Source: Candidatus Bathyarchaeota archaeon
Lineage (GTDB): Archaea > Thermoproteota > Bathyarchaeia > Bathyarchaeales > Bathyarchaeaceae
NCBI GenBank assembly: GCA_050123155.1
Contig: JASFHP010000001.1
Coordinates: 140,271 to 204,270 of the forward strand
Length of the DNA stretch: 64,000 nt
Direction: 5' to 3'
Shown here: piece after piece, positions 1 to 64,000 of the stretch
Layout of the letters: each line of letters opens with the position of its first letter
Position numbering within the stretch: position 1 is the stretch's first letter
Made by a program: the position numbers and the translations under genes
Notes under the pieces: generated by a model
The model's database searches: none
What the model saw: the letters and a program-made list of their open reading frames with translations, nothing else
Told to the model about the DNA's origin: nothing

Positions 1-1
1 C

Positions 2-679
2 GTTTTAGGGCTGCTCGGAGTGCTTGGTTACCTTAAAACATGCTGCACAAACCTTCTAAACGAACTCACAGATATTCTTTTCGTCACCTCTATGATTCCC
101 CTTCTTCTCGTAATCTTCAAAGTGTCAACCCCCCTTATCGGCGCAATTCTGTTGGCAACTTTTGTGGCAAACACCTACCTCATGGCAAAAAAGCGGACAC
201 CCGCTGTCGAAACTAACGGAGTAGAAGCCCCTACTGAAAGACAAGGCAAAACAAAATTTGTCATACTGCTGTTGGTTGCCCTAGCAGGTGTAGCTGTAGC
301 CGCGCGCCTCGTCGTTTCGTCCGGAATCAGCATCGCAGCCACTCTTGGGGCTCCGTCAATACTGCTTGGCGCAAAGGTCATCGCCATTGGCACATCTCTT
401 CCTGAACTTACCACCGATTTTTCAGCTGTTCGAAGGGGACGCGTTCACTTGGCAATTGGGGGAATCATCGGCTCTAACCTCACAAACCTCACTCTTGTTT
501 TGGGAATAGTTCTTCTTGTTTCGCCCTCAGCGGTTGACATGACAATCTTCAACGAAATCCTCCCATTCCTCTTGATAACAACCGTGATTTTCTGGCGTTT
601 CCTCACAAAAGGCGGAATCTCCAAAACCGGAGGCGCCATACTATTAGGGGCGTACCTACTGTTTCAACTAATCACGTGA
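2..679 (+). CDS. Ca2+/cation antiporter (CaCA / YrbG-like), 5'-truncated by the window edge
   Basis: The frame is open from base 2, with no stop upstream of the track's GTG at 20. Multi-TM protein with the alpha-repeat signature GTSLPELTTDF...GGIIGSNLTNLTLVLG. Confidence 0.7.
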   Translation, partial: VLGLLGVLGYLKTCCTNLLNELTDILFVTSMIPLLLVIFKVSTPLIGAILLATFVANTYLMAKKRTPAVETNGVEAPTERQGKTKFVILLLVALAGVAVAARLVVSSGISIAATLGAPSILLGAKVIAIGTSLPELTTDFSAVRRGRVHLAIGGIIGSNLTNLTLVLGIVLLVSPSAVDMTIFNEILPFLLITTVIFWRFLTKGGISKTGGAILLGAYLLFQLIT

Positions 680-768
680 CCTACAAAGTCTCTAAAAGTT
701 ATATTTATTAGCTGAAGGGCGAGACTATTCGCTTGTTCGAAGAGTCGCTCTTTGAGGGGACTGTTAGT

Positions 769-1977
769 ATGTCTGAGACTTTCGTTGTGATTACGGCAAC
801 CGGAAAAGACAAGCCGGGGTTGACCACCGAGATAACCGAATCTATCTCCAAAGTAAACGGCAACATCGTTGACATCGAAGCCTTCAGCATGAGGGGACTT
901 TTCGCTATCTTCATGATAGTGGATTGCCGTTCCATGTCGGTGCCCTTTGAGCGTCTCAGAAGTCAGCTTATGGACATTGGAAAGAAGATAGGCTTAGACG
1001 TTACCATAGAGCCTTTGCCTGCTGGGCGACGGAAGAGTGGCAAAAAACTTGTGCTCTTAACAACTCTTGGAAAGGATAGACCAGGCATCGTGGCAAAGGT
1101 TTCGCGGTTTCTTTCGGAGAACAACGCAAACATCGAACGGATACGCATGATAGCCTATGGCGAATTGAACGCCATGGAGATACTCATCGACATCAACGGC
1201 ATCCCTATTTCCATCGAAGACTTCAAGGAAGACTTGAATAGAGAGTGCAAAAAAGTTGGACAGGATGTTGTTTTTCAGAAGGACACGGTTTTCCGGAGAC
1301 CCAAGAGGCTGATAGTCTTCGATGTAGACGGCACACTAATCGACGCTGAAATGATTGACGAACTGGCGAAAGCTGCTGGAGTCGGCGGAAAAGTCAGCGA
1401 AATCACCTCAAGAGCAATGAACGGAGAGATAGAATTCAAAGAGGCACTCAAAGAAAGAGTTAAGCTCCTGAAGGGCTTAGATGTCACGGTTCTCGAATCT
1501 ATAGTCGAAAACTTGGATGTAACCCCTGGCGCTGAGGAACTGATAACCGCCCTCAAAGCCCTAGGCTACAAAATAGCTCTCATTTCTGGAGGCTTCACCC
1601 AATTCGTTGAAAAGATCAAAGAAAAACTCGGAATCGACTATGTCTACGCCAACAAACTGGTAATCAAAGATGGGAAACTGACCGGCGAGCTGGTGGGACC
1701 CATAATTGATGCGGAGCGGAAGGCTGAGTTGATGCGGGAGATAGCGGAGAAAGAGAACCTTTTGATGGAGCAGGTGGTTGCTGTGGGTGACGGGGCAAAC
1801 GACAGGTTTATGCTCCAAAATTCGGGGCTGGGAATTGCGCTCTATCCTAAAGAGGTTCTTCAAAAAGTGGCATCTGGAGTCATAACCAAAAACAACCTAG
1901 CTGGAATACTCTACTGTCTGGGCGCACCAGAAGAAAAACTGAAAGAATTGGTTCCAGACAAAAAGCCTCACTCTTGA
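769..1977 (+). CDS. serB: Phosphoserine phosphatase with two N-terminal ACT domains
   Basis: HAD motif I FDVDGTLID, motif GDGANDRFML, and two ACT-like repeats (VVITATGKDKPGL, LTTLGKDRPGI). The ATG at 769 is preferred over the track's TTG at 733. Confidence 0.85.
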   Translation: MSETFVVITATGKDKPGLTTEITESISKVNGNIVDIEAFSMRGLFAIFMIVDCRSMSVPFERLRSQLMDIGKKIGLDVTIEPLPAGRRKSGKKLVLLTTLGKDRPGIVAKVSRFLSENNANIERIRMIAYGELNAMEILIDINGIPISIEDFKEDLNRECKKVGQDVVFQKDTVFRRPKRLIVFDVDGTLIDAEMIDELAKAAGVGGKVSEITSRAMNGEIEFKEALKERVKLLKGLDVTVLESIVENLDVTPGAEELITALKALGYKIALISGGFTQFVEKIKEKLGIDYVYANKLVIKDGKLTGELVGPIIDAERKAELMREIAEKENLLMEQVVAVGDGANDRFMLQNSGLGIALYPKEVLQKVASGVITKNNLAGILYCLGAPEEKLKELVPDKKPHS

Positions 1978-2012
1978 CTGCAGCGTGTTGCTTAAAAATT
2001 TGTTAGAAGCTG

Positions 2013-2363
2013 TTATTTTCTGAATTGTCTAATCTTCAGTATATCATTGTTCACGTCTTGGAACGTTTTGTAAATGTCTTCTACATGCAATGTTGACTTT
2101 TTTCTTCTGTTCTGAACAAGTCCAGCCACTAGGACTGCGGCGCCCATAGTTTCACTTACGGGAGTGGGCTCCGGGAAGGTTATCAAAGCTATGGCGATTT
2201 TGATGAGTTTAGACTTGTATCCGTCTCTCCATAACTTCTTAGCATTGTCCACATCCTTGGACATTTCGTTTATGACCTCAAGAGTCTCTGCGTAACTTAG
2301 CCCCAACTCTTGCAGCACAACAGCCATTCTCTTCAATTCTTCTGTTTCCACGGCGAACCCCAT
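2013..2363 (-). CDS. Hypothetical small protein with one hydrophobic segment
   Basis: 116-aa ORF with plausible composition. No motif recognised. Confidence 0.4.
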   Translation of the reverse strand: MGFAVETEELKRMAVVLQELGLSYAETLEVINEMSKDVDNAKKLWRDGYKSKLIKIAIALITFPEPTPVSETMGAAVLVAGLVQNRRKKSTLHVEDIYKTFQDVNNDILKIRQFRK

Positions 2364-2647
2364 TTCAATTTTAAATGTTAAAGGGAGTGTAAGTCCTTTC
2401 TAGCACAAAAGCTTTGGTACCAATAAAACGCACAAACAACCACTCTTCAAGATTCTGGCAACAAAAAAATTTAAACAAAACATGCAAAAGCGCTTCCATC
2501 AACTTTCTCTTTTAGCTAAAAACAGCCAATTTTCCAACAAGAAATTTCAACAACGGCTACAATTAATCATGCAGTTTCACTCTTTTAGTCTCCCTTGATT
2601 TCTGGAAAAACAAGCAACACCCAATTATTCACACGAACTTTCCGCAT

Positions 2648-2700
2648 ATTAGGAGACTAATAAAGGTACATTGTTGAAAACAGTGTTTTTTCTGGAAAAC
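2648..2700 (+). repeat. Interspersed ~50-bp repeat, copy A
   Basis: attaggagactaataaaggtacattgttgaaaacagtgttttttctggaaaac aligns with copies at 10065, 10162, 10262, 32824(-) and 63451. Degenerate fragments (tagtctcc, tttctggaaaaac) also occur at about 2585-2615. It lies just 3' of the minus-strand gene 2712-3248. Confidence 0.8.
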
Positions 2701-2711
2701 CATCGCGCCCG

Positions 2712-3248
2712 TTAGATTTGTTGCTGGGATTTTGAATGACCGTGCATGTAACCGCGAAAAACCAGCAAGTATATGTAGTATATTATTCCGATGACTCCCA
2801 GCCAGACACAAATATTGTAGATTGTTGTGCTCAGAGAAGGATTGTAGAGCGGATTAACCGTTAGTGGATAAAAAGGTTGCATTTCGCTGTAGAGTGGAGC
2901 ATCAAAGAGAGTGTGGATTGTGGTACCTAAAACACCCGCAACCATGAAAGATTTCAAACCTAACTTGCCGTTCGGCTCCAACAGTAAAACACTGTAGAAG
3001 TTATGTAGAAATTTCTCGAGAAGAAACATCGTGTAACCAAGACCGAGACCCACAAGTAAGGCTAGAAGGAATGTGTGAAAATATCCGTGCAATGGATACC
3101 TTAACCCGAGAAGAAGAACCAAAAAAGGTTCGACATCGAGTATTACGTTGGCTAATATGAAGGTGGGGGCGTGCAAATATTTTCTGAATGGAAGTCCTAA
3201 AGCAAAAGCTGGACCCAAATGGAATGGCGTAAAAGGCATCAGCATCAC
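2712..3248 (-). CDS. Integral membrane protein, His-rich (possibly DUF4184-like metal-dependent hydrolase)
   Basis: N-terminus MPFTPFHLGPA resembles the MPFT.sHP start of DUF4184 proteins. Several TM segments and conserved-looking His residues. The family assignment is tentative. Confidence 0.55.
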   Translation of the reverse strand: MMLMPFTPFHLGPAFALGLPFRKYLHAPTFILANVILDVEPFLVLLLGLRYPLHGYFHTFLLALLVGLGLGYTMFLLEKFLHNFYSVLLLEPNGKLGLKSFMVAGVLGTTIHTLFDAPLYSEMQPFYPLTVNPLYNPSLSTTIYNICVWLGVIGIIYYIYLLVFRGYMHGHSKSQQQI

Positions 3249-3553
3249 CTTGTTACGGTTTATGATTCTATGCTTAGGTGTCGACGTTCTTTAAGGGTTA
3301 CTGTAAAAAAACTTGGTGAATATGACCTGTTGTTGTAACTCTTGACGGGCTTCTGTCTCAATTTGTGTAGTACAGCCTAACAACCCTATAAGATTCTTAT
3401 CCAAAAAACCTCGATACAAAAAGAAATCTACAGGTTATAGTCAATTTTCTAACATTTTTTTCTTGGACTGTTTTATTGACAATTTAGATACATCCGTAGT
3501 GTTAATATTTATGTAATGTTAAATCATACGGTGAAATTCTTGGGGATAGCCGA

Positions 3554-4096
3554 TTGGTGAGGAAGAATATTGGTGAGGAGATTCGGAGTAGATTTCCTAG
3601 GTTAACGATGAGTCTGGTCATGGCTGTTATCTTCTATCTAATAAACACCTTTGTTCCGGGCACGATGGAGGACATAAATCTTCCAGGCATTAACATGAAT
3701 GTCGGAACACTAATCGGAACCATTGCGTTGATTTTCATGGCAATCTTTCTTATCCGTGCATTGGCAGATGCTTTGGTGCTAAGCGACATCGTAACTGACA
3801 TATTCGTTAAACAATTGGGAATAAAAGAAGAGCGGTCTCCGAAGAGGGCTGCAAGAGACTTCATATACATTATTGTCATTATTCTGGTGACAACAGCTCT
3901 TCAGTCTCTAATAGCAACTTTAGACCCGAGTATCAGTGACTCTTTGGGAACCGCTACGATATATGTTGCTCTCGCAATAATCCTCATCCTAATTTATGAT
4001 ATTGGACGAATCCTTTACAGAATAGTTGAACGGAAAGCCGAATCTATGGCAGACAGTCTTGCCAAAATGACTGACCGAGGAAAAAACAGGGAGTAA
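3554..4096 (+). CDS. Membrane protein of unknown function, paralog of 51309-51896
   Basis: TTG/GTG start. About 4 TM segments. Shares LGIKEE, DFIYIIVIILV and IYDIGRILYRIVERKAES blocks with the 195-aa protein at 51309-51896. Stops 1 nt before the next gene. Confidence 0.6.
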   Translation: MVRKNIGEEIRSRFPRLTMSLVMAVIFYLINTFVPGTMEDINLPGINMNVGTLIGTIALIFMAIFLIRALADALVLSDIVTDIFVKQLGIKEERSPKRAARDFIYIIVIILVTTALQSLIATLDPSISDSLGTATIYVALAIILILIYDIGRILYRIVERKAESMADSLAKMTDRGKNRE

Positions 4097-4097
4097 A

Positions 4098-5375
4098 ATG
4101 GACCAAATTCAAATAATATTCATCCTCATCTACCTGTTAACCATTCTACTCTCAGCTACCAAAATCGTTCCCATGTCAGTCGCTGCCATGATTGGAGCTT
4201 TGCTTACAGCCTTTTTTGGTCTCATGTCCCCCTACGAAGTGTTCACCTATGAGGATGCTATAGGTTTCATCGACATTCGGCTAATCTTTCTGTTGCTGGG
4301 CGTCATGATTGTGGTGGAAGTAGCTGAACGAAGCGGTCTCTTTCGTTTCGGAGCCTTGTACGCCGTCAAAGTTTCACGTGGAAATCCCAGTATACTTTTT
4401 GTCTCTATCTGCGTGATCGCTGCTGCTGTTTCAGTGTTTCTCAGCGATCCAATGGCGATGCTGCTCATAGCCGCTGCCATGGCTACCATAACCAAGCTGT
4501 TACGTTACGATCCTGTGCCTTACTTCATCTCTGCCATGATAATGATCAATCTGGGGGGAACAAGCACCCTGATCGGTTCAGTGTCGAACATGATAATCGG
4601 TATTCAAGCTGGGATAAGCTTCACCGACTTCATTGGATACCTAGCCGTTTGTGAACTTGCTCTCTGGGCAATAACCATCTTCGTTTTGTACATGATCTTC
4701 AAATCAAGGCTGGGCGAAAAAAAAGAACTACCAGAATACAATCCCTGGGAGAGCGTGGAAAACAAGACACTCTTTTACCGTTCCATTTTCATCCTAATCC
4801 TTCTGGTAGGTCTCTTTTTGACTCTGGAAAACCTTGGAGTTGGAGCTGAAGCTGTTGCCTTAGGATGCGCTATCATTGCTTTGGCTCTAAGTGGTGCTGA
4901 CCCCGCAGATATTTTCAAGAAACTAGACTGGGAAACAATATTCTTCATCGCAGGCTTCATGTTTGTGGTTGGGGGTCTAGAAAGCACATTACTCTTAGAC
5001 GACATATCGAGGCAACTTTTCCAAACAGTTGGACAAAGTCCATTAGGGGCAAGCATGGCCACTCTGTGGGCTAGCGGTCTTGCAAGCAGCGCAGTAAGTA
5101 ACCTCGCTATTGCCCTAACTTTTACTCCGATAATCAGCGGAGTTGCCTCATTAAACTCGGCAGCCGTGTGGTCAGCGTTGGTTCTCGGAACGAATCTAGG
5201 AGGCGCTACTACACCTTTGAGTGGTTCTGTAATCATAATGGGCATAGGCGCCCTAAAACGCGAAGGAATCTCTCTGAGTTTTGCTGAGTTCACAAAAGTG
5301 GGTTTAATCACTTCTCTTGTCCAGTTAGGCTTTGCAAGCCTTTATCTAATTGTACGGTTCAATTTATGGGTGTGA
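4098..5375 (+). CDS. ArsB/NhaD-superfamily (citrate transporter-like) permease
   Basis: 425 aa, about 10-12 TM segments, with duplicated halves and a central hydrophilic loop typical of ArsB/NhaD/YbiR-type anion permeases. Confidence 0.7.
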   Translation: MDQIQIIFILIYLLTILLSATKIVPMSVAAMIGALLTAFFGLMSPYEVFTYEDAIGFIDIRLIFLLLGVMIVVEVAERSGLFRFGALYAVKVSRGNPSILFVSICVIAAAVSVFLSDPMAMLLIAAAMATITKLLRYDPVPYFISAMIMINLGGTSTLIGSVSNMIIGIQAGISFTDFIGYLAVCELALWAITIFVLYMIFKSRLGEKKELPEYNPWESVENKTLFYRSIFILILLVGLFLTLENLGVGAEAVALGCAIIALALSGADPADIFKKLDWETIFFIAGFMFVVGGLESTLLLDDISRQLFQTVGQSPLGASMATLWASGLASSAVSNLAIALTFTPIISGVASLNSAAVWSALVLGTNLGGATTPLSGSVIIMGIGALKREGISLSFAEFTKVGLITSLVQLGFASLYLIVRFNLWV

Positions 5376-5635
5376 ACAAGTTGGTTAGAAAATGGATCGA
5401 ATCTAGAAACAACAAACCAGAAACCGAGTATGAAGAGGTTAAAAGAGAATTTGAGATGGCCATTGGACAGCCTTTCATTACCTTGAAATTGGAAATTCCG
5501 GTGGGATTCGAAGAGTTCAGCAGCGACTTTCGTAAACTGGAAAACGATCTTCGGTTCCATGAAGAAGTTAAGGATCTAATAAAAAAGCGTCTCCTGCTTG
5601 ATTCGCGTCGCAAAAAGAGTGCACACGTGGAATGA
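5366..5635 (+). CDS. Hypothetical charged small protein
   Basis: 89-aa ORF overlapping the permease 3' end by 10 nt. No motif recognised. Confidence 0.35.
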   Translation: MGVNKLVRKWIESRNNKPETEYEEVKREFEMAIGQPFITLKLEIPVGFEEFSSDFRKLENDLRFHEEVKDLIKKRLLLDSRRKKSAHVE

Positions 5636-5785
5636 ATCTTTCTCTGCTGTGGATTTGTGTTTTCTACCTTTTTTTAGTTATTACTCTTTAGCGTGAGCAA
5701 AACGGCTTTTTTGGTAGAGTTTCAAGAACCGTTTAGTTTGGTATAATAACCTCATTTAAGACCAGAATTGATTTTTGCACCGTTG

Positions 5786-6199
5786 TTATTCGAGGTCGTC
5801 TAACATTTCCTTCAGAGATTCTACTTCTTCTCGAAGCGAGGCTACCTCTTTCTCCAGAGTGCTGGCTTTCTCTTCTCCTGCTCTCTTGAGGTTCTCTATT
5901 TCTTCCAAAAGTTCAGTTCTCTTGCTTCTCAGTTTCTCAATTTTCTCCTTCAAGTCCCCCAACGTCTGCACAAGCCTCCTCTCAATTCCCTTAATTTCCT
6001 TAACCATGCCTTTAAAATTTACCCTCTCTTTTCCTTTCCCCACAACCTCACGGAAACTTTTTTTGCATACAGGACACGTGAAGAGCCCCAAAGTAAGCTT
6101 GAATCTTTCACCAGTTTTGCTGGGTCTGCCAACCATAGACCACGTTTTGGTTGGTTCGGTCACTTTGGTTCCACATCTGGGGCACACTGACAACTGCAA
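5786..6199 (-). CDS. Zinc-ribbon plus coiled-coil protein
   Basis: CPRCG...(x31)...CPVCKK zinc ribbon followed by a heptad-rich Glu/Lys/Leu C-terminus. The overlapping plus-strand ORF 5775-6212 is a Ser/Leu-rich shadow. Confidence 0.6.
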   Translation of the reverse strand: MQLSVCPRCGTKVTEPTKTWSMVGRPSKTGERFKLTLGLFTCPVCKKSFREVVGKGKERVNFKGMVKEIKGIERRLVQTLGDLKEKIEKLRSKRTELLEEIENLKRAGEEKASTLEKEVASLREEVESLKEMLDDLE

Positions 6200-6675
6200 A
6201 CCTCATTATTAGTTGAGGCTATTCATTAAAAGTTTTTTTAATGTTCTAGCGTCCACTTCTGTTAATCTGTGACTGCTCTAAACGCGAACTGCCTCTGCGC
6301 TTGTCAGTTATTGGGTTTGGTGCATCTTTTGGTTCTTCAGTTGAAACAGTAATGTTGGGTTGAAACTTGTGGCGGGAGCATGGTGGATGGTGTGTACACG
6401 TTTTGGGGGTCAGTTTCTGAACTGAACCTGTCTTTGAGGTGGGGGAGGCCTCCGGCCCTAATACGTTCAATATTTGTCCATTTCATAGAATATACGTTCA
6501 TTTTTACATAATTTTTATATATGAGCTTCCAATATTAATGACTACGATTGAATGGTGGTGAAGGGGTGTGGCGCCAGAAACTGTCAAGAAACCCGAATGC
6601 AAACAAGAAACGAAACCAAACTATACCGACGCAGAAATCGCTGAGCCATGGTACTTCACCCACATCTGAGGAAGC

Positions 6676-6933
6676 ATGAACCAAATACATGGGGACCAAA
6701 TCATGAAGGCTGAATGTTGCCTGAAAAGCGAAAGAACCACAAAAAAGTACATGAAAAACGAAACGAAATGCCTGATATGCGAGAACACTGTCTTCAGAGT
6801 CGACAGAATCACACCGGAACTTGTTATGTTAACCTGCGAGAATTGCGGGGAGTCTCACATGATAGGCATAAACTCGGATGAAAAAGGTATATATCTGACA
6901 TTCTGGAGTCCAGAAACAGGGATTGACGAATAG
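6676..6933 (+). CDS. Small zinc-ribbon protein
   Basis: CLICEN...(x19)...CENCGESH four-Cys ribbon. The real start may be the internal MKNETK. Lies 17 nt upstream of the AsnB-like gene. Confidence 0.45.
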   Translation: MNQIHGDQIMKAECCLKSERTTKKYMKNETKCLICENTVFRVDRITPELVMLTCENCGESHMIGINSDEKGIYLTFWSPETGIDE

Positions 6934-6950
6934 AGAGTCAATCACAAATC

Positions 6951-7952
6951 ATGCTAAAGGAAGAAAATGGTATGAAACCAGATGAAGTAGACTTGGTTAA
7001 ACTCCTGCCAGAGGCTCGCGCCTTAGTCAGCAAAGTTGTCCAAAAAAATATGGCTGAAGGGATCCTGTTTTCAGCTGGAACTGACACAAGCATAATAGCC
7101 TATGAGGCAGTGAAATACAACCCAGACATTCAGGCGATAACAGTCTCTTTCAAACAAGGAAAACCTAGAGACACCGAATACGTAAAGAAAATGGTGGACT
7201 TTCTTAAACTCAATCACGAAACCCACGTCTTCAATGTGGAAGCCGCAATTGATGCTGCAAAAGACGTCGTTAAGGTGCTGAAGACTTTTGATCCAATGGA
7301 CGTCAGAAACACTCTTCCAGCATACATAGGATTAAAGGTAGCTAAAGAGAAAGGCCTCAAAAGCGTTATTACAGGCGATGCTTTAGACGAGCTCTTCGGT
7401 TATCCTTGGCAATTCCATCTATCCGAAACCGAGTTTGCTAAGGCATTATCTGATATGTGGGGCGAAATGGCCTTCTCCTCTACGCCTATGGGCGATTCAA
7501 TTGGCGTAAAAGTGCATCAACCCTATCTTGATCCCCTGTTCATGGACTACGCGAAGAAGCTTCCAGTGAGCCTCAAAGTAAACCTTCATAATGGAGAGAA
7601 ATATGGCAAATGGCTTCTCCGCAAAGCCTATGACGGATTCATTCCAGACGACGTAATCTGGCGAGGAAAAGCGCCTCTAGAACAAGGAACAGGAACATGG
7701 GTTCTGCCAGACTACTTTGAAGAAAAGATGCCGACAGCAGATTTCGAGGAGAAAAAGAAACTTATCCTAGAAGAAGACGATGTGGTAATCACTTCCAAAG
7801 AGCAACTGATATACTACGAGATTTTCAGAAAAACTTTCGGAAAACCCTCCGAAGTCTACGGTGAACCTGTCGGCAAACAATGTCCCAAATGCAAAGGATA
7901 CGTTAAAACAAAAATCGGATTCTGCAAAATCTGCGGAAACTACCCCATATAA
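6951..7952 (+). CDS. Asparagine-synthase-like synthetase domain only, with C-terminal zinc ribbon
   Basis: Blocks typical of the AsnB C-terminal domain are present (ITGDALDELFGYPW, KWLLRKAYDGFIPDDVIWRGK). The PP-loop position reads SAGTDTS instead of SGGxDS. There is no glutaminase domain. C-terminal CPKC...CKIC. Confidence 0.7.
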   Translation: MLKEENGMKPDEVDLVKLLPEARALVSKVVQKNMAEGILFSAGTDTSIIAYEAVKYNPDIQAITVSFKQGKPRDTEYVKKMVDFLKLNHETHVFNVEAAIDAAKDVVKVLKTFDPMDVRNTLPAYIGLKVAKEKGLKSVITGDALDELFGYPWQFHLSETEFAKALSDMWGEMAFSSTPMGDSIGVKVHQPYLDPLFMDYAKKLPVSLKVNLHNGEKYGKWLLRKAYDGFIPDDVIWRGKAPLEQGTGTWVLPDYFEEKMPTADFEEKKKLILEEDDVVITSKEQLIYYEIFRKTFGKPSEVYGEPVGKQCPKCKGYVKTKIGFCKICGNYPI

Positions 7953-8045
7953 CAAAGTGGTCAATACTCCAAATATTAACCACAAAAAATTTCTGCGGTA
8001 TAAAAAAAATGCTATTTCAATAAGTTCATTAAGACAAAAAACATA

Positions 8046-8408
8046 CTACAAGTGTTGGAAATCTGGAAGGTAGCTATTAATCAAACGATCTATGTCCTGT
8101 TGTGATATGTGATTTTCACTGTCAGGGTTATACCGAGCAACACGACTCTTATTATAAAGCGTTTGATACTTAGTTGAAACTGACCTCAAGTGAACTGAAA
8201 CATATCTATTTCTTCCGTGAGCCCCACCATGAACATCTGGATGAATATTTAGACGTGCCAGTCGTGAATCAACGTAATGTAAGCAAGCATAAAATAATAT
8301 AACGACTCTCCAATCATTAAATCCCGTTGTAGGTAAATTGTTATTCAGTAGACTGAGATTATGTTGAGCTTTTCTAATATGTGAAGGTCTGTCTCCCATT
8401 GACGTCAT
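8046..8408 (-). CDS. HEPN-like small protein, last gene of the AT-rich cassette
   Basis: Helical pattern KAQHNLSLL / WRVVILFYACLHYVDSRL. HGRNRYVSVH fits R-x4-6-H. YNKSRVARYNP resembles the Y..aRYP ending of classical HEPN domains. ATGA overlap with the upstream gene. Confidence 0.5.
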   Translation of the reverse strand: MTSMGDRPSHIRKAQHNLSLLNNNLPTTGFNDWRVVILFYACLHYVDSRLARLNIHPDVHGGAHGRNRYVSVHLRSVSTKYQTLYNKSRVARYNPDSENHISQQDIDRLINSYLPDFQHL

Positions 8409-8857
8409 CTCAATTCATTTTCTGGGAAAACTTTGATACTGTTATTGGGAAGTACATTCTGAAGATTCTGTTCATATAGTGGGTAAACCATGAAATCAAG
8501 ATCAAGTTCATTGTGTATACGCATTAATTCACACTGGGCTTCAGCGATTCTTTCCTCAACATTCAAATCATTTTCTCTAATGAATGTCCAAATGTCCACT
8601 AATTCTTCTTTTTCTATATAGTAAACCGCTTCGACTAGGTCAAGTTCATTGATTCTGTCGATATACAAATTTAGTGCAAAAACAAGACCCATTTTTTTTA
8701 TTAAGTTTTTCATGTCCTGTTGATAAACTTCCAAATTTTTTTTCAAAATATAATTCTTTTTCTTTTCTTCCTGTAATTTTAGGTGAGTCAAGCAGACACG
8801 ATCGCATCCCTGATAATCACCAACAGATTTAATAAAATCATAATGTTGTTCAGACAT
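8405..8857 (-). CDS. Hypothetical protein, middle gene of the AT-rich cassette
   Basis: ORF 8405-8911. The start at MSEQHYDF (8857) leaves a 6-nt gap after the upstream gene. No motif recognised, and no GS...D.D nucleotidyltransferase signature. Confidence 0.5.
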   Translation of the reverse strand: MSEQHYDFIKSVGDYQGCDRVCLTHLKLQEEKKKNYILKKNLEVYQQDMKNLIKKMGLVFALNLYIDRINELDLVEAVYYIEKEELVDIWTFIRENDLNVEERIAEAQCELMRIHNELDLDFMVYPLYEQNLQNVLPNNSIKVFPENELR

Positions 8858-9683
8858 TGGAATCCTCCACAAATAGTTTTGAAGATTCAACTCCATATTC
8901 ACAAACATCATTTAAAATGTTTTGAGAAATTTTGATTTTGGCAGAAAATTCTGAAAAGAAGGTGAAAGTATTTTTTCTAAATTCAAAACGGATTCTGTCA
9001 AGATTGGATGGAGAATCCTCAAAAGAAAGCTGAAGACCCGTAACATCAGCCTCACCTAAACGTTTTACAACATCTTTGGATAGCGGAATTTTCGTAGGTA
9101 AACTGAATCCACCTATAAGTTTATGCTTTTTTCTGCTAAATACAAACGTTACACAACCATTAACCACAACAAGTTTCGATTGCTTAATAGACAATATTTG
9201 TAAAAATTTTTTAATGGAAGCGTTTAGTTGAATTTTTTTAGTAAAATTTACAGGGCGCTTTTTGTTTTTTGGTTCACATCTCAAACTGAAGTGTACAATG
9301 CCTTCTTCTTCTGACCTTTTGTATTCTCTGAATTTTTTAACGTTGGCAATAACTTTCTTTCGGAGTGTTTCTATCTTCTTACTCAGCTCTGGAGGAGCTT
9401 CTTTAAAATCCTTTTCAAATTCACTTATTAGTTTCTTTTTTGATGGAACTGAATAAACGCCTAAACGAATGATGTTAGATTTAATTGGGTATTTTTGGAT
9501 AAAATAGATAAACCCCATTTTGTTAATCGGATTTTTTTCAATATTAAAAATATCAAATAATTGGGAGTTAATTTCTTCTAATTTGCTTTGAGATAAAATA
9601 ATACCCGTACACATACACAAACTCGAAAATAACTGCTCCATTTTTGAAGAATCACTCCAAATAAGTATTAGCTTTTCACACAT
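8850..9683 (-). CDS. Hypothetical Lys-rich protein, first gene of the AT-rich cassette
   Basis: 277-aa ORF in very AT-rich DNA. No Walker, nuclease or other motif recognised. Confidence 0.5.
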   Translation of the reverse strand: MCEKLILIWSDSSKMEQLFSSLCMCTGIILSQSKLEEINSQLFDIFNIEKNPINKMGFIYFIQKYPIKSNIIRLGVYSVPSKKKLISEFEKDFKEAPPELSKKIETLRKKVIANVKKFREYKRSEEEGIVHFSLRCEPKNKKRPVNFTKKIQLNASIKKFLQILSIKQSKLVVVNGCVTFVFSRKKHKLIGGFSLPTKIPLSKDVVKRLGEADVTGLQLSFEDSPSNLDRIRFEFRKNTFTFFSEFSAKIKISQNILNDVCEYGVESSKLFVEDSNV

Positions 9684-10064
9684 AACTTTCTTTCTATTTA
9701 TAAATCTATATTCTAGACCAAAAAAGGTGTGAAACAGATTTCTGCGGGCGCGTCTATTGAGATTTTGTCAAAGACAATTAAGAGATTAATTCTATCGAAA
9801 AAATGTGGAAGTGCTGGATTTTAACGGATGATAACCCCATTTGTCCCCTGTGCAAATCCTCGTGACCCCATCACGCGGAACAGGGGGCAGTTCACTTCGG
9901 TTAGTTAAATATACCTTTGCAGTTCTTGTGATAGTTAACTCCACAATTAATGATGATTACGCCCAATTAAAGTAACTTCGGCGTTACACTAATGATAACT
10001 ACCTTAGTTGCTGTGCATCAGCTACCCAAACATAACTGTTTGTTGTCCAACCGTATCCAAACAC

Positions 10065-10118
10065 ATTAGGAGACCAATAACAGAAGATTGCTGAAAACAG
10101 CTTTTTCTATGCAAGAAA
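10065..10118 (+). repeat. Interspersed ~50-bp repeat, copy B
   Basis: attaggagaccaataacagaagattgctgaaaacagctttttct... is the first of three tandem degenerate copies between the TFB 3' end and the AT-rich cassette. Confidence 0.8.
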
Positions 10119-10161
10119 ATGTGAACTCAGGAGACGAAAAAATTGCGCGGACGGCGTCTAT

Positions 10162-10210
10162 CAGTCTCCTAATAACAGATGATTGTTGAAAAAAAGCTTT
10201 TTTCTGAAAT
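10162..10210 (+). repeat. Interspersed ~50-bp repeat, copy C
   Basis: cagtctcctaataacagatgattgttgaaaaaaagcttttttctgaaat. The leading octamer agtctcct is the inverse complement of the aggagact seen in the other copies. Confidence 0.75.
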
Positions 10211-10261
10211 TCAGCAGCACAGCACCAAAACGCCGCAGACAGTTCACACAAACAAGCCAAA

Positions 10262-10295
10262 ACATTGTTGAGAACAGTCTTTTTTCTGATTTTCT
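10262..10295 (+). repeat. Interspersed repeat, copy D (3' half only)
   Basis: acattgttgagaacagtcttttttctgattttc matches the 3' half of the consensus. Confidence 0.65.
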
Positions 10296-10331
10296 ACACT
10301 GAATAAATCGTTAAAAAGAAAATTGGGGTTA

Positions 10332-11267
10332 CTAGAGGTAGATTACAAACTGGAGTCGTTCAACCAGTTCTTTGTAGCGGTTTCTTATGGTTACTTCTGT
10401 CACCTGGGCAATCTCCGCGATTTCTCTCTGGGTTTTTCTTTCTCCAGTCAGAACCGACGCAATGTAGCTGGCTGCCGCGGCTATGCCTGTGGGTCCTCTC
10501 CCTGACGTGAGCTTCATCTCTTTGGCTGCGCCGAGAATCTTGTGAGCAATCTCCTCAACCTTTCCCTGCATGGTCAGCTGGTTAGAAAACTTGGTTATGT
10601 ACTGGCTTGGCTTCAGGGGCGGAATAAAGTAGTTAAGTTCCTTTATTAGAAAACGGTAGCTTCGCCCAACCTCTTTCTTGTTTACAGTAGAAGCCTGCGC
10701 AATCTCGTCCAGAGTTCTAGCCACTCCACACTGTCGACAAGCCACGTAAATAGCGGCGGCAGTTACACCCTGAATAGACCTTCCTCGGATGAGACGCTCC
10801 TTAACAGCTTTACGATAGATAACTGAGGCAGTCTCAAGAATGTTTTTGGGCAAATTCAGATTATTAGCTATCTTAGATATCTCGGAAAGAGCAAAAGCAA
10901 GGTTTCGCTCAGTGGCGTCGGAGACTCTGATTCGTCGCTGCCACTTCCGCAACCTGTAAATTTGAGCCTTCTGACCCGGAGCAATCCTCTTGCCGTAAAC
11001 GTCCCGATCATGCCAGTCAATCATAGTTGAGAGACCTTTATCATGAATCGTGAATGTAAGTGGAGCACCGGCTCTGGCACGTTTAGCGCGCTGCTCATCA
11101 TCAAATGCTCGCCACTCTGGCCCTTGATCTGCAAGTTTGGCGGCGACGACGAAGCCGCAGTTCATGCAGACTATTTCAGCGCATTCGTAGTCTCGCATGA
11201 GACGATTGCTTCCGCATTCAGGGCATCTCCGAATCCTTGGAGGTTGTTGGATGTTTTCTTTTGTCAT
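10332..11267 (-). CDS. tfb: Transcription initiation factor IIB (TFB)
   Basis: N-terminal zinc ribbon CPECGS...CMNCG, then two cyclin-like repeats ([18 protein letters not shown] / [16 protein letters not shown]). Confidence 0.95.
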
Positions 11268-11542
11268 TTTCTTCTTTTCCTCTTTTTTCTTCCCGATTCA
11301 TGGGGGATTGTGTAAAGAACTTGATTAACAAGCTGCTCTGGACTGTGGACGTGTGGTTTAACAGCCACATAGGGGGAGGATGTGGGACCGAAAACGTCAA
11401 AAACTGTTCCCACAGGCTTGAGTTTTTCGTTTGAAACTTTGTCGCCGATGTGGGGAATGTTCTCCGCCTTAAGAATCATGTTTCTTGTGTTGCTTAGGTG
11501 AAGGACGTGACCGATTCTATGCAAAACCTTTTTTCCCCTCAC
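11264..11542 (-). CDS. gar1: H/ACA RNP component Gar1
   Basis: The GHVLHLS...GDKV...[22 protein letters not shown] pattern is typical of archaeal Gar1. GTG start. ATGA overlap with tfb (the conserved gar1-tfb pairing). Confidence 0.85.
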
Positions 11543-11813
11543 AAAACCTATTGTTCACACGGAGCGCTTTATTTAAACGTTTCTGAGGCTATATTCCAGT
11601 TTGCACAATCGATTCCTGTGACTGAAAATTTTGTGCTAAATAAGAGAATTTTAAACAAAAACAACCATAGCAGAATGTTATTTATCTTACATTTTTGACG
11701 AAAGTTCTTCGGGTCTATGGGAAAAATCTCTTCAACTCACCCAAAAATGTCGGAGTGCAGAACGAATACCACAACTAATAAAACACTCTAAATCGATAGC
11801 AAATCAGATCGAA

Positions 11814-12098
11814 ATGCGGAAACAAAACAAGATTTTTCTCTGGCCCGTTTACTTCGACGCAAGCAAGACCATGGCAGATGGGCGGAGGGTTCCAAAGAAG
11901 CTCGCCGTATCGGCACCAAAGCTGGAGGAGCTTCAAAGGGCTGCAAAAAAGGTGGGGCTTCAAACTGAAGTTGTATCCGATGCTGCGCATCCAAGTACTC
12001 CATGGAGAAAAACTGGACTACTTGTTGTTCCCAAAAAGGAATCTAAAAGCAAAACATTGAAGATGATTGCTGAACAACTTTCTAAACTACGCAGATAG
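11814..12098 (+). CDS. srp19: Signal recognition particle protein SRP19
   Basis: IFLWPVYFDASKTMADGRRVPKKLAV signature. Confidence 0.85.
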   Translation: MRKQNKIFLWPVYFDASKTMADGRRVPKKLAVSAPKLEELQRAAKKVGLQTEVVSDAAHPSTPWRKTGLLVVPKKESKSKTLKMIAEQLSKLRR

Positions 12099-12106
12099 AA
12101 CGTTTG

Positions 12107-12499
12107 CTAGGCGCCCTCTTTGGAGACAAGAATCGCGTTTACAATACCGTCTTGTCCAGGGCGAGATGTTACCCGTGCGGTTCCCAAGGGCGTTGCGATC
12201 ATTGTTCCTTTTGTGATTACGCCTCGTCGGTCGTAGTCCACATTGGCTGGGTTCTTTATCACCCGAAGTATCTCTACTTTTGAAGTTTTACCAGAAGCGT
12301 CGGATATGTTCGCTTGGTTCACTGCTAATAGGCGAATCTTTTGGGTGCCTCCCTGCTTCCGAACCATTCTGCTCTTATTTTTGCCCAGCGCTGTTTCCGC
12401 TGGAAAGTAGCCCTTCTCGAATCTTCTTTTCTTTCGGTTAGTTCTTTTTCTTCCGCCCGAAGCTTTGCGTTTATGTTGATCTCCGTGCCACACAGACAA
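12107..12499 (-). CDS. rps8e: 30S ribosomal protein eS8 (S8e)
   Basis: HKRKASGGRKRTNRKKRRFEKG N-terminus, about 130 aa. Confidence 0.9.
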   Translation of the reverse strand: MSVWHGDQHKRKASGGRKRTNRKKRRFEKGYFPAETALGKNKSRMVRKQGGTQKIRLLAVNQANISDASGKTSKVEILRVIKNPANVDYDRRGVITKGTMIATPLGTARVTSRPGQDGIVNAILVSKEGA

Positions 12500-12565
12500 G
12501 CTTACATCATCTCATAGATCTCGATGAGACTAGCAAAACTTGACATATAAGCTTATCTTTGCCGC

Positions 12566-13162
12566 CTATTTCTCAGGATTCGCCTTTTCTTCTGTTTGGG
12601 GTTCGGCGAAATCTTGGAATATTGTTTTGAGTTGACGTTTCATTGATCGTAAGTCGTGGCTTAAACCGAAGAAGTCAGCGAAAAACTCGGTTGTTCTTAT
12701 TACCTTTTTTCTTCCAATCCCTTCGCGGACGATCAGCTCCATTTCTTCCAGTTCTCTAAGGTGACCGTATGCGTGGTGACCTCTAACATCGATAACTTTG
12801 GTCTGAGGAATTGGCTGCCTAAACGCAATATATGATAAGGTTTTCAGTGGACCTGGAGAAAGAAGCGGTCTTGTGGCTAACTTTCTAACTTTATCTGTGT
12901 ATTCGGCTTTCAGTTGCATAACAAACCGTTCCCCCTCAAGTTCAAGAACCTCAAGGGCTGTGTCACGATTGCTGTAATTCTCCACCAAAGCTTTAGCGAG
13001 TTTTCTAACCTTTCTTTTAGAACGAGTCCTGATTATGCTTCCCAGTGTCTTCAGATCAAGGGGGCGCCCTGCCACGTAGAGTCCTGCTTCCAGCAAGGCT
13101 AATTGCCGCCTGAACCGCTCTTGTTTGAGGTACTCAGACGATTCCTGTTCCTTTTCCTCCAA
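12566..13162 (-). CDS. scpB: Segregation and condensation protein B
   Basis: LEAGLYVAGRPLDLKTL plus tandem winged-helix layout. Overlaps the scpA end and is downstream of smc-scpA. Confidence 0.8.
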   Translation of the reverse strand: MEEKEQESSEYLKQERFRRQLALLEAGLYVAGRPLDLKTLGSIIRTRSKRKVRKLAKALVENYSNRDTALEVLELEGERFVMQLKAEYTDKVRKLATRPLLSPGPLKTLSYIAFRQPIPQTKVIDVRGHHAYGHLRELEEMELIVREGIGRKKVIRTTEFFADFFGLSHDLRSMKRQLKTIFQDFAEPQTEEKANPEK

Positions 13163-13829
13163 AGGCAGGGTCTCCTGTGACGGTTATGTACAGTTCCTCC
13201 GTGTCTTCCTCCTGCCACAACCCTATCTTTCCTCTTTGGGCAAGAAAGAGAAGAATTATAAATGTTTTAACTGCTTCAATCTTTTCTAGTCCAGTAACGA
13301 GCTTGGAGAATCCTATCAGATCCCCTTTTCCCGCAAGTTGGCAGAGCTGACTGTAAACAATCTTCATGCGTTCCTCGATTTCCAGCAAATAGAGGTCGAT
13401 TGGCGGAAGAATCTCGGGAGTGGGCAAGATTGGTTGAGGCTGTGGCGGAGGGCGTATGCTCTCGCTTCTCAGAACCTCATCCAACACATCTAACAGGTTT
13501 TCTATAGTGGTTGAAGACAACTCGTAACGGAGAGGGAGAAACATGGGAGGAGGAACGAAATCCGGTCGGCTTTTAGGTGGCGGTGGAGGCTCCTCAAGTT
13601 TCAGTAAAAGCTTGGTTTTCATCAGGTAGATGGTGCTAGAGGAGTCCAAAGCCACGCCTGAGGCTCTGAAGTCCACTTCTCCACGGTGCTCCATCTCCTC
13701 CAAGAAAGTGTTTAACAAAAAGGAAATGTTGACATCCCAAGGCATTACCTTCTCTAATCTGTGAATCTCAAAAAGTATACTCAAGGGAGGCTGAAAATAG
13801 AAAGGTTTCTCCATAGACTGTGACATCAT
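13134..13829 (-). CDS. scpA: Segregation and condensation protein A (kleisin)
   Basis: PWDVNISFLL...VDFRASGVALDSSSTIYLMKTKLLL block. 4-nt overlap with smc. Contains a poly-Pro linker. Confidence 0.75.
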   Translation of the reverse strand: MMSQSMEKPFYFQPPLSILFEIHRLEKVMPWDVNISFLLNTFLEEMEHRGEVDFRASGVALDSSSTIYLMKTKLLLKLEEPPPPPKSRPDFVPPPMFLPLRYELSSTTIENLLDVLDEVLRSESIRPPPQPQPILPTPEILPPIDLYLLEIEERMKIVYSQLCQLAGKGDLIGFSKLVTGLEKIEAVKTFIILLFLAQRGKIGLWQEEDTEELYITVTGDPAFGGKGTGIV

Positions 13830-16800
13830 GCAGCCTCCTTAATCTTAGCTGAAACCACATGAGAGTAGCCGCTGCGTTCATAGATTCCCCACACTTTCTT
13901 AGCTTTGCTGACCATCTCAGGCTTCAACGTGATAACCACAAACTGGGACTTCATGGACTCCTCCGATAACAGACCGCCTAGTCTGGACACATGGAAGGGG
14001 TCAAGGTGAGCGTCAATTTCATCGAACAGGTAGAAAGCTGCAGGCATAAAGTCTTGCAGGGCAAAAATGAATGCAACAGCCGACACGGACCGCTCTCCGC
14101 TGCTGGCTCCGCTTACCAAGATAGATGCCTTGTTTCTAAATTGGACCTGCATGTCCATTCCCCCAGAGAATGGGTCTTCAGGATTCTCAAGTATCAAAGC
14201 AGCTTCACCACCACCTGTTAGCTTTGTGAAGTATGTTCTGAAGCTCCCGTCAATCTTTTCGAAGGCTTCCATGAAAACTGCACGTTTTTTCCTTTCAATT
14301 TCATCCATGAAAGCGAGGATGGATTGTTTCTCTTTTTCAAGTTCGTTCATACGTATGGACAGTTCTTTGTATCGCGAAGCCTGCTCAGAGTAATGGTCTA
14401 GAGACAACTGATTCACGGCGCCGAGTCGATTCAACTCAAGACGTAACAGCTTAAGGGATGACTCAGCAGTTTCTAGCTGTTCCTGCGAAATCTGCAAGGG
14501 CTCATCATAGCCTAGTTCCTGCAATCGCTGGTTGTGCTGTTCCAGTTTCAATTCGCATGTTTGGAGATTCAATTGCAGCTCGTTATATAGCCTGTCTGAA
14601 CGTTCATACACTGAATCCAATCGTTGCAGCTTTTTGTCAATGTCATCAATCTGAACCGTGAATTTTTTGGATTCTTGTTTGGCGTTTAGAACGGTTCGAG
14701 ACAACTCTTCCTTGGAATCTCCCAGTTCCAGAAGCTCCTCATCAAGAGCCGCTTTTTCTTTGATGGCTACTTCAACCTCGCTTTCAACCGTTGAAGTCTG
14801 CTTTTTCAGCTTTCGCAGCTGGATTCTAATGTTATCCGCACCTATTCTGAGAACGTTTTCATGCTTGGATTGGAGAGTGGCAAGATTAGTTTCAGTGCTG
14901 CCCATGCTCTGACGCGCCACGATAATCTCTTCACCCAACTTTTCTCGTTGAATCTCCAGCTCCTGAATCCTAGCTGGATCCGTTTTCAGACGTAATTCTG
15001 CTAATTCTTCGCGGAGTTTTTCCATTTCTTTTTTAAGAGAATCACGTTGTGCTCTTAGAACCCCTAATTGGTTCTTTTCTTCTTCTCTTTTCTCGTTAAT
15101 TCTCAATACATGATTCTCGATGCGCTTGATGTTTTTTCTTGTATGCTTAACGTTCTGGCGTACTCTCCCAATTTCACCCTCAAGAGTTACAATGGTTTCA
15201 GCCAAGCTGGCAAGTTCTATCCTAATTCCTTCAATTTCTTCTTTGAAACCGCTTATGTCGCTCTCCCTTTTTGTCAAATGCCTCTGAAGAGCCCCCACGG
15301 CTTCGTCAAGACTCTTTACAGCTGTCTCGCTGGGAATGATTGAAGAATAGTCAACTGGCGCTCGATAATAGCCACTTTCGAAGCCTCCCTGAGCTTCGTA
15401 AAGGTCTCCGTTAACAGTAACTGTTCGATTACCGTTTCGTGAAGCGGCAAAGGCAGTTTTATCATCGTCTGTTACCAACGTGTCCCCGAAGACAAAGCTT
15501 ACAGCAGGCTCAAACTTTTTGCTACACTGGACAAAATTGGAGGCAACGCCATTCACCCCCCTCATCCGCGGGGTGCTGATAGAATTAATTTCTGACATTT
15601 CTTCAAGGGGAATTATCTTGATTCTACCCAATTTCATACGTTTCAGGGTCTCAGCGCACGTGAATGCTGAGTCAAAGTTCTGAACAACCATGGCGTCAAG
15701 CCAGCCGGCTGCTGTTGCTTGTACGGCTTTTCTGTATTGCCTTTTGATTTTGATCAGGTTTTTGAGGCGTCCGTGAATACCTGTAATCACGCCTAAATCC
15801 GCTAGCTCTTCGATGTTCCTCAGCGCGTTTTCTTCTGTGGCAACTTTTTCAGCCATTTCTCTTTGAGTGGCAAACTCCACTACTGCTTCTCGTGCGGATT
15901 CGGCGATTTTTTCTGCTTGGGCGATCTCTAACTTCACGGATTCTTCTTGTGCGAGCCTTTTCTCTATTGTTTTTTCAAGATTTTTGGAGCTCTTTACTTG
16001 CTCTTTGTGTACCGTTTTGAGGTCTGCGTAGGATTTTTTGAGGGCACTTAGGTTAGATTCAAAGCTCTCCTTTCGCTTCACCAGATCTCTTAGTCGCCGC
16101 GTAAGCACCGTTAAGGATGTTCGGCTCTTGATAACATCGCTGCGAAGATCAACGAGTTCGTGGGTACGCTTTTCTAATTTGTTCTCAACTTCTCTGATTT
16201 TTTTGCTATTTTCTCCCAAATCGGCTCGCAATTGAGCCGCCTCGTTTGAGACTTTGTCATACTGAGCTTGCTCCTCGGCAATTTCGGTGAGAAAACGCTC
16301 CTGTTCTCGCTTTAACCTTCGAATCTCCTTTCGGTTGTCTTTGATTTCATGTTTGATAGCTTCTAGTTTCTGTATGTTGTTTTCCATCACTTTTCTGAGA
16401 CCGTCAAGGCTTGCGTTTCCAGATCCAATCTTAGTTGACAACTCGGTTATCTTTGACCGAACTTCCCCTATTTTATATTGAACCTCAAGAAGACGTGTTC
16501 CCCGATCTTCAATCATTTCTGAACCGAGTTTTCTCCATTCTGTTTCGGCTTCGTGCCGCTGAGACCGAAGCTGTTCCCTTAGCTGCCTCGAATTCTCAAC
16601 CTTGCTTCGAACCTCTTCGATTTTTGAAGCCACATCAGCTTTCTTCCTCTCAACTTCAGAAATATCACCGAAAATTTTTATGGCTTCGAATCGTTTGATC
16701 TCTTCTTTAAGAAACATGTAACGAAGCAGCTCATTACGTTCTCTTTCTAGATCATCCACCCGCTTCTGCACCTCATCTATTCGACCCATCGCAGTTCGGA

Positions 16801-17374
16801 TAGAAATTTCAGCCGCCCGAAGTTTCTCTTCAGCCTCAGCCTTCTCAGCATCATACTGGGCTATGCCAACCAAGTCCGATATCATTTTTCTGCGTTCGGG
16901 AGCAGAAATCTCGGCAATTCGCGTGATGGCTCCCTGCAAAACAACATTGTGGCCTGTGGGGCTGATTCCTGCCATGGAAAGGATGTTAAGAATATGTCCT
17001 CTTGAAATTCTTCTTCCATTGAGACGGTAAATGCTTTGACCTGCCCTGTTGATTTCACGGGAAATAGTCACTGTTTTTGTGTCCACGGGTAGACGGTTGT
17101 CAGAGTTGTCAAACTGGAGCACAACTTTGGCGGTCTTTGCCTTTTTGACCTGCAATTCGGGGTAGCCGTGATAAACTAGTTTGGAGAGGCTTGCAGCGCG
17201 CATTCTCCTAGCGCTGAGTTCGCCTAAGCCAAAGAGGACGGCGTCTGCAATGTTCGTTTTTCCGCTTCCGTTCGGTCCAGTGATTGCCGTGAAACCCTTG
17301 TCTAACGTAACGGTGGCGGTTTTCGGACCGAAGGACTTGAAGCCTTTGAGCTCAATTTTTTTAATGTAAGGCAT
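13826..17374 (-). CDS. smc: SMC chromosome segregation ATPase
   Basis: Walker A GPNGSGKTN, long coiled coils, hinge, Walker B FYLFDEIDAHLD. The signature-motif position reads ASSGE rather than LSGGE. Confidence 0.95.
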   Translation of the reverse strand: MPYIKKIELKGFKSFGPKTATVTLDKGFTAITGPNGSGKTNIADAVLFGLGELSARRMRAASLSKLVYHGYPELQVKKAKTAKVVLQFDNSDNRLPVDTKTVTISREINRAGQSIYRLNGRRISRGHILNILSMAGISPTGHNVVLQGAITRIAEISAPERRKMISDLVGIAQYDAEKAEAEEKLRAAEISIRTAMGRIDEVQKRVDDLERERNELLRYMFLKEEIKRFEAIKIFGDISEVERKKADVASKIEEVRSKVENSRQLREQLRSQRHEAETEWRKLGSEMIEDRGTRLLEVQYKIGEVRSKITELSTKIGSGNASLDGLRKVMENNIQKLEAIKHEIKDNRKEIRRLKREQERFLTEIAEEQAQYDKVSNEAAQLRADLGENSKKIREVENKLEKRTHELVDLRSDVIKSRTSLTVLTRRLRDLVKRKESFESNLSALKKSYADLKTVHKEQVKSSKNLEKTIEKRLAQEESVKLEIAQAEKIAESAREAVVEFATQREMAEKVATEENALRNIEELADLGVITGIHGRLKNLIKIKRQYRKAVQATAAGWLDAMVVQNFDSAFTCAETLKRMKLGRIKIIPLEEMSEINSISTPRMRGVNGVASNFVQCSKKFEPAVSFVFGDTLVTDDDKTAFAASRNGNRTVTVNGDLYEAQGGFESGYYRAPVDYSSIIPSETAVKSLDEAVGALQRHLTKRESDISGFKEEIEGIRIELASLAETIVTLEGEIGRVRQNVKHTRKNIKRIENHVLRINEKREEEKNQLGVLRAQRDSLKKEMEKLREELAELRLKTDPARIQELEIQREKLGEEIIVARQSMGSTETNLATLQSKHENVLRIGADNIRIQLRKLKKQTSTVESEVEVAIKEKAALDEELLELGDSKEELSRTVLNAKQESKKFTVQIDDIDKKLQRLDSVYERSDRLYNELQLNLQTCELKLEQHNQRLQELGYDEPLQISQEQLETAESSLKLLRLELNRLGAVNQLSLDHYSEQASRYKELSIRMNELEKEKQSILAFMDEIERKKRAVFMEAFEKIDGSFRTYFTKLTGGGEAALILENPEDPFSGGMDMQVQFRNKASILVSGASSGERSVSAVAFIFALQDFMPAAFYLFDEIDAHLDPFHVSRLGGLLSEESMKSQFVVITLKPEMVSKAKKVWGIYERSGYSHVVSAKIKEAA

Positions 17375-17518
17375 CTTTCTCTAATTCGCCCTCGGTTTTT
17401 TGCATAGGCGGGAATTACCCTTAATGTGCTCCACAACTTTTCTGTAATATCTTCTATAAATAAGCTGTGTTTAAAAAAGATGTTTAAACTAACTAATACA
17501 AAAGTTTAGATGCCATTT

Positions 17519-18055
17519 TCACTCATTTCCGGAGCCGCGGAACTGCTCTGCCATCCTTCTGACAAAGGACTTGATGTTCTCTCCATCGCCATAAACAAGT
17601 ACATACCCGTTTTCCTGCATTTTACATGAAAGTTTGCTTTCTCTCACCAAGTTTTTCACATCTTCTAAGGGAGTGTCATCCGAAACTTTGATTCGCATCC
17701 AACTCTTGTCGCGGGGAACCCCTGAGCTAAATCTGGAGCCAGCCGTCCTATCTTCTTTCTTTTTCACTGTTTTTATGCCTTCAAGTTTTTTCAGCCACTT
17801 TTCCACAGTTTCTGTTCCCAGTTTTTCCGCGGCAAAAATGACGTATGATTCGACACTCCTCATGTATGTGTCGATTCGAGCAATGTTTTCTGTGTGTGTT
17901 GGGTCGGCTTTTAGAACTTGGATCATGGTGTTGGCGGAGCGCAGGTCGCTTATTACGTCTGCCGGAATTTTTTCGCCTCTTTCTTGAAGTTCTGTCAGTA
18001 GCGCAGCTAAAATTATCCATTTCTCCTCATAACTCATCTCACATTCTCTCTCCAC
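17519..18055 (-). CDS. Conserved-looking archaeal hypothetical protein (possibly DUF2096-like)
   Basis: 178-aa ORF. The start may be MSYEEKW at 18037. The family assignment is from memory only. Confidence 0.45.
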   Translation of the reverse strand: MERECEMSYEEKWIILAALLTELQERGEKIPADVISDLRSANTMIQVLKADPTHTENIARIDTYMRSVESYVIFAAEKLGTETVEKWLKKLEGIKTVKKKEDRTAGSRFSSGVPRDKSWMRIKVSDDTPLEDVKNLVRESKLSCKMQENGYVLVYGDGENIKSFVRRMAEQFRGSGNE

Positions 18056-18179
18056 TCAAAGGTGCTTCTGAGACCTAGCTACTAAGTGAATAGTCGCAAG
18101 CCTCAAGTAGATAAAAGGGGGCACTCTGTTTTAGTGATTTCCTTCAGAGAATGCTGATTTGGAGAAGACAAAACTTGTT

Positions 18180-18632
18180 CTAGTCACTATCACCTAGTTG
18201 ACGTGCCCTTGTTTTTATCCAGTCTGTAACTTTGTTTTCTGTCATCTTCTCAGCTTGGCTCTGCTCTTCCAGTTTCTCTTTTATGAGCGCTAACAGTTTC
18301 TCTGGTTTAACGGGTTTTGTCACGTATGCGTCTGCTCCTTGGTTCAGGGCTTCCATGGCGTTCTCAAGACTAGGATAGCCTGTGACCATGATCTTCACCA
18401 TCTTCGGTGTGTTCTCATGCAATTTTGCTAGGAGTTGAGTGCCCTCCATGTCCGGCAGCTTGATGTCCAACAAAGCCAAGTTATAGAAGTTAGACCTTGT
18501 TTTATTTTCGGCTTCTTTTCCAGTCTGAGCTGTATCTGTTTCGTATCCTCTCTGCTGAAGTATGTTTGACATAGTTTTTCTTATGTTCTCGTCGTCTTCC
18601 ACAATGATGATTCTGAGTTTGCTTTCACTCAA
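18180..18632 (-). CDS. Stand-alone response regulator receiver (CheY-like)
   Basis: IIIVEDDE..., phospho-acceptor context LALLDIKLPDMEG, conserved Lys (VTKP). No output domain. Confidence 0.9.
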   Translation of the reverse strand: MSESKLRIIIVEDDENIRKTMSNILQQRGYETDTAQTGKEAENKTRSNFYNLALLDIKLPDMEGTQLLAKLHENTPKMVKIMVTGYPSLENAMEALNQGADAYVTKPVKPEKLLALIKEKLEEQSQAEKMTENKVTDWIKTRARQLGDSD

Positions 18633-20866
18633 GTTTTTCCACCTCCGTTCCTTTGGATAGGTAACTTAACCGTGAAAATCGAGCCTTCATCTTCTTCACT
18701 TTCTACTTCGATGTTGCCATCATGAAGCTCGATAAATCTCTTACATATCGGCAAACCCACACCCATTCCCTGAGCCTTTGTGGTGAAGAATGGAATGAAG
18801 ATTTTTGGCATGTTTTCTTTTTTTATGCCAGTACCTGTGTCTTGGAATTTAATCTCAATAAAACCGTTTGTTTCTTTGGTTGACACTTTCAGTATTCCTC
18901 GTTTCTCTTTCATTGCCTGTATTCCGTTAACAGCCAAGTTCACGAAAATCTGTCCCATCATATCCTTGTCAGCCTCTATTTTCGGGAGTTCACCTAACTC
19001 TATGATGGTTTCCACGTTTTCTGGTGTTTTGACATGCGAAAACGTCTCTTTAACTAGCGTGTTGATGTCTATCTTCTTGAATAACGGTTCTCTTTTTGAC
19101 GCAAAACTCTGCAGGTCCTTCACTATATTATCAGCATATTCAACTGAACCATGAATAGCCTGGAGTGTTTCCTTGATGTTTTGAGAATTTGGACGTTTTG
19201 ACAATTCAGTGTTGATGTAGTATATTCCGTTTTCTATGGCTTGCAAGGGGTTTCTGAGGTCATGCCCCACCATTGTTGCTGCTTGTCCGATCGCGGCCAA
19301 TCTTTCGGTTTTGAGAAACCGCTCCTGTGACTGCTTCAAAGCTTCAGTCCTTTCCTCCACTAACTCTTCTAATTGCTCAGAATAGCGCCTCAGCTCATTT
19401 TCCATACGTTTGCGTTCGGTGATGTCATTAGTTATAGTCACAAAACCTGTGGGATTACCTGAATGGTCTTTAATTGCACTTGTAGAGAATTCTGCAGGGA
19501 ATTCATAACCTTCTTTATTCACGGCAGCGTATTCTACATTTATTAATGGATCCCCCTTGAGAACGTTCTTCATGCTTTTCTTCACTTTTTGCTGGTCTTT
19601 TTTTGCAATGAATAGTGAACTATTTTTGCCGATTATTTCATCCTTTTTTGAAAACCCAAGAAAATCTAAGGTTGCTTGGTTGCATTCAACTATGTTCCCC
19701 TTTAGGTCGGAAACTGCGATAGCGTCTGGAGACGAATTAAATATGCTTAGGAGTTTTTCTTCATTTTCTTTCAAAGTCTTGGTTCGCTCTTTCACTTTTT
19801 CCTCTAGTTGCTCAGCATATTTCTCAAGTCTCTCTTCCATCATTTTCCTTTCGGTGATGTCGTGGAATACAACTAAATCTGCACTTTTGTCTTCATATTC
19901 AATTTTCTGTGCATTCAAAGCAACATGTAGTGTTCCACCACTTTTTTTGTTCACTTCTATTTCATATGGTTTAACCGTAACTCCCATCATTCTCTTGGCT
20001 AGATTCTGAAGTAGAATCGCTTTGCTTTTCGCTGGGACAATATCTGTTTTTACGAAGTTTTTTCCAAGTAACTCTTCTTTACTGAACCCCGTTAATTCGG
20101 CTGCCTTGTCGTTGATTTCCAAAAAATGACCTTTGTGATCAACAATCACCACAGGATCGGCGATGACATTCACCAGAGATTTAAAGTTATACTTGGCCCT
20201 CGTTAGTTGGTCCCGTGAGATTTCAAGCTCTTGCTTGGTCTTTTCATACTCTTTTTCAAGAGCAAAGAAAGCAGCGGCGTCACTTCCCTCGCTTTCTCTT
20301 GCGGTTACGAAAACGAGAGCTAGGAATATGTGGGCACACGTATAAGCAAAAACGACAAACTCTATTCCTGAATTCACTATGCCCTTAACTTCTGCTAAAG
20401 TGAAGCATATCATGGCAAGCAAAAACATGAGGTCTGGAACCTTTCTTCTACTCCAGATCAAGTAACCTGACGCGACAATGGTGACCGCTGATATAACTGG
20501 GTATAAGAGTGCGGGTTGAGGGCTCACAGGAAGTGGAAGAAGCATCATGACTGCGGATGTAGTTAAGATGAGGAGAAAAATTTTGAATGGTTTCCTGAAA
20601 TCTTTCTGCCTCAAAAGATTGGAGAGAACCGCAATCAAGATAGCTGATATTACTGGCAGAGGACCCCACTCAGCTATTCTACTCTGAATCTGGATGTCTT
20701 CAAATCCGGAAATCATAGCCGGTATACGTATGAAAAAGCTATAAATAAAAACGAGTAGGAACATTAGTTTGCGTTTATCTATATCTCGCTGAATCATGTA
20801 GCTGAAGAACAATGCAAAAAGTAATGAAAGAAAGGATAAGTAGGTTCCCAATAGTGCGGAGTCCAA
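18629..20866 (-). CDS. Membrane sensor histidine kinase with two PAS domains
   Basis: About 6 N-terminal TM segments, two PAS-like modules, H-box HDLRNPL, and the HATPase motifs DTGTGI and GMGVGLPICKRFIELHDG. 4-nt overlap with the receiver gene. Confidence 0.9.
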   Translation of the reverse strand: MDSALLGTYLSFLSLLFALFFSYMIQRDIDKRKLMFLLVFIYSFFIRIPAMISGFEDIQIQSRIAEWGPLPVISAILIAVLSNLLRQKDFRKPFKIFLLILTTSAVMMLLPLPVSPQPALLYPVISAVTIVASGYLIWSRRKVPDLMFLLAMICFTLAEVKGIVNSGIEFVVFAYTCAHIFLALVFVTARESEGSDAAAFFALEKEYEKTKQELEISRDQLTRAKYNFKSLVNVIADPVVIVDHKGHFLEINDKAAELTGFSKEELLGKNFVKTDIVPAKSKAILLQNLAKRMMGVTVKPYEIEVNKKSGGTLHVALNAQKIEYEDKSADLVVFHDITERKMMEERLEKYAEQLEEKVKERTKTLKENEEKLLSIFNSSPDAIAVSDLKGNIVECNQATLDFLGFSKKDEIIGKNSSLFIAKKDQQKVKKSMKNVLKGDPLINVEYAAVNKEGYEFPAEFSTSAIKDHSGNPTGFVTITNDITERKRMENELRRYSEQLEELVEERTEALKQSQERFLKTERLAAIGQAATMVGHDLRNPLQAIENGIYYINTELSKRPNSQNIKETLQAIHGSVEYADNIVKDLQSFASKREPLFKKIDINTLVKETFSHVKTPENVETIIELGELPKIEADKDMMGQIFVNLAVNGIQAMKEKRGILKVSTKETNGFIEIKFQDTGTGIKKENMPKIFIPFFTTKAQGMGVGLPICKRFIELHDGNIEVESEEDEGSIFTVKLPIQRNGGGKT

Positions 20867-20870
20867 TCAT

Positions 20871-21440
20871 TCACTCCTCCCTCAGTTCCCTTATGTAGTC
20901 CAGAAATTCGTAGCCTTTTTTTTCCTCAAATTTTAACCCCAGCCTACGATACAGTTTCTTGAGAATCAGTTTCTTTATCACATGCGCTGCTGAAACCATA
21001 AGCGTCTCTAAAGTAGCAGAAAAGACATCGGGTTTGTCAGCAAGCTCTTCTAACTTCAAACATGCGTGGTTCTCCAAAAACTCATAGATGACCTTGGCGC
21101 CATCTTCTTTGAAAATCTGTTTTAGCGTTTCATCTACAGCTTCAGCAAAGTAATTGTTCAAGTCTTTCCTTTTTTCAACTACGTCAAGTCTGTTAGACAC
21201 TTTGGTTGACTTCCACCGCTCACCCTTCTTGTCTAACAGATGTTTTTTGAGTTTTGCATTTAAATCATATGAAAGTGAAATATGTATTGCTGTTAATAGC
21301 CTATTCGTATTCAGAATCAAAATAAAAAATGCAAAAAGTTCTATCCCTGCTTCAAGCCCCCACTCACAACTGCATATTAATGAACAGAACCCAGAAACAT
21401 GTCTAAACCAGAATTTTAGGAAAAAACAACCCAAAATCAT
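20871..21440 (-). CDS. Hypothetical protein upstream of the kinase (start uncertain)
   Basis: The C-terminal ~110 aa look like a real soluble domain (VIYEFLENH...PDVFSATLETL). The N-terminal ~60 aa are odd and Cys/Phe-rich, and the ATG abuts the tRNA-like repeat. Confidence 0.45.
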   Translation of the reverse strand: MILGCFFLKFWFRHVSGFCSLICSCEWGLEAGIELFAFFILILNTNRLLTAIHISLSYDLNAKLKKHLLDKKGERWKSTKVSNRLDVVEKRKDLNNYFAEAVDETLKQIFKEDGAKVIYEFLENHACLKLEELADKPDVFSATLETLMVSAAHVIKKLILKKLYRRLGLKFEEKKGYEFLDYIRELREE

Positions 21441-21474
21441 TGTTAATTGGTAGTGGGGAGTTGATTTGGACAGC
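21441..21474 (-). repeat. Partial copy of the initiator tRNA-Met 3' end (att-like direct repeat)
   Basis: tgttaattggtagtggggagttgatttggacagc matches 24643-24676 at 30 of 34 positions in the same orientation. It covers 7 nt beyond the tRNA 3' end plus CCA, the acceptor 3' strand and part of the T arm. Confidence 0.8.
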
Positions 21475-21550
21475 TATGTTTGAAATAGTTTTTATTAGAG
21501 CACAATCTATCTTTCATTCCATTAATCGTTAATGAGCGAGATGACCCACT

Positions 21551-23026
21551 GTGAGCGGCGAAAGTGAAGTATTGGTGATTGGGGCTGGTGTGATTGGCTG
21601 TGCTATCGCAAGAGAACTAGCAAAGTTCAAAATTGAAACAGTGCTGTTGGAGAAGGATACCGATGTGGGTTCCGGTGTTAGCAAAGGTAACAGTGGAGTC
21701 CTTCATACTGGTCTCTACTATCCGAAAGGGAGTTTGAAGGCCAAACTATGTGTTGAAGGGCGACTGATGTTTCCACAGTTGGCGAAGCAACTGGATGTAC
21801 CCTACAGACTCTGTGGAAAACATGTGATTGCTAGAACAGAAGAGGAACTCGAAGACTTGGAGGGCCTAAAGGCTGTGGGGGACGGGAATGGAGTTCAGGG
21901 CTTAACCATAATCTCTGGGAAAGAACTGAAAAGGCGAGAACCACACTTGGACGCTCTCTACGCTTTACATTCTCCTGTAGCTGGAATCCTTCCACCCTAT
22001 CTTTTCACCATTGCATTAGCTGAGAATGCCTTAAACAATGGTGTGAAAATTCACGTCAACACCAAAGTATTAGAGATAAAGCAAGTAAACAGCGGTTATG
22101 AAGTAACAACAACTCAGGGAGTCTTCTACGCTGACATCATTGTTAACAGTGCAGGTCTCTACGCAGATAGAATCTCTGCTATGATGGGTTTAGATGATTA
22201 CAAGCTCTATCCATGCCGGGGTGAATATCTTATCCTCGACAAGAACTGCAGTGACTTAATCAGCAGCATGGTTTACCCAGTGCCACCAAAAGTTGCAGGG
22301 GTTCTGGGTGTTCATCTCACGCCCACAATAGATGGAAACATATTGATTGGACCTAGCGCTGAATTCATCAACAAGCGAGAAGACTCGAGAACAACCAAAG
22401 AAAAGATTCGGCAACTAATGGAGGGGGCGAAGAGTTTACTTCCATCCATCCCCTTAAACGAGATTATATACGGTTTCTCTGCAGTGAGATCAAAAATTAC
22501 TCCACCAGAAGAGAAGGAGTCTCGTGACTTCATCATCCGAGAAGATCTTGAAAACTTCATCAACTTGATTGGAATGGAATCGCCTGGTCTCACAGCCTCT
22601 CCAGCCATCGCAAAATTGGTCGTTCAAATGATTAAAAGAAAAATGGATGCGGAAGAAAAATCAGACTTTAATCCTATCCGAAAACGAACAGCCTCTTTTA
22701 GTGAAGCATCAAGAACAGAGCAAGCTTCTTTGATTGAATCTGACCCAGCATACGGCGAAATTGTATGTAGGTGTGAACATGTATCCAAACGGGAAGTCCT
22801 AGACGCATTGGACAACCCCTTTTCAGCAAAAACAACATCCGCCGTAAAATACCGCACCAGAGCCGGTATGGGTCGATGCCACGGAGGTTTCTGCTTACCC
22901 AAAATTGTGGAAATCCTAAAAGAAGAATATGGGGTACCCCCTGAAGAAATTAATTTGAAAAATTTGGATTCGCCTCTGTTTGTCGGAACAACCAAAGGTC
23001 TAAGGGAGAAAGAGAAAAGTGAATGA
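21551..23026 (+). CDS. FAD-dependent oxidoreductase (GlpA / glycerol-3-phosphate dehydrogenase-like) with BFD-like [2Fe-2S] domain
   Basis: GAGVIGCAIARELA dinucleotide fold. C-terminal CRCEHVSKREV...GMGRCHGGFC. GTG start. Confidence 0.85.
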   Translation: MSGESEVLVIGAGVIGCAIARELAKFKIETVLLEKDTDVGSGVSKGNSGVLHTGLYYPKGSLKAKLCVEGRLMFPQLAKQLDVPYRLCGKHVIARTEEELEDLEGLKAVGDGNGVQGLTIISGKELKRREPHLDALYALHSPVAGILPPYLFTIALAENALNNGVKIHVNTKVLEIKQVNSGYEVTTTQGVFYADIIVNSAGLYADRISAMMGLDDYKLYPCRGEYLILDKNCSDLISSMVYPVPPKVAGVLGVHLTPTIDGNILIGPSAEFINKREDSRTTKEKIRQLMEGAKSLLPSIPLNEIIYGFSAVRSKITPPEEKESRDFIIREDLENFINLIGMESPGLTASPAIAKLVVQMIKRKMDAEEKSDFNPIRKRTASFSEASRTEQASLIESDPAYGEIVCRCEHVSKREVLDALDNPFSAKTTSAVKYRTRAGMGRCHGGFCLPKIVEILKEEYGVPPEEINLKNLDSPLFVGTTKGLREKEKSE

Positions 23027-24272
23027 GTTCACATCTCGAGATGTTGATCTGGTTGTAATTGGCGGTGGTCCAGCAGGACTCGCCGCAGCCATCAGCGCAA
23101 AGAAAAACGGCGTTCAAGATTTGGTCATTGTAGAAAGGAACAATTGGCTCGGCGGCATCCTCCCACAGTGTATACACGATGGCTTTGGTCTTGAACTTTT
23201 TCAAGAACCATTAACTGGTCCAGAATACGCTCAACGCTATATCGATGAAATGAAGGAACTAGAAATCCCGTATATGCTTAATAGCATGGTGCTCGAGGTC
23301 ACACCTGAAAAAGAGGTGTTTGTAGCTAGCCCGAAGGGTCTTTTCTGTTTCCACACCAAAGCGATAATCCTCGCCATGGGTTGCCGTGAACGGACACGAG
23401 GGCAGATTTGCATTCCAGGGACTCGACCTGCTGGGGTGTATACTGCAGGGGTCGCTCAGAACCTCATTAACCTGAAGAATGTGATGGTTGGCAAAGACGT
23501 AGTTATTCTCGGTTCGGGGGACATAGGTCTGATTATGGCTCGTCGACTTACTCTTGAAGGTGCTAAAGTTCACGCCGTAGTTGAGATTCTTCCTCACAAC
23601 AGTGGTCTACCACGAAACATTCAGCAGTGCCTAATTGACTATGAAATTCCTCTCCTTCTCTCTCACACAGTCACTGAAATCCATGGGCGGAATCGAGTTG
23701 AATCAGTCACCATCTCTCCAGTAAACGAGAATTTTGAGCCAATCAAAGGAGAAGAAAAGAGAGTTACCTGTGATACTCTCCTCCTCTCTATAGGCCTAAT
23801 CCCAGAAAACGAACTGTCAAAAACTTGCGGTGTTGAACTCAGCTCAGTTACTGGGGGAGCCATCGTCAATGAAAATCTTGAAACATCTGTGCCCGGAGTT
23901 TTTGCGTGTGGAAACGCTCTCCATGTTCACGATGTCGTGGACTTCGTTACTCTCGAAGCGGAAAGAGCAGGTAAAAGCGCGGCAGAATATATCCTCGGAA
24001 AGCAACGAAGGGTGGAAAGAATCTGTGTAGAGGCAGGTAAAGGAATACGATATGTTTTACCCCACAACATCCCCCGTGACACTGACCTTGAACTGTCGAT
24101 TCGTGTGACATGTCCTGGAGAAGGTGTATCTATTGGATTCTTTGATGGAGAAAAGCTGGTGAAGACTAAAAAGTTTGTGAAGGTTCATCCAGCTGAAATG
24201 ATAAAGATAAAACTCAAGGGAAGCGAAACCCGAACTGTTAACTCATTGAAGGCTGAGGTTTTACAGAAATGA
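23019..24272 (+). CDS. FAD/NAD(P)-binding pyridine nucleotide-disulfide oxidoreductase family protein
   Basis: VVIGGGPAGLAAA and ILGSGDIGLIMA Rossmann motifs. Overlaps the upstream gene by 8 nt. Confidence 0.85.
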   Translation: MNEFTSRDVDLVVIGGGPAGLAAAISAKKNGVQDLVIVERNNWLGGILPQCIHDGFGLELFQEPLTGPEYAQRYIDEMKELEIPYMLNSMVLEVTPEKEVFVASPKGLFCFHTKAIILAMGCRERTRGQICIPGTRPAGVYTAGVAQNLINLKNVMVGKDVVILGSGDIGLIMARRLTLEGAKVHAVVEILPHNSGLPRNIQQCLIDYEIPLLLSHTVTEIHGRNRVESVTISPVNENFEPIKGEEKRVTCDTLLLSIGLIPENELSKTCGVELSSVTGGAIVNENLETSVPGVFACGNALHVHDVVDFVTLEAERAGKSAAEYILGKQRRVERICVEAGKGIRYVLPHNIPRDTDLELSIRVTCPGEGVSIGFFDGEKLVKTKKFVKVHPAEMIKIKLKGSETRTVNSLKAEVLQK

Positions 24273-24634
24273 AGAAAGAGATGATATGTATCGGCTGTCC
24301 TCTGGGTTGTTTCCTCAGTGTTGAATACGTCGGAAAAACAATACAAAGCGTTAATGGAAATAGGTGCAAAGTCGGATTAGAGTATGCTGAAAAAGAGTGT
24401 TTCAATCCTGAGAGAACACTGACAACCACGGTGAGGGTTAAAAACGGTCATCTTCCTCTAGTGAGCGTGAGAACCAACAAGCCAATACCCAAAAACAGAA
24501 TCTTCGACGCTATGACCTTACTGGCAAAAGTTGAGGTAGAAGCGCCAGTCAGAATTGGAGAGGAAATCGTTCAAAACATCTTCGATACAAACGTGAGTAT
24601 AGTAGCTACAAAGAACATCTTGAAAAAAGACTAA
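24269..24634 (+). CDS. DUF1667-type small Cys protein (third subunit of the oxidoreductase cluster)
   Basis: MICIGCPLGC start is typical of DUF1667. ATGA overlap with the upstream gene. Confidence 0.8.
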   Translation: MKKEMICIGCPLGCFLSVEYVGKTIQSVNGNRCKVGLEYAEKECFNPERTLTTTVRVKNGHLPLVSVRTNKPIPKNRIFDAMTLLAKVEVEAPVRIGEEIVQNIFDTNVSIVATKNILKKD

Positions 24635-24649
24635 GAAGCTAGTGTTAGT

Positions 24650-24727
24650 TGGTAGCGGGGAGTTGATTTGAACAACCGATCTCTGGGTTATGAGCCCAGC
24701 GGGTTCACCTGGCTACCCCACCCCGCT
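24650..24727 (-). tRNA. Initiator tRNA-Met (CAU), CCA encoded
   Basis: Cloverleaf by hand: AGCGGGG/CCCCGCT acceptor with A1:U72, anticodon loop CTCATAA, three G:C pairs closing the anticodon stem (GGG/CCC), T loop TTCAAAT. Confidence 0.9.
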
Positions 24728-24909
24728 ACGTTCGGGCTAAAAACTTGTTGCCAGAATCATTTCTAGCCCGATGTGATACCATTGTTGCACTCTTTCTTAA
24801 GCTTTGTTGCGTAGGTTTGCCTCAACCCTGCCTATAACGCCGTTATAGATAAATATGGGGGAAACTATTTTAGTTATATGTGATTTTTTGGTCTGCTGGA
24901 GGTTCACAA

Positions 24910-25152
24910 TTGGGTGACAAGATTAAGCCTAACCGCGAACTTGACTGCGTGGGGCTTTACTGCCCTGAACCCGTGTTTAGAACCCGCCAAGAGATCGACA
25001 AACTGGTTGTAGGCGAAATTCTCGAGGTAGTTGCGGACGATCCGGCTGCTGAGGAGGACATACCGCGTCTGGTTAAGAGGCTTGAGCAGCAACTCGTCGA
25101 AATGCGCAAAGAAAACGACCAGTTTCATTTTGTCATCAAAAAAACAAAATAG
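24910..25152 (+). CDS. TusA/SirA-like sulfurtransferase
   Basis: LDCVGLYCPEPV (CPxP active-site motif). TTG at 24910 preceded by GGAGGT. The track's GTG at 24880 is an alternative start. Confidence 0.8.
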   Translation: MGDKIKPNRELDCVGLYCPEPVFRTRQEIDKLVVGEILEVVADDPAAEEDIPRLVKRLEQQLVEMRKENDQFHFVIKKTK

Positions 25153-25183
25153 GATGTAATTTTAGCAGTTGCGAAAAGTGTAT

Positions 25184-26344
25184 ATGGATCACGGGGCTGG
25201 GATGCTGTTAGACTCCAGGGTATTCGAAGCCATGAAGCCGTATTTCTTGGAGAACTATGGGAATCCTTCATCGTCCCATTCTTTTGGAAACGTCGGCAGA
25301 AACGCTATGGAATCTGCAAGAGAGAAGGTTGCTCAGTTGGTGGGTGCGGAGAAGCCTCAAGGGGTCATCTTCACTTCAGGGGGCACAGAATCTAACAATC
25401 TGGCGATAAAAGGGGCTGCTTACCGTAACAGGAAAAAAGGAAATCACATCATAACCACCGCCATCGAGCACATATCCGTTATAAATATCTGCAAGTTTCT
25501 TCAGAAGCAGGGCTTTGAAGTAACTTACGTTCCCGTGGACAAACAGGGAATGGTTGACCTCGAAAAACTTGAAGAGGCAATAAACGACAAAACGATCCTC
25601 ATCTCAGTTATGTATGCGAATGGTGAGATTGGAACAGTTCAGCCGATAAGGGAAATCGGGAAGTTAGCCCAAGAGCGCAGCATCGGTTTTCATGTGGACG
25701 CCGTGGCTGCGGCGGGGCAGGTTCCAATCAACGTTAAAGACGAAAACATTGACCTCTTATCCATCTCTTCCAACGACATGTATGGACCCAAGGGTGTAGG
25801 CGCTCTTTACATAAAGTCGGGAACAAAAATTCAGCCAATCAATCAGGGTGGGGGACAAGAGAGAGGGTTACGGTCAGGCACAGAAAACGTTCCGGGCATA
25901 GTTGGCATGGGCAAAGCAGCTGAGGTCGCAAAGATGGAGATGGAGGCTGAGGGCAAACGGTTGACAGCCTTAAGGGACAAGCTGATTAAGGGCGTTCTGG
26001 ATAAGATTGATTATTCTTTCTTGAATGGTCACCCAACCAAGAGGCTTCCAGACAACGCAAATCTTAGGTTCAGTTATATAGAAGGTGAGTCTCTCATTTT
26101 AGGTCTGGACATGTATGGAGTTCAGGTGTCCTCGGGCTCTGCGTGCACTTCCAAAACCTTGGAGCCCTCTCATGTGCTGTTGGCTATAGGCCTAGCTCAC
26201 GAAGAGGCTCATGGGTCACTGGTCTTCACCTTGGGCAAACAGAACTCTGAAGAGGATGTGGATTACGTGCTAGAAGTGTTACCGGATGTGGTGAAACGAT
26301 TGCGGGCTCTTTCGCCCTTAACCCCTAAGGAAATGGTGAGGTGA
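25184..26344 (+). CDS. iscS: IscS/NifS-family cysteine desulfurase homolog lacking the PLP lysine
   Basis: Class V aminotransferase blocks and the active-site Cys loop SSGSACTS are present. The SGHK(I)YGPKG position reads SSNDMYGPKG. Confidence 0.85.
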   Translation: MDHGAGMLLDSRVFEAMKPYFLENYGNPSSSHSFGNVGRNAMESAREKVAQLVGAEKPQGVIFTSGGTESNNLAIKGAAYRNRKKGNHIITTAIEHISVINICKFLQKQGFEVTYVPVDKQGMVDLEKLEEAINDKTILISVMYANGEIGTVQPIREIGKLAQERSIGFHVDAVAAAGQVPINVKDENIDLLSISSNDMYGPKGVGALYIKSGTKIQPINQGGGQERGLRSGTENVPGIVGMGKAAEVAKMEMEAEGKRLTALRDKLIKGVLDKIDYSFLNGHPTKRLPDNANLRFSYIEGESLILGLDMYGVQVSSGSACTSKTLEPSHVLLAIGLAHEEAHGSLVFTLGKQNSEEDVDYVLEVLPDVVKRLRALSPLTPKEMVR

Positions 26345-26350
26345 ACGCGA

Positions 26351-26728
26351 GTGTATAGTGAAAAGGTTATGGATCATTTTATGCATCCCAGAAATGTAGG
26401 TGAGATTCCGGACGCGGATGGTGTTGGAACCGTGGGTAATCCCGTTTGTGGAGACCTCATGACCATGTACATCAAAGTGAAAGACAACAGGCTGGCGGAT
26501 ATCAAGTTCAAGACTTTTGGCTGCGGAGCAGCCATAGCCACGAGCAGCATGACCACTGAGCTTGCAATGGGCAAAACTCTTGAAGATGCAATGAAGATCA
26601 CCCGGGCTGACGTAGCCGAGAACCTTGGAGGTCTTCCCCCCATTAAGATGCATTGCTCCAACTTAGCTGCAGATGCGCTACATGAAGCCATAAAAGACTA
26701 CCAGAAAAAGAAAGAAAAGAAAGGGTAA
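26351..26728 (+). CDS. iscU: Fe-S cluster scaffold IscU/NifU-like
   Basis: GNPVCGD, FGCGAAIA and HCSNLA cluster-ligand motifs. Confidence 0.9.
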   Translation: MYSEKVMDHFMHPRNVGEIPDADGVGTVGNPVCGDLMTMYIKVKDNRLADIKFKTFGCGAAIATSSMTTELAMGKTLEDAMKITRADVAENLGGLPPIKMHCSNLAADALHEAIKDYQKKKEKKG

Positions 26729-26814
26729 GCAGGCACTGTTTGTTCTAAGTTGCCACATTTTTTCTGTGGTGGGCAGAAAGAGACTGTTCTGTTCAGGCTC
26801 ATAAGAACGCTGTG

Positions 26815-28074
26815 TTAGCTTTGGATTATTCCGTATCCTATGAGGCGCCAGCGGTTCGCTATTTTTCTGCTTATGGCTGCTCTGGAGCCTTCTTCGGCGC
26901 AGACGGGTCTAACCAACTGGAGGGTGACAACTCCTTTCTTTGCAGCCTCAACCTTTCCGACGGTTATAGCTGTTCCAACGTCGAGGAGGAGACGTTCCCC
27001 CTTTATTATCTGATCAACCTGCACCAGCTCTTTGGTTCCGATAGCCCGTTTCAGGAGCGTAGTGCCCAAGACAAGTTCAGATTTGGTTGGAGGAAGCAGA
27101 TCCGGTTTTCCTACCAGATTTCCTGTTAGACCATCCGCCTTGGTTAGCGACGGGTCCAAATAGGTTCCTATGCCCACCAAGCCTCCGCTCTGGGCTTCTT
27201 TAACTTTTTTTCCTCCTACATTCAGGCTTGTAATCTCCGTGAAGATGGATTCGTAAAATGTTCTTCCCTGTTTTTCAACTTTGAGTCCGGGGCGAATCTC
27301 AATTTCGTCTCCAACCTTGAATCTTCCCTGTGAGATGCTTCCGCCGACAACTCCTCCAGCTAGTTCATCAATCGAGGTGCCGGGTTTGTTCACGTCAAAA
27401 GAGCGGAGAACAAACATCCTAGGCGGCTTATCTGGGTCCCGATGGGGCGTGGGAATGTTCTTCTCTATGGCTTGAAGAACAACGTCAATGTTCACCGAAT
27501 GCTGGGCTGAGACAGGAATAATGGGTTTTCCCTCTGCCACGGTTCCCTTCACAAAAGCCTCTATTTCCTTGTAGCTCTCTAAGGCTCGCTTCTCGTCAAC
27601 AATGTCGATTTTGTTCTGTACAATGATTATGTTCTTTACTCCAGCCAGTTCAATGGCTGCCAGATGTTCCCGCGTTTGGGGCTGCGGGCACTTCTCGTTG
27701 GCAGCAATTATCAGTAATGCCCCGTCCATAACTGCTGCTCCAGAAAGCATAGTCGCCATTAACGCTTCGTGACCTGGAGCATCAACGAAACTGACAGCTC
27801 TGACAATCTCGCATTCAGAGCCGCAGTTGGGGCATTCAGGATCGGAGGAGTAGCATTGGGGTTCTTCGCAGTTTGGGCACTTGAATACTGGAGCGTCTGC
27901 GTAACCGAGTTTTATGGTTATGCCTCGTCTCAGTTCTTCGCTGTGTTTTGCTGCCCAAACTCCTGTTAACGCCTCCACTAGGGTTGTTTTTCCATGGTCT
28001 ACATGACCGATGGTTCCTATGTTAACTTCTGGTTGCTGAGGAAGTGATGACTGTTTCTTTCGTTTTGGTGACAT
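26815..28074 (-). CDS. eif2g: Translation initiation factor aIF2 gamma subunit
   Basis: GHVDHGKTTL G1 motif, DAPGH, NKID, and zinc knuckle CPNC...CPNCG. Confidence 0.95.
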   Translation of the reverse strand: MSPKRKKQSSLPQQPEVNIGTIGHVDHGKTTLVEALTGVWAAKHSEELRRGITIKLGYADAPVFKCPNCEEPQCYSSDPECPNCGSECEIVRAVSFVDAPGHEALMATMLSGAAVMDGALLIIAANEKCPQPQTREHLAAIELAGVKNIIIVQNKIDIVDEKRALESYKEIEAFVKGTVAEGKPIIPVSAQHSVNIDVVLQAIEKNIPTPHRDPDKPPRMFVLRSFDVNKPGTSIDELAGGVVGGSISQGRFKVGDEIEIRPGLKVEKQGRTFYESIFTEITSLNVGGKKVKEAQSGGLVGIGTYLDPSLTKADGLTGNLVGKPDLLPPTKSELVLGTTLLKRAIGTKELVQVDQIIKGERLLLDVGTAITVGKVEAAKKGVVTLQLVRPVCAEEGSRAAISRKIANRWRLIGYGIIQS

Positions 28075-28354
28075 GACGATCTCCTAGAGTTTTAGTGTAA
28101 TGCTATGGAACTAAGATTCTAAACAGTTTATATTAAGGGTTATCCCATAGGAGAACAGTTGTGCGCGCTAAATCATGCATGGCTGTTCTTGAATTGATGT
28201 AAACTGGTTATGAGTCTCATTTTGCATTTTCGGACCAAGTGTAAGCCGATACAATTAGCCAATTCATTTCTACAGTAAATCATAAATATTTTTTTTCTTA
28301 ACTAGATAAAAGGGCATAAATTCTCGGGGGGGATATAGAATAAAGAAAATAGTT

Positions 28355-29086
28355 TTGTTAGTTGCGCTTTCAATAATACTTTTGTCTACAACTGCGGTTC
28401 CAGCTCTGGCGCAATACGACTGGGACGTTGGCGTCGAAGTAGGCGACTGGTTCCTATACGAACCCACCCTTATCTTATGGGAAAGCGAAGAGGTAACTTT
28501 CCCGCCTTTTTATCTGTCATATCTGCAAACCTATAACGAGTCTTCTTTGATGAACTACACCGTTACCGATATAACTGGTGACATCATAATCTTCGAGGTC
28601 GAATATCACTGGAAAAACGGAACCGAAACGACATCTACACTGGAAGAGAACATGACGAGCAGTGAATCGCTGGTGGTCATCGGCGCAAACCTTCCAAACG
28701 GTGCAGAAATACGGCCTGAATACAGCATCCTTGACATGTGGCCAATGCCAGCAAGAGATCTAAACGAGTCAATAATGCTGGAAACTGACACAGGGACAAG
28801 AGAAACGAATGTTCTGGATCACGACAGTAACATCTTTGAACAAATTTATCACTATACGTACTATTGGGACAAAGAAACTGGAATTCAAGTTTACCACGCA
28901 GAGCATGCAACAGGCGTACTAAATGAAAATCAACAGATGTTCAGCTATTCGTGTAAGGTAGAGCTAATAGACTCAAGCACAGGCGTAGTAATACCTGACT
29001 TTACAGCACCAGTCATGCTGTTAACTTTAATGGCAATCACAATCCCAATAGTGCTTCTGCACAGACGCAAAAAACTACATATCTAA
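28355..29086 (+). CDS. Secreted protein with C-terminal TM anchor
   Basis: Signal-peptide-like N-terminus. C-terminal PDF...TM...HRRKK. The upstream in-frame codons read IKKIV, so the true start may be a near-cognate codon at about 28340. Confidence 0.55.
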   Translation: MLVALSIILLSTTAVPALAQYDWDVGVEVGDWFLYEPTLILWESEEVTFPPFYLSYLQTYNESSLMNYTVTDITGDIIIFEVEYHWKNGTETTSTLEENMTSSESLVVIGANLPNGAEIRPEYSILDMWPMPARDLNESIMLETDTGTRETNVLDHDSNIFEQIYHYTYYWDKETGIQVYHAEHATGVLNENQQMFSYSCKVELIDSSTGVVIPDFTAPVMLLTLMAITIPIVLLHRRKKLHI

Positions 29087-29226
29087 ACCATTTTCTTTCC
29101 TTTCTTTTTTTATTAAATTTTGATCCCTGGACTAGGATCCTATTTACTGGAGTTCCAGAAACAGGTTGCAAAGTACATAGAAAAGCAGAAATCATGATTT
29201 GACAAGAGAACTGGTGTGAGAAAAAG

Positions 29227-29439
29227 ATGACGAGACATAAATACATGGAATTTCGAGAGAAAGTGAAAAAGGCATTGCAAGGAGAGAAGAATGGACTTAC
29301 TTGGAACCAGCTCAGGAAGAAAGGTGACATCAAATATGCTCGTCCATGCTATACTTGGATAGGAGAACTTGAAAACGAAATTGGATTAATTCGGGAGCGA
29401 AGCGGTCGTTACGTTTATTGGAAGTTGAAAGAAAGATAA
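29227..29439 (+). CDS. Small hypothetical protein (possible winged helix)
   Basis: 70-aa ORF. No firm motif. Confidence 0.4.
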   Translation: MTRHKYMEFREKVKKALQGEKNGLTWNQLRKKGDIKYARPCYTWIGELENEIGLIRERSGRYVYWKLKER

Positions 29440-29477
29440 CCTTGAACAAGATGTTAACTTTGGGTTGCTGAGAAAAT

Positions 29478-29870
29478 TTGCCACTGCAGTATTTGGAAGC
29501 TCCAGACGTCAAAATGTTGGTTGACGAAATAGTTGACAGGCTGGAGCTGTTTTATGTTGTTCCTGAATCTGTTCATTGCTACCGAAGCAGAGGCTCAAAA
29601 TCTAAGCGAATAATCGCTCGGATTCATGGGCTTGGAAGGATATGGCAACAGACACTTGGGCTTCCGCCAGCATACGTTATCGAGGTGCTTTCTGAACAGT
29701 ACGACAGGTTAACCCAAGAGGACAAGGAGAAAACTGTGATTCATGAATTGCTGCATATCCCCAGAGGATTCAAGGGAGGATTTCGTCCCCACAAAGGATA
29801 CATCAGCAAGAAAAAAGTGGAGAAACTGCACAAGGAATACACAAGAAGGAAAAGAGATAGGCAACAATAA
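29478..29870 (+). CDS. Predicted zinc metallopeptidase (HExxH; COG4900-like)
   Basis: VIHELLHIPRGFKGGFRPH motif. Small single-domain protein. TTG start. Confidence 0.7.
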   Translation: MPLQYLEAPDVKMLVDEIVDRLELFYVVPESVHCYRSRGSKSKRIIARIHGLGRIWQQTLGLPPAYVIEVLSEQYDRLTQEDKEKTVIHELLHIPRGFKGGFRPHKGYISKKKVEKLHKEYTRRKRDRQQ

Positions 29871-29874
29871 AAAA

Positions 29875-31344
29875 TTAGTTGCCGTCCCCCGAAGGGTAGA
29901 CTCCACTAAAGGCTTGTTTAACATACCCTCGCAACGTTAAGCCTTCATCTTTTGCCAAGCATTGGAGAGCTTTTGTTACTCCAGTCGTGTACTGAACAGC
30001 CTTCTTAGGTTTATCAGCCATGAAACTGGGAATCTCTAGGTTGTGAGCCACACGTCGTAGTACTCGTTTCCGAAGCTTGTCCTCAACTGAATTAATCTTC
30101 AAACGCAGAGGCAAACGTAACCCAAAATCGACAACGTCACGGTCGATGAATGGAAGTCTAAGCTCTACTCTATGATAAGAGCAAACATGGTTGTCCCTTT
30201 GGAAGTTTGCTTGGTAAGCGTTTTCGACGTCATGGAAAAGTTTTTGTTCCACAGCCTCAGCGTCCGACCGACTGTATTCTGTGAGGTATCGTTGGTAGCC
30301 TCCGAAAAGCTCGTCAGCCCCCTGCCCAGCCAAAAGAACAGGATAACCCAGATTCGCCGCGGTTTCAGCCAACCAGTAGAAGGGAACTGCAATACATGCG
30401 TTGACTGGGTTAGGCTCCTCGATTAACCACAAAACTTCTGCAAGAGTCCGCTCCAGCTCACCCACAGTGTAGGTTCGGAGGTGCAGAGGCAAACCCAACG
30501 CTTCAGCCGCCTTCTCAGCAAACAGGACTTCGCGCTGACCCTCCAATCCAACCGAAATCAGCTGAACGTCTAAGCCAGCATCTTCTGCCAAAACAGCAAC
30601 AACGCTGCTGTCTACGCCCCCGGAGAAAGCCACAGCCACCGCTTCAAGGTCTGAAACCCGTTTCCGGGTCGATTCTAACAGAAGAAGCTGAAGAGCCCGC
30701 GCCGCGGTCTCCAGGTCCACGGTTTCTTTGGGCGGCATCCGCAACATCTTAACCGTTCTAAAAGAGAAACCGTGATTATCCATTACTGCAAGTTGCCCCG
30801 GAGGAAACGACACAACATTCTCCACTCCCGTCTTCCACAGTGCCTTCCGCTCAGAAGCCACCGCACAAACTGTATCATTCTCGCCATAGTAGAGGGGAGC
30901 CACCCCAAACAGGTCTCGCCCAACGATTACTTTGTTGGAGTCAGCAAAGGCAAAAACGTAGGAGCCCGCCAGCTTTTCGATTATGTTGCCGGCATTTTTC
31001 AGGGGGTTAGAGCCAAGCATTTCAACGATCTCGTTTACTTCGGGCAGGTCGGGCAGATTCGGTGAAGGAAAGGTTCGTCCCTCAAAGACAGCCGTGAAAC
31101 CGTTTCCTTGAACAGGCTGAGGCTGATCTCTAGGAAGGATGCAGGAAAGGTTGTGACCTAATGCGATGCTTGAAACATGGTCTTTGAGTTCCAGTTCTTC
31201 AATCAAAGAGGCGGTTATCGCCGAGTCTGGAGTGGCAATGCCATGACCGTCGTTTCCGCGGTGCTTCAGCTCCCGCAGCATAGAGACTACCGTAGGAACA
31301 ACGTTTTCTCCAGCTTTGTTCACCGCAGCAACCAACGCTCCCAT
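29875..31344 (-). CDS. Asparagine-synthase-family protein with degenerate (Cys-less) N-terminal amidotransferase domain
   Basis: Intact PP-loop FSGGVDSS and AGQGADELFGGY. The N-terminus is MGALVAAV instead of MCG, and the NGE(I/L)YN position reads FEGRTF. Confidence 0.8.
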   Translation of the reverse strand: MGALVAAVNKAGENVVPTVVSMLRELKHRGNDGHGIATPDSAITASLIEELELKDHVSSIALGHNLSCILPRDQPQPVQGNGFTAVFEGRTFPSPNLPDLPEVNEIVEMLGSNPLKNAGNIIEKLAGSYVFAFADSNKVIVGRDLFGVAPLYYGENDTVCAVASERKALWKTGVENVVSFPPGQLAVMDNHGFSFRTVKMLRMPPKETVDLETAARALQLLLLESTRKRVSDLEAVAVAFSGGVDSSVVAVLAEDAGLDVQLISVGLEGQREVLFAEKAAEALGLPLHLRTYTVGELERTLAEVLWLIEEPNPVNACIAVPFYWLAETAANLGYPVLLAGQGADELFGGYQRYLTEYSRSDAEAVEQKLFHDVENAYQANFQRDNHVCSYHRVELRLPFIDRDVVDFGLRLPLRLKINSVEDKLRKRVLRRVAHNLEIPSFMADKPKKAVQYTTGVTKALQCLAKDEGLTLRGYVKQAFSGVYPSGDGN

Positions 31345-31441
31345 CTTTTGCAGCTCCAGCCCTAGGGGCACACTGTTTTTAGGCGAAACTGGTAAAAGGT
31401 TAGTTCAATACATTTATGTATCGTTTCCGGAGGAGAACAAA

Positions 31442-32812
31442 ATGCCTATTCTTCCAATCGACACAGGACGATACGGATCACCTGAAATGAGAGCAATCTT
31501 CGATGAAGAGAACAGACTGCAGAAGATGCTGGACGTGGAGGCGGCGCTGGCTTGGGCGCACAGTCAAGTAGGCAACATCCCAAAAAAGGACGCCCAAAAA
31601 ATCGTGGAGAAAGCCTCCACCAAATACGTCAAGCTTGAACGAGTGAAAGAGATTGAAAAAGAAATCAGGCACGACGTAATGGCTCTGGTCAGAGCATTAG
31701 CCGAAGCCTGCGGAACAAGCGGAGAATACGTTCACCTCGGAGCCACAAGCTCTGACATGCTGGACACCGCAACCGCCCTGCAGCTGAAGGAAGCAGTTGA
31801 CCTGATCGAGGAACGGCTGAACGAGCTGGAGTCAGTTCTGCTAGCCAGAGCGGAACAACACAAAATGAGCATCATGATGGGAAGAAGTCATGGTCAGCAT
31901 GCCCTGCCAACCACTTTCGGCTTCAAGTCCGCGGTGTGGACAAGAGAGGTCTCCAGACACATCCAGCGCCTCGGGGACTGTGAGGGAAGATTGCTTGTTG
32001 GTAAGATGAGCGGCGCAGTGGGAACTCAGGCGGGTTTAGGACCGAAGGCCCTCAAGATACAGGAGCTGGTTATGGAGCGGCTTGGCATCAAGGCAGCGGA
32101 CATTTCCACGCAGATTGTTCAGAGGGACAGGTATGCTGAACTTACCTGCATTCTAGCCATACTTGCCTCCACACTAGATAACATGGCATCTGAGGTTCGG
32201 GAACTGCAGAGACCCGAGATAGGCGAGGCTTTCGAGGCTTTCGAGCAGAAGAAGCAGGTTGGCAGCTCAACCATGCCCCACAAACGTAACCCCATGATAT
32301 CTGAGAGAATCTGCGGCTTGGCGAAGATACTGAGGAGCCTTGTTTCGCCGGCGCTGGAGAACGTTCCCACATGGCATGAACGTGACCTAACTCAGTCCTC
32401 GTGTGAGCGGTTTGTGATTCCGGAAGAGTGCATTCTCATTGATTACATGCTGATTTTGATGATTCGCGTGTTGAAGGGGCTGCAGGTAGACGAGACAAGG
32501 ATGCGGGAGAATATGGAGTTGACGCAGGGGCGGATGATGTCTGAGGCGGTTATGCTTGCTCTAGCAAAGAAGGGGCTGGGACGACAGAAAGCCCACGAAC
32601 TCACACGGGAACTGGCAATAAAAAGCCACAACCAGCAACGAAACTTCAAAGAAGTGCTCTGTGAAGACGTCACAGTCAGCAAGTTACTAACTAAAACAGA
32701 AATCGATGAGGTAATGGACCCACGAAACTATCTGGGCACAGCACCAAAACAGGTCGAACAAGTCATACAAAAAACCAGAAAAGAACGACAGGCAAGAGGC
32801 TTAACAGACTAG
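31442..32812 (+). CDS. purB: Adenylosuccinate lyase
   Basis: SSTMPHKRNP fumarate-lyase signature and a RYGSPEM start region. ATG at 31442 is preferred over the track's upstream extension. Confidence 0.92.
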   Translation: MPILPIDTGRYGSPEMRAIFDEENRLQKMLDVEAALAWAHSQVGNIPKKDAQKIVEKASTKYVKLERVKEIEKEIRHDVMALVRALAEACGTSGEYVHLGATSSDMLDTATALQLKEAVDLIEERLNELESVLLARAEQHKMSIMMGRSHGQHALPTTFGFKSAVWTREVSRHIQRLGDCEGRLLVGKMSGAVGTQAGLGPKALKIQELVMERLGIKAADISTQIVQRDRYAELTCILAILASTLDNMASEVRELQRPEIGEAFEAFEQKKQVGSSTMPHKRNPMISERICGLAKILRSLVSPALENVPTWHERDLTQSSCERFVIPEECILIDYMLILMIRVLKGLQVDETRMRENMELTQGRMMSEAVMLALAKKGLGRQKAHELTRELAIKSHNQQRNFKEVLCEDVTVSKLLTKTEIDEVMDPRNYLGTAPKQVEQVIQKTRKERQARGLTD

Positions 32813-32823
32813 CACCCAGTTTT

Positions 32824-32881
32824 GCTTGAAAAACAGAAAAAGACTGTTTTTTCAACAATGATCTGTTATTAGTCTCCTAAT
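32824..32881 (-). repeat. Interspersed ~50-bp repeat, copy E (most palindromic)
   Basis: The reverse complement reads attaggagactaataacagatcattgttgaaaaaacagtctttttctgtttttcaagc. It contains the hairpin ttgaaaaacag/ctgttttttcaa. It sits between convergent purB and the 241-aa gene and overlaps that gene's stop codon. Confidence 0.85.
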
Positions 32882-33602
32882 ATGAACTGTGTTCTGTTAG
32901 TTTCCTTTTGTAGACTGCAACCACCAAAGCCACTGTTAGAGTCAGCGGCAGAATTGTCCATGACGGAAACTCGGGAATTTCTTCATTCAATCGAATCTGG
33001 ACATTTTCTTCACTAATGGTTATTGTTTGTGTGTTGCTCCAACCACTTGCTTCAACAGGCGTTAAGGTATAACCAAATATAAACCAGACACGTTCATCTG
33101 CCCAATACTTATAATAACCAGCTAGTGCTTCAACCTGAAAATCTACTTGAGCATCATCAGGATAATCTGCTGGAATCGCCAAGACCGTATATTCAGAACT
33201 TGACGGAACTGGATTAGCTGAAGAAGAAGCATTACTGCGTGAATAAAGTTCTTCCCATTCGTCTCCGAAGTGCCCTTTGGTTCGAACATTATAGTAGAGG
33301 TTTATTTCATGTCCATCAGCATCAACATAAGGCGTAAAGGGTTGGTTCGTGATTACAATCTCTATTGACCTGTTTTTCACATGGTAACCAGGAGTGGTTT
33401 TCACAGTCTCCTCTCCTGTATACTCATCGATTTTTGTGGTAGTAACAGGTGACACATCATACGGATACGCCACAAGCTCTACAGTGAACTCGGGAACAGA
33501 CGGCTCACTTGCGCCACTAACGTATGAAACCTGAAAAGATAATCCACAGATCAGAATAGTTAATAAAAGCAAACGTGAAAGCGGTTTTGTCGTATTATCC
33601 AC
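32877..33602 (-). CDS. Secreted protein with PEF-CTERM-like anchor
   Basis: Signal peptide. C-terminus EIPEFPSWTILPLTLTVALVVAVYKRK. GTG start. Confidence 0.65.
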   Translation of the reverse strand: MDNTTKPLSRLLLLTILICGLSFQVSYVSGASEPSVPEFTVELVAYPYDVSPVTTTKIDEYTGEETVKTTPGYHVKNRSIEIVITNQPFTPYVDADGHEINLYYNVRTKGHFGDEWEELYSRSNASSSANPVPSSSEYTVLAIPADYPDDAQVDFQVEALAGYYKYWADERVWFIFGYTLTPVEASGWSNTQTITISEENVQIRLNEEIPEFPSWTILPLTLTVALVVAVYKRKLTEHSSY

Positions 33603-33652
33603 TTCACTAGACCCATATAAGTAATCAAATTTGCTAACAAAAAAGCGTTTTT

Positions 33653-33668
33653 GTCAAGAAAGTTTGAC
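33653..33668. promoter_or_regulatory. Palindromic site GTCAAGAAAGTTTGAC (proximal) upstream of 32877-33602
   Basis: GTCAA-N6-TTGAC inverted repeat, one of four near-identical sites in the window. Confidence 0.6.
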
Positions 33669-33686
33669 CAAACCTGTCTCTTCATT

Positions 33687-33702
33687 GTCAAGGAAATTTG
33701 AC
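33687..33702. promoter_or_regulatory. Palindromic site GTCAAGGAAATTTGAC (distal) upstream of 32877-33602
   Basis: Starts 34 bp from the proximal site. The same spacing occurs at 36736/36770. Confidence 0.6.
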
Positions 33703-33767
33703 CAACAAATTATGTGTTCATCTGCATGGCGAATAGAAGCGAGTTATTGATTAAGGCTCGATACGGT

Positions 33768-35390
33768 TCAGTTTTTTGTTGGTCGCCTTTTGTATATCGC
33801 AACTGCGATAGTTACGATCAGGACAATCGTTACGGTTAGGATTAACGGTAAAATTGTCCATGAAGGAAACTCTGAGATTATGTGGGGTTCCATTAGTGGG
33901 TAGTGGTCGATGTTGTTTTCGTTGATGTAGAATGGTGTGTCTCCTATTCCGGTGTTGCCGATTTCGGAGGCGTTTGAGTATCTGGTCAGGTAGTCGCTCC
34001 AGTAGTTGCCGCTGGTTCCGTTATCCCATGTGCTTGGATTGGCGACGGGCGAATCCGCGGCGGGCGGCAACATGGACACCTGTATTCTGTCGCCCGGTCC
34101 GTTGTCGATGAAGTTGTTATGGTATATGATGTTGTCATGCTGGTCGCCGAGGATCCGGATGCCCCATTGGTTGTTTTCTGTCACGTTGTTTTCGGCGAAA
34201 TGATTGTTGCATGAGTGCAGGAGTTTGACGCCGAAGATATCTCCTGAATAGCTTTCGTATGGAAGGGGGTAGTCGTTTTCCCCTTTTCCGAAGCCGTTGT
34301 TTGCCACGTTGTTTTGTTTCAGGGTGTTGTAGTGTGAGTTGGTGAGCAGCAGACCATAGTAACTGTTGCTGCTGATGTTGTTGGCGACGATTTCGTTGTA
34401 GTCACAGTTGACTAGTTCTAAACCGAATTCGTTGCATACCAGCGAGTTACCAGTTATTGTGTTGTTTGAAGATTCAACCATCTGAATGCCGAATTGCCCA
34501 CCCGAGAGGATGTTTCCTGCTATCAGCGAATTAGTTGTTGAAGATATGCTCACACCGCTTGCATGGAGGTTCTGGACATTTATGTTTTCGCAGTTGGAGA
34601 GCACCACGTAACCTGCGTCTGAAGGCACAGTTTCGTCTCGGTGACCCGTCCAATGGATTATTGGTTTGCCGTTGACCAAATTTGAGGCGTCGATGTCGTT
34701 GTCGAAGCTGGAGACCTTGAGGGCGATTCCTGTGCAGTTGATGGTGTTGTTTCTGAACAGGTTTTGGCTGCCTCTGAGGGAAACGCCTATGGCTGAGGTG
34801 CTTATGATGTTGTCTGAAAAGGTGTTGTTGTCGGACTCCATTAGGCTCAGCCCAACTAGAGAATCTGTGACAGTGTTTCCTGTGATAACGTTTTCTTGGC
34901 ACCCGTAGTTTGGCGACTCAAAAAAGTAGAACACATACGATGCGGCAGAAATCATGTTTCCGGTGATGTTGTTTCTCCAAGACCACCAAAAGTAAACTGC
35001 TCTTTCAGAGTTGATTATGGTGTTTCCAACGATGGTGTTGTCATCCGCGTAAGTGAGGTCGAAGCCGCAATGCGTATCCTTCAGCACAAGATTCCTGACG
35101 GTAACACCATGTCTATAATGCAGGTCGATGCCGTATCCACTGTTTGCTGACAGAGTGTACCCTGCCCCGTCGATTGTTATGTTGTCTCTCTCAACAAAAA
35201 CAGTGCCAGAAATGTTGCCGGTAAAAGAGTACAAGTTTCCTGTTTGTTCTATCTTATCTGTGCCCTCAACAGTTCCATCCTCTCTAATGTAGATCTTGTC
35301 TTCAGCTTTCACCATCTCAATTTGTAGAAAAGAAACTACAGAGACAGAGAGAAGCAGCAACATAGCAAGCAGAGATGCAGACCGTTTCAC
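33768..35390 (-). CDS. Secreted right-handed parallel beta-helix repeat protein (NosD/PbH1-like) with PEF-CTERM-like anchor
   Basis: Signal peptide and many N-x-I/V-x-G-N repeats. C-terminus SEFPSWTILPLILTV...YKRR. GTGA overlap with the upstream gene. Confidence 0.8.
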   Translation of the reverse strand: MKRSASLLAMLLLLSVSVVSFLQIEMVKAEDKIYIREDGTVEGTDKIEQTGNLYSFTGNISGTVFVERDNITIDGAGYTLSANSGYGIDLHYRHGVTVRNLVLKDTHCGFDLTYADDNTIVGNTIINSERAVYFWWSWRNNITGNMISAASYVFYFFESPNYGCQENVITGNTVTDSLVGLSLMESDNNTFSDNIISTSAIGVSLRGSQNLFRNNTINCTGIALKVSSFDNDIDASNLVNGKPIIHWTGHRDETVPSDAGYVVLSNCENINVQNLHASGVSISSTTNSLIAGNILSGGQFGIQMVESSNNTITGNSLVCNEFGLELVNCDYNEIVANNISSNSYYGLLLTNSHYNTLKQNNVANNGFGKGENDYPLPYESYSGDIFGVKLLHSCNNHFAENNVTENNQWGIRILGDQHDNIIYHNNFIDNGPGDRIQVSMLPPAADSPVANPSTWDNGTSGNYWSDYLTRYSNASEIGNTGIGDTPFYINENNIDHYPLMEPHIISEFPSWTILPLILTVTIVLIVTIAVAIYKRRPTKN

Positions 35391-36688
35391 TGTTTCACTC
35401 CACTTTGATTTTGTTTATGTAGCCTTCGCCTGTAAACAACTGGCACAGCTACAACTGCAGCCAGAGTAACCGGTAAGATGAGCCATAATAGAACTTCTGG
35501 ATTGTCATGCGGCTCTTCATGTGGCTCTGTTTTGATTAACCAGTAGTCATAGGCACCCGTTTCCCATGATTTTATCGCACCAGACAGGGCGAAACCGCCA
35601 TCTGAAGTTTGAACTAGAGAAGGATAACCCAAAACTTCTCCTCCAGCATATGTCTGATTCCACTGCATATTTCCTTGGTTGTCGGTCTTGATTAACAAGA
35701 AATCAGCAAAAATATTCTCATCATTAGTAACCATGTAACCTGCTAAAGCAAAACCGCCATCTGAGGTTTGAACTGCAGAAGGATGAAACTCCCTGTATTG
35801 TGTTCCATAGGTCTGAGACCATTCTACATTTCCATTTTCATCGAGTTTAGTTAAATAAAAATCTGCTCCCCCCTCGCCAGAAGAGTAGGTAATACCAGCT
35901 AAAACAAAACCTCCATTCGACAACTGCGCAAAAGAAGAAACACCAGCCATGTTTGAGTCAGGATAGGATTGGTTCCATTTTACATTTCCAGCTGCATCAG
36001 TTTTAATGACCACAAAACCGGTGACCCCGCCAAGCGATGAGTATGTTTTGTGTATAAAAGCAAACCCTTCATCGAGGGTTTGAATCAGACCAGAACCGCT
36101 CTCCTGTTCAGAATAATTGTATAGTCTACTCCATTCTTTGTTGCCGTACGAGTCTGTTTTGATCAACAAAACATCGTCGTAATCTCCAACAGATGAAAAG
36201 GAGTTACCTAATAGGGCATATCCTCCATCTTTTGTTTGAACCAAGGAAGACCCCTGATAGCATCCTACTTCTTCATCGAAGGTTTGACTCCATTCCATGT
36301 TCCCATCGGCATCGGTCTTGCCTAACCAAACATATGACCAAAACCCGTCAGGCAAATACCCAACAGGTATATACTCGCCAATATAAGATGAATTTGTGCC
36401 CACAAAGGCGAAGCCGCCATCTAGAGTTTGAATAAACGGAGCCCCAGCAGCTGTTTTGTTCCACTGCATATTTCCATCTGCGTCAGTTTTCACCAACCAA
36501 GCAACACCATCCCCAAACGAGAAAGCAGAGCCAAGCAAAGCAAATCCATCATCATCGGTCTGAACCATAGAGGTACAAACATCCATTCCGTCGCCTCCAT
36601 AGGTTTGACTCCACATCATTGAAGAAGCAGAAACAGAAATAACGGAGAGAACCAGAAATAAAACGACCACAGATATGACTTTCTTCAT
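35387..36688 (-). CDS. Secreted repeat protein (about 8 copies of a ~50-aa DGGFAL...KTD..GN..W..TYG unit; beta-propeller-like) with C-terminal TM anchor
   Basis: Internal repeats are visible by eye. The ATG at 36688 (MKKVISVV) is preceded by AGGTG. C-terminal TM plus RRR. Confidence 0.75.
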   Translation of the reverse strand: MKKVISVVVLFLVLSVISVSASSMMWSQTYGGDGMDVCTSMVQTDDDGFALLGSAFSFGDGVAWLVKTDADGNMQWNKTAAGAPFIQTLDGGFAFVGTNSSYIGEYIPVGYLPDGFWSYVWLGKTDADGNMEWSQTFDEEVGCYQGSSLVQTKDGGYALLGNSFSSVGDYDDVLLIKTDSYGNKEWSRLYNYSEQESGSGLIQTLDEGFAFIHKTYSSLGGVTGFVVIKTDAAGNVKWNQSYPDSNMAGVSSFAQLSNGGFVLAGITYSSGEGGADFYLTKLDENGNVEWSQTYGTQYREFHPSAVQTSDGGFALAGYMVTNDENIFADFLLIKTDNQGNMQWNQTYAGGEVLGYPSLVQTSDGGFALSGAIKSWETGAYDYWLIKTEPHEEPHDNPEVLLWLILPVTLAAVVAVPVVYRRRLHKQNQSGVKQ

Positions 36689-36735
36689 TTTGCACCTAAA
36701 CACCACTACTACAACTTTGTATGAAAAAGGTTTTT

Positions 36736-36751
36736 GTCAAGAAACCTTGAC
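36736..36751. promoter_or_regulatory. Palindromic site GTCAAGAAACCTTGAC (proximal) upstream of 35387-36688
   Basis: Same motif and flank (tttttGTCAAGAAA) as 33653-33668. Confidence 0.6.
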
Positions 36752-36769
36752 TAACTTGCCGTTTGGCTG

Positions 36770-36785
36770 GTCAAGAAAAATTGAC
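36770..36785. promoter_or_regulatory. Palindromic site GTCAAGAAAAATTGAC (distal) upstream of 35387-36688
   Basis: Starts 34 bp from the proximal site. Confidence 0.6.
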
Positions 36786-36821
36786 GAAACAAACTTTTCA
36801 TCTACATAACAACCGATAAGA

Positions 36822-39065
36822 TTAGTATTCGGTTAGGGCTCGCTGCTGTTCGGTTTTTTTCTTTTTTGTCTTCTTTTGTAGGTTCTGCCACTCATCCGCT
36901 TTAACGTAGCCGCCCACCTGCTCCTTAATCTTCTGGGCTAACCTCGGTCCAATCAGGGGCAGTGCAGTCAATTTACGTAGAGGCGCTCGTTTCACGTCAT
37001 CCACGCTTCTGAGACCAGAATTGTAGAGCACCCGGGCTCGGGCTCTTCCGACGCCCTCCAGCTTAACCAGCGGAAGTAGCTCAGGCTTCACTCCCTTCTC
37101 GATTCTAACCGTAAGCCTAGCCAGATGAGGCAGGAGGTCCTTGTGCTTGAACAGAGAAGCCAGCTCGTGGGAGGCGTGAAGAAGCCACTTGGAGGTGGAG
37201 ATTAGGCGGTAGAGGTCTCCGGGCTGAACACTGAACCGCTCAATCATCTCATCCTCGCTTGTTTCATCCATCCAAGCCTTCAGCACCCAAGACATTTTAG
37301 CTTCTCCAAGAAACTCCTCGAAGGCTAGTCTGTCCTGATATATGGCTGGAAGGTTAAACATGAACTCGTCTTGATGGTCCTCCACAAAGAATTGCAGCGC
37401 ATCCATTTCTTTGGAGTATGGGCGCAGCTTAGGGAACATGTCTGGCGTGCGGGCAATCATATGGAGGAAACTGGTGTCGGTGAGCCTCTGCGCTCGGCTC
37501 GTCAACGCGTCCCTGATGACTACACCGGTTAGGGGGTCAATGTATAGCTCGGAGACTCTTCGTCCAAACTTGGTGGCGTAGATTTTGTCGCCGCCCACCT
37601 CAACCATCTTCTCTGTGAAAAGAAAACCCAGACTCTTCGCTATGACTCCCTTTATTGCCCTTGGGTCATACTGGTACGCGTAGAAGGTTCTGCCGAAGAA
37701 ATCGTAGATTCCCTGTTCTGTGTGCGCAAAGTCCGACGCGATTGTAGCCAACACGTGAGAACGGAGAATCCGTTCCACCGCCAGCTTGGACCAAATTCTC
37801 TCCGTGTCGGCGAGGATGTAGCTTTCCATGAGGTAGTCACGTTCATCCTCGGTTTTGGCTATCAGAATGGAGTCTCCAACCTTGTCGTAGCGGGGTCTTC
37901 CGGCACGCCCCGCCATCTGCTTATACTCAAGAACAGGTATGGGATAGTAGCCATAGCCGGGCTCATATCTTCTGTAATCGTTAACGATGACCACCCGCGC
38001 TGGAAGATTCACCCCAAAAGCCAATGTTGGAGTGGCAGTTAAAATCTTGATCTTTCCTTCCCTAAACGACTGCTCAATCAATTTCCTGTGACCGCCACCC
38101 AATCCAGCATGATGAAAAGCCGCTCCTTTGCTCACCACCTCAGCCAGCTGCTCGCTGATTCGTGTCCTCGCTCCTGTCGCAAGAACCTGCTCAGACAACT
38201 GCTCCAAAGAACGTTTCAGGGGCTTAGATAGGACTGGGGCGATTTTGGCTCCAATCTTCTTGGCTAGGCTTATCGAGTTTCTGCGGGTTCCGGCGAACGC
38301 TAAGGCTTGACCCCCAGATTTCACGGTGTATAACGCCAAGTTTATGGCGGGGTCTTTGGAGGTCTTCTCTATTTTCTGGGCGCCGCCGTCCTTGAACATG
38401 ATCTCGTCGTGGTGGAATACGCCTTCCCTGAGCGTTACGGGTCTCCACTCGGTTGTAACCGGGATTGCTTTCAGCCATTCTGCAACCTCTTCAACGTTCT
38501 TTATCGTGGCGCTTAGCACCAGAAGCTGGATGTCAGGGTTCACCTGCATGAGGCGAGCCAACACCACCTCAAGGGTTGGTCCACGCTCCGGCTCGTTGAG
38601 AAGATGCACCTCATCAGCAACCACCAAAGAAACGTCGCTTACCCACTTTGCTCTGTGCCTCAGCAGAGAATCCGCTTTCTCGTTTGTGGTAACGATGATG
38701 TCATACTTTCCCATCCACGGGTCGCTGCTGTCGTAGTCACCTGTGCTGATGCCCACGCTGACCCGTCTGCCGTTTCTCTTCTTCACGGTCGTGTATTTCT
38801 TGAATTCTTCCCATTTCTCGCTGGCTAAGGCTCGGAGAGGAGAAAGATACAAAACTTTTCCGTCCCCTTCCACCACATGCTTGAGGGCGCACAGTTCGGC
38901 AACAAGGGTTTTGCCTGAGGCTGTGGGACTCGCCAAAACAAGGTTTTTTCCATCCAATGCTCCGGCATGCACAGCTTCCTGTTGAGGGGGATAAAGTTCA
39001 GTGAGTCCTGAAGTGAGCAGGACCTGTTTTACGGAATCTGGTATCGGCAGTTCGTCGATTTTCAA
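36822..39065 (-). CDS. hel308: Hel308/Hjm (Ski2-like) DNA helicase
   Basis: SPTASGKT Walker A, DEVH box, YPPQQEA Q-motif region, C-terminal HhH-like domain. TTG start 17 nt after the mcm stop. Confidence 0.9.
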   Translation of the reverse strand: MKIDELPIPDSVKQVLLTSGLTELYPPQQEAVHAGALDGKNLVLASPTASGKTLVAELCALKHVVEGDGKVLYLSPLRALASEKWEEFKKYTTVKKRNGRRVSVGISTGDYDSSDPWMGKYDIIVTTNEKADSLLRHRAKWVSDVSLVVADEVHLLNEPERGPTLEVVLARLMQVNPDIQLLVLSATIKNVEEVAEWLKAIPVTTEWRPVTLREGVFHHDEIMFKDGGAQKIEKTSKDPAINLALYTVKSGGQALAFAGTRRNSISLAKKIGAKIAPVLSKPLKRSLEQLSEQVLATGARTRISEQLAEVVSKGAAFHHAGLGGGHRKLIEQSFREGKIKILTATPTLAFGVNLPARVVIVNDYRRYEPGYGYYPIPVLEYKQMAGRAGRPRYDKVGDSILIAKTEDERDYLMESYILADTERIWSKLAVERILRSHVLATIASDFAHTEQGIYDFFGRTFYAYQYDPRAIKGVIAKSLGFLFTEKMVEVGGDKIYATKFGRRVSELYIDPLTGVVIRDALTSRAQRLTDTSFLHMIARTPDMFPKLRPYSKEMDALQFFVEDHQDEFMFNLPAIYQDRLAFEEFLGEAKMSWVLKAWMDETSEDEMIERFSVQPGDLYRLISTSKWLLHASHELASLFKHKDLLPHLARLTVRIEKGVKPELLPLVKLEGVGRARARVLYNSGLRSVDDVKRAPLRKLTALPLIGPRLAQKIKEQVGGYVKADEWQNLQKKTKKKKTEQQRALTEY

Positions 39066-39082
39066 TGCATACGCCCTTTAGG

Positions 39083-41032
39083 TTAAGTCTTTTTGAGGAA
39101 TCCATCCCGCGGCGCGAAGAGCGTTCCTTCCTTCAGCATCTGCCCAATGAGCCGTTCCGCTTCTCCAGACAGTATGTCATATTCGGCTTGAAGCCTCTCA
39201 AACAGCCTCGCCTTATCCACCATCCCAGTTTCCTTTTCCATGCTTGTAATGAGCCCAAGAATAATGGACAGCTTGTCGCGGAGGCTCTTAGGCTTGCCCG
39301 TCATTATGATGTCTATGTCAAACTTTTGGGAGGAAATGTCGATTCCAACCTGCTCCAGCGACGTCGTCATTATGTCGATCGCCGTCTCAGCGTCCTCTGC
39401 AAGAACCTCATCCCGCAGCGATGCCCGAGCCCTAGCCTCAGCCACCCTCACCAGCGACTCCAGCTGCCGGGCAGTTATAGCCACAGGGGTTCCCTCGGTT
39501 TCGCTGGCTGCACGCATGAGCAGATAGAATGCTTTCAGGCGTTCCAGAGCCTCTTGTGTGAGCACGGGCTTTATGTTTTTGGCGTAGCTTACGTATTTTC
39601 GGAAAAGTTCAGGTTCTATGGGTGGCTCAACAGGGGTTACGCCTGTTCTGTGGAGGTTGAGGATGTGCTCGGTCATCTGCGCGTCTTTGACCTTTTCTGG
39701 CACGTCCCTCAGAATGAAAATCAGGTCGAATCTGGAGAGGATGGTGACTGGAAGCGAAATGTTCTCTGCTACTGTTCGGTAGGGGTCGTATCTGCCAAGT
39801 GATGGGTTAGCGGCGGCTAGGATGGATGTTCGAGCGTTTAGGGTGGCAACGATTCCGCCTTTAGCCACTGAAACCGTGTGCTGCTCCATTACTTCGTGGA
39901 TGGCTACCCGGTCCTCGGTTCGCATCTTATCCATCTCGTCTATGGCTGCTACACCCTTATCCGCAAGCACCAAAGCTCCAGCCTCAAGCGTCATTCCCCC
40001 AGCCTTGTCGCGGAGCACCGCAGCCGTCAACCCCGCGGCTGTAGTTCCACGCCCAGAAGTGTAAAGCCCCCGAGGAGCTATCTTAGCCACATACTGTAGG
40101 AGCTGGGACTTGGCTGTTCCCGGGTCTCCCAGCAGCAGAATGTTCAGGTCTCCACGGATTGTGATGTCCGGGAACTGTTTCGCGGTTCCTCCGAAGAGAA
40201 GATACATTATCGCTTCTTTGATGTGCTCGTAACCGTACACAGAGGGCGCCAGAGAACGAAGAATCTTGGTGTGGATTTCAGGGTCTTTTGCCAGTTCAAG
40301 AATCTGTTTCTCTTCTTCCGGCGTGATAAGGACTTTCTCTGGCTCCTTACTTTCCACGTCGATGTGGTTTGTGTCTAAATGTAATCTGAAGGAGCGGAGT
40401 TGCCCAACCCGTGGGAGGCGCGCGGCAACGGCGCGGGCGATTCCAACCACGGAAACGTGGTCTCCGGGTCTCGCCATGTCAACAAGGTCTCTTTCGAGGA
40501 GTTTGATGTCTAACCATCGTGGAAGCTGACCTGGAGGAAGGTCTTCGGGGCGTTCTTGGATGCGGACGTCTTGGGAGTCGATGAAGGTGGATTCTTCCTG
40601 AACGAAATCGAAGGAACTTTTTCTTCTGCATTCCGGGGCGCTACATGCAGTAGGCGCTGTCAGGAAGGGCCCGGATTGGATAATATGAGAGATTGTGCCG
40701 CACCATTTGCATTTGAAGGCTGCTTCCATAACTAAGGGTCTGGCGGGACTGGCGCGGACGACGATGCCCTCCAACATAACGAGCTTTCCTATGTGCTTGG
40801 AACCCAAAATTCGCAGAGGTGTAACTTCTGGTAATCCACAAAACCGGACTGTGACGTTCCTGATTTCTTCGGCGTATTCGGGTTCCTCTATCTGCAGTTG
40901 AGCCTTGGCGGCTCGGTTTGCATACTCTAGGTACTCGTCGGGTTTATCCATGAGCCGCTGGGCAAGTGTGGGCTCGGTTGCCAAGAGTTCATCAAAATCT
41001 ACCATAAAGGATTTGCTTCCGGCAACTGCCAT
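39083..41032 (-). CDS. mcm: MCM replicative helicase
   Basis: GDPGTAKS Walker A, IDEMDKM Walker B, SRFDL arginine finger, N-terminal zinc motif. The length shows no intein. Confidence 0.95.
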   Translation of the reverse strand: MAVAGSKSFMVDFDELLATEPTLAQRLMDKPDEYLEYANRAAKAQLQIEEPEYAEEIRNVTVRFCGLPEVTPLRILGSKHIGKLVMLEGIVVRASPARPLVMEAAFKCKWCGTISHIIQSGPFLTAPTACSAPECRRKSSFDFVQEESTFIDSQDVRIQERPEDLPPGQLPRWLDIKLLERDLVDMARPGDHVSVVGIARAVAARLPRVGQLRSFRLHLDTNHIDVESKEPEKVLITPEEEKQILELAKDPEIHTKILRSLAPSVYGYEHIKEAIMYLLFGGTAKQFPDITIRGDLNILLLGDPGTAKSQLLQYVAKIAPRGLYTSGRGTTAAGLTAAVLRDKAGGMTLEAGALVLADKGVAAIDEMDKMRTEDRVAIHEVMEQHTVSVAKGGIVATLNARTSILAAANPSLGRYDPYRTVAENISLPVTILSRFDLIFILRDVPEKVKDAQMTEHILNLHRTGVTPVEPPIEPELFRKYVSYAKNIKPVLTQEALERLKAFYLLMRAASETEGTPVAITARQLESLVRVAEARARASLRDEVLAEDAETAIDIMTTSLEQVGIDISSQKFDIDIIMTGKPKSLRDKLSIILGLITSMEKETGMVDKARLFERLQAEYDILSGEAERLIGQMLKEGTLFAPRDGFLKKT

Positions 41033-41115
41033 GCCTGAGAGGCGCTCACGGTATTTGTCTGATTTGAAAAAGTCCAGAAAAAGCTCCTCTGGATCCGCTG
41101 TTAACGTTTCTTCGG

Positions 41116-41727
41116 TTATGTTTTGCTGCCTCCTTGGGGTTTAAGAATTTCAGTTTTCCATTCGCTAATGATCTTGTGTAAACAGCCATAAACATATTTT
41201 TCTTCTTTTGTTAGGCTTCGGAGGATTTGACCTGTTTGATCTCTTGCTGATGATGCCAAAGAAACTATCTTTTTCAGTCTCATCTGGGTTATGTCGTCGG
41301 ATAGATTCTTCGCTTTGTCATAATCGCTCCTTTTTTCCGGTTTCTTGATGGCTTCCTCGTTCAATTCTTCTAGGTAACGCCGTAGTTTAGGGTAAAAATC
41401 CTCGGGAAGAGAAATGACCCTCTGGGAAGCCTCAGTGCGTTCTTTCCACTGAATCTTGTTAATTATTCTCAAGTCTATGGGTTCTTCCATGCGGATGTGG
41501 GCGATTCCAGCCTTTTTCAGTTCCGCGGCTACCCAGAACCTGACTTCGTATTCTTTTCCCTCTTTGAAGGGTCCAACTTTCACGCCTGGAAGATCAATTT
41601 TAGGGCTGTCTCTGTTTGCCACTATCTTGACGGGCATGTTTTGAAAGACGAAATCAGCGTCTCTGATAATGGTTGAAGGGTCAGTTGACAATCCCAACTC
41701 TCCTCGGACAGAACTTCTGCTCCACAA
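41116..41727 (-). CDS. GINS subunit (Gins51-like)
   Basis: Size, position directly upstream of mcm, and the blocks LPEDFYPKLRRYL and RLKKIV. Start (TTG) uncertain. Confidence 0.65.
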   Translation of the reverse strand: MWSRSSVRGELGLSTDPSTIIRDADFVFQNMPVKIVANRDSPKIDLPGVKVGPFKEGKEYEVRFWVAAELKKAGIAHIRMEEPIDLRIINKIQWKERTEASQRVISLPEDFYPKLRRYLEELNEEAIKKPEKRSDYDKAKNLSDDITQMRLKKIVSLASSARDQTGQILRSLTKEEKYVYGCLHKIISEWKTEILKPQGGSKT

Positions 41728-41866
41728 ACAATACTGCAGTCATAGATATAAGCTCAATTAAGCCACAAACAGCAAAAATTCACGAATAAAAACTGGATAT
41801 TTTCCAGTTTAGAGGCTATATTCGGCGATTTAATGGACACAAATACCTGATTCCGTTATGAAACGG

Positions 41867-43126
41867 CTACGAGGTTTCTTCTTCGCCTACGTCATATGTG
41901 GGTGCTTGAGAAGTATATTGGATGGCCCTGACATTCCGGTAGTAGATGTCCGTTGCTTGTCCACCATCAGCATCGTTGGTGAACGTGAATCGGTTGAAGC
42001 TGCCGCTGAAATTGTCTAAAACTAGAGTATATGATTGCCAGTCTCCCGCAGCTGTATAGCCGCGGTGGTCGCCGAGTCCCCACGTTTGGGTTCCATATAT
42101 CTGGTAAAACAGAGTAGAGCTTATGCTGTTGTCCGTGTCTAGTCCTACTCCATTTATTTCACCCTGAACTCCGACGCTCTTGAAGTCGAAGCAGATTGCT
42201 TGGCTACCATCGCCCACAACAGATAAACTTCTCATGGTTGCTTTCCAGTTGTTTCCCCACATCCTCAAAATTGTATCATCGATTATTTCCCACTGTGCCG
42301 AGTTTACATCCTGACTAGAACCTCCGTAGCTTATCACCCCGTCTCGTGTGAAGTCCACAAACACGTCAAAGGTGTAATCTGGGTTGCTTTCTGAAGTGGC
42401 AGAGGGGTTCCCATAATACATGTAAATCGTTTCTGTAGAAGACGCTGGAATAGTGGGAACACTGACCCATACTACAGCGGTTGAGAGATTGTAGCTTTCA
42501 ACCCAGTAAGGAATTGAAGCTTGTCCGCCACTATTAGTGAACCGTAAATCAGAGAAATCAGCAATCATGTCAGAATCATAGTCGACAGTAAGCTGAATCT
42601 GGTAGCCAGTTAACTCATTAGGATTCAAACTGTTGTCAATTGTCACCGCCTTTCTTTTGGGCCAATGTGCATCATACCAGATTTCCGAAGACCCTGAAGA
42701 CGATGCGGTGGCGACACGCGCAAATTTTGTAGAAGATGACGTGACAACCATAAATTCATACTTGTTTGATGTCGTGAAACTCTGAATCACTCTGATGATT
42801 GCCGTCTCGCCAGCATCCAATGTTGAATCGCCTGAAACAAACTGTACATCAGTGGCGGTTACGTCATTAACTTCTACTTCGTTTATTGTAACCGAGCTTG
42901 TTCCAAGATTTTTGACGGTTAGATCAACGTAGGAAACATCCGAAGCCCATGAATGGTCAGTGATACTCAACTCATCGACTTCCATAAAGCTGAATGAGAT
43001 AGAACCCATCCACATAGCAACTGCGATGGAAACAGCTACGACAACCGCAATCAGAATGATCGATGCTACAACTGGGCTAAGCGCCTTATGGTTTTTCGTG
43101 AACTTAAGCAAACAGGACCCGCACAT
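41867..43126 (-). CDS. Archaeal type IV pilin-like (class III signal peptide) protein with DUF2341 domain
   Basis: N-terminus KNHKALSPVVASIILIAVVVAV (prepilin-peptidase type). DUF2341-like block WPKRKAVTID...DLRFTN...VWVSVPTI...IYMYYGNP. Confidence 0.75.
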   Translation of the reverse strand: MCGSCLLKFTKNHKALSPVVASIILIAVVVAVSIAVAMWMGSISFSFMEVDELSITDHSWASDVSYVDLTVKNLGTSSVTINEVEVNDVTATDVQFVSGDSTLDAGETAIIRVIQSFTTSNKYEFMVVTSSSTKFARVATASSSGSSEIWYDAHWPKRKAVTIDNSLNPNELTGYQIQLTVDYDSDMIADFSDLRFTNSGGQASIPYWVESYNLSTAVVWVSVPTIPASSTETIYMYYGNPSATSESNPDYTFDVFVDFTRDGVISYGGSSQDVNSAQWEIIDDTILRMWGNNWKATMRSLSVVGDGSQAICFDFKSVGVQGEINGVGLDTDNSISSTLFYQIYGTQTWGLGDHRGYTAAGDWQSYTLVLDNFSGSFNRFTFTNDADGGQATDIYYRNVRAIQYTSQAPTYDVGEEETS

Positions 43127-43399
43127 ACATTCTTACATTTTCTTTCAGACGCGATTCTAAATAAGTTATGAATCTGAAATACGAACTCAACGACAACAAA
43201 GCGAAGGCGTCCAATATGAATACTTAATTCAATCCTGTCCGATAGGCTACAAAAGTTAGACGGATTAACTGCCAGAGCCTAAGGAACACATGCACACACA
43301 ACAAGAAACAGACTACACTCGTTAGAAGCACGCGCAAACAAACGCCCATTCATTTGAATCTTAGAAAATGTTAATAGTCGTTCTATCAGAGTTTGCATC

Positions 43400-43960
43400 A
43401 TGAAAATCAAAAAGAACCCTTATACTGCACTGTTTCCTTGCCCGGTTGTTCTTGTGACATGCGTAGATTCTAAGGGTGCGCCTAACATAATCACGTTGGC
43501 GTGGGCGGGAACCGTATGCTCTGAGCCGCCCACAGTAGGATTGGGCATCAGACCGTCAAGACACTCTCACAAGCTGATCGAAAACAGCAGAGAATTTGTA
43601 GTGAACATCCCACCAGCCAAAATCCTGAGAGAAACAGACTACTGCGGGGTGACCTCAGGAAGAGACGCTGACAAGTTCTCCGAAACCAAACTAACCCCAG
43701 AACAGGCAGACAAAGTAGAATCTCCTCTGATCCGCGAATGCCCAGTGAACATGGAATGCAAACTGAAAGATGTGATTCCGCTGGGCGCCCACGACCTGTT
43801 CCTCGGAGAAATCGTCCAAATTCACATTAACAAAGACATTCTGGACGATAAAGGACACATCGACTTCAAAAAAGCAAATCCCTTCGTCTTCAACGTAGGC
43901 GAATACTGGAGCCTACACAAGAAAATAGGAACATACGGATACTCAAAACGAACAAAATAA
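43400..43960 (+). CDS. Flavin reductase-like FMN-binding protein
   Basis: The block PVVLVTCVDSKGAPNIITLAWAG...REFVVNI is typical of the flavin reductase domain. Confidence 0.85.
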   Translation: MKIKKNPYTALFPCPVVLVTCVDSKGAPNIITLAWAGTVCSEPPTVGLGIRPSRHSHKLIENSREFVVNIPPAKILRETDYCGVTSGRDADKFSETKLTPEQADKVESPLIRECPVNMECKLKDVIPLGAHDLFLGEIVQIHINKDILDDKGHIDFKKANPFVFNVGEYWSLHKKIGTYGYSKRTK

Positions 43961-43986
43961 AGAATAGGCAAAAATCAGCTGTGCAC

Positions 43987-44343
43987 CTATTCCTTACATT
44001 CAGCCTCGTTGGCTTCTGCCATTAGCACAACATCCTTCACGGTTGTAGGCTTGTTAGAGGCTTTAACAACCATTTTTCCTCTCCATCCACATTTCTCGCA
44101 CTCATACTTTGGCGGAGCAAGTCCCATATGACCCAGCGCATCGCCTTGCATAGACTTTACTCTACGAACCTTTGCGCTCTTGCAATGAGGACAAATCTGC
44201 ACGTCCACATACTTTTTGTCTTTCTCCAACTCCTCCAAAACTTCAACTAACTCTGGAAGATCGCTTTCAACTTGCTCGGTCTCCAAAACAACCAGCCGCT
44301 TCTTTTTCTTCCGTTTTTTCTTCTTCTGCTCTTGTTCACTCAA
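43987..44343 (-). CDS. Zinc-ribbon protein with poly-Lys N-terminus
   Basis: CPHCKS...(x27)...CEKCGWRG, with an N-terminal KKKKRKKKKR run. Confidence 0.5.
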   Translation of the reverse strand: MSEQEQKKKKRKKKKRLVVLETEQVESDLPELVEVLEELEKDKKYVDVQICPHCKSAKVRRVKSMQGDALGHMGLAPPKYECEKCGWRGKMVVKASNKPTTVKDVVLMAEANEAECKE

Positions 44344-44355
44344 AACAATCGCCCG

Positions 44356-44634
44356 CTATACTGGCTTGAAGGCTCTTACTTCCGGCTTTTTCTTCAGTTC
44401 CTTTGGGATGTTAACGGTTCTAACGATGTTTTGGCTGTTTATCATGTAGATTGGCGAACCGTCAGCTTTCCACTTCTTCAATCTTTTAACTTCTCTAAGA
44501 ATCAACTTGATTCTCAATGTTGTTCCGTCGCTTAGTTTGTAGCTGTTCCACTGTTCGCTCTCTTCCGTGAAGTCCAAGTCTTCTGCGTCCATCAAATCTT
44601 TCTGCGTAATTCGAGGCAATTGAGATTGACTCAA
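44356..44634 (-). CDS. Hypothetical small protein
   Basis: 92-aa ORF 12 nt upstream of the zinc-ribbon gene. No motif recognised. Confidence 0.4.
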   Translation of the reverse strand: MSQSQLPRITQKDLMDAEDLDFTEESEQWNSYKLSDGTTLRIKLILREVKRLKKWKADGSPIYMINSQNIVRTVNIPKELKKKPEVRAFKPV

Positions 44635-44851
44635 CCTAACTCACCTTAGTTCAGATTAACTCAACAGTATTGAACCCAAATTTGTTATATTAATTTTTCC
44701 TTAAACCGCTCCCCACAAACATGAACACACTGCTGACCACAAAACAAATCACAGATTCTGTACAGAAAACGGGCAAATCCACAAGCACATAGCAACAAAT
44801 AATTAGTTCACTTAACACGTATCTTGTCACACAGCTACTGGAGCATTAGTA

Positions 44852-45829
44852 ATGACCATCAATAATGAAGCTATGTGGGTTGAAAAGTATCGCCCAAAAA
44901 CCCTAGACGATATCGTGGACCTGACCCATGTTGTAGAAAGCATACAAGCTTTCCTAAAAAATCCACACTCAATGCCACATCTGCTTTTAGCCGGAATACC
45001 CGGCACCGGAAAAACAACCGTTGCCCTATGCATCGCCCGAGAACTATTCGGAGAAAAATGGAAATCCTTCACGTTGGAACTAAACGCATCAGATGAACGT
45101 GGAATAAACACCGTAAGAGACAGAATCAAAGACTTCTCCCGCTACGGCAGAACAGGCTTCGGAGAAGCGCCCTTCTCTCTAATAATCTTGGATGAAAGCG
45201 ACCAAATGACCGGACCCGCCCAAACAGCCCTCCGCAGAATAATGGAAACCAGCTCAAGAACCAGCAGATTCATCCTAATCTGCAACTACTCCAACAAAAT
45301 CATTGAACCAATCCAAAGCCGCTGCGCCATATTCCGTTTCTCAAAACTAGACAAAGATGCCATGGTGGAACATCTTAAGAAAATTGCAGAAAAAGAAAAC
45401 CTGCGCCTTTTGGATGAGGCAGCGGAAAGAATTGTGGACTACTCTGAAGGAGACCTCAGGCATGCAATAAACGCCTTACAGACTACTGCTGCGTACCAGA
45501 AGGATGTCATAGATGAGCAAACGGTTCTGCAGGTGTTTGGGGAAGCTAGTCCAAGGCAAGTTCAGATGATGCTTAACAAAGCCCTCAGCGGCAACTTCAT
45601 AGAAGCAAGAAAAATGATGTATGACCTGATTGGTCAATACGGCTTTTCAGGCACAGAAATAGTTCGGCAAATGCAACGGGAACTGGTGAAGGTTCCGCAT
45701 TTGACTGATGCCCAAAAGGCTGACTTAACCAACATCATCGGAGAATACGACTACCGCCTCACCCAAGGAGCCAACAGCGACATCCAATTAAGCGCGTTAC
45801 TGGCTCAATTCTCAAAGTTTAAAACATGA
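44852..45829 (+). CDS. rfcS: Replication factor C small subunit
   Basis: WVEKYRPKTLDDIV, GIPGTGKTT, LDESDQMT and QSRCAIFRF (SRC motif). Confidence 0.95.
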   Translation: MTINNEAMWVEKYRPKTLDDIVDLTHVVESIQAFLKNPHSMPHLLLAGIPGTGKTTVALCIARELFGEKWKSFTLELNASDERGINTVRDRIKDFSRYGRTGFGEAPFSLIILDESDQMTGPAQTALRRIMETSSRTSRFILICNYSNKIIEPIQSRCAIFRFSKLDKDAMVEHLKKIAEKENLRLLDEAAERIVDYSEGDLRHAINALQTTAAYQKDVIDEQTVLQVFGEASPRQVQMMLNKALSGNFIEARKMMYDLIGQYGFSGTEIVRQMQRELVKVPHLTDAQKADLTNIIGEYDYRLTQGANSDIQLSALLAQFSKFKT

Positions 45830-45846
45830 CAAAAAGGGGAACGTAA

Positions 45847-47076
45847 TTGGTGAAGGATCTTTTATGGGTTGAAAAGTATCGCCCAAAAAAGATAAGAGAC
45901 GTAGTAGGAAACGAGCTAGCAAAGTCAGCCTTCACCAGCTGGCTAAAGGATAAACGGCGACGAAAAAAGGCAGTGCTCCTTTATGGACCCGCAGGCGTAG
46001 GAAAAACTGCTCTAGTGAACGCGGCATCCAACGAATTCAACTTCACAATTATTGAAATGAATGCTAGCGATACGCGAACCGCAAAAGCAATCGACAAGGT
46101 CGGCAAACCAGCCACCTCCTTTGTTGCCTTAGACACGTTCTCTTCAGAACGCAAAGGCAACATACTGTTCTTGGACGAGGTTGACGGCGTTTTTGGGCAA
46201 CAGGACAGGGGAGGCATCAAAGCCATAATCAACATCGTCAAGGAGTCCCTGATTCCTGTTGTAATGGCTGCAAACGACACTGACCAAAGAAAACTTAGAC
46301 CACTAAAGAAAGTCTGCAAGATGATAAGGTTTCAGCAGGTCCGCATACCATTAATCATTCATACGTTACGTAAAGTCTGTACCGCAGAGGGTATCGAACC
46401 AGAATTTGAAGCCCTTGAAAGAATTGCTCAAAACAGCCTAGGCGACATGCGTTCTGCAATAAACGATTTACAGAGCATAGCAGAAGGAAAACAGCTGCTG
46501 ACCCTCCAAGACACCATGTTCTTGACTACACGAAACAAGGACATAGGTCTCTATGACACCCTAAAAGGAATGTTCTCAGCAGAAACAGTCAAAGACGCAG
46601 CCATGGTCCTTAACCGTTCAAGCGTAAACTTTGACGACTTTCTGTTATCCTTTAGCGACAATCTTCCCCTCCGATACCCTAACTCAGATGATTTAGCCAC
46701 TGCATACGACTTCCTTTCGAAGGCGGACGTCTTTCGTGGCAGAGTAGGCACCGAGAACTGGTCTCTTCTGCGATATTTTTTCCATTATTTTGCTGAAGCT
46801 GCAACAGTCTCTCCGGGAACCTTCAAACCGTTTGATTTCATTCACCCCCCCATGAGGATAATGAAGCTGTTCTGGACAAAGGGCAAACGAACAAAACTGG
46901 AGAATATTTGCGCAAAAATTGCCATGAAATGCCATGTTTCGCGGAACACAGCTAAAACCGACATTGTTCCATATGTCCAGATGATGTTGAAGAAACAAAA
47001 AACTAGCCCAATTGTTTCATGGCTAAAACTGGAACCTGAGGACATAAATTATCTCCTCGCAATGAACAGACTGTAG
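45847..47076 (+). CDS. rfcL: Replication factor C large subunit
   Basis: WVEKYRPKKIRDVVGN, GPAGVGKT and LDEVDG. Follows rfcS. Confidence 0.9.
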   Translation: MVKDLLWVEKYRPKKIRDVVGNELAKSAFTSWLKDKRRRKKAVLLYGPAGVGKTALVNAASNEFNFTIIEMNASDTRTAKAIDKVGKPATSFVALDTFSSERKGNILFLDEVDGVFGQQDRGGIKAIINIVKESLIPVVMAANDTDQRKLRPLKKVCKMIRFQQVRIPLIIHTLRKVCTAEGIEPEFEALERIAQNSLGDMRSAINDLQSIAEGKQLLTLQDTMFLTTRNKDIGLYDTLKGMFSAETVKDAAMVLNRSSVNFDDFLLSFSDNLPLRYPNSDDLATAYDFLSKADVFRGRVGTENWSLLRYFFHYFAEAATVSPGTFKPFDFIHPPMRIMKLFWTKGKRTKLENICAKIAMKCHVSRNTAKTDIVPYVQMMLKKQKTSPIVSWLKLEPEDINYLLAMNRL

Positions 47077-47079
47077 TTG

Positions 47080-47418
47080 ATGAAAGCAATGGTGGTCCTA
47101 AACAAGAAAGCCTTTGTGTTGCCTCGAGTTGGAAGAGACAAATTCATTCGCCTAATGAGGCTTGGTCTAGAATACAACAAAGCGAGAGGCACATTCAGCA
47201 TAAGTCACTTCGACAAAATTGAAGAAGTCTTAGACACAATCTCCAGCATCCTAAACGAAGAAGCCACATTCCTCCAAAGCTGTATGATATGCAACAAAGA
47301 TTTTTCCTGCTCTGAATGCAAGTACATCGATTTCTGTGAAACCAAAAACCTTCCTTTTCAGTGCGTGTGCCCCCAATGCCTAAGAAGTGGAGCAAATCCT
47401 CAGCAAAAGCTGTTCTGA
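47080..47418 (+). CDS. Small Cys-rich protein translationally coupled to rfcL
   Basis: The ATG lies 3 nt after the rfcL stop. C-terminal cluster CMICNKDFSCSECKYIDFCETKNLPFQCVCPQC (8 Cys). Confidence 0.5.
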   Translation: MKAMVVLNKKAFVLPRVGRDKFIRLMRLGLEYNKARGTFSISHFDKIEEVLDTISSILNEEATFLQSCMICNKDFSCSECKYIDFCETKNLPFQCVCPQCLRSGANPQQKLF

Positions 47419-47472
47419 AGCATCGGGGCGCCCATTAATCGTTGCAGGTTTCTGTGATTCAACCGCCCCTTT

Positions 47473-48642
47473 TTAGGGTAGGGGTCTCTCTCCCAGAGTC
47501 ACTTCCACGCTTCTTTCCTCTTCGTCTCTGATGAATTCAAAAACCACCGAATCTCCGGGGCTGGTGTTCCGTTCCATGTAAACCACGAGGTCAGCCATTC
47601 TTCTTGTGGCTACACCGTCTATTCCGGTAATCACGTCTCCACCAATCGGAGTCACCTGCCCATCCAACGTGACGTTCTGGTCTGAGCCTCTTAGTCCCGC
47701 CTGATCCGCAGGGCTCCCCTCAGTCACATCCACAAGAAGAACCCCTTGAGGTTTCTCCAGATCCATGGCGTCCGCAATAGTTATGTCCACGTCCAGTGCA
47801 GAGACGCCTATCCACGGATGCGTGTAGTCTCCAGTTTCTATCAGGTCGTTAATCTCCCGTTTAACTGTATCAGAGGGAATAGCAAAGCCTATGCCCGTGA
47901 AGGTGCCAGTTTCCGACTGTATAGCCGTGTTCACGCCCACAACCTGACCTTTGAGGTTAACCAAGGGACCACCGGAGTTGCCAGGGTTCACGGCTGCGTC
48001 TATCTGAACTATGTCTATGATCATATAATTTCCTGCTGCTACCATGGTTCTCTCCACAGAGGAGACTATGCCTGCGGTTAGGGTGTCGCTGAGACCGAAA
48101 GGATTGCCCATAGCTGCAACAGGTTCACCCACAATAAGGTCAGAGGAACTTCCGAGAACCACCGGATGCAAGGTTGTGACTTCCGGATCAACTTTTATGA
48201 CGGCTAGGTCACTGTAGATGTCCATTCCAACTACATTGGCTGAGGTTATGTTTCCGTCTAGGAAGGTGACCTGTATTGTTGTGGCGTTCTCGATTACATG
48301 ATGGTTAGTTATGATACGTCCCTCCGTGTCATACACGAATCCTGAGCCTAAACCAAGATTGGTTTCGATAAGAACCACAGAGTCTTTGAGCTGATCATAA
48401 ATCGTGGACCATGGCATCAGACCTGTCTGATTAACAATGTCCAGAATTTCGATTTGGTTCTGTAGGTCCTGAATTTCGCTGCTCTGTTCTGTGAGGGTTG
48501 TCTCCATCGTTTCCAGTTGAGTTTGAAGATTCAAGAAAGCTACAGCGAACACTGCCGTGTTGACGATAAGGAGGATGAGGATTGCTGCAAAGGCGTAAGC
48601 CCACTTGCTGGAACTTGAGGATGAAGATTCTTCGGGCATCAA
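47473..48642 (-). CDS. htrA: HtrA/DegP-family serine protease with PDZ domain, membrane anchored
   Basis: N-terminal TM segment, ITNHHV (His), GNSGGPL (Ser), C-terminal PDZ-like region. Confidence 0.9.
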   Translation of the reverse strand: MMPEESSSSSSSKWAYAFAAILILLIVNTAVFAVAFLNLQTQLETMETTLTEQSSEIQDLQNQIEILDIVNQTGLMPWSTIYDQLKDSVVLIETNLGLGSGFVYDTEGRIITNHHVIENATTIQVTFLDGNITSANVVGMDIYSDLAVIKVDPEVTTLHPVVLGSSSDLIVGEPVAAMGNPFGLSDTLTAGIVSSVERTMVAAGNYMIIDIVQIDAAVNPGNSGGPLVNLKGQVVGVNTAIQSETGTFTGIGFAIPSDTVKREINDLIETGDYTHPWIGVSALDVDITIADAMDLEKPQGVLLVDVTEGSPADQAGLRGSDQNVTLDGQVTPIGGDVITGIDGVATRRMADLVVYMERNTSPGDSVVFEFIRDEEERSVEVTLGERPLP

Positions 48643-48741
48643 ACTACTTGTCCTTCCTATGTTTCAGTTGTGTATTACCCCTCTTAGGGGAATCGTCTGT
48701 TCTAAAATTTTCGGGTCAAATTCACTCGCAAAAGGAATCGA

Positions 48742-49680
48742 TCAGGCTTTGATCCTAGCTGTTTGGGTTTCCCCGTAATATGGTTGGCGCTTTTTGACTG
48801 CTTCAAGGAAGATTTCTGTCAGTTTTTTGTCGTCGGCTCCATTCCGCATGGGCGAGAGAATGTCCACCAGATTGTCTTTTCTCATCAGGCAAGGCTTCAG
48901 TTTTCCGTCGCTTGTCACCCGGATGCGGGTGCAGTTGACGCAAAACTCGGTGTTTTCTATTGGACGAATAACTTCAACCTTCACTTTCGGCAGAGTGTAA
49001 ACCCGCCGTTTCTGCATATACTTTCGAACCCTCGTCTCCGAAGCCAACTTCTCCAACTTCTGCACTATCTCACCCAAGCCAAGATGATAGCGTTCATAAT
49101 ATCCCCTGCTGAGGTTAATCGGCTCCAGCTCAATCAACTGCAGGATTGTCCCCGTTTCCGCCGCAAACTTGACCATCTTGTCTATTTCACCATCATTAAC
49201 GTTCTTGAGCACCAGCATATTCACTTTCACAGGATGCAATCCAGCTTCTACCGCAGCTCTGACTCCGTTGATGGCGTCTTGCAGGTCGCCTCCCATGACA
49301 GCATTGTACACGTCAGGGTTTAGGGTGGGGAGACTCACGTTCACCCGGCTTAACCCCGCTTTCTTCAGGTCTTTAGCCAAGCCATTCAGGTGTGTTCCGT
49401 TGGTGGTCATGGACAGGTCTGTTAAGCCCTCAAGCGCATTTATGCCCCCGACTATCCTGACGATTTCCTTGCGAAGCAGGGGCTCTCCTCCGGTTAGTTT
49501 AACTCGGGAGATTCCGAGGCTGATGGCTATCCGAACTATGCGAACAATCTCGTCTACTGTCATGAGTGTTGAGGGGTTGGTTTCGCCCTCCCTGTGGCAA
49601 TAAGGACAATGCTTATCACATTTCTGAGTAACAGAAATCCTCAAGTTGAGAACTGGACGTCCATAATTGTCATAGATCAT
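48742..49680 (-). CDS. moaA: GTP 3',8-cyclase (molybdenum cofactor biosynthesis protein A)
   Basis: Radical SAM motif CDKHCPYC, then GGEPLLR and the C-terminal Cys cluster CVNCTRIR...C. The ATG at 49680 (MIYDNYGRPV) is preferred over the long track ORF. Confidence 0.9.
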   Translation of the reverse strand: MIYDNYGRPVLNLRISVTQKCDKHCPYCHREGETNPSTLMTVDEIVRIVRIAISLGISRVKLTGGEPLLRKEIVRIVGGINALEGLTDLSMTTNGTHLNGLAKDLKKAGLSRVNVSLPTLNPDVYNAVMGGDLQDAINGVRAAVEAGLHPVKVNMLVLKNVNDGEIDKMVKFAAETGTILQLIELEPINLSRGYYERYHLGLGEIVQKLEKLASETRVRKYMQKRRVYTLPKVKVEVIRPIENTEFCVNCTRIRVTSDGKLKPCLMRKDNLVDILSPMRNGADDKKLTEIFLEAVKKRQPYYGETQTARIKA

Positions 49681-49835
49681 CAGGGTCACGTTTCTCAGCA
49701 GATACGTTGTGTACAGGAAAACACATCTCAACCAAGATAAACTTTCCCTAAACAAGCCACAAACTAACAGAAGGGCAACATCAAAGCAAGGAAACTTAGA
49801 ATGAATACCCGCACTCGGGCACAACCTACATAAAC

Positions 49836-50210
49836 TTGCTCATTTCCTTAGAATATCAACGACCTGAGGTGAGTTGCATTTTGTCTTTCCAGTTGGATTC
49901 CTTATCATCAAAAGAATTACACAAAGATGTGCTCGTGAGGCTTATACACGGAAACGAGTTGACGCTGAACTACTTTGAACTGAAAAACGAAAACGTGAAG
50001 ATTTCTTTCCACGAACATCCCGTGGAACATCTTGTCGTCGTTCTGAAGGGCGAGATGGAATTTATGTTTGAAGACCAAAAACTCATCCTGAAGAAGAAAG
50101 ACTGCCTGTTTGTTCCCGCTAAAAAACGGCACACAGCACGGGTAATCCATGGTCCTGTGAAGGCACTGGAAATATACATCGTTGCAGAAGACAAATACTA
50201 CAAGAGATAA
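49836..50210 (+). CDS. Cupin-domain protein
   Basis: HEHPVEHLVVVLKGEMEF...FVPAKKRHTA cupin motifs. Start uncertain (TTG at 49836 or 49893). Confidence 0.65.
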   Translation: MLISLEYQRPEVSCILSFQLDSLSSKELHKDVLVRLIHGNELTLNYFELKNENVKISFHEHPVEHLVVVLKGEMEFMFEDQKLILKKKDCLFVPAKKRHTARVIHGPVKALEIYIVAEDKYYKR

Positions 50211-51319
50211 GGAGCAGCATCCAACACATGCACTGAAGTTGACTTCAAATCGTCCAGCCAGCAAGCGCTTTCATCAACTGGTCTCGTGAAAATTTTGCCT
50301 AATCTCTTCCTGTTTTTTGCTTGATGATACTTAAAGTAGATTTTGTCCTCGAAAATGCCCAGTATCTCTATCTTGCCGGTTCTGTGAGACATGATATACT
50401 TAAACCGTTTACTGAGACCATTACAGTGTGCCTTCGCCTTCTCCACAATCTCTATTCCCCTGCAGAGGGGCACTTGAAAATGCATTTTAACTCTCTTGAC
50501 TGGTCTGCACTGAAAAACATAGTATGGGCTGGCGCCGATACTCACCAGTTCATTCAGGAGATTAGTCAGCGTCACAGGATTGTCATTGACGCCTTTCAGC
50601 AAGATTGATTGATTGTTCACTATAACGCCTGATTTAATCAGATTATCTACTGCCTTGATGGACTGCTCGGTTATTTCGTTTGGATGGTTAAACTGGGTAA
50701 CAACATATATTCGTCTATCCGGAAGCGAATACTTTGAGAGAATTTTTAGTAACTCATCATCCTCGAACCGTGACGGAAATGTCACCGGTGCTCTGCTGCC
50801 AAAGCGTATGAACTTTAACTGCGGAAAGTCTGACAGAATCGAAAGAAGTTTGTCGATAACTTCGTTTTTGAGCACAAGAGGGTCGCCGCCAGTAATCAAA
50901 ACATTGTTGATGTGTTCGTGCTGTTTTATGTACTCTGCTGCATCTTCGAAGCGTTCAATTATCTCCTTTGTTTGCAAGCCAACCAGCCTCTTTCTGAAGC
51001 AGTGCCTGCAGTAGGTTGCACACTTGTTTGTGGCTAAAATCAAGGCTGTCTCCGAGTATTTGTGCTGAAGCCCTGCCAGTTTGGTGTTCTCTGCTTCGCC
51101 GCTTGTGTCATAGGAACCTTGAAGGCTAAATTCGTTCAATGACGGAATCGCCATCTTTCTTACGGGATCATCAGGATCGTCCCAGTTTATCAGCGACATG
51201 TAATATGCAGTAACACGCATTGGATGCCGCTGTGTAATTTGTCTCAGTTTTCTCTCTTCTTTAGGCGCCAAATCAGTGTAATCTTTGAGTTGTTCAATCG
51301 TACAGACACTATTTTCCAT
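50198..51319 (-). CDS. KamA-family radical SAM aminomutase-like protein
   Basis: CATYCRHCFRKR cluster motif, ITGGDPL, PYYVFQCRP and a conserved Lys in HRTGKIEI (PLP-Lys position of lysine 2,3-aminomutases). Confidence 0.85.
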   Translation of the reverse strand: MENSVCTIEQLKDYTDLAPKEERKLRQITQRHPMRVTAYYMSLINWDDPDDPVRKMAIPSLNEFSLQGSYDTSGEAENTKLAGLQHKYSETALILATNKCATYCRHCFRKRLVGLQTKEIIERFEDAAEYIKQHEHINNVLITGGDPLVLKNEVIDKLLSILSDFPQLKFIRFGSRAPVTFPSRFEDDELLKILSKYSLPDRRIYVVTQFNHPNEITEQSIKAVDNLIKSGVIVNNQSILLKGVNDNPVTLTNLLNELVSIGASPYYVFQCRPVKRVKMHFQVPLCRGIEIVEKAKAHCNGLSKRFKYIMSHRTGKIEILGIFEDKIYFKYHQAKNRKRLGKIFTRPVDESACWLDDLKSTSVHVLDAAPYLL

Positions 51320-51896
51320 CTATTCTCTCCTCATCATTACTTGAATTTGAGATTCGGTTTGCAACCGAGTTAGCCTTTTCTTCGGTAATTCTGTAGAAAG
51401 TTCGTCCAATATCATACACGAACAAGATAATCAACCCCAAGGCAGCATACTTGGTGATTTCCTGCAATAAGGGTCCAAAATTTGATAGGTTACGAAATAG
51501 AGGAAATATTGCAGCAGCCACCAAAAGGATGGCAACTATGTAGATGATGTCCTTGAACACCCGCTGTCTAGACAACCCCTCTTTTATGCCTAAAAGTCTC
51601 AAAAATAATCCGGTTAATTTATCAGCGATTGACAAGGCATCAAACAATGTTCGAACCAAAAACATTCCAGCTGCAAGCAGTAACCCTATCTGCAACAAAA
51701 ACGTGATTTCTGAGCTAATGCTGTTGAGAGTCACCAGAGCAATGTGGCTCATAGTCCAGAACATCAGAGCAAGTGCTACGTTAGCCAGTAATTTGGGAAG
51801 TTTGTATCTGATTTCTTGTCGTAAAGTGCTCACAGTTGCTAATTCCAACCTGCTGAATTTTTGGTATTTGTCGACTTCTGTAACTATTGACGGCAT
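51309..51896 (-). CDS. Membrane protein of unknown function, paralog of 3554-4096
   Basis: Shares LGIKEG, DIIYIVAILLV and VYDIGRTFYRITEEKANS with the 180-aa protein. Overlaps the KamA-like gene start by 11 nt. Confidence 0.6.
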   Translation of the reverse strand: MPSIVTEVDKYQKFSRLELATVSTLRQEIRYKLPKLLANVALALMFWTMSHIALVTLNSISSEITFLLQIGLLLAAGMFLVRTLFDALSIADKLTGLFLRLLGIKEGLSRQRVFKDIIYIVAILLVAAAIFPLFRNLSNFGPLLQEITKYAALGLIILFVYDIGRTFYRITEEKANSVANRISNSSNDEERIDGK

Positions 51897-52166
51897 AATG
51901 CAAGTTTACGCACATGACAACAGTCGACAAACGATTAACTAAAGCAGCACATTGTATATTCTGGCGAGAGTTTATAAACATACTGTGCAGATACCAAACT
52001 TACGAGCGTCTGTTTCTTGCAAGCTCAGGAGCGCTAATAGGCTACATCCTGCTGCTTAATCAGGAAGAATTTAATCTAATGTGGGGGAGGTCTCCACACT
52101 TCCACATTAAGGTCTCACGCAAAGCTTATAAAAAAAACTATCCAACACTAATCGAGGTTTAAAAAA

Positions 52167-54722
52167 ATGAAAAAATCATATTGCAAAACAAAAATTTCTA
52201 CTATTGCTTTAATTCTGGTGTTAACTGTATCTGCTATCATAGTTGCTTTGCCAGCGGTTACCGCACAAGCGGGTACGAAAAAGACCTACGCCTACATTGG
52301 TGCTGTCCCTAACCCAGTGGGCGTTAACCAACAAGTTCTGCTGCATGTTGGAATTACGGAAAACTTGTATAACGTAGCCCAGGGTTGGGATGACCTTTGG
52401 ATAACAATCGAAAGACCCGACGGTCACACCGATACACTTGAAAATATCAGAACCGACTCGACAGGCGGAACAACCAGAGACTACACACCTGACCAAGTGG
52501 GCAAATACTACATTCAGACACACTTCCCTGAACAGGAGACAACCCGCGATAAACAGGCGGGAAGCATGTTCACGTCAAATGTCCCCGTAGGCACAGTGAT
52601 GTTAGCCAGTGAAAGCGAAATACTCGAGCTTGTTGTGCAAGAAGAACCGATAGAGTACTATCCCGGACAACCTCTTCCGAACGAATACTGGACTCGCCCA
52701 ATAGATGCACAGCTTAGAGAATGGTCAAGGATAGCAGGAAGCTGGGTATGGGGATCAGGCACGTTTGGCGGAACTGATATCCCCAACCGGTACGCTCCTT
52801 ACAACGACGATGCGCCAGAGAGTGCCCACATACTATGGACACATCCATTTACGATTGGAGGTCTTGCTGGAGGAATAACTGGTGTTCAGGGAATGGAATG
52901 TGGAGATGCATACGAAGGCAAATGGGGCGGCTCATTAATCCTATGTGGAAGACTTTACTACCGAACCGGTGCCTACGACCGACCCGTAGAGTATCACTGT
53001 GTAGACCTACATACCGGAGAAGAGCTGTGGGCTAAAACCTTTCTAGACAACCAAACTCTAGCCTTTGCGCAAACATTCTATTGGACTTCATACAACTATC
53101 ACGGCGTTTTCCCATACTTGTATGTAAGTGAGGGCGGTGGCGGTTTCTTCTTTGGTGGTGGCGGTACACAAACTTGGCATGCGTTTGATCCTTACACTGG
53201 ACAATGGCGGTTTACCATCGAGAACGTGCCTTCAGGCACCAAGCTAACTGGTCCAAACGGTGAATTCTACATACTAGAGATTGACCAACAAAGAGGCTGG
53301 ATGGCTCTGTGGAACATGACTGCTGTCATCTCCACGGGAGGCAGTTGGGGAAGCGCAGCCCATCTAAGCACACACAATGGAGATACCTCGAGTGCATATA
53401 GCTGGAACGTGACCATACCAACTGGCCTGCCGGGAAGCGTTCAAGCAGCCGTTCTTGATGACAAAGTAGTCGGTGGGACTGTAAGCCTCACAGAGGTCAC
53501 TTCTTGGGGCTTAAACTTAGACGCGTCAAAGGGAAACATAGGAGCAGAGCTGTTCAGAAAGACTGTAGATGCACCAGCTTCTTGGGCTGAAGGCAGCGAA
53601 AGCGTGAGTTGGGCTGCGACTTCCATTGAGGAAGGCGTTTTCGTTGTGTGGTCGAAAGAGGCGATACGATATTGGGGTTTCAGCACTGAAACAGGGGATT
53701 ATCTGTGGGTAACCGAACCGCAGTACTATCTAGACTTTCTTGTTTCAACGAACACCGCTATCGTCTACGACCACCTCTATTCAGTCGGTATCGCTGGAAT
53801 AGTGTATGCATATAATCTTACTACAGGCGAGATAGATTGGAAATACGTAGCCGAGGATCCCTACCAAGAATTCTTGTGGGGTAACAATTGGTGGTCTGCA
53901 CTACTGTTCGTTACCGATGGAAAACTCTATTTGGGACATTCAGAGCACTCTCCCATTGATCCCAAACCACGTGGTGCACCATTCTACTGCCTCGACGCAA
54001 CAGACGGATCGCTAATATGGAGCGCCGATGGTTTGTTCCGTCAAAGCAACTGGGGAGGAACAGCAGTTATCGGTGACAGCATAATAGCGACACAAGACAC
54101 ATACGACCAACGCGTATATGCTATAGGCAAGGGACCAAGCGAACTCACAGTCTCTATCCCGACTAATGTTGTGCAAAAGGGAAGCAGTGTACTGATAGAG
54201 GGCACAGTGATGGATGTGTCGCCAGGCACACAAAACACTGATCTGCAAATGAGATTCTCGAAGGGTGTTCCCGCTGTATCTGATGAGAGCATGAGCGATT
54301 GGATGCTATACGTGTACAAGCAGTTCCCACGTCCAGAAGACGTTGAAGGCGTTGAAGTATTCGTGAAAATACAAGATCCTAATGGCGACTGGTACTCAGC
54401 CACTGTTACAGCCGATTCAAATGGCAAGTTCAGCCACATGTGGGCTCCCGCCATTGTCGGCGAGTACAAGGTCACTGCGATGTTCGAAGGCTCCAACTCC
54501 TACTACCCGTCACAGGATACAATCACATTTGGTGTAGATGAAGCAGCAGAGGCTCCTAGCGCAGCAGAGATTGCTCAGACAACAGTAAACCAGATGCCAG
54601 CGTACCCAACAATTCCAGAAATACCCGCATACCTGACAATAGACCTGATCATTCTGATAATCGCTGTCGTCGTTTTGGTCATCGGCTTACTGGCCTACAT
54701 GGCACTCAGAAAACAGAAATAA
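52167..54722 (+). CDS. Large secreted PQQ-like beta-propeller surface protein with Ig-like end domains and C-terminal TM anchor
   Basis: Signal peptide. Repeated a.D..tGe..W blades (CVDLHTGEELW, FDPYTGQWRF, AYNLTTGEIDW, CLDATDGSLIW). C-terminal PEIPAYL plus TM plus RKQK. Confidence 0.8.
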   Translation: MKKSYCKTKISTIALILVLTVSAIIVALPAVTAQAGTKKTYAYIGAVPNPVGVNQQVLLHVGITENLYNVAQGWDDLWITIERPDGHTDTLENIRTDSTGGTTRDYTPDQVGKYYIQTHFPEQETTRDKQAGSMFTSNVPVGTVMLASESEILELVVQEEPIEYYPGQPLPNEYWTRPIDAQLREWSRIAGSWVWGSGTFGGTDIPNRYAPYNDDAPESAHILWTHPFTIGGLAGGITGVQGMECGDAYEGKWGGSLILCGRLYYRTGAYDRPVEYHCVDLHTGEELWAKTFLDNQTLAFAQTFYWTSYNYHGVFPYLYVSEGGGGFFFGGGGTQTWHAFDPYTGQWRFTIENVPSGTKLTGPNGEFYILEIDQQRGWMALWNMTAVISTGGSWGSAAHLSTHNGDTSSAYSWNVTIPTGLPGSVQAAVLDDKVVGGTVSLTEVTSWGLNLDASKGNIGAELFRKTVDAPASWAEGSESVSWAATSIEEGVFVVWSKEAIRYWGFSTETGDYLWVTEPQYYLDFLVSTNTAIVYDHLYSVGIAGIVYAYNLTTGEIDWKYVAEDPYQEFLWGNNWWSALLFVTDGKLYLGHSEHSPIDPKPRGAPFYCLDATDGSLIWSADGLFRQSNWGGTAVIGDSIIATQDTYDQRVYAIGKGPSELTVSIPTNVVQKGSSVLIEGTVMDVSPGTQNTDLQMRFSKGVPAVSDESMSDWMLYVYKQFPRPEDVEGVEVFVKIQDPNGDWYSATVTADSNGKFSHMWAPAIVGEYKVTAMFEGSNSYYPSQDTITFGVDEAAEAPSAAEIAQTTVNQMPAYPTIPEIPAYLTIDLIILIIAVVVLVIGLLAYMALRKQK

Positions 54723-54735
54723 CCCAATTTCCCTT

Positions 54736-54753
54736 CCCCCTTTTTTTGTGGGG
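54736..54753 (+). terminator. Oligo-T tract with flanking C/G arms after 52167-54722
   Basis: ccccc-ttttttt-gtgggg lies 14 nt after the stop codon. Archaeal termination uses oligo-T. Confidence 0.5.
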
Positions 54754-54899
54754 AAGTAAAACATCAAAAGAATTTCTGGAGAACAACATCGAAAACCTGA
54801 AATTAGGTTGACAGGAAGACTATTAGGAAAATATGTGAAATAATAGCTTGTTTAAAATAAGGTAGATGAGCCTAAAAGAGCAACGGAGGAAAGGCAAAA

Positions 54900-55472
54900 G
54901 TGGGTTATGTTGGGAACATCGAAAAACTAGCCGAGATGCTGAAGCCAACATCAGAAAGTCTAGATGCTAACGCCGCCGTTGTTGTGCTGCTGAGAGCAAC
55001 AAATCAGGACTTTCAGGTGTTGTTTGTGAAGAGGGCTAAGAAATCAGGTGACCCTTGGTCAGGGCAGACAGCGTTTCCCGGTGGAAAAGGTAATCCTGAA
55101 GACCGGAATCTGAAGGAGACCGTGGTTAGGGAAACCTTTGAGGAAACCAGTATAAAACTTCTTGAGGGCTGCCGTTTTCTCGGAGCAATGGAGCCTGTGA
55201 GGTCGACACAAAAACCTGAAATGCAGATTCGTCCCTTTGTCGTCCTCCTAGAGAAGGAACAGGCTATAGAATTGAACGAGGAGTTAACGGAGTACTTCTG
55301 GACGCCACTAAAAGCGCTCGCCAAACACAAGGGAACCGCGAAATTCAGTTTCGGAGAACACCCAGCCTACATCATAGGAAAGCACGTTATCTGGGGGTTA
55401 ACCTACAAAATCTTGCAAAATCTTCTTTTGTTATTCTCATCCATTGTGGAAGAAAAGCCAAAAGAAGGCTAA
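54900..55472 (+). CDS. NUDIX hydrolase
   Basis: Nudix box GGKGNPEDRNLKETVVRETFEETSI. Confidence 0.85.
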   Translation: MGYVGNIEKLAEMLKPTSESLDANAAVVVLLRATNQDFQVLFVKRAKKSGDPWSGQTAFPGGKGNPEDRNLKETVVRETFEETSIKLLEGCRFLGAMEPVRSTQKPEMQIRPFVVLLEKEQAIELNEELTEYFWTPLKALAKHKGTAKFSFGEHPAYIIGKHVIWGLTYKILQNLLLLFSSIVEEKPKEG

Positions 55473-55481
55473 TCTGTCATT

Positions 55482-56576
55482 TCAGAAGTTTTCTACGGCA
55501 GTGGAAACGCGTCTCAAGCACTCAAGTACAGTTTCATATGTTGGGTACCCCTTTAATCCGCATTCAGGTCCCGCGTACAGCACCCTCTCAGCACCAAACC
55601 GCTCAACCACCTTAACCAGCCGACTCTTCATCAGTTCTACAGTTTCAAGAAAGATTTCGGAATTGATTCGTCCATGTTTGATGCCTGTCCAAGTGTCAGC
55701 AATCCTCTCATTTAGGTCTGATTCAGCCAGCTTTTCTGGGGAATCTGCATCAATCTTTTTCCTGATCAACGCATCGAAGTCGTTAACTGCTACGCTAGCC
55801 TTCAGAAACTTGTCTCGCGACTCTAGCAGTTCTCCAGTTTTTTTCATTTTGATTAGGGGGTCATCAACATGCGATTCAATCACGTCTAAGGAGGGTATAT
55901 CCCAGAAAAGCGGGTTTGCTGTGCTGTGAAGATGAATTATAGACTGGGCGTTCTTGGACTTGATTTTGTGGAAAATGGATTCCCATGTCCGTCTAAGGTT
56001 TTTTCTGCCTTCGGAACCGAAATCGATTAACGGGTCGTCTTGCAGCCCGAAGACTGGCTCATCCACCGAAACCAAACTGACTCTGCCGTGCTTATTGTTG
56101 AAGATGCTGCTTTCCACGATCTGAGAAATGACGTTTCCTAGCCTACTGAATGTGTCCTCCCTTTTGTAAGGGAAAAAGGAAGCCAGCGTGTAAGGTCCGG
56201 TAACACAAATCCTAATTTCGAAGGCTGCACCCTTCTTCTCCTGAATCCTCTGCGAGTTTTTTTCTATCACCATAACCTCTGGTATGCAGCTTCTGTCTGC
56301 CTTCACAGAAGGAATCTGGGTTTCTATGTAGCCACCATTAACCCGCTCTATTCCATCTATCACAGACAGAAACATCTTGTTCATATCTCGGAACTGAGGA
56401 AAATTTGGAACATCAATGCCTGCCCCGATTTTGTCCACTAAGCCTTCAAGCACCTTTTTCTCAAAAAATTTGGCTGATTCATCTGCTGAGGAGAGGCTGA
56501 AAAGGTTAGCTCCCTCCACAAACTGCCTTGAATCAGCAACAGGCGGAAAACTGCCCACATCACAGGATCTAACCAT
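55482..56576 (-). CDS. Cobalamin-independent methionine synthase (MetE C-terminal domain-like) family protein
   Basis: N-terminal DVGSFP and C-terminal YAGPECGLKGYP are characteristic of short archaeal MetE homologs. Confidence 0.7.
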   Translation of the reverse strand: MVRSCDVGSFPPVADSRQFVEGANLFSLSSADESAKFFEKKVLEGLVDKIGAGIDVPNFPQFRDMNKMFLSVIDGIERVNGGYIETQIPSVKADRSCIPEVMVIEKNSQRIQEKKGAAFEIRICVTGPYTLASFFPYKREDTFSRLGNVISQIVESSIFNNKHGRVSLVSVDEPVFGLQDDPLIDFGSEGRKNLRRTWESIFHKIKSKNAQSIIHLHSTANPLFWDIPSLDVIESHVDDPLIKMKKTGELLESRDKFLKASVAVNDFDALIRKKIDADSPEKLAESDLNERIADTWTGIKHGRINSEIFLETVELMKSRLVKVVERFGAERVLYAGPECGLKGYPTYETVLECLRRVSTAVENF

Positions 56577-56609
56577 TAAAACGCCTCCCTCTTTTGGAAT
56601 ATTTCTCCT

Positions 56610-57599
56610 CTAAGCCGTTTTAAAGTGTTCCCACCCACGAGTCTCTATAGAAACAGTTTTCTCACCTGTTTGTAGCAGAAGCTGCTTTTTTTCAGTGACT
56701 CGTCCCACTTTTATGAGGCTTCCTCCCACATTTTCCACGGCTTTTTTTGCTTCTTGCCAGAGCCTTGGTCTGATTGTCACCAGCAATTCGTATTCCTCTC
56801 CTCCATACAAGGCTAGTTCCACAGGATCGAAATCGTGAATCTCCGCGAACCTTTCTGTTTCAGAGGCTATCGGAAGGTCCTCTATGAGGAAGCCCACATT
56901 GCTTGCTTGAGAGATTTCGTGGAGACTCCATGCCAGTCCGTCGCTTGAGTCTATGGAGGCTGTTGCCGCCTTTGATTGTGCTAGAGCCATCCCTTCTTGA
57001 ACCCTTGCCTTGGGCATGAGCACAGAGTTAACAAGCTCTCCACTATCCTCAGAAACTGAAAGGTCGTCCATCAGAATTTTTAGTCCAGAGGCTGGTTTTC
57101 CGAAATAGCCCGTGACCGCCACGTAGTCTCCAGGTTTTGCGCCGCTACGCTTGATGAGATGATATTTGCTGCATACTCCTAATGCCATGCAGCTGATTAC
57201 TAGGTCAGAGGCTTCGTTGGTGTCGCCCCCCAAAACGTAGGCGTTGTATTCGCGGGCGCCAGCATTTAGGCCCCTGCCGATCTGCTGTATGTCCGCTTCT
57301 GTTAGGTCTGGAGGCACTCCGATGGAGGCTAGGAGGGCGAGGGGCTGTGCTCCCTTTGCAGTTAGGTCGCTTATGTTCATTATCACTGCTTTGCGGGCGG
57401 CTTGCCAGAGGCTCATGGTTTTTGGGACATCTGTCTTTCCGACAAGCATGTCCATGTTTATTACGGCGAGTTTGTCGTTTCCAAGGTCTACTGCTGAGGC
57501 GTCGTCACCGAATGGAATTGGCATATTCGGCATTTGCTCTAAGCACTCTAGAACGATTTCTATGATTTTTCTTTCGCCCAGTTCCTTAGCTGAACCCAA
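56610..57599 (-). CDS. thiL: Thiamine-monophosphate kinase (AIR-synthase-related fold)
   Basis: LGERKIIEIV...GDDASAVDL...NMDMLV, then GGDTN. TTG start. Confidence 0.8.
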   Translation of the reverse strand: MGSAKELGERKIIEIVLECLEQMPNMPIPFGDDASAVDLGNDKLAVINMDMLVGKTDVPKTMSLWQAARKAVIMNISDLTAKGAQPLALLASIGVPPDLTEADIQQIGRGLNAGAREYNAYVLGGDTNEASDLVISCMALGVCSKYHLIKRSGAKPGDYVAVTGYFGKPASGLKILMDDLSVSEDSGELVNSVLMPKARVQEGMALAQSKAATASIDSSDGLAWSLHEISQASNVGFLIEDLPIASETERFAEIHDFDPVELALYGGEEYELLVTIRPRLWQEAKKAVENVGGSLIKVGRVTEKKQLLLQTGEKTVSIETRGWEHFKTA

Positions 57600-57827
57600 C
57601 TTGGGAACCTCTGCAGGTATTACTTGCTCCTGAACGTCTTAAAAATACCTGTTAAGGGGGAAGTTTAATGTTAATGGCTTTGAATGTGGGTTTAATTCTG
57701 AAAAACTTTTATATCCAAAAATTAATATGACGAAGTTTACCGTTGAAGCAGCGAACCTTAAAACATTATATGAATGTAGAGGTTCTGGCGCAACGGCAAT
57801 CATGTTCAATGCAGAAGAGGGAAAAAG

Positions 57828-59483
57828 GTGAACGCAAGCAAAGTTGTTTTTTTAGTTGCCTTAATTGTAGTTTCGTTATGTGCAGTTAACATTCAGCCCG
57901 TTAACTCACAGAGTGTTGGGGTCATCTACATCACAAGTGATGGAATTGTCACTTCATCAAATGCCACAGTTCCTATTCAGCAGGATGGAGACATCTACAC
58001 TTTCACAGATAACATTAATGGATACTTCCTTGTCATTCAACGTAATAACATTACAGTTGATGGTGCAGGCTACTATCTTTCAGGACAAGGAGAAAGAGGA
58101 GTAGACCTGTCATCCAGAAGCGACGTAACAATTAAGAACCTGCAGATAGGGTCTAGTTTTTACGGCATCTATCTTTATGGGGCTTCAAAAAACACCATAT
58201 CCGGAAACACCATAGCACACAACAGTTATGGCATCTACCTTTACGGAGCCTCACAAAACACTATTACTGGAAACAACGTAACAGACAACGCCATCGGCAT
58301 CAACATCCTTACATCTTCAAAGAATATACTTAGAGACAACAAACTGGACAATAGCTATAATCTCGCGGTTGATGGCAGCGAGGGGGCACACTTCGATAAT
58401 GACATTGATGATTCAAACACAATCAACGGCAAAAAGGTCTACTATCTGGTTAGCCAAAGCAATCTGGCTATAAATTCGGACACTTATCCAGACGTAGGTT
58501 ATCTCGCTCTCGTGAACTGCCAAAACATACTAGTCAGCGATTTGGAGCTCAGCGGCAATGGGCATGGTATACTGTTGGCTTACACAACAAATTCGACACT
58601 GTTTGAAAATCAGATAATGAACAATTACGTTGGAATAGGACTCTTTGCGTCTTCCAGCAACTCCATTACTACAAATATCATAACAGAAAACGATAGGGGA
58701 ATCCAGTTCAGTAACGTTTCAAGCCTTAACAACGTACATATGAACGTTATAACCAACAGCGTAGACGGCATCTTCCTTTTCAACTCTATCCAAAATACTA
58801 TTCTTCTAAACAACGTGACAGACAACGATGTCGGAATCGGCTTCAAAGAATCCTCATATAACATGATTAGAAGCAACCATTTCGTCGATAACAAAATACA
58901 GGTTTACGATGTCAGTTGGGAAAACTATTCTTTAACTGCCTCCACAAACATATGGGATGTTGGCTATCCTACAGGCGGTAATTATTGGAGTGACTATGCT
59001 GGTGCTGATGCGATGAGCGGCAAGAACCAAACCGAGGCAGGTAGCGACGAACTGGGGGATACACCCTATATCATTGACCAACACAACCAAGACAATTATC
59101 CGCTCATGCCTTATGGAAGCCCCCCTGCAATTTTCATTGATTCGCCAGAAAACAAGACATACACGGTAACCTCTGTTTCCTTAAAGTTCACCGTGAGCGA
59201 AACAACCTCGTGGATCAAATACAGCCTAGACGACCAAGCAAACGTTACAATCGCTGAAGACACAACTTTATCCGACCTAGCTTATGGCGAGCACAGCATA
59301 ACACTTTACGCACAGGATACAGATGGAAAAACTGGAACGTCTGAAACAATTTACTTCACCATAGCCGAGGGGGCAGAGCCTCCGCAACCAGACCTTTCTA
59401 TAGCAGTATTGATTGTGGCAGTGATAGCAGTAGCGGTCATAATTGGATTGATTGTTTTCTTCTTCATGAAGGCAGGGAAATGA
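57828..59483 (+). CDS. Secreted parallel beta-helix repeat protein (paralog of 33768-35390) with C-terminal TM anchor
   Basis: Shares IYI..DG.V...NITVDGAGYYLSG and GDTPYIID...DNYPLM with the 540-aa protein. Many NosD/PbH1-type repeats. Confidence 0.8.
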   Translation: MNASKVVFLVALIVVSLCAVNIQPVNSQSVGVIYITSDGIVTSSNATVPIQQDGDIYTFTDNINGYFLVIQRNNITVDGAGYYLSGQGERGVDLSSRSDVTIKNLQIGSSFYGIYLYGASKNTISGNTIAHNSYGIYLYGASQNTITGNNVTDNAIGINILTSSKNILRDNKLDNSYNLAVDGSEGAHFDNDIDDSNTINGKKVYYLVSQSNLAINSDTYPDVGYLALVNCQNILVSDLELSGNGHGILLAYTTNSTLFENQIMNNYVGIGLFASSSNSITTNIITENDRGIQFSNVSSLNNVHMNVITNSVDGIFLFNSIQNTILLNNVTDNDVGIGFKESSYNMIRSNHFVDNKIQVYDVSWENYSLTASTNIWDVGYPTGGNYWSDYAGADAMSGKNQTEAGSDELGDTPYIIDQHNQDNYPLMPYGSPPAIFIDSPENKTYTVTSVSLKFTVSETTSWIKYSLDDQANVTIAEDTTLSDLAYGEHSITLYAQDTDGKTGTSETIYFTIAEGAEPPQPDLSIAVLIVAVIAVAVIIGLIVFFFMKAGK

Positions 59484-59678
59484 TTCCCACACATAGGGGA
59501 CGTCAACTTCTCGACTTCATAGGCGTGTAGGCGCTGCAGCAGCATATACATAAACATCGAATGCTCCACAACCATTTATTTCAAGAACATAACAAAAAGA
59601 ATCTCACAGACGCCTCTGCAGGGGTTGCTTGCTCCCGAATATCTTAAAAATGTGTTATGGACTCAATTCACTGGAAAC

Positions 59679-59755
59679 GCCTCGGTGGCTCAGCCCGGTA
59701 GAGCGGCAGCCTCGTAAGCTGTTGGTCGCGGGATCAAATCCCGCCCGAGGCTCCA
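59679..59755 (+). tRNA. tRNA-Thr (CGU), CCA encoded
   Basis: Hand-folded cloverleaf: GCCTCGG/CCGAGGC acceptor, anticodon loop CTCGTAA, T loop ATCAAAT. A TATA-like tcttaaaaat lies about 30 nt upstream. Confidence 0.9.
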
Positions 59756-59886
59756 TTCTTGCGGCGGATGCCTGTTTTATGCTAGATTTTGGTGCTGTTT
59801 GAGGATAAAAAAAGTCTTCAGGATACGGAGAGTATATATTGTTTCGTAATGAATCGATTATTCTAATGATTCGGAGGAGACGTGTG

Positions 59887-60792
59887 ATGGTTGAGAAGAA
59901 ACTTGTAGCACTCAGTTTGATTTGTGTTGTTCTGTGTGTTGCAGTTGTTGGCGCTGTGGTGATAGTTAATCAGAAAGACGATGAATTGCAAATGAAGGCA
60001 GATCAAATCTCTGGACTTGAAAACGAAAGAATTAGTTTAGAGGCTCAAGTGGCAGATCTCCAGTCTGAAATTGCGTCATTAGGCGACGAAAAGTCTGCTC
60101 TTGAAAATCAGGTTTCAACGTTACAGGCCAACATTACAAGCCTCCAAGCCGAAATCACGTCATTAGAAAACGAAAAGAGCACACTAGAAATGCAAATTTC
60201 AGCTTTACAAGCCAACATCTCAGATCTCCAATCAGAAACAGTTTCATTGAACAATGACAAGTCTGCTCTGGAAGATCAAGTGGTGACTCTCCAGTCTGAA
60301 ATTGCGTCATTAGGCGACGAAAAGTCTGCTCTTGAGAATCAGGTTTCAGCGTTACAGGCCAACATTACAAGTCTCCAGACTGATATCATGTTGTTAGAGG
60401 ATGAGGTGATTGAAAGCTACCAGATCGGCTATGATGCGGGATATGATCAAGGTGTGGAGGATGGGGCTGGAAGCGGCTGGAACATTAGGGACCCAACGTA
60501 TGCCGAGGCGATTGCTTTCGTAAATTCGGATAGAACAAACGAAAACGAGTATACTGACGATTATGTTTGCTACGATTTCACAGCCGACTTCAACACCAAC
60601 GCATTTCAGATGGGCTACAGATGCGGTTTCGTATATATCGAATTTTCTAAAACAGCCCATGCGATAACCTGTTTCAACACCACTGACAGCGGACTGATTT
60701 ACATAGAACCACAAACCGATGAAATTGTTGATGTGTCGGTCGGTCAACTATATTTAGATAAAGTCATAGTGAAAATGGGCATAATTTGGTGA
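59887..60792 (+). CDS. Membrane-anchored coiled-coil protein with C-terminal Cys/His (transglutaminase/papain-like) domain
   Basis: N-terminal TM segment. About 180 aa of 28-residue periodic coiled coil. C-terminal YVCYDFTADF...TAHAITCF...IYIEPQTDE, a pattern compatible with a Cys-His-Asp/Glu triad. Confidence 0.7.
   Translation: MVEKKLVALSLICVVLCVAVVGAVVIVNQKDDELQMKADQISGLENERISLEAQVADLQSEIASLGDEKSALENQVSTLQANITSLQAEITSLENEKSTLEMQISALQANISDLQSETVSLNNDKSALEDQVVTLQSEIASLGDEKSALENQVSALQANITSLQTDIMLLEDEVIESYQIGYDAGYDQGVEDGAGSGWNIRDPTYAEAIAFVNSDRTNENEYTDDYVCYDFTADFNTNAFQMGYRCGFVYIEFSKTAHAITCFNTTDSGLIYIEPQTDEIVDVSVGQLYLDKVIVKMGIIW
60057..60146 (+). repeat. Intragenic direct repeat, copy 1
   Basis: About 90 bp that is near-identical (4 mismatches seen) to 60288-60377, offset 231 bp (77 codons). 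Confidence 0.85.
60288..60377 (+). repeat. Intragenic direct repeat, copy 2
   Basis: See copy 1. Encodes LQSEIASLGDEKSALENQVS(T/A)LQANITSLQ. Confidence 0.85.
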
Positions 60793-60807
60793 TTCAGAAT
60801 AGCGGTT

Positions 60808-61281
60808 TTACTCTGTTAGTGCTTTTTTGATGGGGTCTTCAGGCTTGTCTTTGACGGTGCTGTGAACTATGAAAGTTTCCGTCTCTTTGACGCCGTTCAG
60901 GTTATGGATTTTTTTAACCAATTCAGTTAACTCTCTGTTGTTCTTCACTAACACTTTTGCTATGCTGTCATACTTGCCGAAGATTCTCTGAAATTCGGCC
61001 ACCTGAGGGAAGCCTTTCACAATTTCTTCAGTCTCTTTTCTGAGATCACTTCGCGGGTCCTCTCGCATTAGTATGTACGCCTGAATAGACAGCCCCAAAA
61101 TTTCGGGGTCCATTTTCGGGAAAAACGAGTCCATCAAACCGGAGGTGTGCATTTGCTCGATCTTTTTTGCGACGGTTTGCCTTGTGACGCCTAAGTCTTC
61201 TGCTATTTTAACGACTGGACGTTGCCCCTTCTCGAGCAGGTTGAGCAGAATCTTTTTTTCCAAATCCGTGATGGTTAACAT
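60808..61281 (-). CDS. Lrp/AsnC-family transcriptional regulator
   Basis: N-terminal HTH (KIAEDLGVTRQTVAKKI) plus a C-terminal RAM-like domain. Divergent from pckG. Confidence 0.9.
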   Translation of the reverse strand: MLTITDLEKKILLNLLEKGQRPVVKIAEDLGVTRQTVAKKIEQMHTSGLMDSFFPKMDPEILGLSIQAYILMREDPRSDLRKETEEIVKGFPQVAEFQRIFGKYDSIAKVLVKNNRELTELVKKIHNLNGVKETETFIVHSTVKDKPEDPIKKALTE

Positions 61282-61363
61282 TTTGTTAACATAAAGTTTA
61301 AAAGTGTTGGCAGTTTTTAAACGTTTCTAACCGATAATCAACACGGAGTAAAGGGGATAAAAA

Positions 61364-63244
61364 ATGATTAACCGATACATTGACGCACTGCGTCCTAAAC
61401 TAAGCGATTCCGATTACCAGAAATTATGTGCAGTAAAAATTCCTAAAGTCCACGAATTTATTGCCAAGTCTGCAGACCTGTGTAACGCGGAACACATATT
61501 CATTTGCAGCGATTCTGAAGAGGACAAAGATTACATTCGGCAGCAGGCAATCGCCACCAAAGAAGAAACCCCATTGAACATGACGGGACACACCATCCAC
61601 TTTGATGGCTACTATGATCAGGGGCGAGATCGGAAAGCTACAAAGTATCTTGTGCCAAGAAGGGTTCATTTAACCAAGGCTCTTAACCAGGTTGACAGGC
61701 AGGAAGGTTTGGCAGAGGTAAAGGGTTTACTTAGAGACTCTATGACTGGGCGCACGATGATTTGCCGTTTTCTTTCTTTGGGGCCCACCAATTCGGTGTT
61801 CACGATTCTTGGGCTGCAATGCACTGATTCGTGGTATGTCGCCCACTCAGAAGACCTCCTGTATAGGCCTGGGTACAAGGTTTTCACTCAATCAGCTGCG
61901 GACACAGAATTTTTGCGGGTTGTGCATTCGTCAGGGAAATTAACCGAGAGGATGGTCAGCGCGGAGCACAAGAAGAAATGTATCTACATAGATTATATGG
62001 ATAACACCATCTACAGCGTCAACACGCAATACGCAGGCAACTCGATAGGGTTCAAGAAGCTCGCCTTTCGTTTGGCCATCAGAAAAGCGAACACTGAAGG
62101 TTGGTTAGCTGAGCACATGATGCTGATGGGGGTGCATGGTCCTGGTGGTCGCAAAACTTATTTTGCTGGCGCGTTTCCCAGTGCCTGCGGCAAAACTTCT
62201 ACGGCTATGCTGCCCGGTGAAAATATTCTGGGCGATGATATTGCGTACATTCGCGAGATTGATTCTGTTGCTAGGGCAGTGAATGTTGAGGCAGGTATTT
62301 TTGGAATCATAAAGGACGTTAATCCTGTTGATGATGCTTTGATATTCAAGGTGCTTCACAGCCCATGTGAGATTATTTTTTCTAATGTGTTGGTGAAGGA
62401 TGGCGAACCGTACTGGCTGGGTATGGGCAGTGAGCTTCCTGAAGAGGGGGTCAACTTTTCGGGAGAGTGGTGTAAAGGCAAGAAGGATGAGGCGGGTAAT
62501 GAGATTCCTGTTGCCCACAAGAATGCTCGGTATGCGGTGAATCTTAAGGATGTGGAGAATTGTGACCCGGAGTTAGATAACCCTCAGGGGGTTGAGTTGA
62601 GGGGCATAATGTATGGGGGGCGGGATGCTAAGGCGTATGTTCCGGTGCAGCAGAGCTTTGATTGGGAGCATGGAATTATCGCGTACGGGGCATCTTTGGA
62701 GACGGAGACAACTTTTGCTACAGTCGGCAAAGAGGGGGTGCCTGAAATCAACATGATGAGCATTCAGGACTTTATCTCTATTCCGTTAGGAAAGAACGTT
62801 CGGAATAACTTGGATTTTGGCAAGAAGCTTGAGAATCCGCCTCTTATCTTTGGAGTTAACTACTTCTTGAAGGACAAGGAAGGCAATTATCTCAACGATC
62901 CGAGTGATAAGCATGTTTGGGTGAAGTGGATGGAGCTGCGTGTCCACGGTGAAGTGGACGTGATAGAAACGCCCACAGGCTGCATTCCCAAGTATGAGGA
63001 TTTGCGGAAGCTCTTCAAGCAGGTTCGCGGTAAGGACTACAGCAGGGAAGATTACGTTAAGCAGTTCACCATCCGAGTGCAGGAGAACATGGCTAAGATT
63101 AAGCGTGTGAGGAGATTCTACAAGAAGAACGTCACCTACACGCCCGAAGCCGTGTTTTGGGTGCTGAACCAGCAGTATGAGCGTCTCCTCAACGCAAAAG
63201 AAAAGTACGGCAGCTATATTTCGCCTGAGAAGTTCACCGAATAA
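61364..63244 (+). CDS. pckG: Phosphoenolpyruvate carboxykinase (GTP)
   Basis: FPSACGKTS kinase-1a loop, NARY, and a length of about 626 aa. Confidence 0.92.
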   Translation: MINRYIDALRPKLSDSDYQKLCAVKIPKVHEFIAKSADLCNAEHIFICSDSEEDKDYIRQQAIATKEETPLNMTGHTIHFDGYYDQGRDRKATKYLVPRRVHLTKALNQVDRQEGLAEVKGLLRDSMTGRTMICRFLSLGPTNSVFTILGLQCTDSWYVAHSEDLLYRPGYKVFTQSAADTEFLRVVHSSGKLTERMVSAEHKKKCIYIDYMDNTIYSVNTQYAGNSIGFKKLAFRLAIRKANTEGWLAEHMMLMGVHGPGGRKTYFAGAFPSACGKTSTAMLPGENILGDDIAYIREIDSVARAVNVEAGIFGIIKDVNPVDDALIFKVLHSPCEIIFSNVLVKDGEPYWLGMGSELPEEGVNFSGEWCKGKKDEAGNEIPVAHKNARYAVNLKDVENCDPELDNPQGVELRGIMYGGRDAKAYVPVQQSFDWEHGIIAYGASLETETTFATVGKEGVPEINMMSIQDFISIPLGKNVRNNLDFGKKLENPPLIFGVNYFLKDKEGNYLNDPSDKHVWVKWMELRVHGEVDVIETPTGCIPKYEDLRKLFKQVRGKDYSREDYVKQFTIRVQENMAKIKRVRRFYKKNVTYTPEAVFWVLNQQYERLLNAKEKYGSYISPEKFTE

Positions 63245-63251
63245 TCGCCCC

Positions 63252-63279
63252 TTTTTTTCTCTGTTCCACTTTGGTGGAA
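63252..63279 (+). terminator. Oligo-T tract plus short hairpin after pckG
   Basis: ttttttt starts 8 nt after the stop, followed by ttccac-tttg-gtggaa. Confidence 0.5.
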
Positions 63280-63339
63280 ACGGAAAATCTATAGGCTAGT
63301 CCACAATAGAACATATCCTAACCCTTTAAACAGGGTTGC

Positions 63340-63416
63340 GCCTCGGTGGCTCAGCCCGGTAGAGCGGCAGCCTTGTAAGCTGTTGGTCGCGGGATCAAAT
63401 CCCGCCCGAGGCTCCA
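63340..63416 (+). tRNA. tRNA-Thr (UGU), CCA encoded
   Basis: Identical to the tRNA at 59679-59755 except for anticodon position 34 (loop CTTGTAA). Confidence 0.9.
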
Positions 63417-63450
63417 CAATTATAACATGAACTTTCTAGACATCAATCAT

Positions 63451-63501
63451 ATTAAGAGCTTAATAACAGAAGATTGTTGAACAGCCTTTTTTCTGGAAAA
63501 C
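63451..63501 (+). repeat. Interspersed ~50-bp repeat, copy F
   Basis: attaagagcttaataacagaagattgttgaacagccttttttctggaaaac, 35 nt downstream of tRNA-Thr(UGU). Confidence 0.8.
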
Positions 63502-63640
63502 ATAAGCAACAACCAGCGGTAGCAATGTTGTCTCAAAAGTGGACGATATTATATCAAATGTGGCCGGGGTGAGATAATTTCAGCAGAAAATGGTGATATC
63601 CCCCGCAAATACCTCCTTTTTTAGTGCATTGATGGAAGAA

Positions 63641-63982
63641 TTAACTCAACTCGTCATTTTTTTCTTGAATGTTTGTAAGCATTTGAAATTTTCTTTCTGT
63701 TAAGTCAAGATACAGATGAATTTGGTTATTAAATGGAAATTCCATGAAGATATCTTCTGATTTCACCCAATCGTGACTCTCATCTAGAATCTGTCCATTC
63801 TTACACGTTTCAATTCCATTAGCAAATGGACCCAGACGCGAATAAACGAATTTCGATTTGTACAAATGTGGGACAAAAGGAAAGTTAGGTCTTTTAAACA
63901 ATGTATGATGACAAGCAACTTTGTAATATCGTCGCAATAGAAAATCTGGTAGTGCGTAGTATATCCAGTTAAATTTTTGCAT
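63641..63982 (-). CDS. Hypothetical protein in AT-rich DNA at the window end
   Basis: 113-aa ORF with AT-rich codon usage unlike the core genes. No motif recognised. Confidence 0.3.
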   Translation of the reverse strand: MQKFNWIYYALPDFLLRRYYKVACHHTLFKRPNFPFVPHLYKSKFVYSRLGPFANGIETCKNGQILDESHDWVKSEDIFMEFPFNNQIHLYLDLTERKFQMLTNIQEKNDELS

Positions 63983-64000
63983 TTGAGTGTGTTGACCTGA

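Follow-up and report, generated by a model that had tools for sequence, protein, structure and literature searches.

Within the window, a 64,000-nucleotide stretch of DNA from a Bathyarchaeota MAG, three co-directional minus-strand genes (A, B and C) form a cassette flanked by an Asn-synthase-like gene on one side and TFB on the other. We lean towards regarding it as a mobile, horizontally acquired three-gene operon with a toxin-antitoxin (TA)-like B-C core and a clade-specific third component. The operon would be self-promoted. We infer that C would be a toxic effector, either an RNase with an alternative active site or a binder of RNA or nucleotides, and that B, placed immediately upstream and presumably translationally coupled to C, most likely neutralises or regulates it through direct binding and not through the nucleotidylation expected of a minimal nucleotidyltransferase (MNT). 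The archaeal B-C pair may have branched off from a two-gene module with a wide distribution in bacteria. A would represent a faster-evolving third component found in the archaeal clade only, possibly a regulator, sensor or accessory factor. The triplet appears to travel on small mobile elements, where it would probably serve element stabilisation (addiction) and/or defence. The features of the cassette in the window are:

8850..9683, minus strand: gene A, an open reading frame (ORF) of 277 aa, probably 263 aa from the ATG at 9641
8405..8857, minus strand: gene B, 150 aa from the ATG at 8857 (the ORF spans 8405-8911)
8046..8408, minus strand: gene C, an ORF of 120 aa, probably 117 aa from the ATG at 8399
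9695..9704, minus strand: archaeal TATA box (TTTATAAATA) of the putative cassette promoter, preceded by CACAC
8002..8041, minus strand: oligo-T tracts past the C stop codon (T6 at 8036-8041, T8 at 8002-8009)

An earlier note on this DNA had described three minus-strand ORFs of 277, 151 and 120 aa, a 6-nt gap between A and B and an ATGA overlap at 8405-8408. The three ORFs are present and recur elsewhere, and the ORF lengths of A and C were borne out; the gap, the start codons and the length of B (150 aa, not 151) needed correction. Instead of being separated, A and B overlap by 8 nt (ATGTCTGA; A stop codon at 8850-8852, B ATG at 8857-8855), as they also do in two related loci (L002 and L004). 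The ATGA overlap exists, but the likely start of C is the ATG at 8399, 5 nt past the B stop codon, rather than the overlapping ATG, because seven homologues begin at (M/L/V)GDRPSH with ATG, TTG or GTG as start codon. Depending on this choice, the B stop and the C start are 5 nt apart or overlap by 4 nt. As for A, the ATG at 9683 lies just 11 nt past the conserved TATA box, and therefore the ATG at 9641, just ahead of a conserved C-x-C motif, is the likelier start.

By analogy with established archaeal promoter architecture, the TATA box at 9695-9704 would act as the cassette promoter. The sequence TTTATAA is kept upstream of A in the window and in L001, L004, L005 and L007, and L001 and L004 have in common 26 nt of promoter sequence (E 0.003) as well as an upstream element of 39 nt (E 1e-8). 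A motif present in three repeats of the window and in the L001/L004 upstream element (GTTTTCASCAAT) was not enriched over shuffles, and a sigma-70 promoter scan, which does not apply to archaea, gave counts at chance level. Oligo-T stretches have an established role in archaeal transcription termination, and the tracts at 8002-8041 are likely to be such signals. The GC content of the cassette is 32.6%, compared with 43-46% in its flanks.

The three genes are real and under purifying selection. Their order, A-B-C, was found in all nine independent metagenome contigs; the L008 contig stops before C. In seven loci pN was far below pS for A, B and C, with synonymous sites saturated, and the dN/dS values that could be computed were ~0.05-0.18 (B and C) and 0.17-0.54 (A). 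The distribution of the archaeal triplet is patchy and rare, with 0 matches to the invariant motif of B in 185,579 GTDB species genomes. The same motif had no match in IMG/VR or JGI metagenome contigs, and a scan of IMG/VR for A gave none; plasmids and phages, searched by tblastn with A and C as queries, gave none either.

Many toxin-antitoxin, abortive-infection and CRISPR-ancillary systems have HEPN proteins as their effectors. Judged from its predicted structure and its homologues, C is a HEPN-fold protein of the AF0298-like/PF05168 (HEPN-T, UPF0332) type, and the HEPN-like character proposed in the earlier note is upheld by the fold model, the PDB matches and the PF05168 links. The AlphaFold2 model (pLDDT 96.2, pTM 0.89) consists of helices at residues 4-20, 28-49, 63-90 and 100-115, with an insert at 50-62 between helices 2 and 3, and forms a four-helix up-down bundle with HEPN topology; a model built from a 4-sequence alignment (pLDDT 46) was set aside. 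In a Foldseek search of the PDB the top 22 matches were all HEPN proteins, HepT toxins included, the best being AF_0298 (2hsb, probability 1.00, TM 0.70), with sacsin HEPN (TM 0.70) and 1wol (TM 0.68) among the others; the E-values were weak (best 0.016) despite good probabilities and TM-scores. The BFVD viral fold library yielded no meaningful match.

Membership of PF05168 follows from transitive homology rather than from a direct significant profile match: the C of the window by itself matched 0 Pfam families even at E <= 10, while 28 of 85 sampled relatives matched PF05168 (best 5.8e-8) and the archaeal clade (A1) aligned with the mainstream branch (A8) in hhalign at 99.8% (E 4e-29). The profile of the C clade collected 1458 family representatives, 95 of them at E <= 1e-10, and the names that C relatives bear in their sources include 'HEPN domain-containing' and the 'UPF0332' family. 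Clustered at 50% identity, the family comprises about 1,450 groups of sequences from many bacterial phyla; alignments of this width are too diverged for deriving DNA patterns.

That C might instead be a J-domain-like co-chaperone fragment is scarcely credible. The idea draws on a helix-HP(D)-helix pattern and a ...Y..L...R..Y similarity to DnaJ J-domains, on weak matches of the family profile to J-domains among PDB sequences (6rzy E 0.006, 2ctq E 0.12; range 0.006-0.8) and on weak matches of single members to DnaJ/HscB NCBIfam models. However, the Asp of HPD varies even inside the tight clade (IHPD, IHPS, IHPI), no J-domain occurs among the best 50 matches by structure, and the 25 most frequent Pfam families listed for the C members, a third of which match Pfam HEPN as stated above, do not include DnaJ. 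The Pfam and fold matches effectively refute a J-domain identity.

The HEPN motif R-x4-6-H, a metal-independent RNase site, is located at the end of helix 3 (Anantharaman et al. 2013, PMC3710099). The earlier note had assigned it to HGRNRYVSVH (residues 61-70), which turned out to lie in a non-canonical position, in the helix 2-helix 3 insert and the start of helix 3, and to be poorly kept: H70 occurs in 11/85 C relatives, R65 in 16/85 and an R63-x4-6-H arrangement in 17/85, and in two homologues H70 is replaced by N or Q even inside the tight clade. The likeness of 'ARY.P' to classical HEPN domains was seen correctly, with R89-Y90 at the canonical motif position at the end of helix 3. R89 is present in 84 of the 85 relatives, and R89-x4-6-H in just 6; C lacks the canonical RNase motif. 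AF0298-like HEPN-T proteins have been described as lacking the motif His and as carrying a conserved His in the helix 2-helix 3 insert, a possible alternative active site (PMC3710099). C shows the same pattern, with the motif His absent, R89 kept, and H57 (85/85) and H53 (68/85) in the insert at 50-62. Its conserved set is non-canonical (H7, N14, W30, Y37, H41, H57, R63, Y78, S85, R89, Y90), and the near-invariant polar residues (H7, N14, H41, H57, R63, S85, R89, Y90) suggest a functional site. In the presumed effector, the motif arginine of R89-Y90 at the end of helix 3 would be combined with the invariant H57/R63 of the helix 2-helix 3 insert.

Given that the canonical His is absent, C could be non-catalytic, and Anantharaman et al. 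(PMC3710099) regard many HEPN domains that lack the motif as probable binders without catalytic activity. C would then be a HEPN adaptor or ligand binder, and B-C (with A in archaea) a complex that serves the mobile element in regulation or housekeeping instead of a TA or defence system, a reading that we consider unlikely. Control of integration, excision or copy number are examples of such a role, and inactive HEPN domains such as MtlR and MNT-fused forms provide a precedent. Yet about ten polar residues of C hardly vary within a very diverse family, a pattern seen more typically in enzymes and specific ligand sites than in scaffolds.

The comparison with the AF_0298-like HEPN-T proteins (PF05168/UPF0332; 2hsb, 1ufb TT1696, 1wol ST0689, 1o3u TM0613) can be extended further. 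These have the same four-helix fold as C (TM 0.64-0.70, probability 0.94-1.00), the same size (~120 aa) and the same motif variant, in which the basic residue of 'aRY' is kept, the motif His is missing and the insert His is conserved (PMC3710099). C differs in that it passes no Pfam threshold on its own, is 13-16% identical in sequence to the solved structures and has a partner other than an MNT, and in that its family has the extra invariant residues H7 and N14 (helix 1) and R63.

B comprises an N-terminal extension, with C18-x3-C22 followed by a charged helix, and a C-terminal domain of ~90 aa (residues ~58-147) with the invariant block IAEAQCELMRIH. Eight homologues were found, and the family had no match in Pfam, NCBIfam, PADLOC or PDB sequences. 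The two upstream proteins had been said to show no nucleotidyltransferase motif, and indeed neither a motif nor a database match identifies them as MNTs: B and 16-19 partner homologues lack a G-S...D-x-D motif and family-wide conserved polar residues, B had no NTP_transf_2/Polbeta match in Pfam, and no MNT was present among its PDB sequence matches at E <= 10. The adjacent MNT that characterises the HEPN-MNT system is thus not present here. Since its C-terminal domain lacks conserved catalytic residues, B would be expected to act by binding.

The same C-terminal domain was recovered in bacteria, where it aligned with the family of upstream partners of C-like genes in hhalign (98.2%, E 5.5e-14); BLASTP of B against one such partner (L014) gave 3e-7. 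A B-like gene is located directly upstream of a C-like gene, on the same strand and tightly spaced, in 22 of 31 bacterial species genomes, and also in L045 and L048, which had no part in building the profile. The earlier suggestion that the pairing may be new therefore stands in one part only: B-C belongs, in diverged form, to a two-gene module that many bacteria carry, and it is this module that appears undescribed. A literature search found no description of the B partner family or of the triplet. By homology, the B-C pairing is not unique to the archaeal clade, whose one specific component is A; B is, on the same grounds, the cognate protein partner of C and its putative neutraliser. Type II TA operons typically place the partner gene first and have genes that overlap or nearly abut. 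The cassette has this generic layout, with small, co-directional, coupled genes, the partner first, and a patchy mobile distribution.

A has an N-terminal C-x-C, a K/E-rich helical middle part and a conserved C-terminal domain of ~130 aa with the consensus K..GGF.LPTKIP....RLGEA..SG..L.F..SP...LF.E. Its homologues were detected only in the same triplet (tblastn, 30-60% identity), including the A-like genes of L009 and L043 (hhalign, 98.8%), and no match was obtained in Pfam, NCBIfam, PHROGs, PADLOC, PDB sequences, plasmids, phages or IMG/VR. None of the 31 bacterial B-C loci has an A-like gene, and a 224-aa gene upstream of one bacterial pair proved unrelated to A. By these comparisons A is an orphan that occurs in the archaeal triplet alone. 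Single-sequence matches of A, B and C in Pfam, NCBIfam, PHROGs and PADLOC (JetB, RecU, an aminopeptidase, PHROG unknowns; E 0.01-0.09) were weak and not significant, and phmmer and profile matches in PDB sequences (GDF5, J-domains, gp12, a GAF-based protein, GyrB) were at chance level.

Could A be the true effector or sensor of a three-component anti-virus defence, in which B-C would be an abortive-infection switch and the whole would be cargo of archaeal integrative elements? A is the largest of the three proteins and the fastest evolving, as is common in components of biological conflicts, it is always upstream of B in the archaeal clade and overlaps it by 8 nt, and the mobile-element location and low GC content of the triplet also agree with this proposal. 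However, A has no match to a known sensor, nuclease, ATPase or defence domain, IMG/VR and phage collections provided no virus-related context, and the bacterial pairs do without A. We judge such a defence to be distinctly improbable.

Among the known systems, HEPN-MNT TA pairs (HepT-MntA, type VII; SO_3166/SO_3165; Aphanizomenon HEPN/MNT; 5yep, 6m6u, 7bxo, 7ae2, 8xeh) resemble the cassette in that their HepT toxins are among the structural matches of C and a small HEPN gene lies directly downstream of a small partner in a mobile, patchy operon. B, however, is without nucleotidyltransferase motifs, so that neutralisation by AMPylation is not expected, C lacks the R-x4-6-H that those toxins use, and the cassette has a third gene. 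AbiV, a lactococcal HEPN abortive-infection protein, has been shown to be an RNase and an antiphage system (bioRxiv 10.1101/2024.05.05.592566), and has been grouped with AF0298-like HEPNs by the alternative conserved His (Anantharaman et al., PMC3710099). Unlike the proposed pair, AbiV has an RNA antitoxin (type III), and the protein is larger than C; no sequence relationship between AbiV and C was detected, and there was no match in PADLOC, the scope of which includes known as well as candidate defence systems. Three-component TA operons (omega-epsilon-zeta, paaR-paaA-parE, HipBST) consist, like the cassette, of three small, co-directional and tightly coupled genes on mobile DNA that end in the toxin-like gene, although without homology to it. 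The extra gene in these operons is a small DNA-binding regulator or a split toxin or antitoxin domain, whereas A, with 263-277 aa, has no recognisable DNA-binding domain.

To our knowledge, small stand-alone HEPNs of the PF05168 type are understood almost entirely through their MNT partners. The present locus points to a large family of small HEPNs paired with a partner domain that is unnamed in Pfam, NCBIfam and PADLOC. If B-C is a TA or defence module, it would offer a new mode of neutralisation for HEPN biology, as well as a handle on whether AF0298-like HEPNs without the motif His are active RNases. A bolder proposal, which we hold tentatively and think doubtful, is that the B-like/C-like pair is an undescribed, widespread class of HEPN two-gene systems in which a HEPN protein with an alternative H57/R63/R89 site would be controlled by a new, non-enzymatic partner domain in place of an MNT; the triplet would be a three-component elaboration of it, and the orphan A would act as a new sensor or effector in an element for defence or addiction that is integrase-borne.

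The context of the triplet is mobile-element-like, with a tyrosine integrase or other mobile-element genes recurring beside the relatives of the cassette. The integrase is located directly upstream of A in three loci (L004, L007 and L043), and in L004 and L043 the triplet is the sole other content of an integrase insert of ~4 kb. This proximity, together with the finding that PADLOC matched none of A, B, C or their families, favours the idea of a complex serving the element itself. Against it, the window copy of the cassette has no integrase, the L009 copy adjoins a Rep-like gene and those of L006 and L008 lie beside unrelated small genes, so that the cassette behaves as portable cargo rather than as core machinery of the element. 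Moreover, no integrase was identified beside the B-C pair in most bacterial loci examined, the neighbours of which are partly annotated. One bacterial pair (L048) is found among Uma2, helicase, HTH-GNAT and DUF790 genes and a second HEPN gene. No viral context for the triplet was found in IMG/VR and phage collections.

In the window, the neighbours of the cassette are an Asn synthase-like gene, an ArsB/CitMHS transporter, TFB, and SRP19-like and S8e-like genes. A defence-island location, which the earlier note had raised, is contradicted by these housekeeping neighbours (Asn synthase-like, TFB, ribosomal proteins). A tblastn search of the window found no remnant of an integrase or Rep gene, and neither the surroundings of the cassette nor eight related loci contained tRNA genes. 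An att-like direct repeat flanking the window cassette (CCGCAGAAAT) and a 12/23-nt repeat flanking int-A-B-C in L043 were both within chance expectation. The window copy, which has no integrase, looks like a stranded or fixed cassette. We know of little characterisation of the mobile elements of Bathyarchaeota-type archaea, to which the triplet adds an orphan protein and a compact (~3.5-4 kb) integrase-plus-cargo element. The GC content of the integrase is host-like and that of A-B-C ~11 points lower, and therefore the integrase and the cassette may not be one single unit.

The three co-directional ORFs of the cassette were found on the minus strand where the earlier note had placed them, and are here named A, B and C in order of transcription. 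The cassette and its nearest neighbours are laid out as follows:

8850-9683, minus strand, gene A ORF, 277 aa
8405-8911, minus strand, gene B ORF, 150 aa from the ATG at 8857
8046-8408, minus strand, gene C ORF, 120 aa
9695-9704, upstream of A, TATA box TTTATAAATA, conserved before A in five loci
6951-7952, Asn-synthase-like gene, housekeeping neighbour
10332-11267, TFB gene, housekeeping neighbour

The other neighbours in the window, ribosomal and SRP protein genes, are also housekeeping genes. NCBI locus tags in the host MAG (Candidatus Bathyarchaeota) are PVH73_00755 and PVH73_00760. The ATGA overlap of B with C exists, and A and B, for which a 6-nt gap had been claimed, instead overlap by 8 nt (ATGTCTGA), as they also do in two related loci (L002 and L004). 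Since seven C homologues start at (M/L/V)GDRPSH, with ATG, TTG or GTG as the codon, C probably starts at ATG 8399 (117 aa), 5 nt past the B stop codon. A probable start for A is ATG 9641 (263 aa), just ahead of a conserved C-x-C motif, because its first ATG lies only 11 nt beyond the conserved TATA box. The GC content of the cassette is 32.6%, compared to 43-46% in its flanks, and oligo-T tracts follow the C stop codon.

A word-indexed search of 5.8 billion proteins returned few homologues: three for C beyond the window's own sequence, one for A and seven for B. Among their contigs and three more found later are nine independent loci in which the triplet is conserved in the order A-B-C (L001, L002, L004-L009 and L043), counting L008, whose contig stops before C; L003 is identical in sequence to the window and L042 is a B-C fragment. 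Identity to the window ranges from 22 to 60% for A, 50 to 63% for B and 41 to 70% for C. In a comparison of seven loci, A, B and C each had a pN far lower than pS, and synonymous sites were saturated; dN/dS, where it could be computed, was about 0.05-0.18 in B and C and 0.17-0.54 in A. The gene order is thus conserved and the genes are real, protein-coding and under purifying selection, with the weakest constraint on A.

Searched singly, C of the window gave no match in Pfam, NCBIfam, PHROGs, PADLOC or among PDB sequences. When 1.84 billion cluster representatives were searched exhaustively with a profile, C turned out to belong to a large family of roughly 120-aa proteins (1458 representatives at E <= 1e-3, 95 at E <= 1e-10). 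Among 85 sampled members, 28 individually matched the HEPN family PF05168 (best E 5.8e-8), no other Pfam family recurred, and source annotations read "HEPN domain-containing protein" or "UPF0332 family". The tight archaeal clade and the mainstream bacterial branch aligned with an hhalign probability of 99.8% (E 4e-29). The AlphaFold2 model built from the 85-sequence alignment (pLDDT 96.2, pTM 0.89; pLDDT 46 from four sequences only) has helices at 4-20, 28-49, 63-90 (kinked at 71) and 100-115, with an insert at 50-62. In a Foldseek search of the PDB all top 22 matches of this model were HEPN domains, including AF_0298 (2hsb; prob 1.00, TM 0.70, rmsd 3.2 A), TT1696 (1ufb), ST0689 (1wol; TM 0.68), TM0613 (1o3u) and several HepT toxins, and the HEPN domain of sacsin ranked 25th (TM 0.70). 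As Foldseek E-values were weak (best 0.016), the fold call is based on the consistent match list and the profile evidence. Profiles and model together show that C has a HEPN fold and is transitively related to PF05168, so that the HEPN-like reading of the earlier note was right as to fold. A J-domain reading, prompted by an HP... pattern and a weak match (E 0.006), was rejected because the HPD tripeptide lacks a conserved Asp and the top 50 fold matches include no J-domain.

Anantharaman et al. 2013 (PMC3710099) locate the R-x4-6-H motif of HEPN domains where helix 3 ends. According to the same authors, AF0298-like HEPN-T proteins are without the motif His and keep the basic residue, and have a strongly conserved His within the insert between helices 2 and 3, a possible alternative active site (PMC3710099). 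At the end of helix 3 in C ("SRxARY"), R89 is conserved in 84/85 family members and Y90 likewise in 84/85; these are the "ARY.P" residues pointed out earlier. The canonical R89-x4-6-H is present in only 6/85. In the insert, H57 is found in 85/85, R63 in 84/85 and H53 in 68/85, and near-invariant residues elsewhere are H7 (84/85), N14 (82/85), W30 (85/85), Y37 (85/85) and H41 (80/85). C is therefore like the AF0298-like proteins in keeping R89, lacking the motif His and conserving an insert His; residue conservation shows that the canonical motif is absent and an AF0298-type pattern present. The earlier note had placed a catalytic R-x4-6-H at HGRNRYVSVH (C residues 61-70, which take in the insert and the beginning of helix 3), which does not hold: its H70 is kept in 11/85 and its R65 in 16/85, and two homologues have N or Q in place of that H even inside the close clade. 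One of the two main rival explanations is that A-B-C form a non-catalytic regulatory complex of the element. In the reading preferred here C would be the effector, a HEPN protein whose active site is non-canonical and possibly an alternative one; it would be toxic and would act as an RNase.

The more interesting outcome lies beyond the window, in bacteria, where pairs homologous to B and C form a large family. A scan with the mainstream branch of C across GTDB species-representative genomes identified 31 bacterial loci, in Chloroflexota, Acidobacteriota, Nitrospirota, Methylomirabilis, Planctomycetota, Thermus, Clostridia and others. Nearly all carry a tightly coupled ORF of 100-200 aa directly upstream on the same strand. 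These partner ORFs are one family, which B matches by BLASTP (3e-7 to 2e-4, small set) and, over residues 58-147, by hhalign (probability 98.2%, E 5.5e-14). The B-domain HMM hit directly upstream of the C-like gene in 22/31 loci, and two more bacterial pairs left out of the profile scored 97.9% and 97.0%. Profile comparison thus shows B to be homologous to a widespread bacterial partner family. The residue pattern of the domain suggests a hydrophobic alpha-beta-beta-alpha-beta-beta arrangement. The B-domain has no conserved polar residues, G-S motif or D-x-D motif, and no match in Pfam, NCBIfam, PADLOC or PDB sequences. This agrees with the earlier remark that the usual minimal nucleotidyltransferase (MNT) partner is absent; judging from these motifs we conclude that B is not a nucleotidyltransferase, and it most likely acts by binding C. 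The suggestion of a possibly new pairing stands in part: the pair is not unique to this locus, and no model of it in Pfam, NCBIfam or PADLOC and no paper describing it was found.

In the archaeal B proteins the domain is preceded by an additional N-terminal extension carrying C-x3-C; this motif and C109-x5-H115 together may, speculatively, form a putative metal site. One bacterial partner (L019, 742-1263) has a zinc-ribbon (C-x2-C ... C-x2-C) N-terminal to the B-domain, suggesting possible nucleic-acid binding by the variable extensions at the partners' N-termini. Elsewhere, a single 241-aa ORF ahead of a C-like gene holds two tandem B-domains, a duplicated and fused partner (L022, 2108-2998), and a Dehalococcoidia genome carries two pairs in tandem (L020, 2668-3833), the second C-like ORF being short and possibly truncated.

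A is an orphan by the sequence searches, seen only in the archaeal triplet. No relatives outside the triplet were detectable in any library or collection searched; in L009 and L043, where the B-C pair is itself distant, a distant homologue of A is present too (hhalign 98.8% each). Conserved features are the N-terminal C-x-C, a third Cys and a C-terminal block (K..GGF.LPTKIP....RLGEA..SG..L.F..SP...LF.E). An A-like ORF was present in 0/31 bacterial loci; a 224-aa gene occupying its position in one bacterial locus is unrelated. The other main rival is a three-component defence system with A as sensor or effector. In the preferred reading A would be a clade-specific third component.

The context of the cassette is shown to be mobile-element-like. 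In L004 (E 1e-15) and L043 (E 1.3e-15) the gene immediately before A, in the same orientation, encodes a tyrosine integrase (PF00589), and an insert of about 4 kb there holds only the integrase and A-B-C, bracketed by host-type genes (TFS-like, NTP-transferase, DeoC-family aldolase). In L007, where the contig is cut, the C-terminal part of such an integrase likewise stands immediately before A and in the same orientation (E 1.9e-5; 25.0 bits, just short of the Pfam cut-off of 27.1). An HTH protein is upstream in L006, and A is N-terminally replaced in L008. No integrase or Rep remnant was found in the window, whose copy therefore looks stranded. A-B-C lie about 11 GC points under their neighbours, the adjacent integrase included, in every locus compared (window, L004, L007, L043; for the surroundings, 30.3% vs 42.5% in L004 and 36.6% vs 47.4% in L043), so the cassette may be its own unit; the GC difference hints at different histories for cassette and integrase. 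Upstream of A, L001 and L004 have a 39-nt non-coding element in common, as well as the promoter; neither tRNA targets nor convincing att repeats turned up. A B-motif scan gave 0 matches in 185,579 GTDB species representatives, IMG/VR and the JGI contig collection, and tblastn of A and C against phage and plasmid collections gave nothing. One bacterial B-C pair sits among Uma2, ResIII/DEAD helicase, HTH-GNAT, DUF790 and a second PF05168 HEPN gene, and a different pair is separated from an integrase by about 5 kb that holds small unannotated genes.

The evidence best supports a mobile operon with its own promoter, in which B and C, the core pair, would resemble a type II toxin-antitoxin or abortive-infection pair: B, encoded first, would be a non-enzymatic partner neutralising C by binding, and the cassette would serve in addiction or defence. 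In outline it would be a mobile module of two or three genes built round a HEPN protein, with a partner other than an MNT.

Several further observations were made on these loci. Directly upstream of the truncated A in L008, a 137-aa ORF (518-931) matches PF05168 weakly (E 0.04) and may represent an unrelated second HEPN-like gene of that element. In L009 the distant triplet is preceded by a 217-aa ORF (94-747) that has no Pfam match and in which two segments (FMTLTSS, LHIVF) resemble rolling-circle Rep motifs by eye. In the window, three spaced copies of a repeat of about 35-39 nt (start-to-start 95 and 82 nt) lie at 10076-10291, between the A start and the TFB stop codon at 10332. Their minus-strand consensus is AGAAAAAAGCTGTTTTCA(A/G)CAATC.TCTGTTATT, and an inverted pair (ATTAGGAGAC / GTCTCCTAAT) follows two of the three copies. 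The core resembles the 39-nt element of L001 and L004 (16 nt, 1 mismatch), and the core motif showed no enrichment over shuffles; the repeats might be what is left of an element end, serve as binding sites, or be an unrelated feature of the TFB 3' end. Finally, a minus-strand gene at 5786-6199 encodes a 137-aa protein with a zinc-ribbon (C-x2-C ... C-x2-C) at the N-terminus and a tail that is a long coiled coil; its only Pfam matches are weak and of coiled-coil type.

Follow-up and report, generated by a model that had tools for sequence, protein, structure and literature searches.

A flavoenzyme operon bracketed by copies of the initiator tRNA 3' end in a Bathyarchaeota archaeon is probably a laterally mobile cassette without its own integrase

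The window analysed here, a stretch of 64,000 nucleotides from a Candidatus Bathyarchaeota archaeon, belongs to a 27-contig MAG (G000), and comparisons within the genus cover the genomes of 25 species. Three flavoenzyme genes of the window lie between an intact initiator tRNA gene and a partial copy of the 3' end of that tRNA. The features of the locus are as follows.

20871..21440, minus strand: conserved neighbouring gene orf189, which ends the SMC-DUF2096-RR-HK side and is not part of the cassette
21380..21440, minus strand: original chromosomal 3' flank of the tRNA, a T-rich trailer region (on the minus strand) beside the partial copy
21441..21474, minus strand: partial copy of the tRNAi-Met 3' end, consisting of trailer (21441-21447, 7 nt) and tRNA end (21448-21474, 27 nt)
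21477..21504, plus strand: left boundary of the cassette, a conserved upstream, promoter-like block (TTTGAAATAGTTTTTATTAGAGCAC)
21551..23026, plus strand: FAD-dependent oxidoreductase (DAO fold) with a C-terminal BFD-like [2Fe-2S] domain (PF01266, 3e-73; PF04324)
23019..24272, plus strand: pyridine-nucleotide-disulfide oxidoreductase partner (FAD/NAD; Pfam PF07992, 5e-32)
24269..24634, plus strand: DUF1667 protein, the last cassette gene (Pfam PF07892, 3e-32)
24635..24649, plus strand: right end of the cassette; its last 7 nt (24643-24649, TGTTAGT) are the trailer and form part of the repeat
24650..24727, minus strand: intact initiator tRNA-Met(CAU), the proposed attachment target (ARAGORN; Rfam tRNA, 62.9 bits)

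The first gene (GlpA in the comparisons below) is of the glycerol-3-phosphate/L-2-hydroxyglutarate oxidase type, and its nearest solved structures are 3dme and 4x9m (GlpO). It falls under the NCBIfam equivalog cut-offs of both glycerol3P_ox_II (270.8 bits versus 460) and LhgO (236.1 versus 299); judged by its sequence, only the DAO superfamily and the BFD domain can be asserted. As the first-pass annotation had stated, the segment holds three genes and no integrase: Pfam identifies the DAO/BFD flavoprotein, the Pyr_redox_2 partner and DUF1667 only, with no PF00589 match. Outside the cassette, orf189 has no match in Pfam or NCBIfam, and its true start probably lies further downstream, as relatives match only from about residue 35-90 on.

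Read directly from the letters, the left copy at 21441-21474 (TGTTAATTGGTAGTGGGGAGTTGATTTGGACAGC) and the right copy at 24643-24676 (TGTTAGTTGGTAGCGGGGAGTTGATTTGAACAAC) are identical at 30 of 34 positions, which bears out the match originally described; they share the same orientation and are spaced 3,202 bp apart. The right copy comprises the last 27 nt of the tRNA (24650-24676) and a 7-nt 3' trailer, also in agreement with the earlier description, and both ARAGORN and Rfam place a tRNA with an encoded CCA at 24650-24727. Rfam finds nothing besides this tRNA in positions 20500-25500. An A1:U72 pair and three G:C pairs in the anticodon stem are hallmarks of archaeal initiator tRNA. Here, A1:U72, the three pairs (G29-31:C39-41) and the CAU anticodon are all present, which identifies an archaeal initiator. 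The putative att order is the trailer TGTTAGT and then TGGTAGCGGGGAG. A chance match is excluded: with up to three mismatches allowed, the 27-nt core has two occurrences in the window against none in 100 shuffled sequences. Similarly, the 34-mer with up to eight mismatches is confined to these two sites in the whole 1.98-Mb genome; matches at many unrelated sites, which had been named as a possible refutation, do not occur.

An empty site with the kinase operon directly beside tRNAi-Met, the arrangement that the first-pass annotation proposed to look for, is found in the closest species, G018, where the order is orf189/kinase operon, 5 nt, tRNAi-Met and TusA. Relative to the window, this genome is short of precisely the 3,202 bp that separate the repeats; its two alignments to the window overlap in the repeat itself, and its flanks are ~92% identical. 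Taken by itself, the G018 junction would be compatible with either loss or primary absence of the cassette. The flank at 21380-21440 is orthologous to the sequence abutting the intact tRNA in G018 and G004 (the alignment with G004 scores 33, versus a shuffle maximum of 26), as well as to the sequence beside the partial copies in G023 and G007. Because this flank belongs to the intact tRNA in two different major clades, those of G018 and G004, the left copy is best read as the displaced old tRNA end, an attR-type scar that appears to be decaying. A different account would have the operon as an ancestral resident, the left copy as a relic of tRNA duplication or the scar of another, deleted element, and G018 as a species that deleted the operon. 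The flank-tRNA junction common to G018 and G004 argues against this account.

In G007, the left copy lies at the orthologous junction and abuts the same promoter block, with the operon present. In both G000 and G007, it stands within 2 nt of the conserved left end of the cassette, which is a second point against an ancestral operon. G007 also has further scars, and a 5.7-kb ABC-transporter islet is stacked between its cassette and the tRNA. The left copy differs from the tRNA by three changes in G000 (in the tRNA part) and by two different changes in G007; together with an intergenic identity of ~84% between the two genomes, these numbers fit a perfect left copy around the time of their split. 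Moreover, cassette and flanks have diverged equally, with 92.7% versus 91.9% identity for G007 and 85% throughout for G013. The insertion is not recent and predates the G000/G007 split, since G007 carries it too and its divergence matches that of the flanks. In a 27-contig MAG, a chimera created by the assembly at a short repeat, or a chance match, would be conceivable. However, assemblers are not misled by a repeat this short and imperfect (30/34), the order of copy, cassette and further scar was assembled independently in G007, and the shuffles gave zero matches, so that an artefact of this kind is scarcely credible. The more distant cassette-bearing species G013, G014, G006, G005, G010 and G016 carry no recognisable left copy, which counts against a mobile cassette; that most cassette-bearing species are without it favours the ancestral operon. 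A 13-nt inverted resemblance in G014 was rejected as a left copy because it is too weak.

The ends of the cassette are constant across the genus. On the left, the block TTTGAAATAGTTTTTATTAGAGCAC is kept upstream of GlpA in G005, G006, G007, G010, G016, G024 and G014, and similarity among these genomes begins exactly at the end of the tRNA copy. On the right, nearly every cassette, also in distant genomes with other contexts, has GTTAGT and then TGGTAG-like letters behind the DUF1667 stop, and an identical trailer abuts the tRNA beside unrelated islets too. Circular or linear DNA with short tRNA-end homology might also have entered by Campbell-type homologous insertion with no dedicated integrase, and the 27-34-bp repeats might have permitted losses through slippage or homologous recombination. 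Against this route stand identity blocks of just 14-27 nt, sharp, element-specific break points and conserved non-tRNA arms, all typical of attP/attB.

The slot at tRNAi-Met is hypervariable, with partial copies, different break points and unrelated cargo in G005, G007, G016, G017 and G023. Pfam assigns the islet ORFs of G005, G007, G017 and G041 to an ABC transporter, ArsR, Kelch proteins, an IS5-type transposase and an AbiV-HEPN protein, with no integrase among them. The cassette itself is patchy, being present in 12 of the 25 species, and its presence on the species tree needs at least seven changes. In G019, the cassette is laterally derived: the AU test gives p = 1e-54 on the cassette tree, p = 9e-6 on RpoB and p = 1e-4 on SMC, for groups chosen after inspection of the trees. 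In contrast, the cassette tree within the genus largely follows the species tree, which counts against a mobile cassette; this agreement and a divergence equal to that of the flanks indicate that the cassette has behaved as a long-term resident in this lineage. Furthermore, GlpA is 79-86% identical in distant Bathyarchaeia, where RpoB is 75-76% identical, whereas in genera of the same family RpoB is 85-86% identical and GlpA only 68% or 41%. Collectively, the patchiness, the G019 replacement and the contrast between GlpA and RpoB all favour cargo, as judged by the comparison of cargo and core phylogenies that had been suggested at the outset. For the ancestral operon, one can point to the occupation of the same slot in 12 of the 25 species, mostly co-diverging with the core; even so, the similarity of cassettes across lineages with 75% RpoB identity requires lateral transfer.

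The same cassette is also found behind other tRNAs. In two distant genomes, it is bracketed by direct repeats of a tRNA 3' end, that of tRNA-Cys in G043 and that of an intron-containing, apparently Arg-like tRNA in G041. The three different tRNA sites share no flanking homology. Such repeat-bracketed cassettes at tRNA-Cys and another tRNA speak against an ancestral resident, an account already disfavoured and, in our view, very improbable. They also tell against homologous insertion, as one cassette sits at three tRNAs without common flanking homology. The claim that the operon was delivered as metabolic cargo is supported by the empty site, the lateral transfer and the brackets at other tRNAs, with the qualification that the insertion is old.

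Integrases were sought by six-frame scans with PF00589 (tyrosine recombinase) in the genome itself, in five relatives and then in all 25 genomes of the genus. None of the 25 has a match within or adjacent to the tRNAi-Met slot, and the nearest lies ~9 kb off in G011, on the other side of core genes. Candidate integrases elsewhere in G000 include a 401-aa protein (C1:312365-312715) and a fragment next to tRNA-Leu on C6. Exact scans of IMG/VR with three att-core patterns gave no match and no integrase-bearing element with this att core. Since none of the 25 species has an integrase in the slot, any such enzyme acts in trans or was lost. Both options had been put forward earlier; the PF00589 scans agree with either, and with no tRNAi-Met-targeting integrase found, the two are not told apart. 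An integrase-free slot in 25 genomes and the lack of this att site among viral contigs are also what homologous insertion would lead one to expect, and the G019 replacement could be a homologous exchange via the flanking core genes. Set against the short identity blocks and the three tRNA sites, we consider that route unlikely. Two further element types were rejected. A casposon or another transposon with target-site duplication does not fit, as no inverted repeat joins the ends and Pfam finds no casposase or transposase gene; the known target-site duplications of such elements measure 14-15 bp, and the 34-nt duplication is far longer. An SSV-type split integrase was likewise dismissed, as the six-frame PF00589 scan gave no int(N) or int(C) fragments at the ends.

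We consider it likely that the segment of 3.2 kb is a laterally mobile cassette that lacks an integrase and was inserted at the initiator tRNA 3' end. The unit would carry its own promoter block ahead of the three flavoenzyme genes and finish in a short tail with an att site. For its insertion, an att site of the arriving DNA would have recombined with the tRNAi-Met 3' end, which would have rebuilt an intact tRNA at 24650-24727 and displaced the old tRNA end by 3.2 kb; with the original chromosomal flank still attached, that end would now be decaying at 21441-21474. The two repeats would also permit clean loss of the cassette. We infer a circular intermediate as well as the direction of the event, gain or loss, in any single species. 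By analogy with CIMEs and degenerate tycheposons, another element may provide a tyrosine-type integrase that catalyses the reaction in trans.

Archaeal integrated elements with tyrosine integrases of the SSV or pNOB8 type have an att site overlapping the 3' part of a tRNA and direct repeats at both ends. The cassette resembles them in its attachment at the tRNA 3' part and its flanking direct repeats; unlike them, it has no integrase, no split int(N)/int(C) and no viral or plasmid genes, and the insert is only 3.2 kb. Compared with a tRNA-targeted island, the direct repeat, the precise empty site and the lateral origin are all present, whereas an integrase of its own beside the att site is absent (PF00589 in the window's slot and the 25 genomes; metabolic domains only in Pfam). 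The vcrABC operon of Dehalococcoides is carried on ssrA-specific genomic islands (PMC3146451), which likewise bring a catabolic operon as cargo to a small-RNA gene on a site-specific island bounded by direct repeats. However, those islands are bacterial, target tmRNA and have reported mobilisation genes, and the cassette has none.

The cassette is an att-flanked islet, CIME-like or tycheposon-like, of a kind already known. CIMEs and att-site accretion have been described for the ICESt1/ICESt3 family of Streptococcus thermophilus (review PMC5704250). As in CIMEs, att sites lie on both sides with no recombination genes inside, the integrase being presumed to be supplied in trans, and units are stacked in tandem at one attachment site (G007, G005 and G041). 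Unlike CIMEs, the cassette resides in an archaeon and targets a tRNA 3' end, its mobilisation is putative, and no related, cognate integrase-bearing element with the same att site was found, either at tRNAi-Met in the 25 genomes or by exact att-core matching in IMG/VR. Tycheposons and their degenerate remnants are known from genomic islands of Prochlorococcus (bioRxiv 10.1101/2020.12.28.424599). They share with the cassette the tRNA-targeted integration, partial tRNAs on both sides, metabolic cargo, newcomers that push older units off the tRNA and integrase-less remnants scattered in islands. In contrast to tycheposons, which combine a tyrosine recombinase with a primase/helicase replication module, Pfam finds only three metabolic genes here; in addition, the host is archaeal and one cargo is found at three tRNAs.

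The locus provides a clean, dated example of a complete redox operon with its own promoter as a movable unit. At one tRNA, this unit was acquired, lost and exchanged, and it is present at other tRNAs in distant lineages, without a travelling recombinase. The locus may point to a trans-acting integration system and offers defined att sequences for seeking that system. Bathyarchaeia are abundant, uncultured sediment archaea, and to our knowledge the mechanism of metabolic gene exchange among them is largely unknown. More tentatively, and with the balance still tilting against it, Bathyarchaeia may possess a pool of self-contained metabolic and defensive cassettes, none with its own integrase, for which one or a few trans-acting recombinases would mediate insertion behind, and exchange among, the 3' ends of different tRNAs (those of initiator Met, of Cys and of an intron-containing Arg-like tRNA). 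If this is true, it would amount to a tRNA-anchored, integron-like cassette system in archaea, with the flavoenzyme operon as a traceable member.

Two copies of the repeat were read directly from the window. They lie 3,202 bp apart in direct orientation and are identical at 30 of 34 positions, as the first-pass annotation had reported. The features that define the junctions are as follows:

21441-21474, left (partial) copy, TGTTAATTGGTAGTGGGGAGTTGATTTGGACAGC
24643-24676, right copy, TGTTAGTTGGTAGCGGGGAGTTGATTTGAACAAC
24650-24727, minus strand, tRNA-Met(CAU), CCA encoded (ARAGORN and Rfam)

The tRNA carries an A1:U72 pair and a GGG:CCC anticodon stem, which are marks of archaeal initiator tRNA. 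By its placement, the right copy spans the final 27 nt of this tRNA together with a 7-nt trailer, in agreement with the earlier assignment. Two sites in the window match the 27-nt core with ≤3 mismatches, against none in 100 shuffles, and the 34-mer (≤8 mismatches) finds these two sites only in the whole 1.98-Mb, 27-contig genome (G000). The bracketed segment holds the three genes previously named, with no PF00589 recombinase in the slot: a DAO-fold flavoprotein with a BFD [2Fe-2S] domain (GlpA), a Pyr_redox_2 partner, and a DUF1667 protein. Type 2 glycerol-3-phosphate oxidase and L-2-hydroxyglutarate oxidase are the families nearest to the flavoprotein, but it scores under both curated cut-offs. 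The left flank carries SMC, DUF2096, a response regulator, a PAS histidine kinase, and orf189, and the right flank TusA and then a NifS/IscS-type cysteine desulfurase. The annotated start of orf189 (20871-21440, minus strand) is probably wrong: its relatives align only from approximately residue 35-90 onwards, the N-terminal extension has stops in all three frames in genome G018, and a conserved TTTAAAT/CATATG block at ~21250-21300 resembles the true promoter and start region.

An empty site was found in G018, the closest species to G000 (SMC 93%, RpoB 96%). Its order is SMC, DUF2096, response regulator, histidine kinase, orf189, 5 nt, tRNAi-Met, TusA, and cysteine desulfurase, which is the kinase-side arrangement that the annotation had proposed to look for. 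The left alignment between the window and G018 ends at 21472, the right one begins at 24645, and 30 nt of G018 are covered by both; thus, G018 equals the window minus exactly the inter-repeat DNA. The flanks are ~92% identical, and no GlpA homologue was found anywhere in the G018 genome. Moreover, the 60 nt preceding the partial copy on its left have their orthologue in the DNA adjoining the intact tRNA in G018, and they match the equivalent position of G004, from the other major clade, weakly but significantly (score 33; the highest shuffle score was 26). What remains at the left repeat is therefore the old tRNA end, with its old flank still attached, and this join is the geometry that integration would be expected to leave.

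A shared scar in genome G007 bears on the age of the insertion. The G007 GlpA is 92% identical to that of the window, and the orthologous partial copy, TGGTAGCGGG-AGTTGATTTGAACAA, adjoins, as in the window, the conserved block that precedes GlpA. Two further copies are present: one, more decayed, lies beside orf189 together with a leftover arm from another element, and the other directly follows DUF1667, after which come a 5.7-kb ABC-transporter/ArsR islet and the tRNA. Relative to the tRNA, the partial copy has changes at 3 of its 27 positions in the window and at 2 other positions in G007. Since the intergenic identity of ~84% predicts ~2 changes per lineage, the copy was probably perfect near the G000/G007 split, which suggests that its origin or latest renewal falls shortly before that event and not at the base of the genus. 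The cassette (92.7% identical) and neighbouring core DNA (91.9%) are equally diverged, so the cassette has been resident since before the split.

Among the 25 Bathyarchaeum species searched, 12 carry the operon, with the SMC side on one flank and the tRNAi-Met 3' side on the other wherever the contig is readable. The slot is hypervariable: other genomes hold other DNA there, part of which (in G005, G016, G023, G007, and G017) is bordered by incomplete tRNAi-Met copies that stop matching the tRNA after 14, 20, or 22 nt. Among this cargo are Kelch-repeat secreted proteins, an IS5-type transposase, and an ABC transporter. Next to many unrelated neighbours, the trailer (TGTTAGT/TGTTAAT) comes after either the tRNA or one of its copies; it thus belongs to the shared att core, which is why the window repeat reaches past the tRNA. 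Similarity among cassette-bearing genomes starts at 21477, two bases past the partial copy, and ends after the DUF1667 stop, where (G)TGTTAGT and then TGGTAG-like letters stand in nearly all cassettes. No PF00589 recombinase was found in the tRNAi-Met slot of any of the 25 genomes. This result speaks for the main rival explanation, in which insertion and loss come about by homologous recombination over the short tRNA homology; we nevertheless consider that explanation unlikely relative to site-specific integration.

Several further observations concern the slot. After the first 14 nt of the tRNA end, a non-tRNA arm, AGCTTTACA(A/T)AACCGTTTGAACCACCGGTT, with a small hairpin is common to G005, G023, G007, and G016 (loci L040 8136-8200, L029 10602-10660, L023 in reverse near orf189, and L038 after 11330); this arm probably represents the attP side of a single element family. 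The same slot holds ~6.5 kb of other DNA in G006 (L033 5867-12404) and G009 (L037 5747-12608), which by eye appears to encode formylmethanofuran-dehydrogenase-type subunits with MobA/FdhD-like genes. G022 has two full tRNAi-Met copies with the same 50-nt upstream region on contigs C32 and C25 (L031, L032), each ending near the tRNA, reflecting either genuine duplication on both sides of an islet or strain-level variation that split the assembly. In the complete chromosome of G024 (L044), GlpA is intact and the partner gene is matched over its first 64 residues only; no tRNAi-Met match was found in that genome, and the L044 stretch may be truncated.

The cassette also occurs at other tRNAs. In G043, a partial tRNA-Cys(GCA) 3'-end copy (21/24) lies ~265 nt upstream of GlpA, and the intact tRNA-Cys, in the same orientation, ~1 kb past DUF1667. 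In G041, the cassette sits between two 3'-end copies of another tRNA, followed by two further units and the intact intron-containing tRNA, detected by ARAGORN only with introns allowed (anticodon arm CCU by eye). This array includes an AbiV-HEPN gene among others, and Pfam searches of the islet ORFs found no integrase. Such distant cassettes retain a GTTAGT-TGG(TAG) vestige behind DUF1667, which suggests former residence at a tRNAi-Met gene. Additionally, distant arrays have a conserved arm, ...AAGTGGAGAT..., that differs from the one common to G005, G023, G007, and G016. At locus L052 the partial tRNA-Cys copy upstream of the cassette (5736) and the intact gene (10059) differ just before the discriminator, with TGG (CCA) in the former and ATG in the latter; the copy may derive from an element-borne version or another allele.

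To follow inheritance, we built a species tree from RpoB and SMC. Cassette presence requires about 7-8 changes on it, no fewer than with shuffled labels. In the proposed comparison of cargo with core genes, the cassette tree largely follows the species tree, with one clear exception, G019, whose cassette clusters with those of G013 and G024, all three having an extra upstream gene. In AU tests, with groups chosen after the trees were inspected, the cassette data reject the species-tree position of G019 (p-AU 1e-54), RpoB and SMC reject its cassette-tree position (p 9e-6 and 1e-4), and SMC rejects a sister relationship of G000 and G007 (p 0.002); the last result separates these two cassette bearers of the subclade by the cassette-free G023 and G018. 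The extra gene (L024 ~8070-9050 in G013; also G024, G019, and L053) lies directly upstream of GlpA, its N-terminus resembles lactate/malate dehydrogenases by eye, and it is restricted to genomes whose cassettes cluster together; G006 retains its ribosome-binding remnant only.

RpoB and GlpA compared with G000
Within the genus: RpoB 88-96%, GlpA 78-92%
Other genera of the same family: RpoB 85-86%, GlpA 68% and 41%
Eight distant Bathyarchaeia genomes: RpoB 75-76%, GlpA 79-86%

GlpA was not found at E ≤ 1e-100 in the other 17 genera of the family. The contrast between GlpA and RpoB requires lateral cassette transfer between distant lineages. An operon ancestral at its position would leave this contrast unexplained, together with the junction geometry and the repeats at other tRNAs, and we regard such residence as very improbable.

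G000 itself has other tRNA-linked repeats. Three 3'-end copies (0, 3, and 1 mismatches in 22 nt) lie downstream of tRNA-Pro(GGG) (C13:12458-17616) and one partial copy downstream of tRNA-Val(CAC) (C9:44718-46446); their arrangement points to further stacked islets. Near a contig end, a 197-aa tyrosine-recombinase frame (C6:101741-102448; PF00589, 72 bits) ends ~200 nt from the tRNA-Leu(UAG) 3' end and may be an integrase, or a fragment of one, from an integrated element.

Collectively, these results support the earlier interpretation of tRNA-targeted integration, with the qualification that the insertion is old, being common to G007. On the best reading, a circular cassette would have been inserted into the tRNA end by att-by-att recombination, with a recombinase that may have been supplied in trans or lost since. 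The att cores had no exact match in IMG/VR. This reading agrees with cis-mobilizable elements (PMC5704250) and with tycheposon islands, whose cargo units and remnants are likewise flanked by partial tRNAs (bioRxiv 10.1101/2020.12.28.424599). Integrase-less, att-flanked islets at tRNA genes are a known kind of feature, and the present one is an example; its value lies mainly in how well it is resolved for an archaeon and in the handle it gives on a possible cassette system acting in trans.

Follow-up and report, generated by a model that had tools for sequence, protein, structure and literature searches.

Small dispersed repeats, well documented in bacteria, are poorly described in archaea. The window analysed here, the whole stretch of 64,000 nt read from the genome of a sediment archaeon of the Bathyarchaeia (G000:C1:140271-204270; the genome G000 comprises 1.98 Mb in 27 contigs, 45% GC), contains six look-alike segments in gene tails, and the question they raise is what kind of element recurs in this way and what keeps it there. 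A first-pass annotation of the window had described them as an approximately 50-bp repeat family lying always at gene 3' ends, and had offered as candidate roles a bidirectional terminator or 3'-UTR element, a miniature mobile element or a recombination site. In this work we show that the six segments belong to one family of non-coding dispersed DNA repeats restricted to a genus of Bathyarchaeia (Ca. Bathyarchaeum-like), with 101 copies at E < 1e-6 in G000 (profile search, whole genome). We put at about 60% the probability that the family is a proliferating, genus-restricted repeat of the REP/BIME, BOX and SPRITE kind which is also a recombination hot spot.

The six copies proved real, five as full units and one as a 3' half, and the family profile, trained on 73 genomic copies and run over the whole genome, gives exactly six matches in the window. 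Allowing up to three mismatches, the 20-mer ATTAGGAGACTAATAACAGA matches at 2648, 10065, 32881 (minus strand) and 63451, four matches against 0.01 expected from shuffles. De novo repeat grouping joins copies A, B, C and F in one family, to which D was added as the 3' half. The consensus of the first-pass annotation corresponds to the 'ACAG-linker' subtype of the family. The copies and the features next to them are listed below in window coordinates.

2584-2622, plus strand: degenerate remnant of a second unit upstream of copy A (ttttagtctccc...ttctggaaaaacaagcaaca), below the profile threshold
2629-2635: TTCACAC, the 'class 2' left flank, just 5' of copy A
2642-2705, plus strand: copy A, a full unit with a profile match
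2647-2662, 2670-2683 and 2686-2691, plus strand: modules of copy A, namely the palindrome TATTAGGAGACTAATA, followed by the linker AAGGTAC, then ATTGTTGAAAACAG and the T6 run
10060-10114, plus strand: copy B, the first of three head-to-tail units downstream of tfb (10332-11267, minus strand)
10156-10220, plus strand: copy C, the second unit of the array, with a flipped palindrome centre (TATCAGTCTCCTAATA)
10262-10297, plus strand: copy D, the third unit of the array, 3' half only (ATTGTTGAGAACAGTCTTTTTTCTG; profile positions 29-64)
32821-32886 (profile match 32834-32886), minus strand: copy E, between the convergent purB (stop codon 32810-32812) and a 241-aa ORF
63444-63506, plus strand: copy F, 28 nt past tRNA-Thr(UGU) (63340-63416)

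Copy A is antisense to the minus-strand ORF 2712-3248, as its tail stops 7 nt from the stop codon of that ORF; the remnant upstream of it, read by eye and compared with the listed tails, consists of part of a palindrome and, after it, the tail CTGGAAAAACAAGCAACA of the family. Within the array behind tfb, copy B has the palindrome variant CATTAGGAGACCAATA, an ACAG linker and a T-run weakened to CTTTTTC, copy C ends in the 'class 2' tail CTGAAATTCAGCAGCACAGCA, and copy D is preceded at about 10241-10248 by GTTCACAC, as are third units of composite arrays elsewhere in the genome. Copy E comprises a palindrome at 32867-32882, ATTGTTGAAAAAACAG at 32844-32859 and a T5-CTG-T5 tail at 32825-32843, and the stop codon TAG of the 241-aa ORF (32877-32879) falls inside its palindrome. 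The hairpin reported for this copy exists and is formed by that tail (11 bp, arms 32826-36 and 32844-55, -17.1 kcal/mol on the minus strand, z = -2.7); only a few copies have this variant of the tail, and the hairpin is no trait of the family. The closest species, G018, carries a copy at the site of copy E. The palindrome of copy F holds a compensated change (TATTAAGAGCTTAATA), synteny with four other species stops right after the tRNA-Thr gene, and a copy is absent from this site in all five relatives examined. The AT-rich surroundings noted earlier are evident for copies B to D (33% GC at 8-10 kb against 45% in the genome) and weak for copy F (41%).

Across the genome the unit is 55-65 bp long and reads CA-TATTAG-N4-CTAATA, a 7-nt linker, ATTGTTGAAAACAG, TCTTTTTTCWG with a T6 run, and a variable tail. 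Column conservation among 243 distinct copies from about 15 genomes delimits a conserved block extending from CATATTAGG at the 5' end to TTTTTTCWGRAAA at the 3' end and built of four modules: the 16-bp palindrome, the 7-nt linker, the box ATTGTTGAAAACAG and the T6 run. The palindrome TATTAG-N4-CTAATA, present in 241 of the 243 copies, has nearly invariant arms and a variable 4-nt centre that occurs in both orientations (GAGA/TCTC, GAGC/GCTC), and changes in the arms disrupt pairing (19 T-T, 8 C-A and 7 T-T) as against one compensated pair. Linkers fall into the subtypes GAGGTAC, AAGGTAC and ACAGnnn, and tails into the variants CTGRAAAACCAAGCAAC, CTGTTTTTTCAAG and CTGAAATTCAGCAGCACAGCA...GTTCACAC. 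Units are solitary or form head-to-tail arrays of two to three diverged units with a period of 82-95 nt; about ten such composite arrays exist in the genome, the B-C-D array behind tfb being one of them. The simplest reading of the invariant half-sites TATTAG/CTAATA and of the ATTGTTG box is that they form the recognition sequence for a protein that copies or binds the element.

The positions of the copies relative to genes were mapped with our own crude ORF caller (85% coding) plus tRNAs. Of the 101 copies, 98 are intergenic and so fall in the non-coding 15% of the genome (p = 7e-76). There are 37 copies in convergent spacers where 15.8 are expected by length (p = 2e-7), 16 in divergent spacers where 30.9 are expected (p = 1e-3), and 45 in tandem spacers where 51.3 are expected (p = 0.22), the last with no orientation bias (19 sense and 26 antisense, p = 0.37). 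In the pooled set of 174 copies from G000 and G018, 93 come after a co-oriented gene, and 28 of these begin within 20 nt of its stop codon; 145 of 155 lie at least 50 nt from gene starts and the other ten within 50 nt. tRNA genes too are followed by copies. The bias to gene 3' ends, on which the first-pass annotation had staked its proposal, is therefore present genome-wide in the excess at convergent spacers, as a strong bias and not as a rule: all six copies of the window adjoin the 3' end of a gene or tRNA, and 16 of the 98 mapped copies lie between divergent genes.

What the unit offers at such places is oligo-T on both strands, since the sense strand has T ≥ 5 in 162 of the 174 copies of G000 and G018 and the invariant GAAAAC of the core gives T4 on the opposite strand. 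In archaea aCPSF1 reads U4 tracts as the terminator signal, and such tracts are sufficient (PMC8716108). With U6 on one strand and U4 on the other, a copy probably halts the archaeal RNA polymerase whichever side it arrives from, and such predicted two-way termination would explain the retention of copies at gene ends; a terminator role of the repeat is likely on the evidence of its core. Selection for a long antisense T-run was considered and dropped, T ≥ 5 being rarer with a convergent gene close by (18/66 versus 54/108), a count that covers the tail only and leaves out the core T4.

That the repeat is first of all a host-selected bidirectional terminator or 3'-UTR module, at which aCPSF1 and RNA polymerase would stop and which would be kept for insulating neighbouring genes, is a more far-reaching claim and in our judgement an unlikely one. 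The back-to-back A4/T6 core, in which the T6 is nearly and the opposite-strand T4 fully invariant, speaks for it, as do the copies that begin within 20 nt of a stop codon, the 2.3-fold over-representation in convergent spacers, the copies behind tRNA genes, the sufficiency of U4 tracts in archaea and the absence of an orientation bias, which a two-way signal predicts. However, a U-tract needs no 55-nt conserved context, so that the invariant palindrome and the ATTGTTG box would be left unexplained, 14 divergent spacers contain copies, and about 95% of gene-end spacers do without one. The oligo-T signal of the genome at large is modest (T5 runs after about 30% of element-free gene ends versus 18% upstream of starts), the long antisense T-run is scarcer with a convergent gene nearby, a scan for bacterial-type terminators flagged no copy, and a tenfold range of copy number in the genus with turnover at syntenic sites is unlike a fixed regulatory part. 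The palindrome might instead point to an architectural or topological DNA-binding protein of the host that would read the half-sites TATTAG/CTAATA, much as gyrase and IHF bind the BIMEs of E. coli. Nearly invariant half-sites around a centre that varies and flips, with unpaired changes in the arms, fit sequence reading by a dimer better than a hairpin, and 23-nt exact matches are kept over at least 12 species; yet the search yielded no candidate protein, and the tenfold variation in copy number and near-absence from three species argue against an essential chromosomal role, which makes this reading very unlikely. Still less credible is a structured RNA, whether small RNA, cis-regulatory structure of a 3'-UTR or CRISPR-like repeat, despite the good fold of copy E (z = -2.7) and an end, ATTGTTGAAAAC, that recalls the termini of archaeal CRISPR repeats. 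An Rfam search of the window yields three tRNAs only, the fold of the family consensus is no better than that of shuffled sequences, whichever strand is taken (z = +0.48 and -0.91), the genome has no CRISPR array, and RNAalifold, run on the 243 distinct copies, returns no consensus pair on either strand; on these grounds a structured-RNA or CRISPR-like origin was rejected.

The reading of a proliferating repeat that serves as a recombination hot spot draws on comparison with G018, of which 1.45 Mb with 73 copies and 1011 reciprocal best hits (mean 85% protein identity) could be compared. Among spacers between adjacent orthologues, seven have a copy in both genomes, five in G000 only and two in G018 only, and three differ in unit number; with proteins that share only about 85% identity even with the closest species, 'gain' and 'loss' of copies cannot be polarised in this comparison, and no polymorphism within a single species was seen. 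A clean G000-only insertion of 128 nt amounts to one whole 'class 2' unit bounded by TTCACAC...GTTCACAC. Two sites are informative as to target-site duplication: this insertion has none, and one 395-nt G018-only insertion is flanked by an imperfect direct repeat of 11-17 nt. Changes in unit number break inside the conserved core, within ATTGTTG...T-run, which fits unequal exchange between tandem units. All subtypes are common to both genomes in differing proportions, GAGGTAC being found 28 times in G000 and 7 times in G018; GAGGTnC occurs at four of five G000-only sites versus one of seven shared sites (p = 0.07).

Copies are also associated with breaks in gene order. Of the spacers with a copy 12/34 are syntenic between G000 and G018, versus 679/790 of those without (p = 8e-11), and the share of places occupied by a copy is 1.7% for syntenic spacers, 11% for local-indel junctions and 39% (7/18) for long-range breakpoints. 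At broken junctions the orthologous gene end in G018 abuts a copy as well in 24/44 cases versus 8/218 (p = 2e-15). One 26-kb segment is inverted between the two genomes, and inverted copies bound the inversion in both: the order is a788 / copy(+) / a789...a815 / copy(-) / a816 in G000 and b827 / copy(+) / b828(~a815)...b844(~a789) / copy(-) / b845 in G018. Variable genes directly adjoin copies, most gene indels having one flanking copy and not two, and because usually only one copy flanks, the association with breaks may in part be due to permissive spacers in which repeats and new genes both accumulate. Gene cassettes, that is single genes between two direct copies, were rejected: about 7 pairs lie 0.9-1.9 kb apart where some 10 are expected by chance (an estimate from positions), and most indels are flanked on a single side.

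Two integrase islands show a further use of the copies. The first, in G000, covers 10,105 bp (C1:303221-313336) and has the 11-mer CCTAATAACAG at both ends (303221 and 313326), with the left junction ...GCATATTAGGAA/CCTAATAACAG/GTAAG... and the right junction ...TGTGTT/CCTAATAACAG/AAGATTGGTGAAAAACAGCTTTTCG. Besides a tyrosine integrase, which is encoded at its right end, the island contains about a dozen orphan ORFs, none of its genes having orthologues in the 1.45 Mb of G018 compared. Joined together, its flanks score as a family member with E = 3e-11, the separate halves reaching only 0.06 and 0.018; judged from these junctions, this 10.1-kb island is shown to be integrated inside one copy, and the duplicated 11-bp core falls in the right arm of the palindrome. 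The second island, in G013, is about 17 kb long and low in GC, with a 32%-identical integrase at one end, and lies between a left copy part (palindrome, linker, ATTGTTGAAAACA) and a right part (GTTGTTGAAAATAAG plus the T-run); its exact crossover is ambiguous, and it is the less clean case of the two. A copy is present within about 300 nt at four of six loci of this integrase family, in four species (p = 2e-5), and the integrase-side flank ..AACGTT..GGAATCTAGAGC adjoins the palindrome in G006 and at two G000 loci. Occurrence across the genus is a different matter: the integrase family is found in 6/25 genomes versus 24/25 for the repeat, and the recombinase does not co-occur with the sites.

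It is tempting to go further and to see in the repeats dispersed docking sites that co-evolve with tyrosine-integrase elements and proviruses, any one of the roughly 100 copies serving as a point of entry for mobile DNA and exchange among them reshuffling the chromosome. Were that so, gene flux and rearrangement in this uncultured lineage would run mainly through the repeats, which would form an archaeal, genome-wide counterpart of attC or of REP-targeted insertion; we consider it decidedly improbable. A rival reading, to which we give a slim chance, would make the repeats multi-copy attB sites (loosely attC-like) for the tyrosine integrases of integrative elements and proviruses, with the variable-centre palindrome as the recombinase core site through which gene flux is channelled. 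The island that splits a copy with its duplicated core in the right palindrome arm, the G013 island between two parts of a copy, the copies adjoining four of the six integrase loci in four species, the recurrent integrase-side flank in G006 and at two G000 loci, three provirus fragments with one copy each and the variable genes directly beside copies would all agree with it. It is opposed by the restriction of the integrases to six of 25 genomes when 24 have the repeat, by the crossing over of the two islands at different places of the unit, and by indels that mostly have one copy beside them and not two. Breaks in unit number within the ATTGTTG...T-run core indicate homologous rather than site-specific exchange, pairs of copies 1-2 kb apart are about as many as chance would give (again estimated from positions), and the role of a target leaves the origin of 100 copies unexplained.

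The enzyme that might have made the copies was sought among known families; about 100 near-identical copies present a puzzle when RAYT, TnpB or a matching IS is lacking as their maker. No Y1/RAYT transposase (PF01797) turned up anywhere in the genus (0 of 25 genomes, two of which are single-contig); among control genomes 6 of 14 gave a match. The genome holds no TnpB and no multicopy transposase family. IS91-type transposases gave no match, a negative that is uninformative since the family model is equally silent in the control genomes. The only DDE transposases are two DDE_Tnp_1 genes on the small contigs C23 and C24, where the profile finds no repeat. A 7-copy and a 4-copy protein family were looked at as possible mobilisers and dropped, being by eye periplasmic-binding-type proteins and large repeat/ATPase-like proteins. 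Solo palindromes do occur beside these two families and belong to their shared 3' flanks.

Among known repeat classes, MITEs are defined by inverted repeats at their termini, by duplication of the target site and by a parent IS whose ends match theirs. The present repeat has no terminal inverted repeats, its sole palindrome being internal and on the 5' side, and the genome has no parent IS whose ends match it; it is not a classical MITE, given the lack of terminal inverted repeats, of a clear target-site duplication and of a partner transposase. The proposal of a miniature mobile element or recombination site is nevertheless supported in substance by varying copy number, turnover, lineage-wise expansion of subtypes, synteny breaks, the inversion and the integration sites, and only its classical MITE form falls away. 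Archaeal MITEs (the SM elements of Sulfolobus and PATEs of Haloquadratum; PMC10969869) are likewise non-coding and multicopy and differ in number between relatives.

Closer parallels are bacterial. SPRITE and BOX of Streptococcus pneumoniae are small interspersed intergenic repeats with about 100 copies per 2-Mb genome and no transposase of their own (Croucher et al. 2011, PMC3049150; review PMC10969869). They share with our repeat the density of about 100 copies per 2 Mb, the intergenic location, the lack of a transposase, clustering and variation between relatives; SPRITE resembles a terminator, and BOX is modular with variable internal units, like the arrays of one to three units described above. 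The same features recur here as arrays of 1-3 units, unit numbers that differ between G000 and G018 at three syntenic sites, and a search that found no enzyme. SPRITE, however, mimics a rho-independent terminator of hairpin plus U, whereas our repeat has weak A/T hairpins and bare U-tracts, the archaeal signal; SPRITE and BOX are bacterial and unrelated to it in sequence, and its copies additionally serve as integration sites of integrase islands. With the REP/BIME and REPIN-RAYT systems of E. coli, Pseudomonas and Stenotrophomonas (PMC3116915, PMC3733652) the repeat has in common an extragenic palindrome, a high copy number and the bias to 3' ends and convergent spacers, and further the mosaic clustering, the lineage-restricted vertical persistence and the status of recombination hot spot and target of other mobile DNA. 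REPs are marked by a conserved GTAG or CGTC tetranucleotide at one end (PMC3733652), which is not found in the conserved columns of our repeat (CATATTAGG to TTTTTTCWGRAAA). REPINs are inverted doublets, unlike the head-to-tail arrays with an 82-95-nt period, and the palindrome of our repeat is A/T-rich, of only 6-7 bp, set in a longer non-palindromic unit and housed, unlike REP, in an archaeon.

Two other classes share some traits with the repeat. Archaeal U-tract terminators (PMC8716108, PMC7515710) compare with its predicted U6 and opposite-strand U4 tracts directly after stop codons; ordinary archaeal terminators, unlike the unit, are not conserved repeats of 55 nt. Integron attC sites, which can be grouped with other multi-copy integrase targets (IS insertion into REPs), are, like the repeat, imperfect palindromes at the 3' ends of ORFs, and crossing over by a tyrosine recombinase in one arm and copies that flank variable genes are further attC-like traits. 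Integron attC sites are, however, arrayed beside their integrase, whereas copies of the repeat are scattered over the whole chromosome, mostly flanking core genes, and integrases are sporadic (6/25).

Taken as a proliferating repeat and recombination hot spot, the family behaves as follows. It multiplies and disappears within lineages, as turnover and differences in subtype show, and its copies survive only where they are harmless or useful, as seen in their distribution in spacers, flush against stop codons and away from promoters. Near-identical copies act as substrates of recombination and give rise to gain and loss of units, inversions, synteny breaks and the docking of integrase islands inside copies, and the U6/U4 core would halt polymerase both ways. 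The family bears on three matters in a lineage with almost no genetics, namely transcript ends, chromosome rearrangement and the insertion of integrative elements: two islands were located within copies, not in tRNA genes, and for one inversion the responsible pair of copies can be named. New in this analysis are that inversion, the statistics on breakpoints and the finding of integrase islands within copies, and the family itself is apparently an undescribed archaeal small dispersed intergenic repeat, full-text searches of the literature having given nothing on such a repeat in Bathyarchaeia.

The family is present in 23/24 other species of the genus, with near-absence in three species of the genus, and gives weak matches in 2/15 other genera of the order searched. 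Candidate counts at a first look ranged from 7 to 115 per genome; G000 gave 97 in that count against a true number of 101. Exact 23-mers of the repeat, which persist over at least 12 species, are found only in MAGs (at least 12) of Bathyarchaeia/Ca. Bathyarchaeum, save for two short contigs binned as bacteria. The family is thereby a ready marker for the genus, and it likely causes contig breaks and mis-binning in MAGs, the two matches on contigs binned as bacteria being cases in point. An exact 23-mer had no match among viral contigs. A degenerate 27-mer found the three IMG/VR records classed as provirus fragments, with one copy each. In one of these fragments the copy is flanked by the gene of a small membrane protein and by that of the large terminase, and its homologue in G000 is the copy at C3:123.7 kb.

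Copies of the dispersed intergenic repeat (palindrome TATTAG-N4-CTAATA) are found at the borders of rearranged or mobile segments of the genome. An integrated element located outside the window was inserted within a repeat copy, with duplication of a core of 11 bp:

C1:303221-313336, integrated element of 10.1 kb
C1:312062-313264, minus strand, tyrosine integrase of the element

Besides the integrase the element carries about 10 orphan ORFs and a weak match to a P-loop ATPase, and 13-bp inverted repeats (TTAACCGAATATT) are placed about 40 nt inward from each junction. Inverted repeat copies also form the ends of a segment whose orientation differs between the genome and G018, the closest species of the same genus, and they do so in both species (C2:108309-134295, 26 kb, versus G018 C3:22541-40469, 18 kb); a gene block without a counterpart in G018 adjoins an internal repeat copy of this segment.

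The region around 123.7 kb of contig C3 is homologous to L160, a tailed-provirus fragment from IMG/VR encoding the large terminase and a minor tail protein, and in both sequences a small membrane-protein gene is followed, immediately past its stop codon, by one repeat copy. Two multicopy families, paired with each other at two places, have solo palindromes of the repeat in their shared 3′ flanks: a secreted-protein family of about 435 aa with 7 copies (C4:132851-138193, C7:93134-98462 and five further loci), which by eye appears to resemble periplasmic-binding proteins, and a repeat/ATPase-like family of about 1310 aa with 4 copies. Exact 23-mers of this Bathyarchaeia-specific repeat also occur on two short contigs labeled "uncultured bacterium" and "Dehalococcoidales" (L036, CAZPNF010000374, and L067, CAYTBB010000098, respectively), which are probably mis-binned.

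Within the window two regions of probably variable or foreign character were noted:

8000-10000, low-GC stretch, flanked by the 6951-7952 gene and the B-C-D array (three head-to-tail repeat units)
59679-59755, tRNA-Thr, anticodon CGU
63340-63416, tRNA-Thr, anticodon UGU

The first-pass annotation suspected foreign DNA in the low-GC stretch and was probably right; the GC content there is 33% versus 45% for the genome. Of ORFs 8046-8408, 8405-8911 and 8850-9683, the Pfam scan covered only the last and gave no match, and an orthologue of ORF 8405-8911 is absent from the 1.45 Mb of G018 that were compared. The two tRNA-Thr genes are 99% identical across 78 nt. Directly after the UGU gene, synteny with four other species breaks off, the usual mark of a tRNA-linked variable region.

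Two other repeats were noted in the window. A 31-nt motif (AAAAGCGTTTTTGTCAAGAAAGTTTGACCAA), which contains the inverted pair TTGTCAAG...TTTGAC, occurs three times (33641-33705 and 36724-36754) upstream of two surface-protein genes, 32877-33602 and 35387-36706, and may represent a promoter or operator common to both. Near-identical direct repeats of 84-147 nt (60040-60398), prone to length variation, lie inside ORF 59839-60792, whose product is a coiled-coil-like protein.
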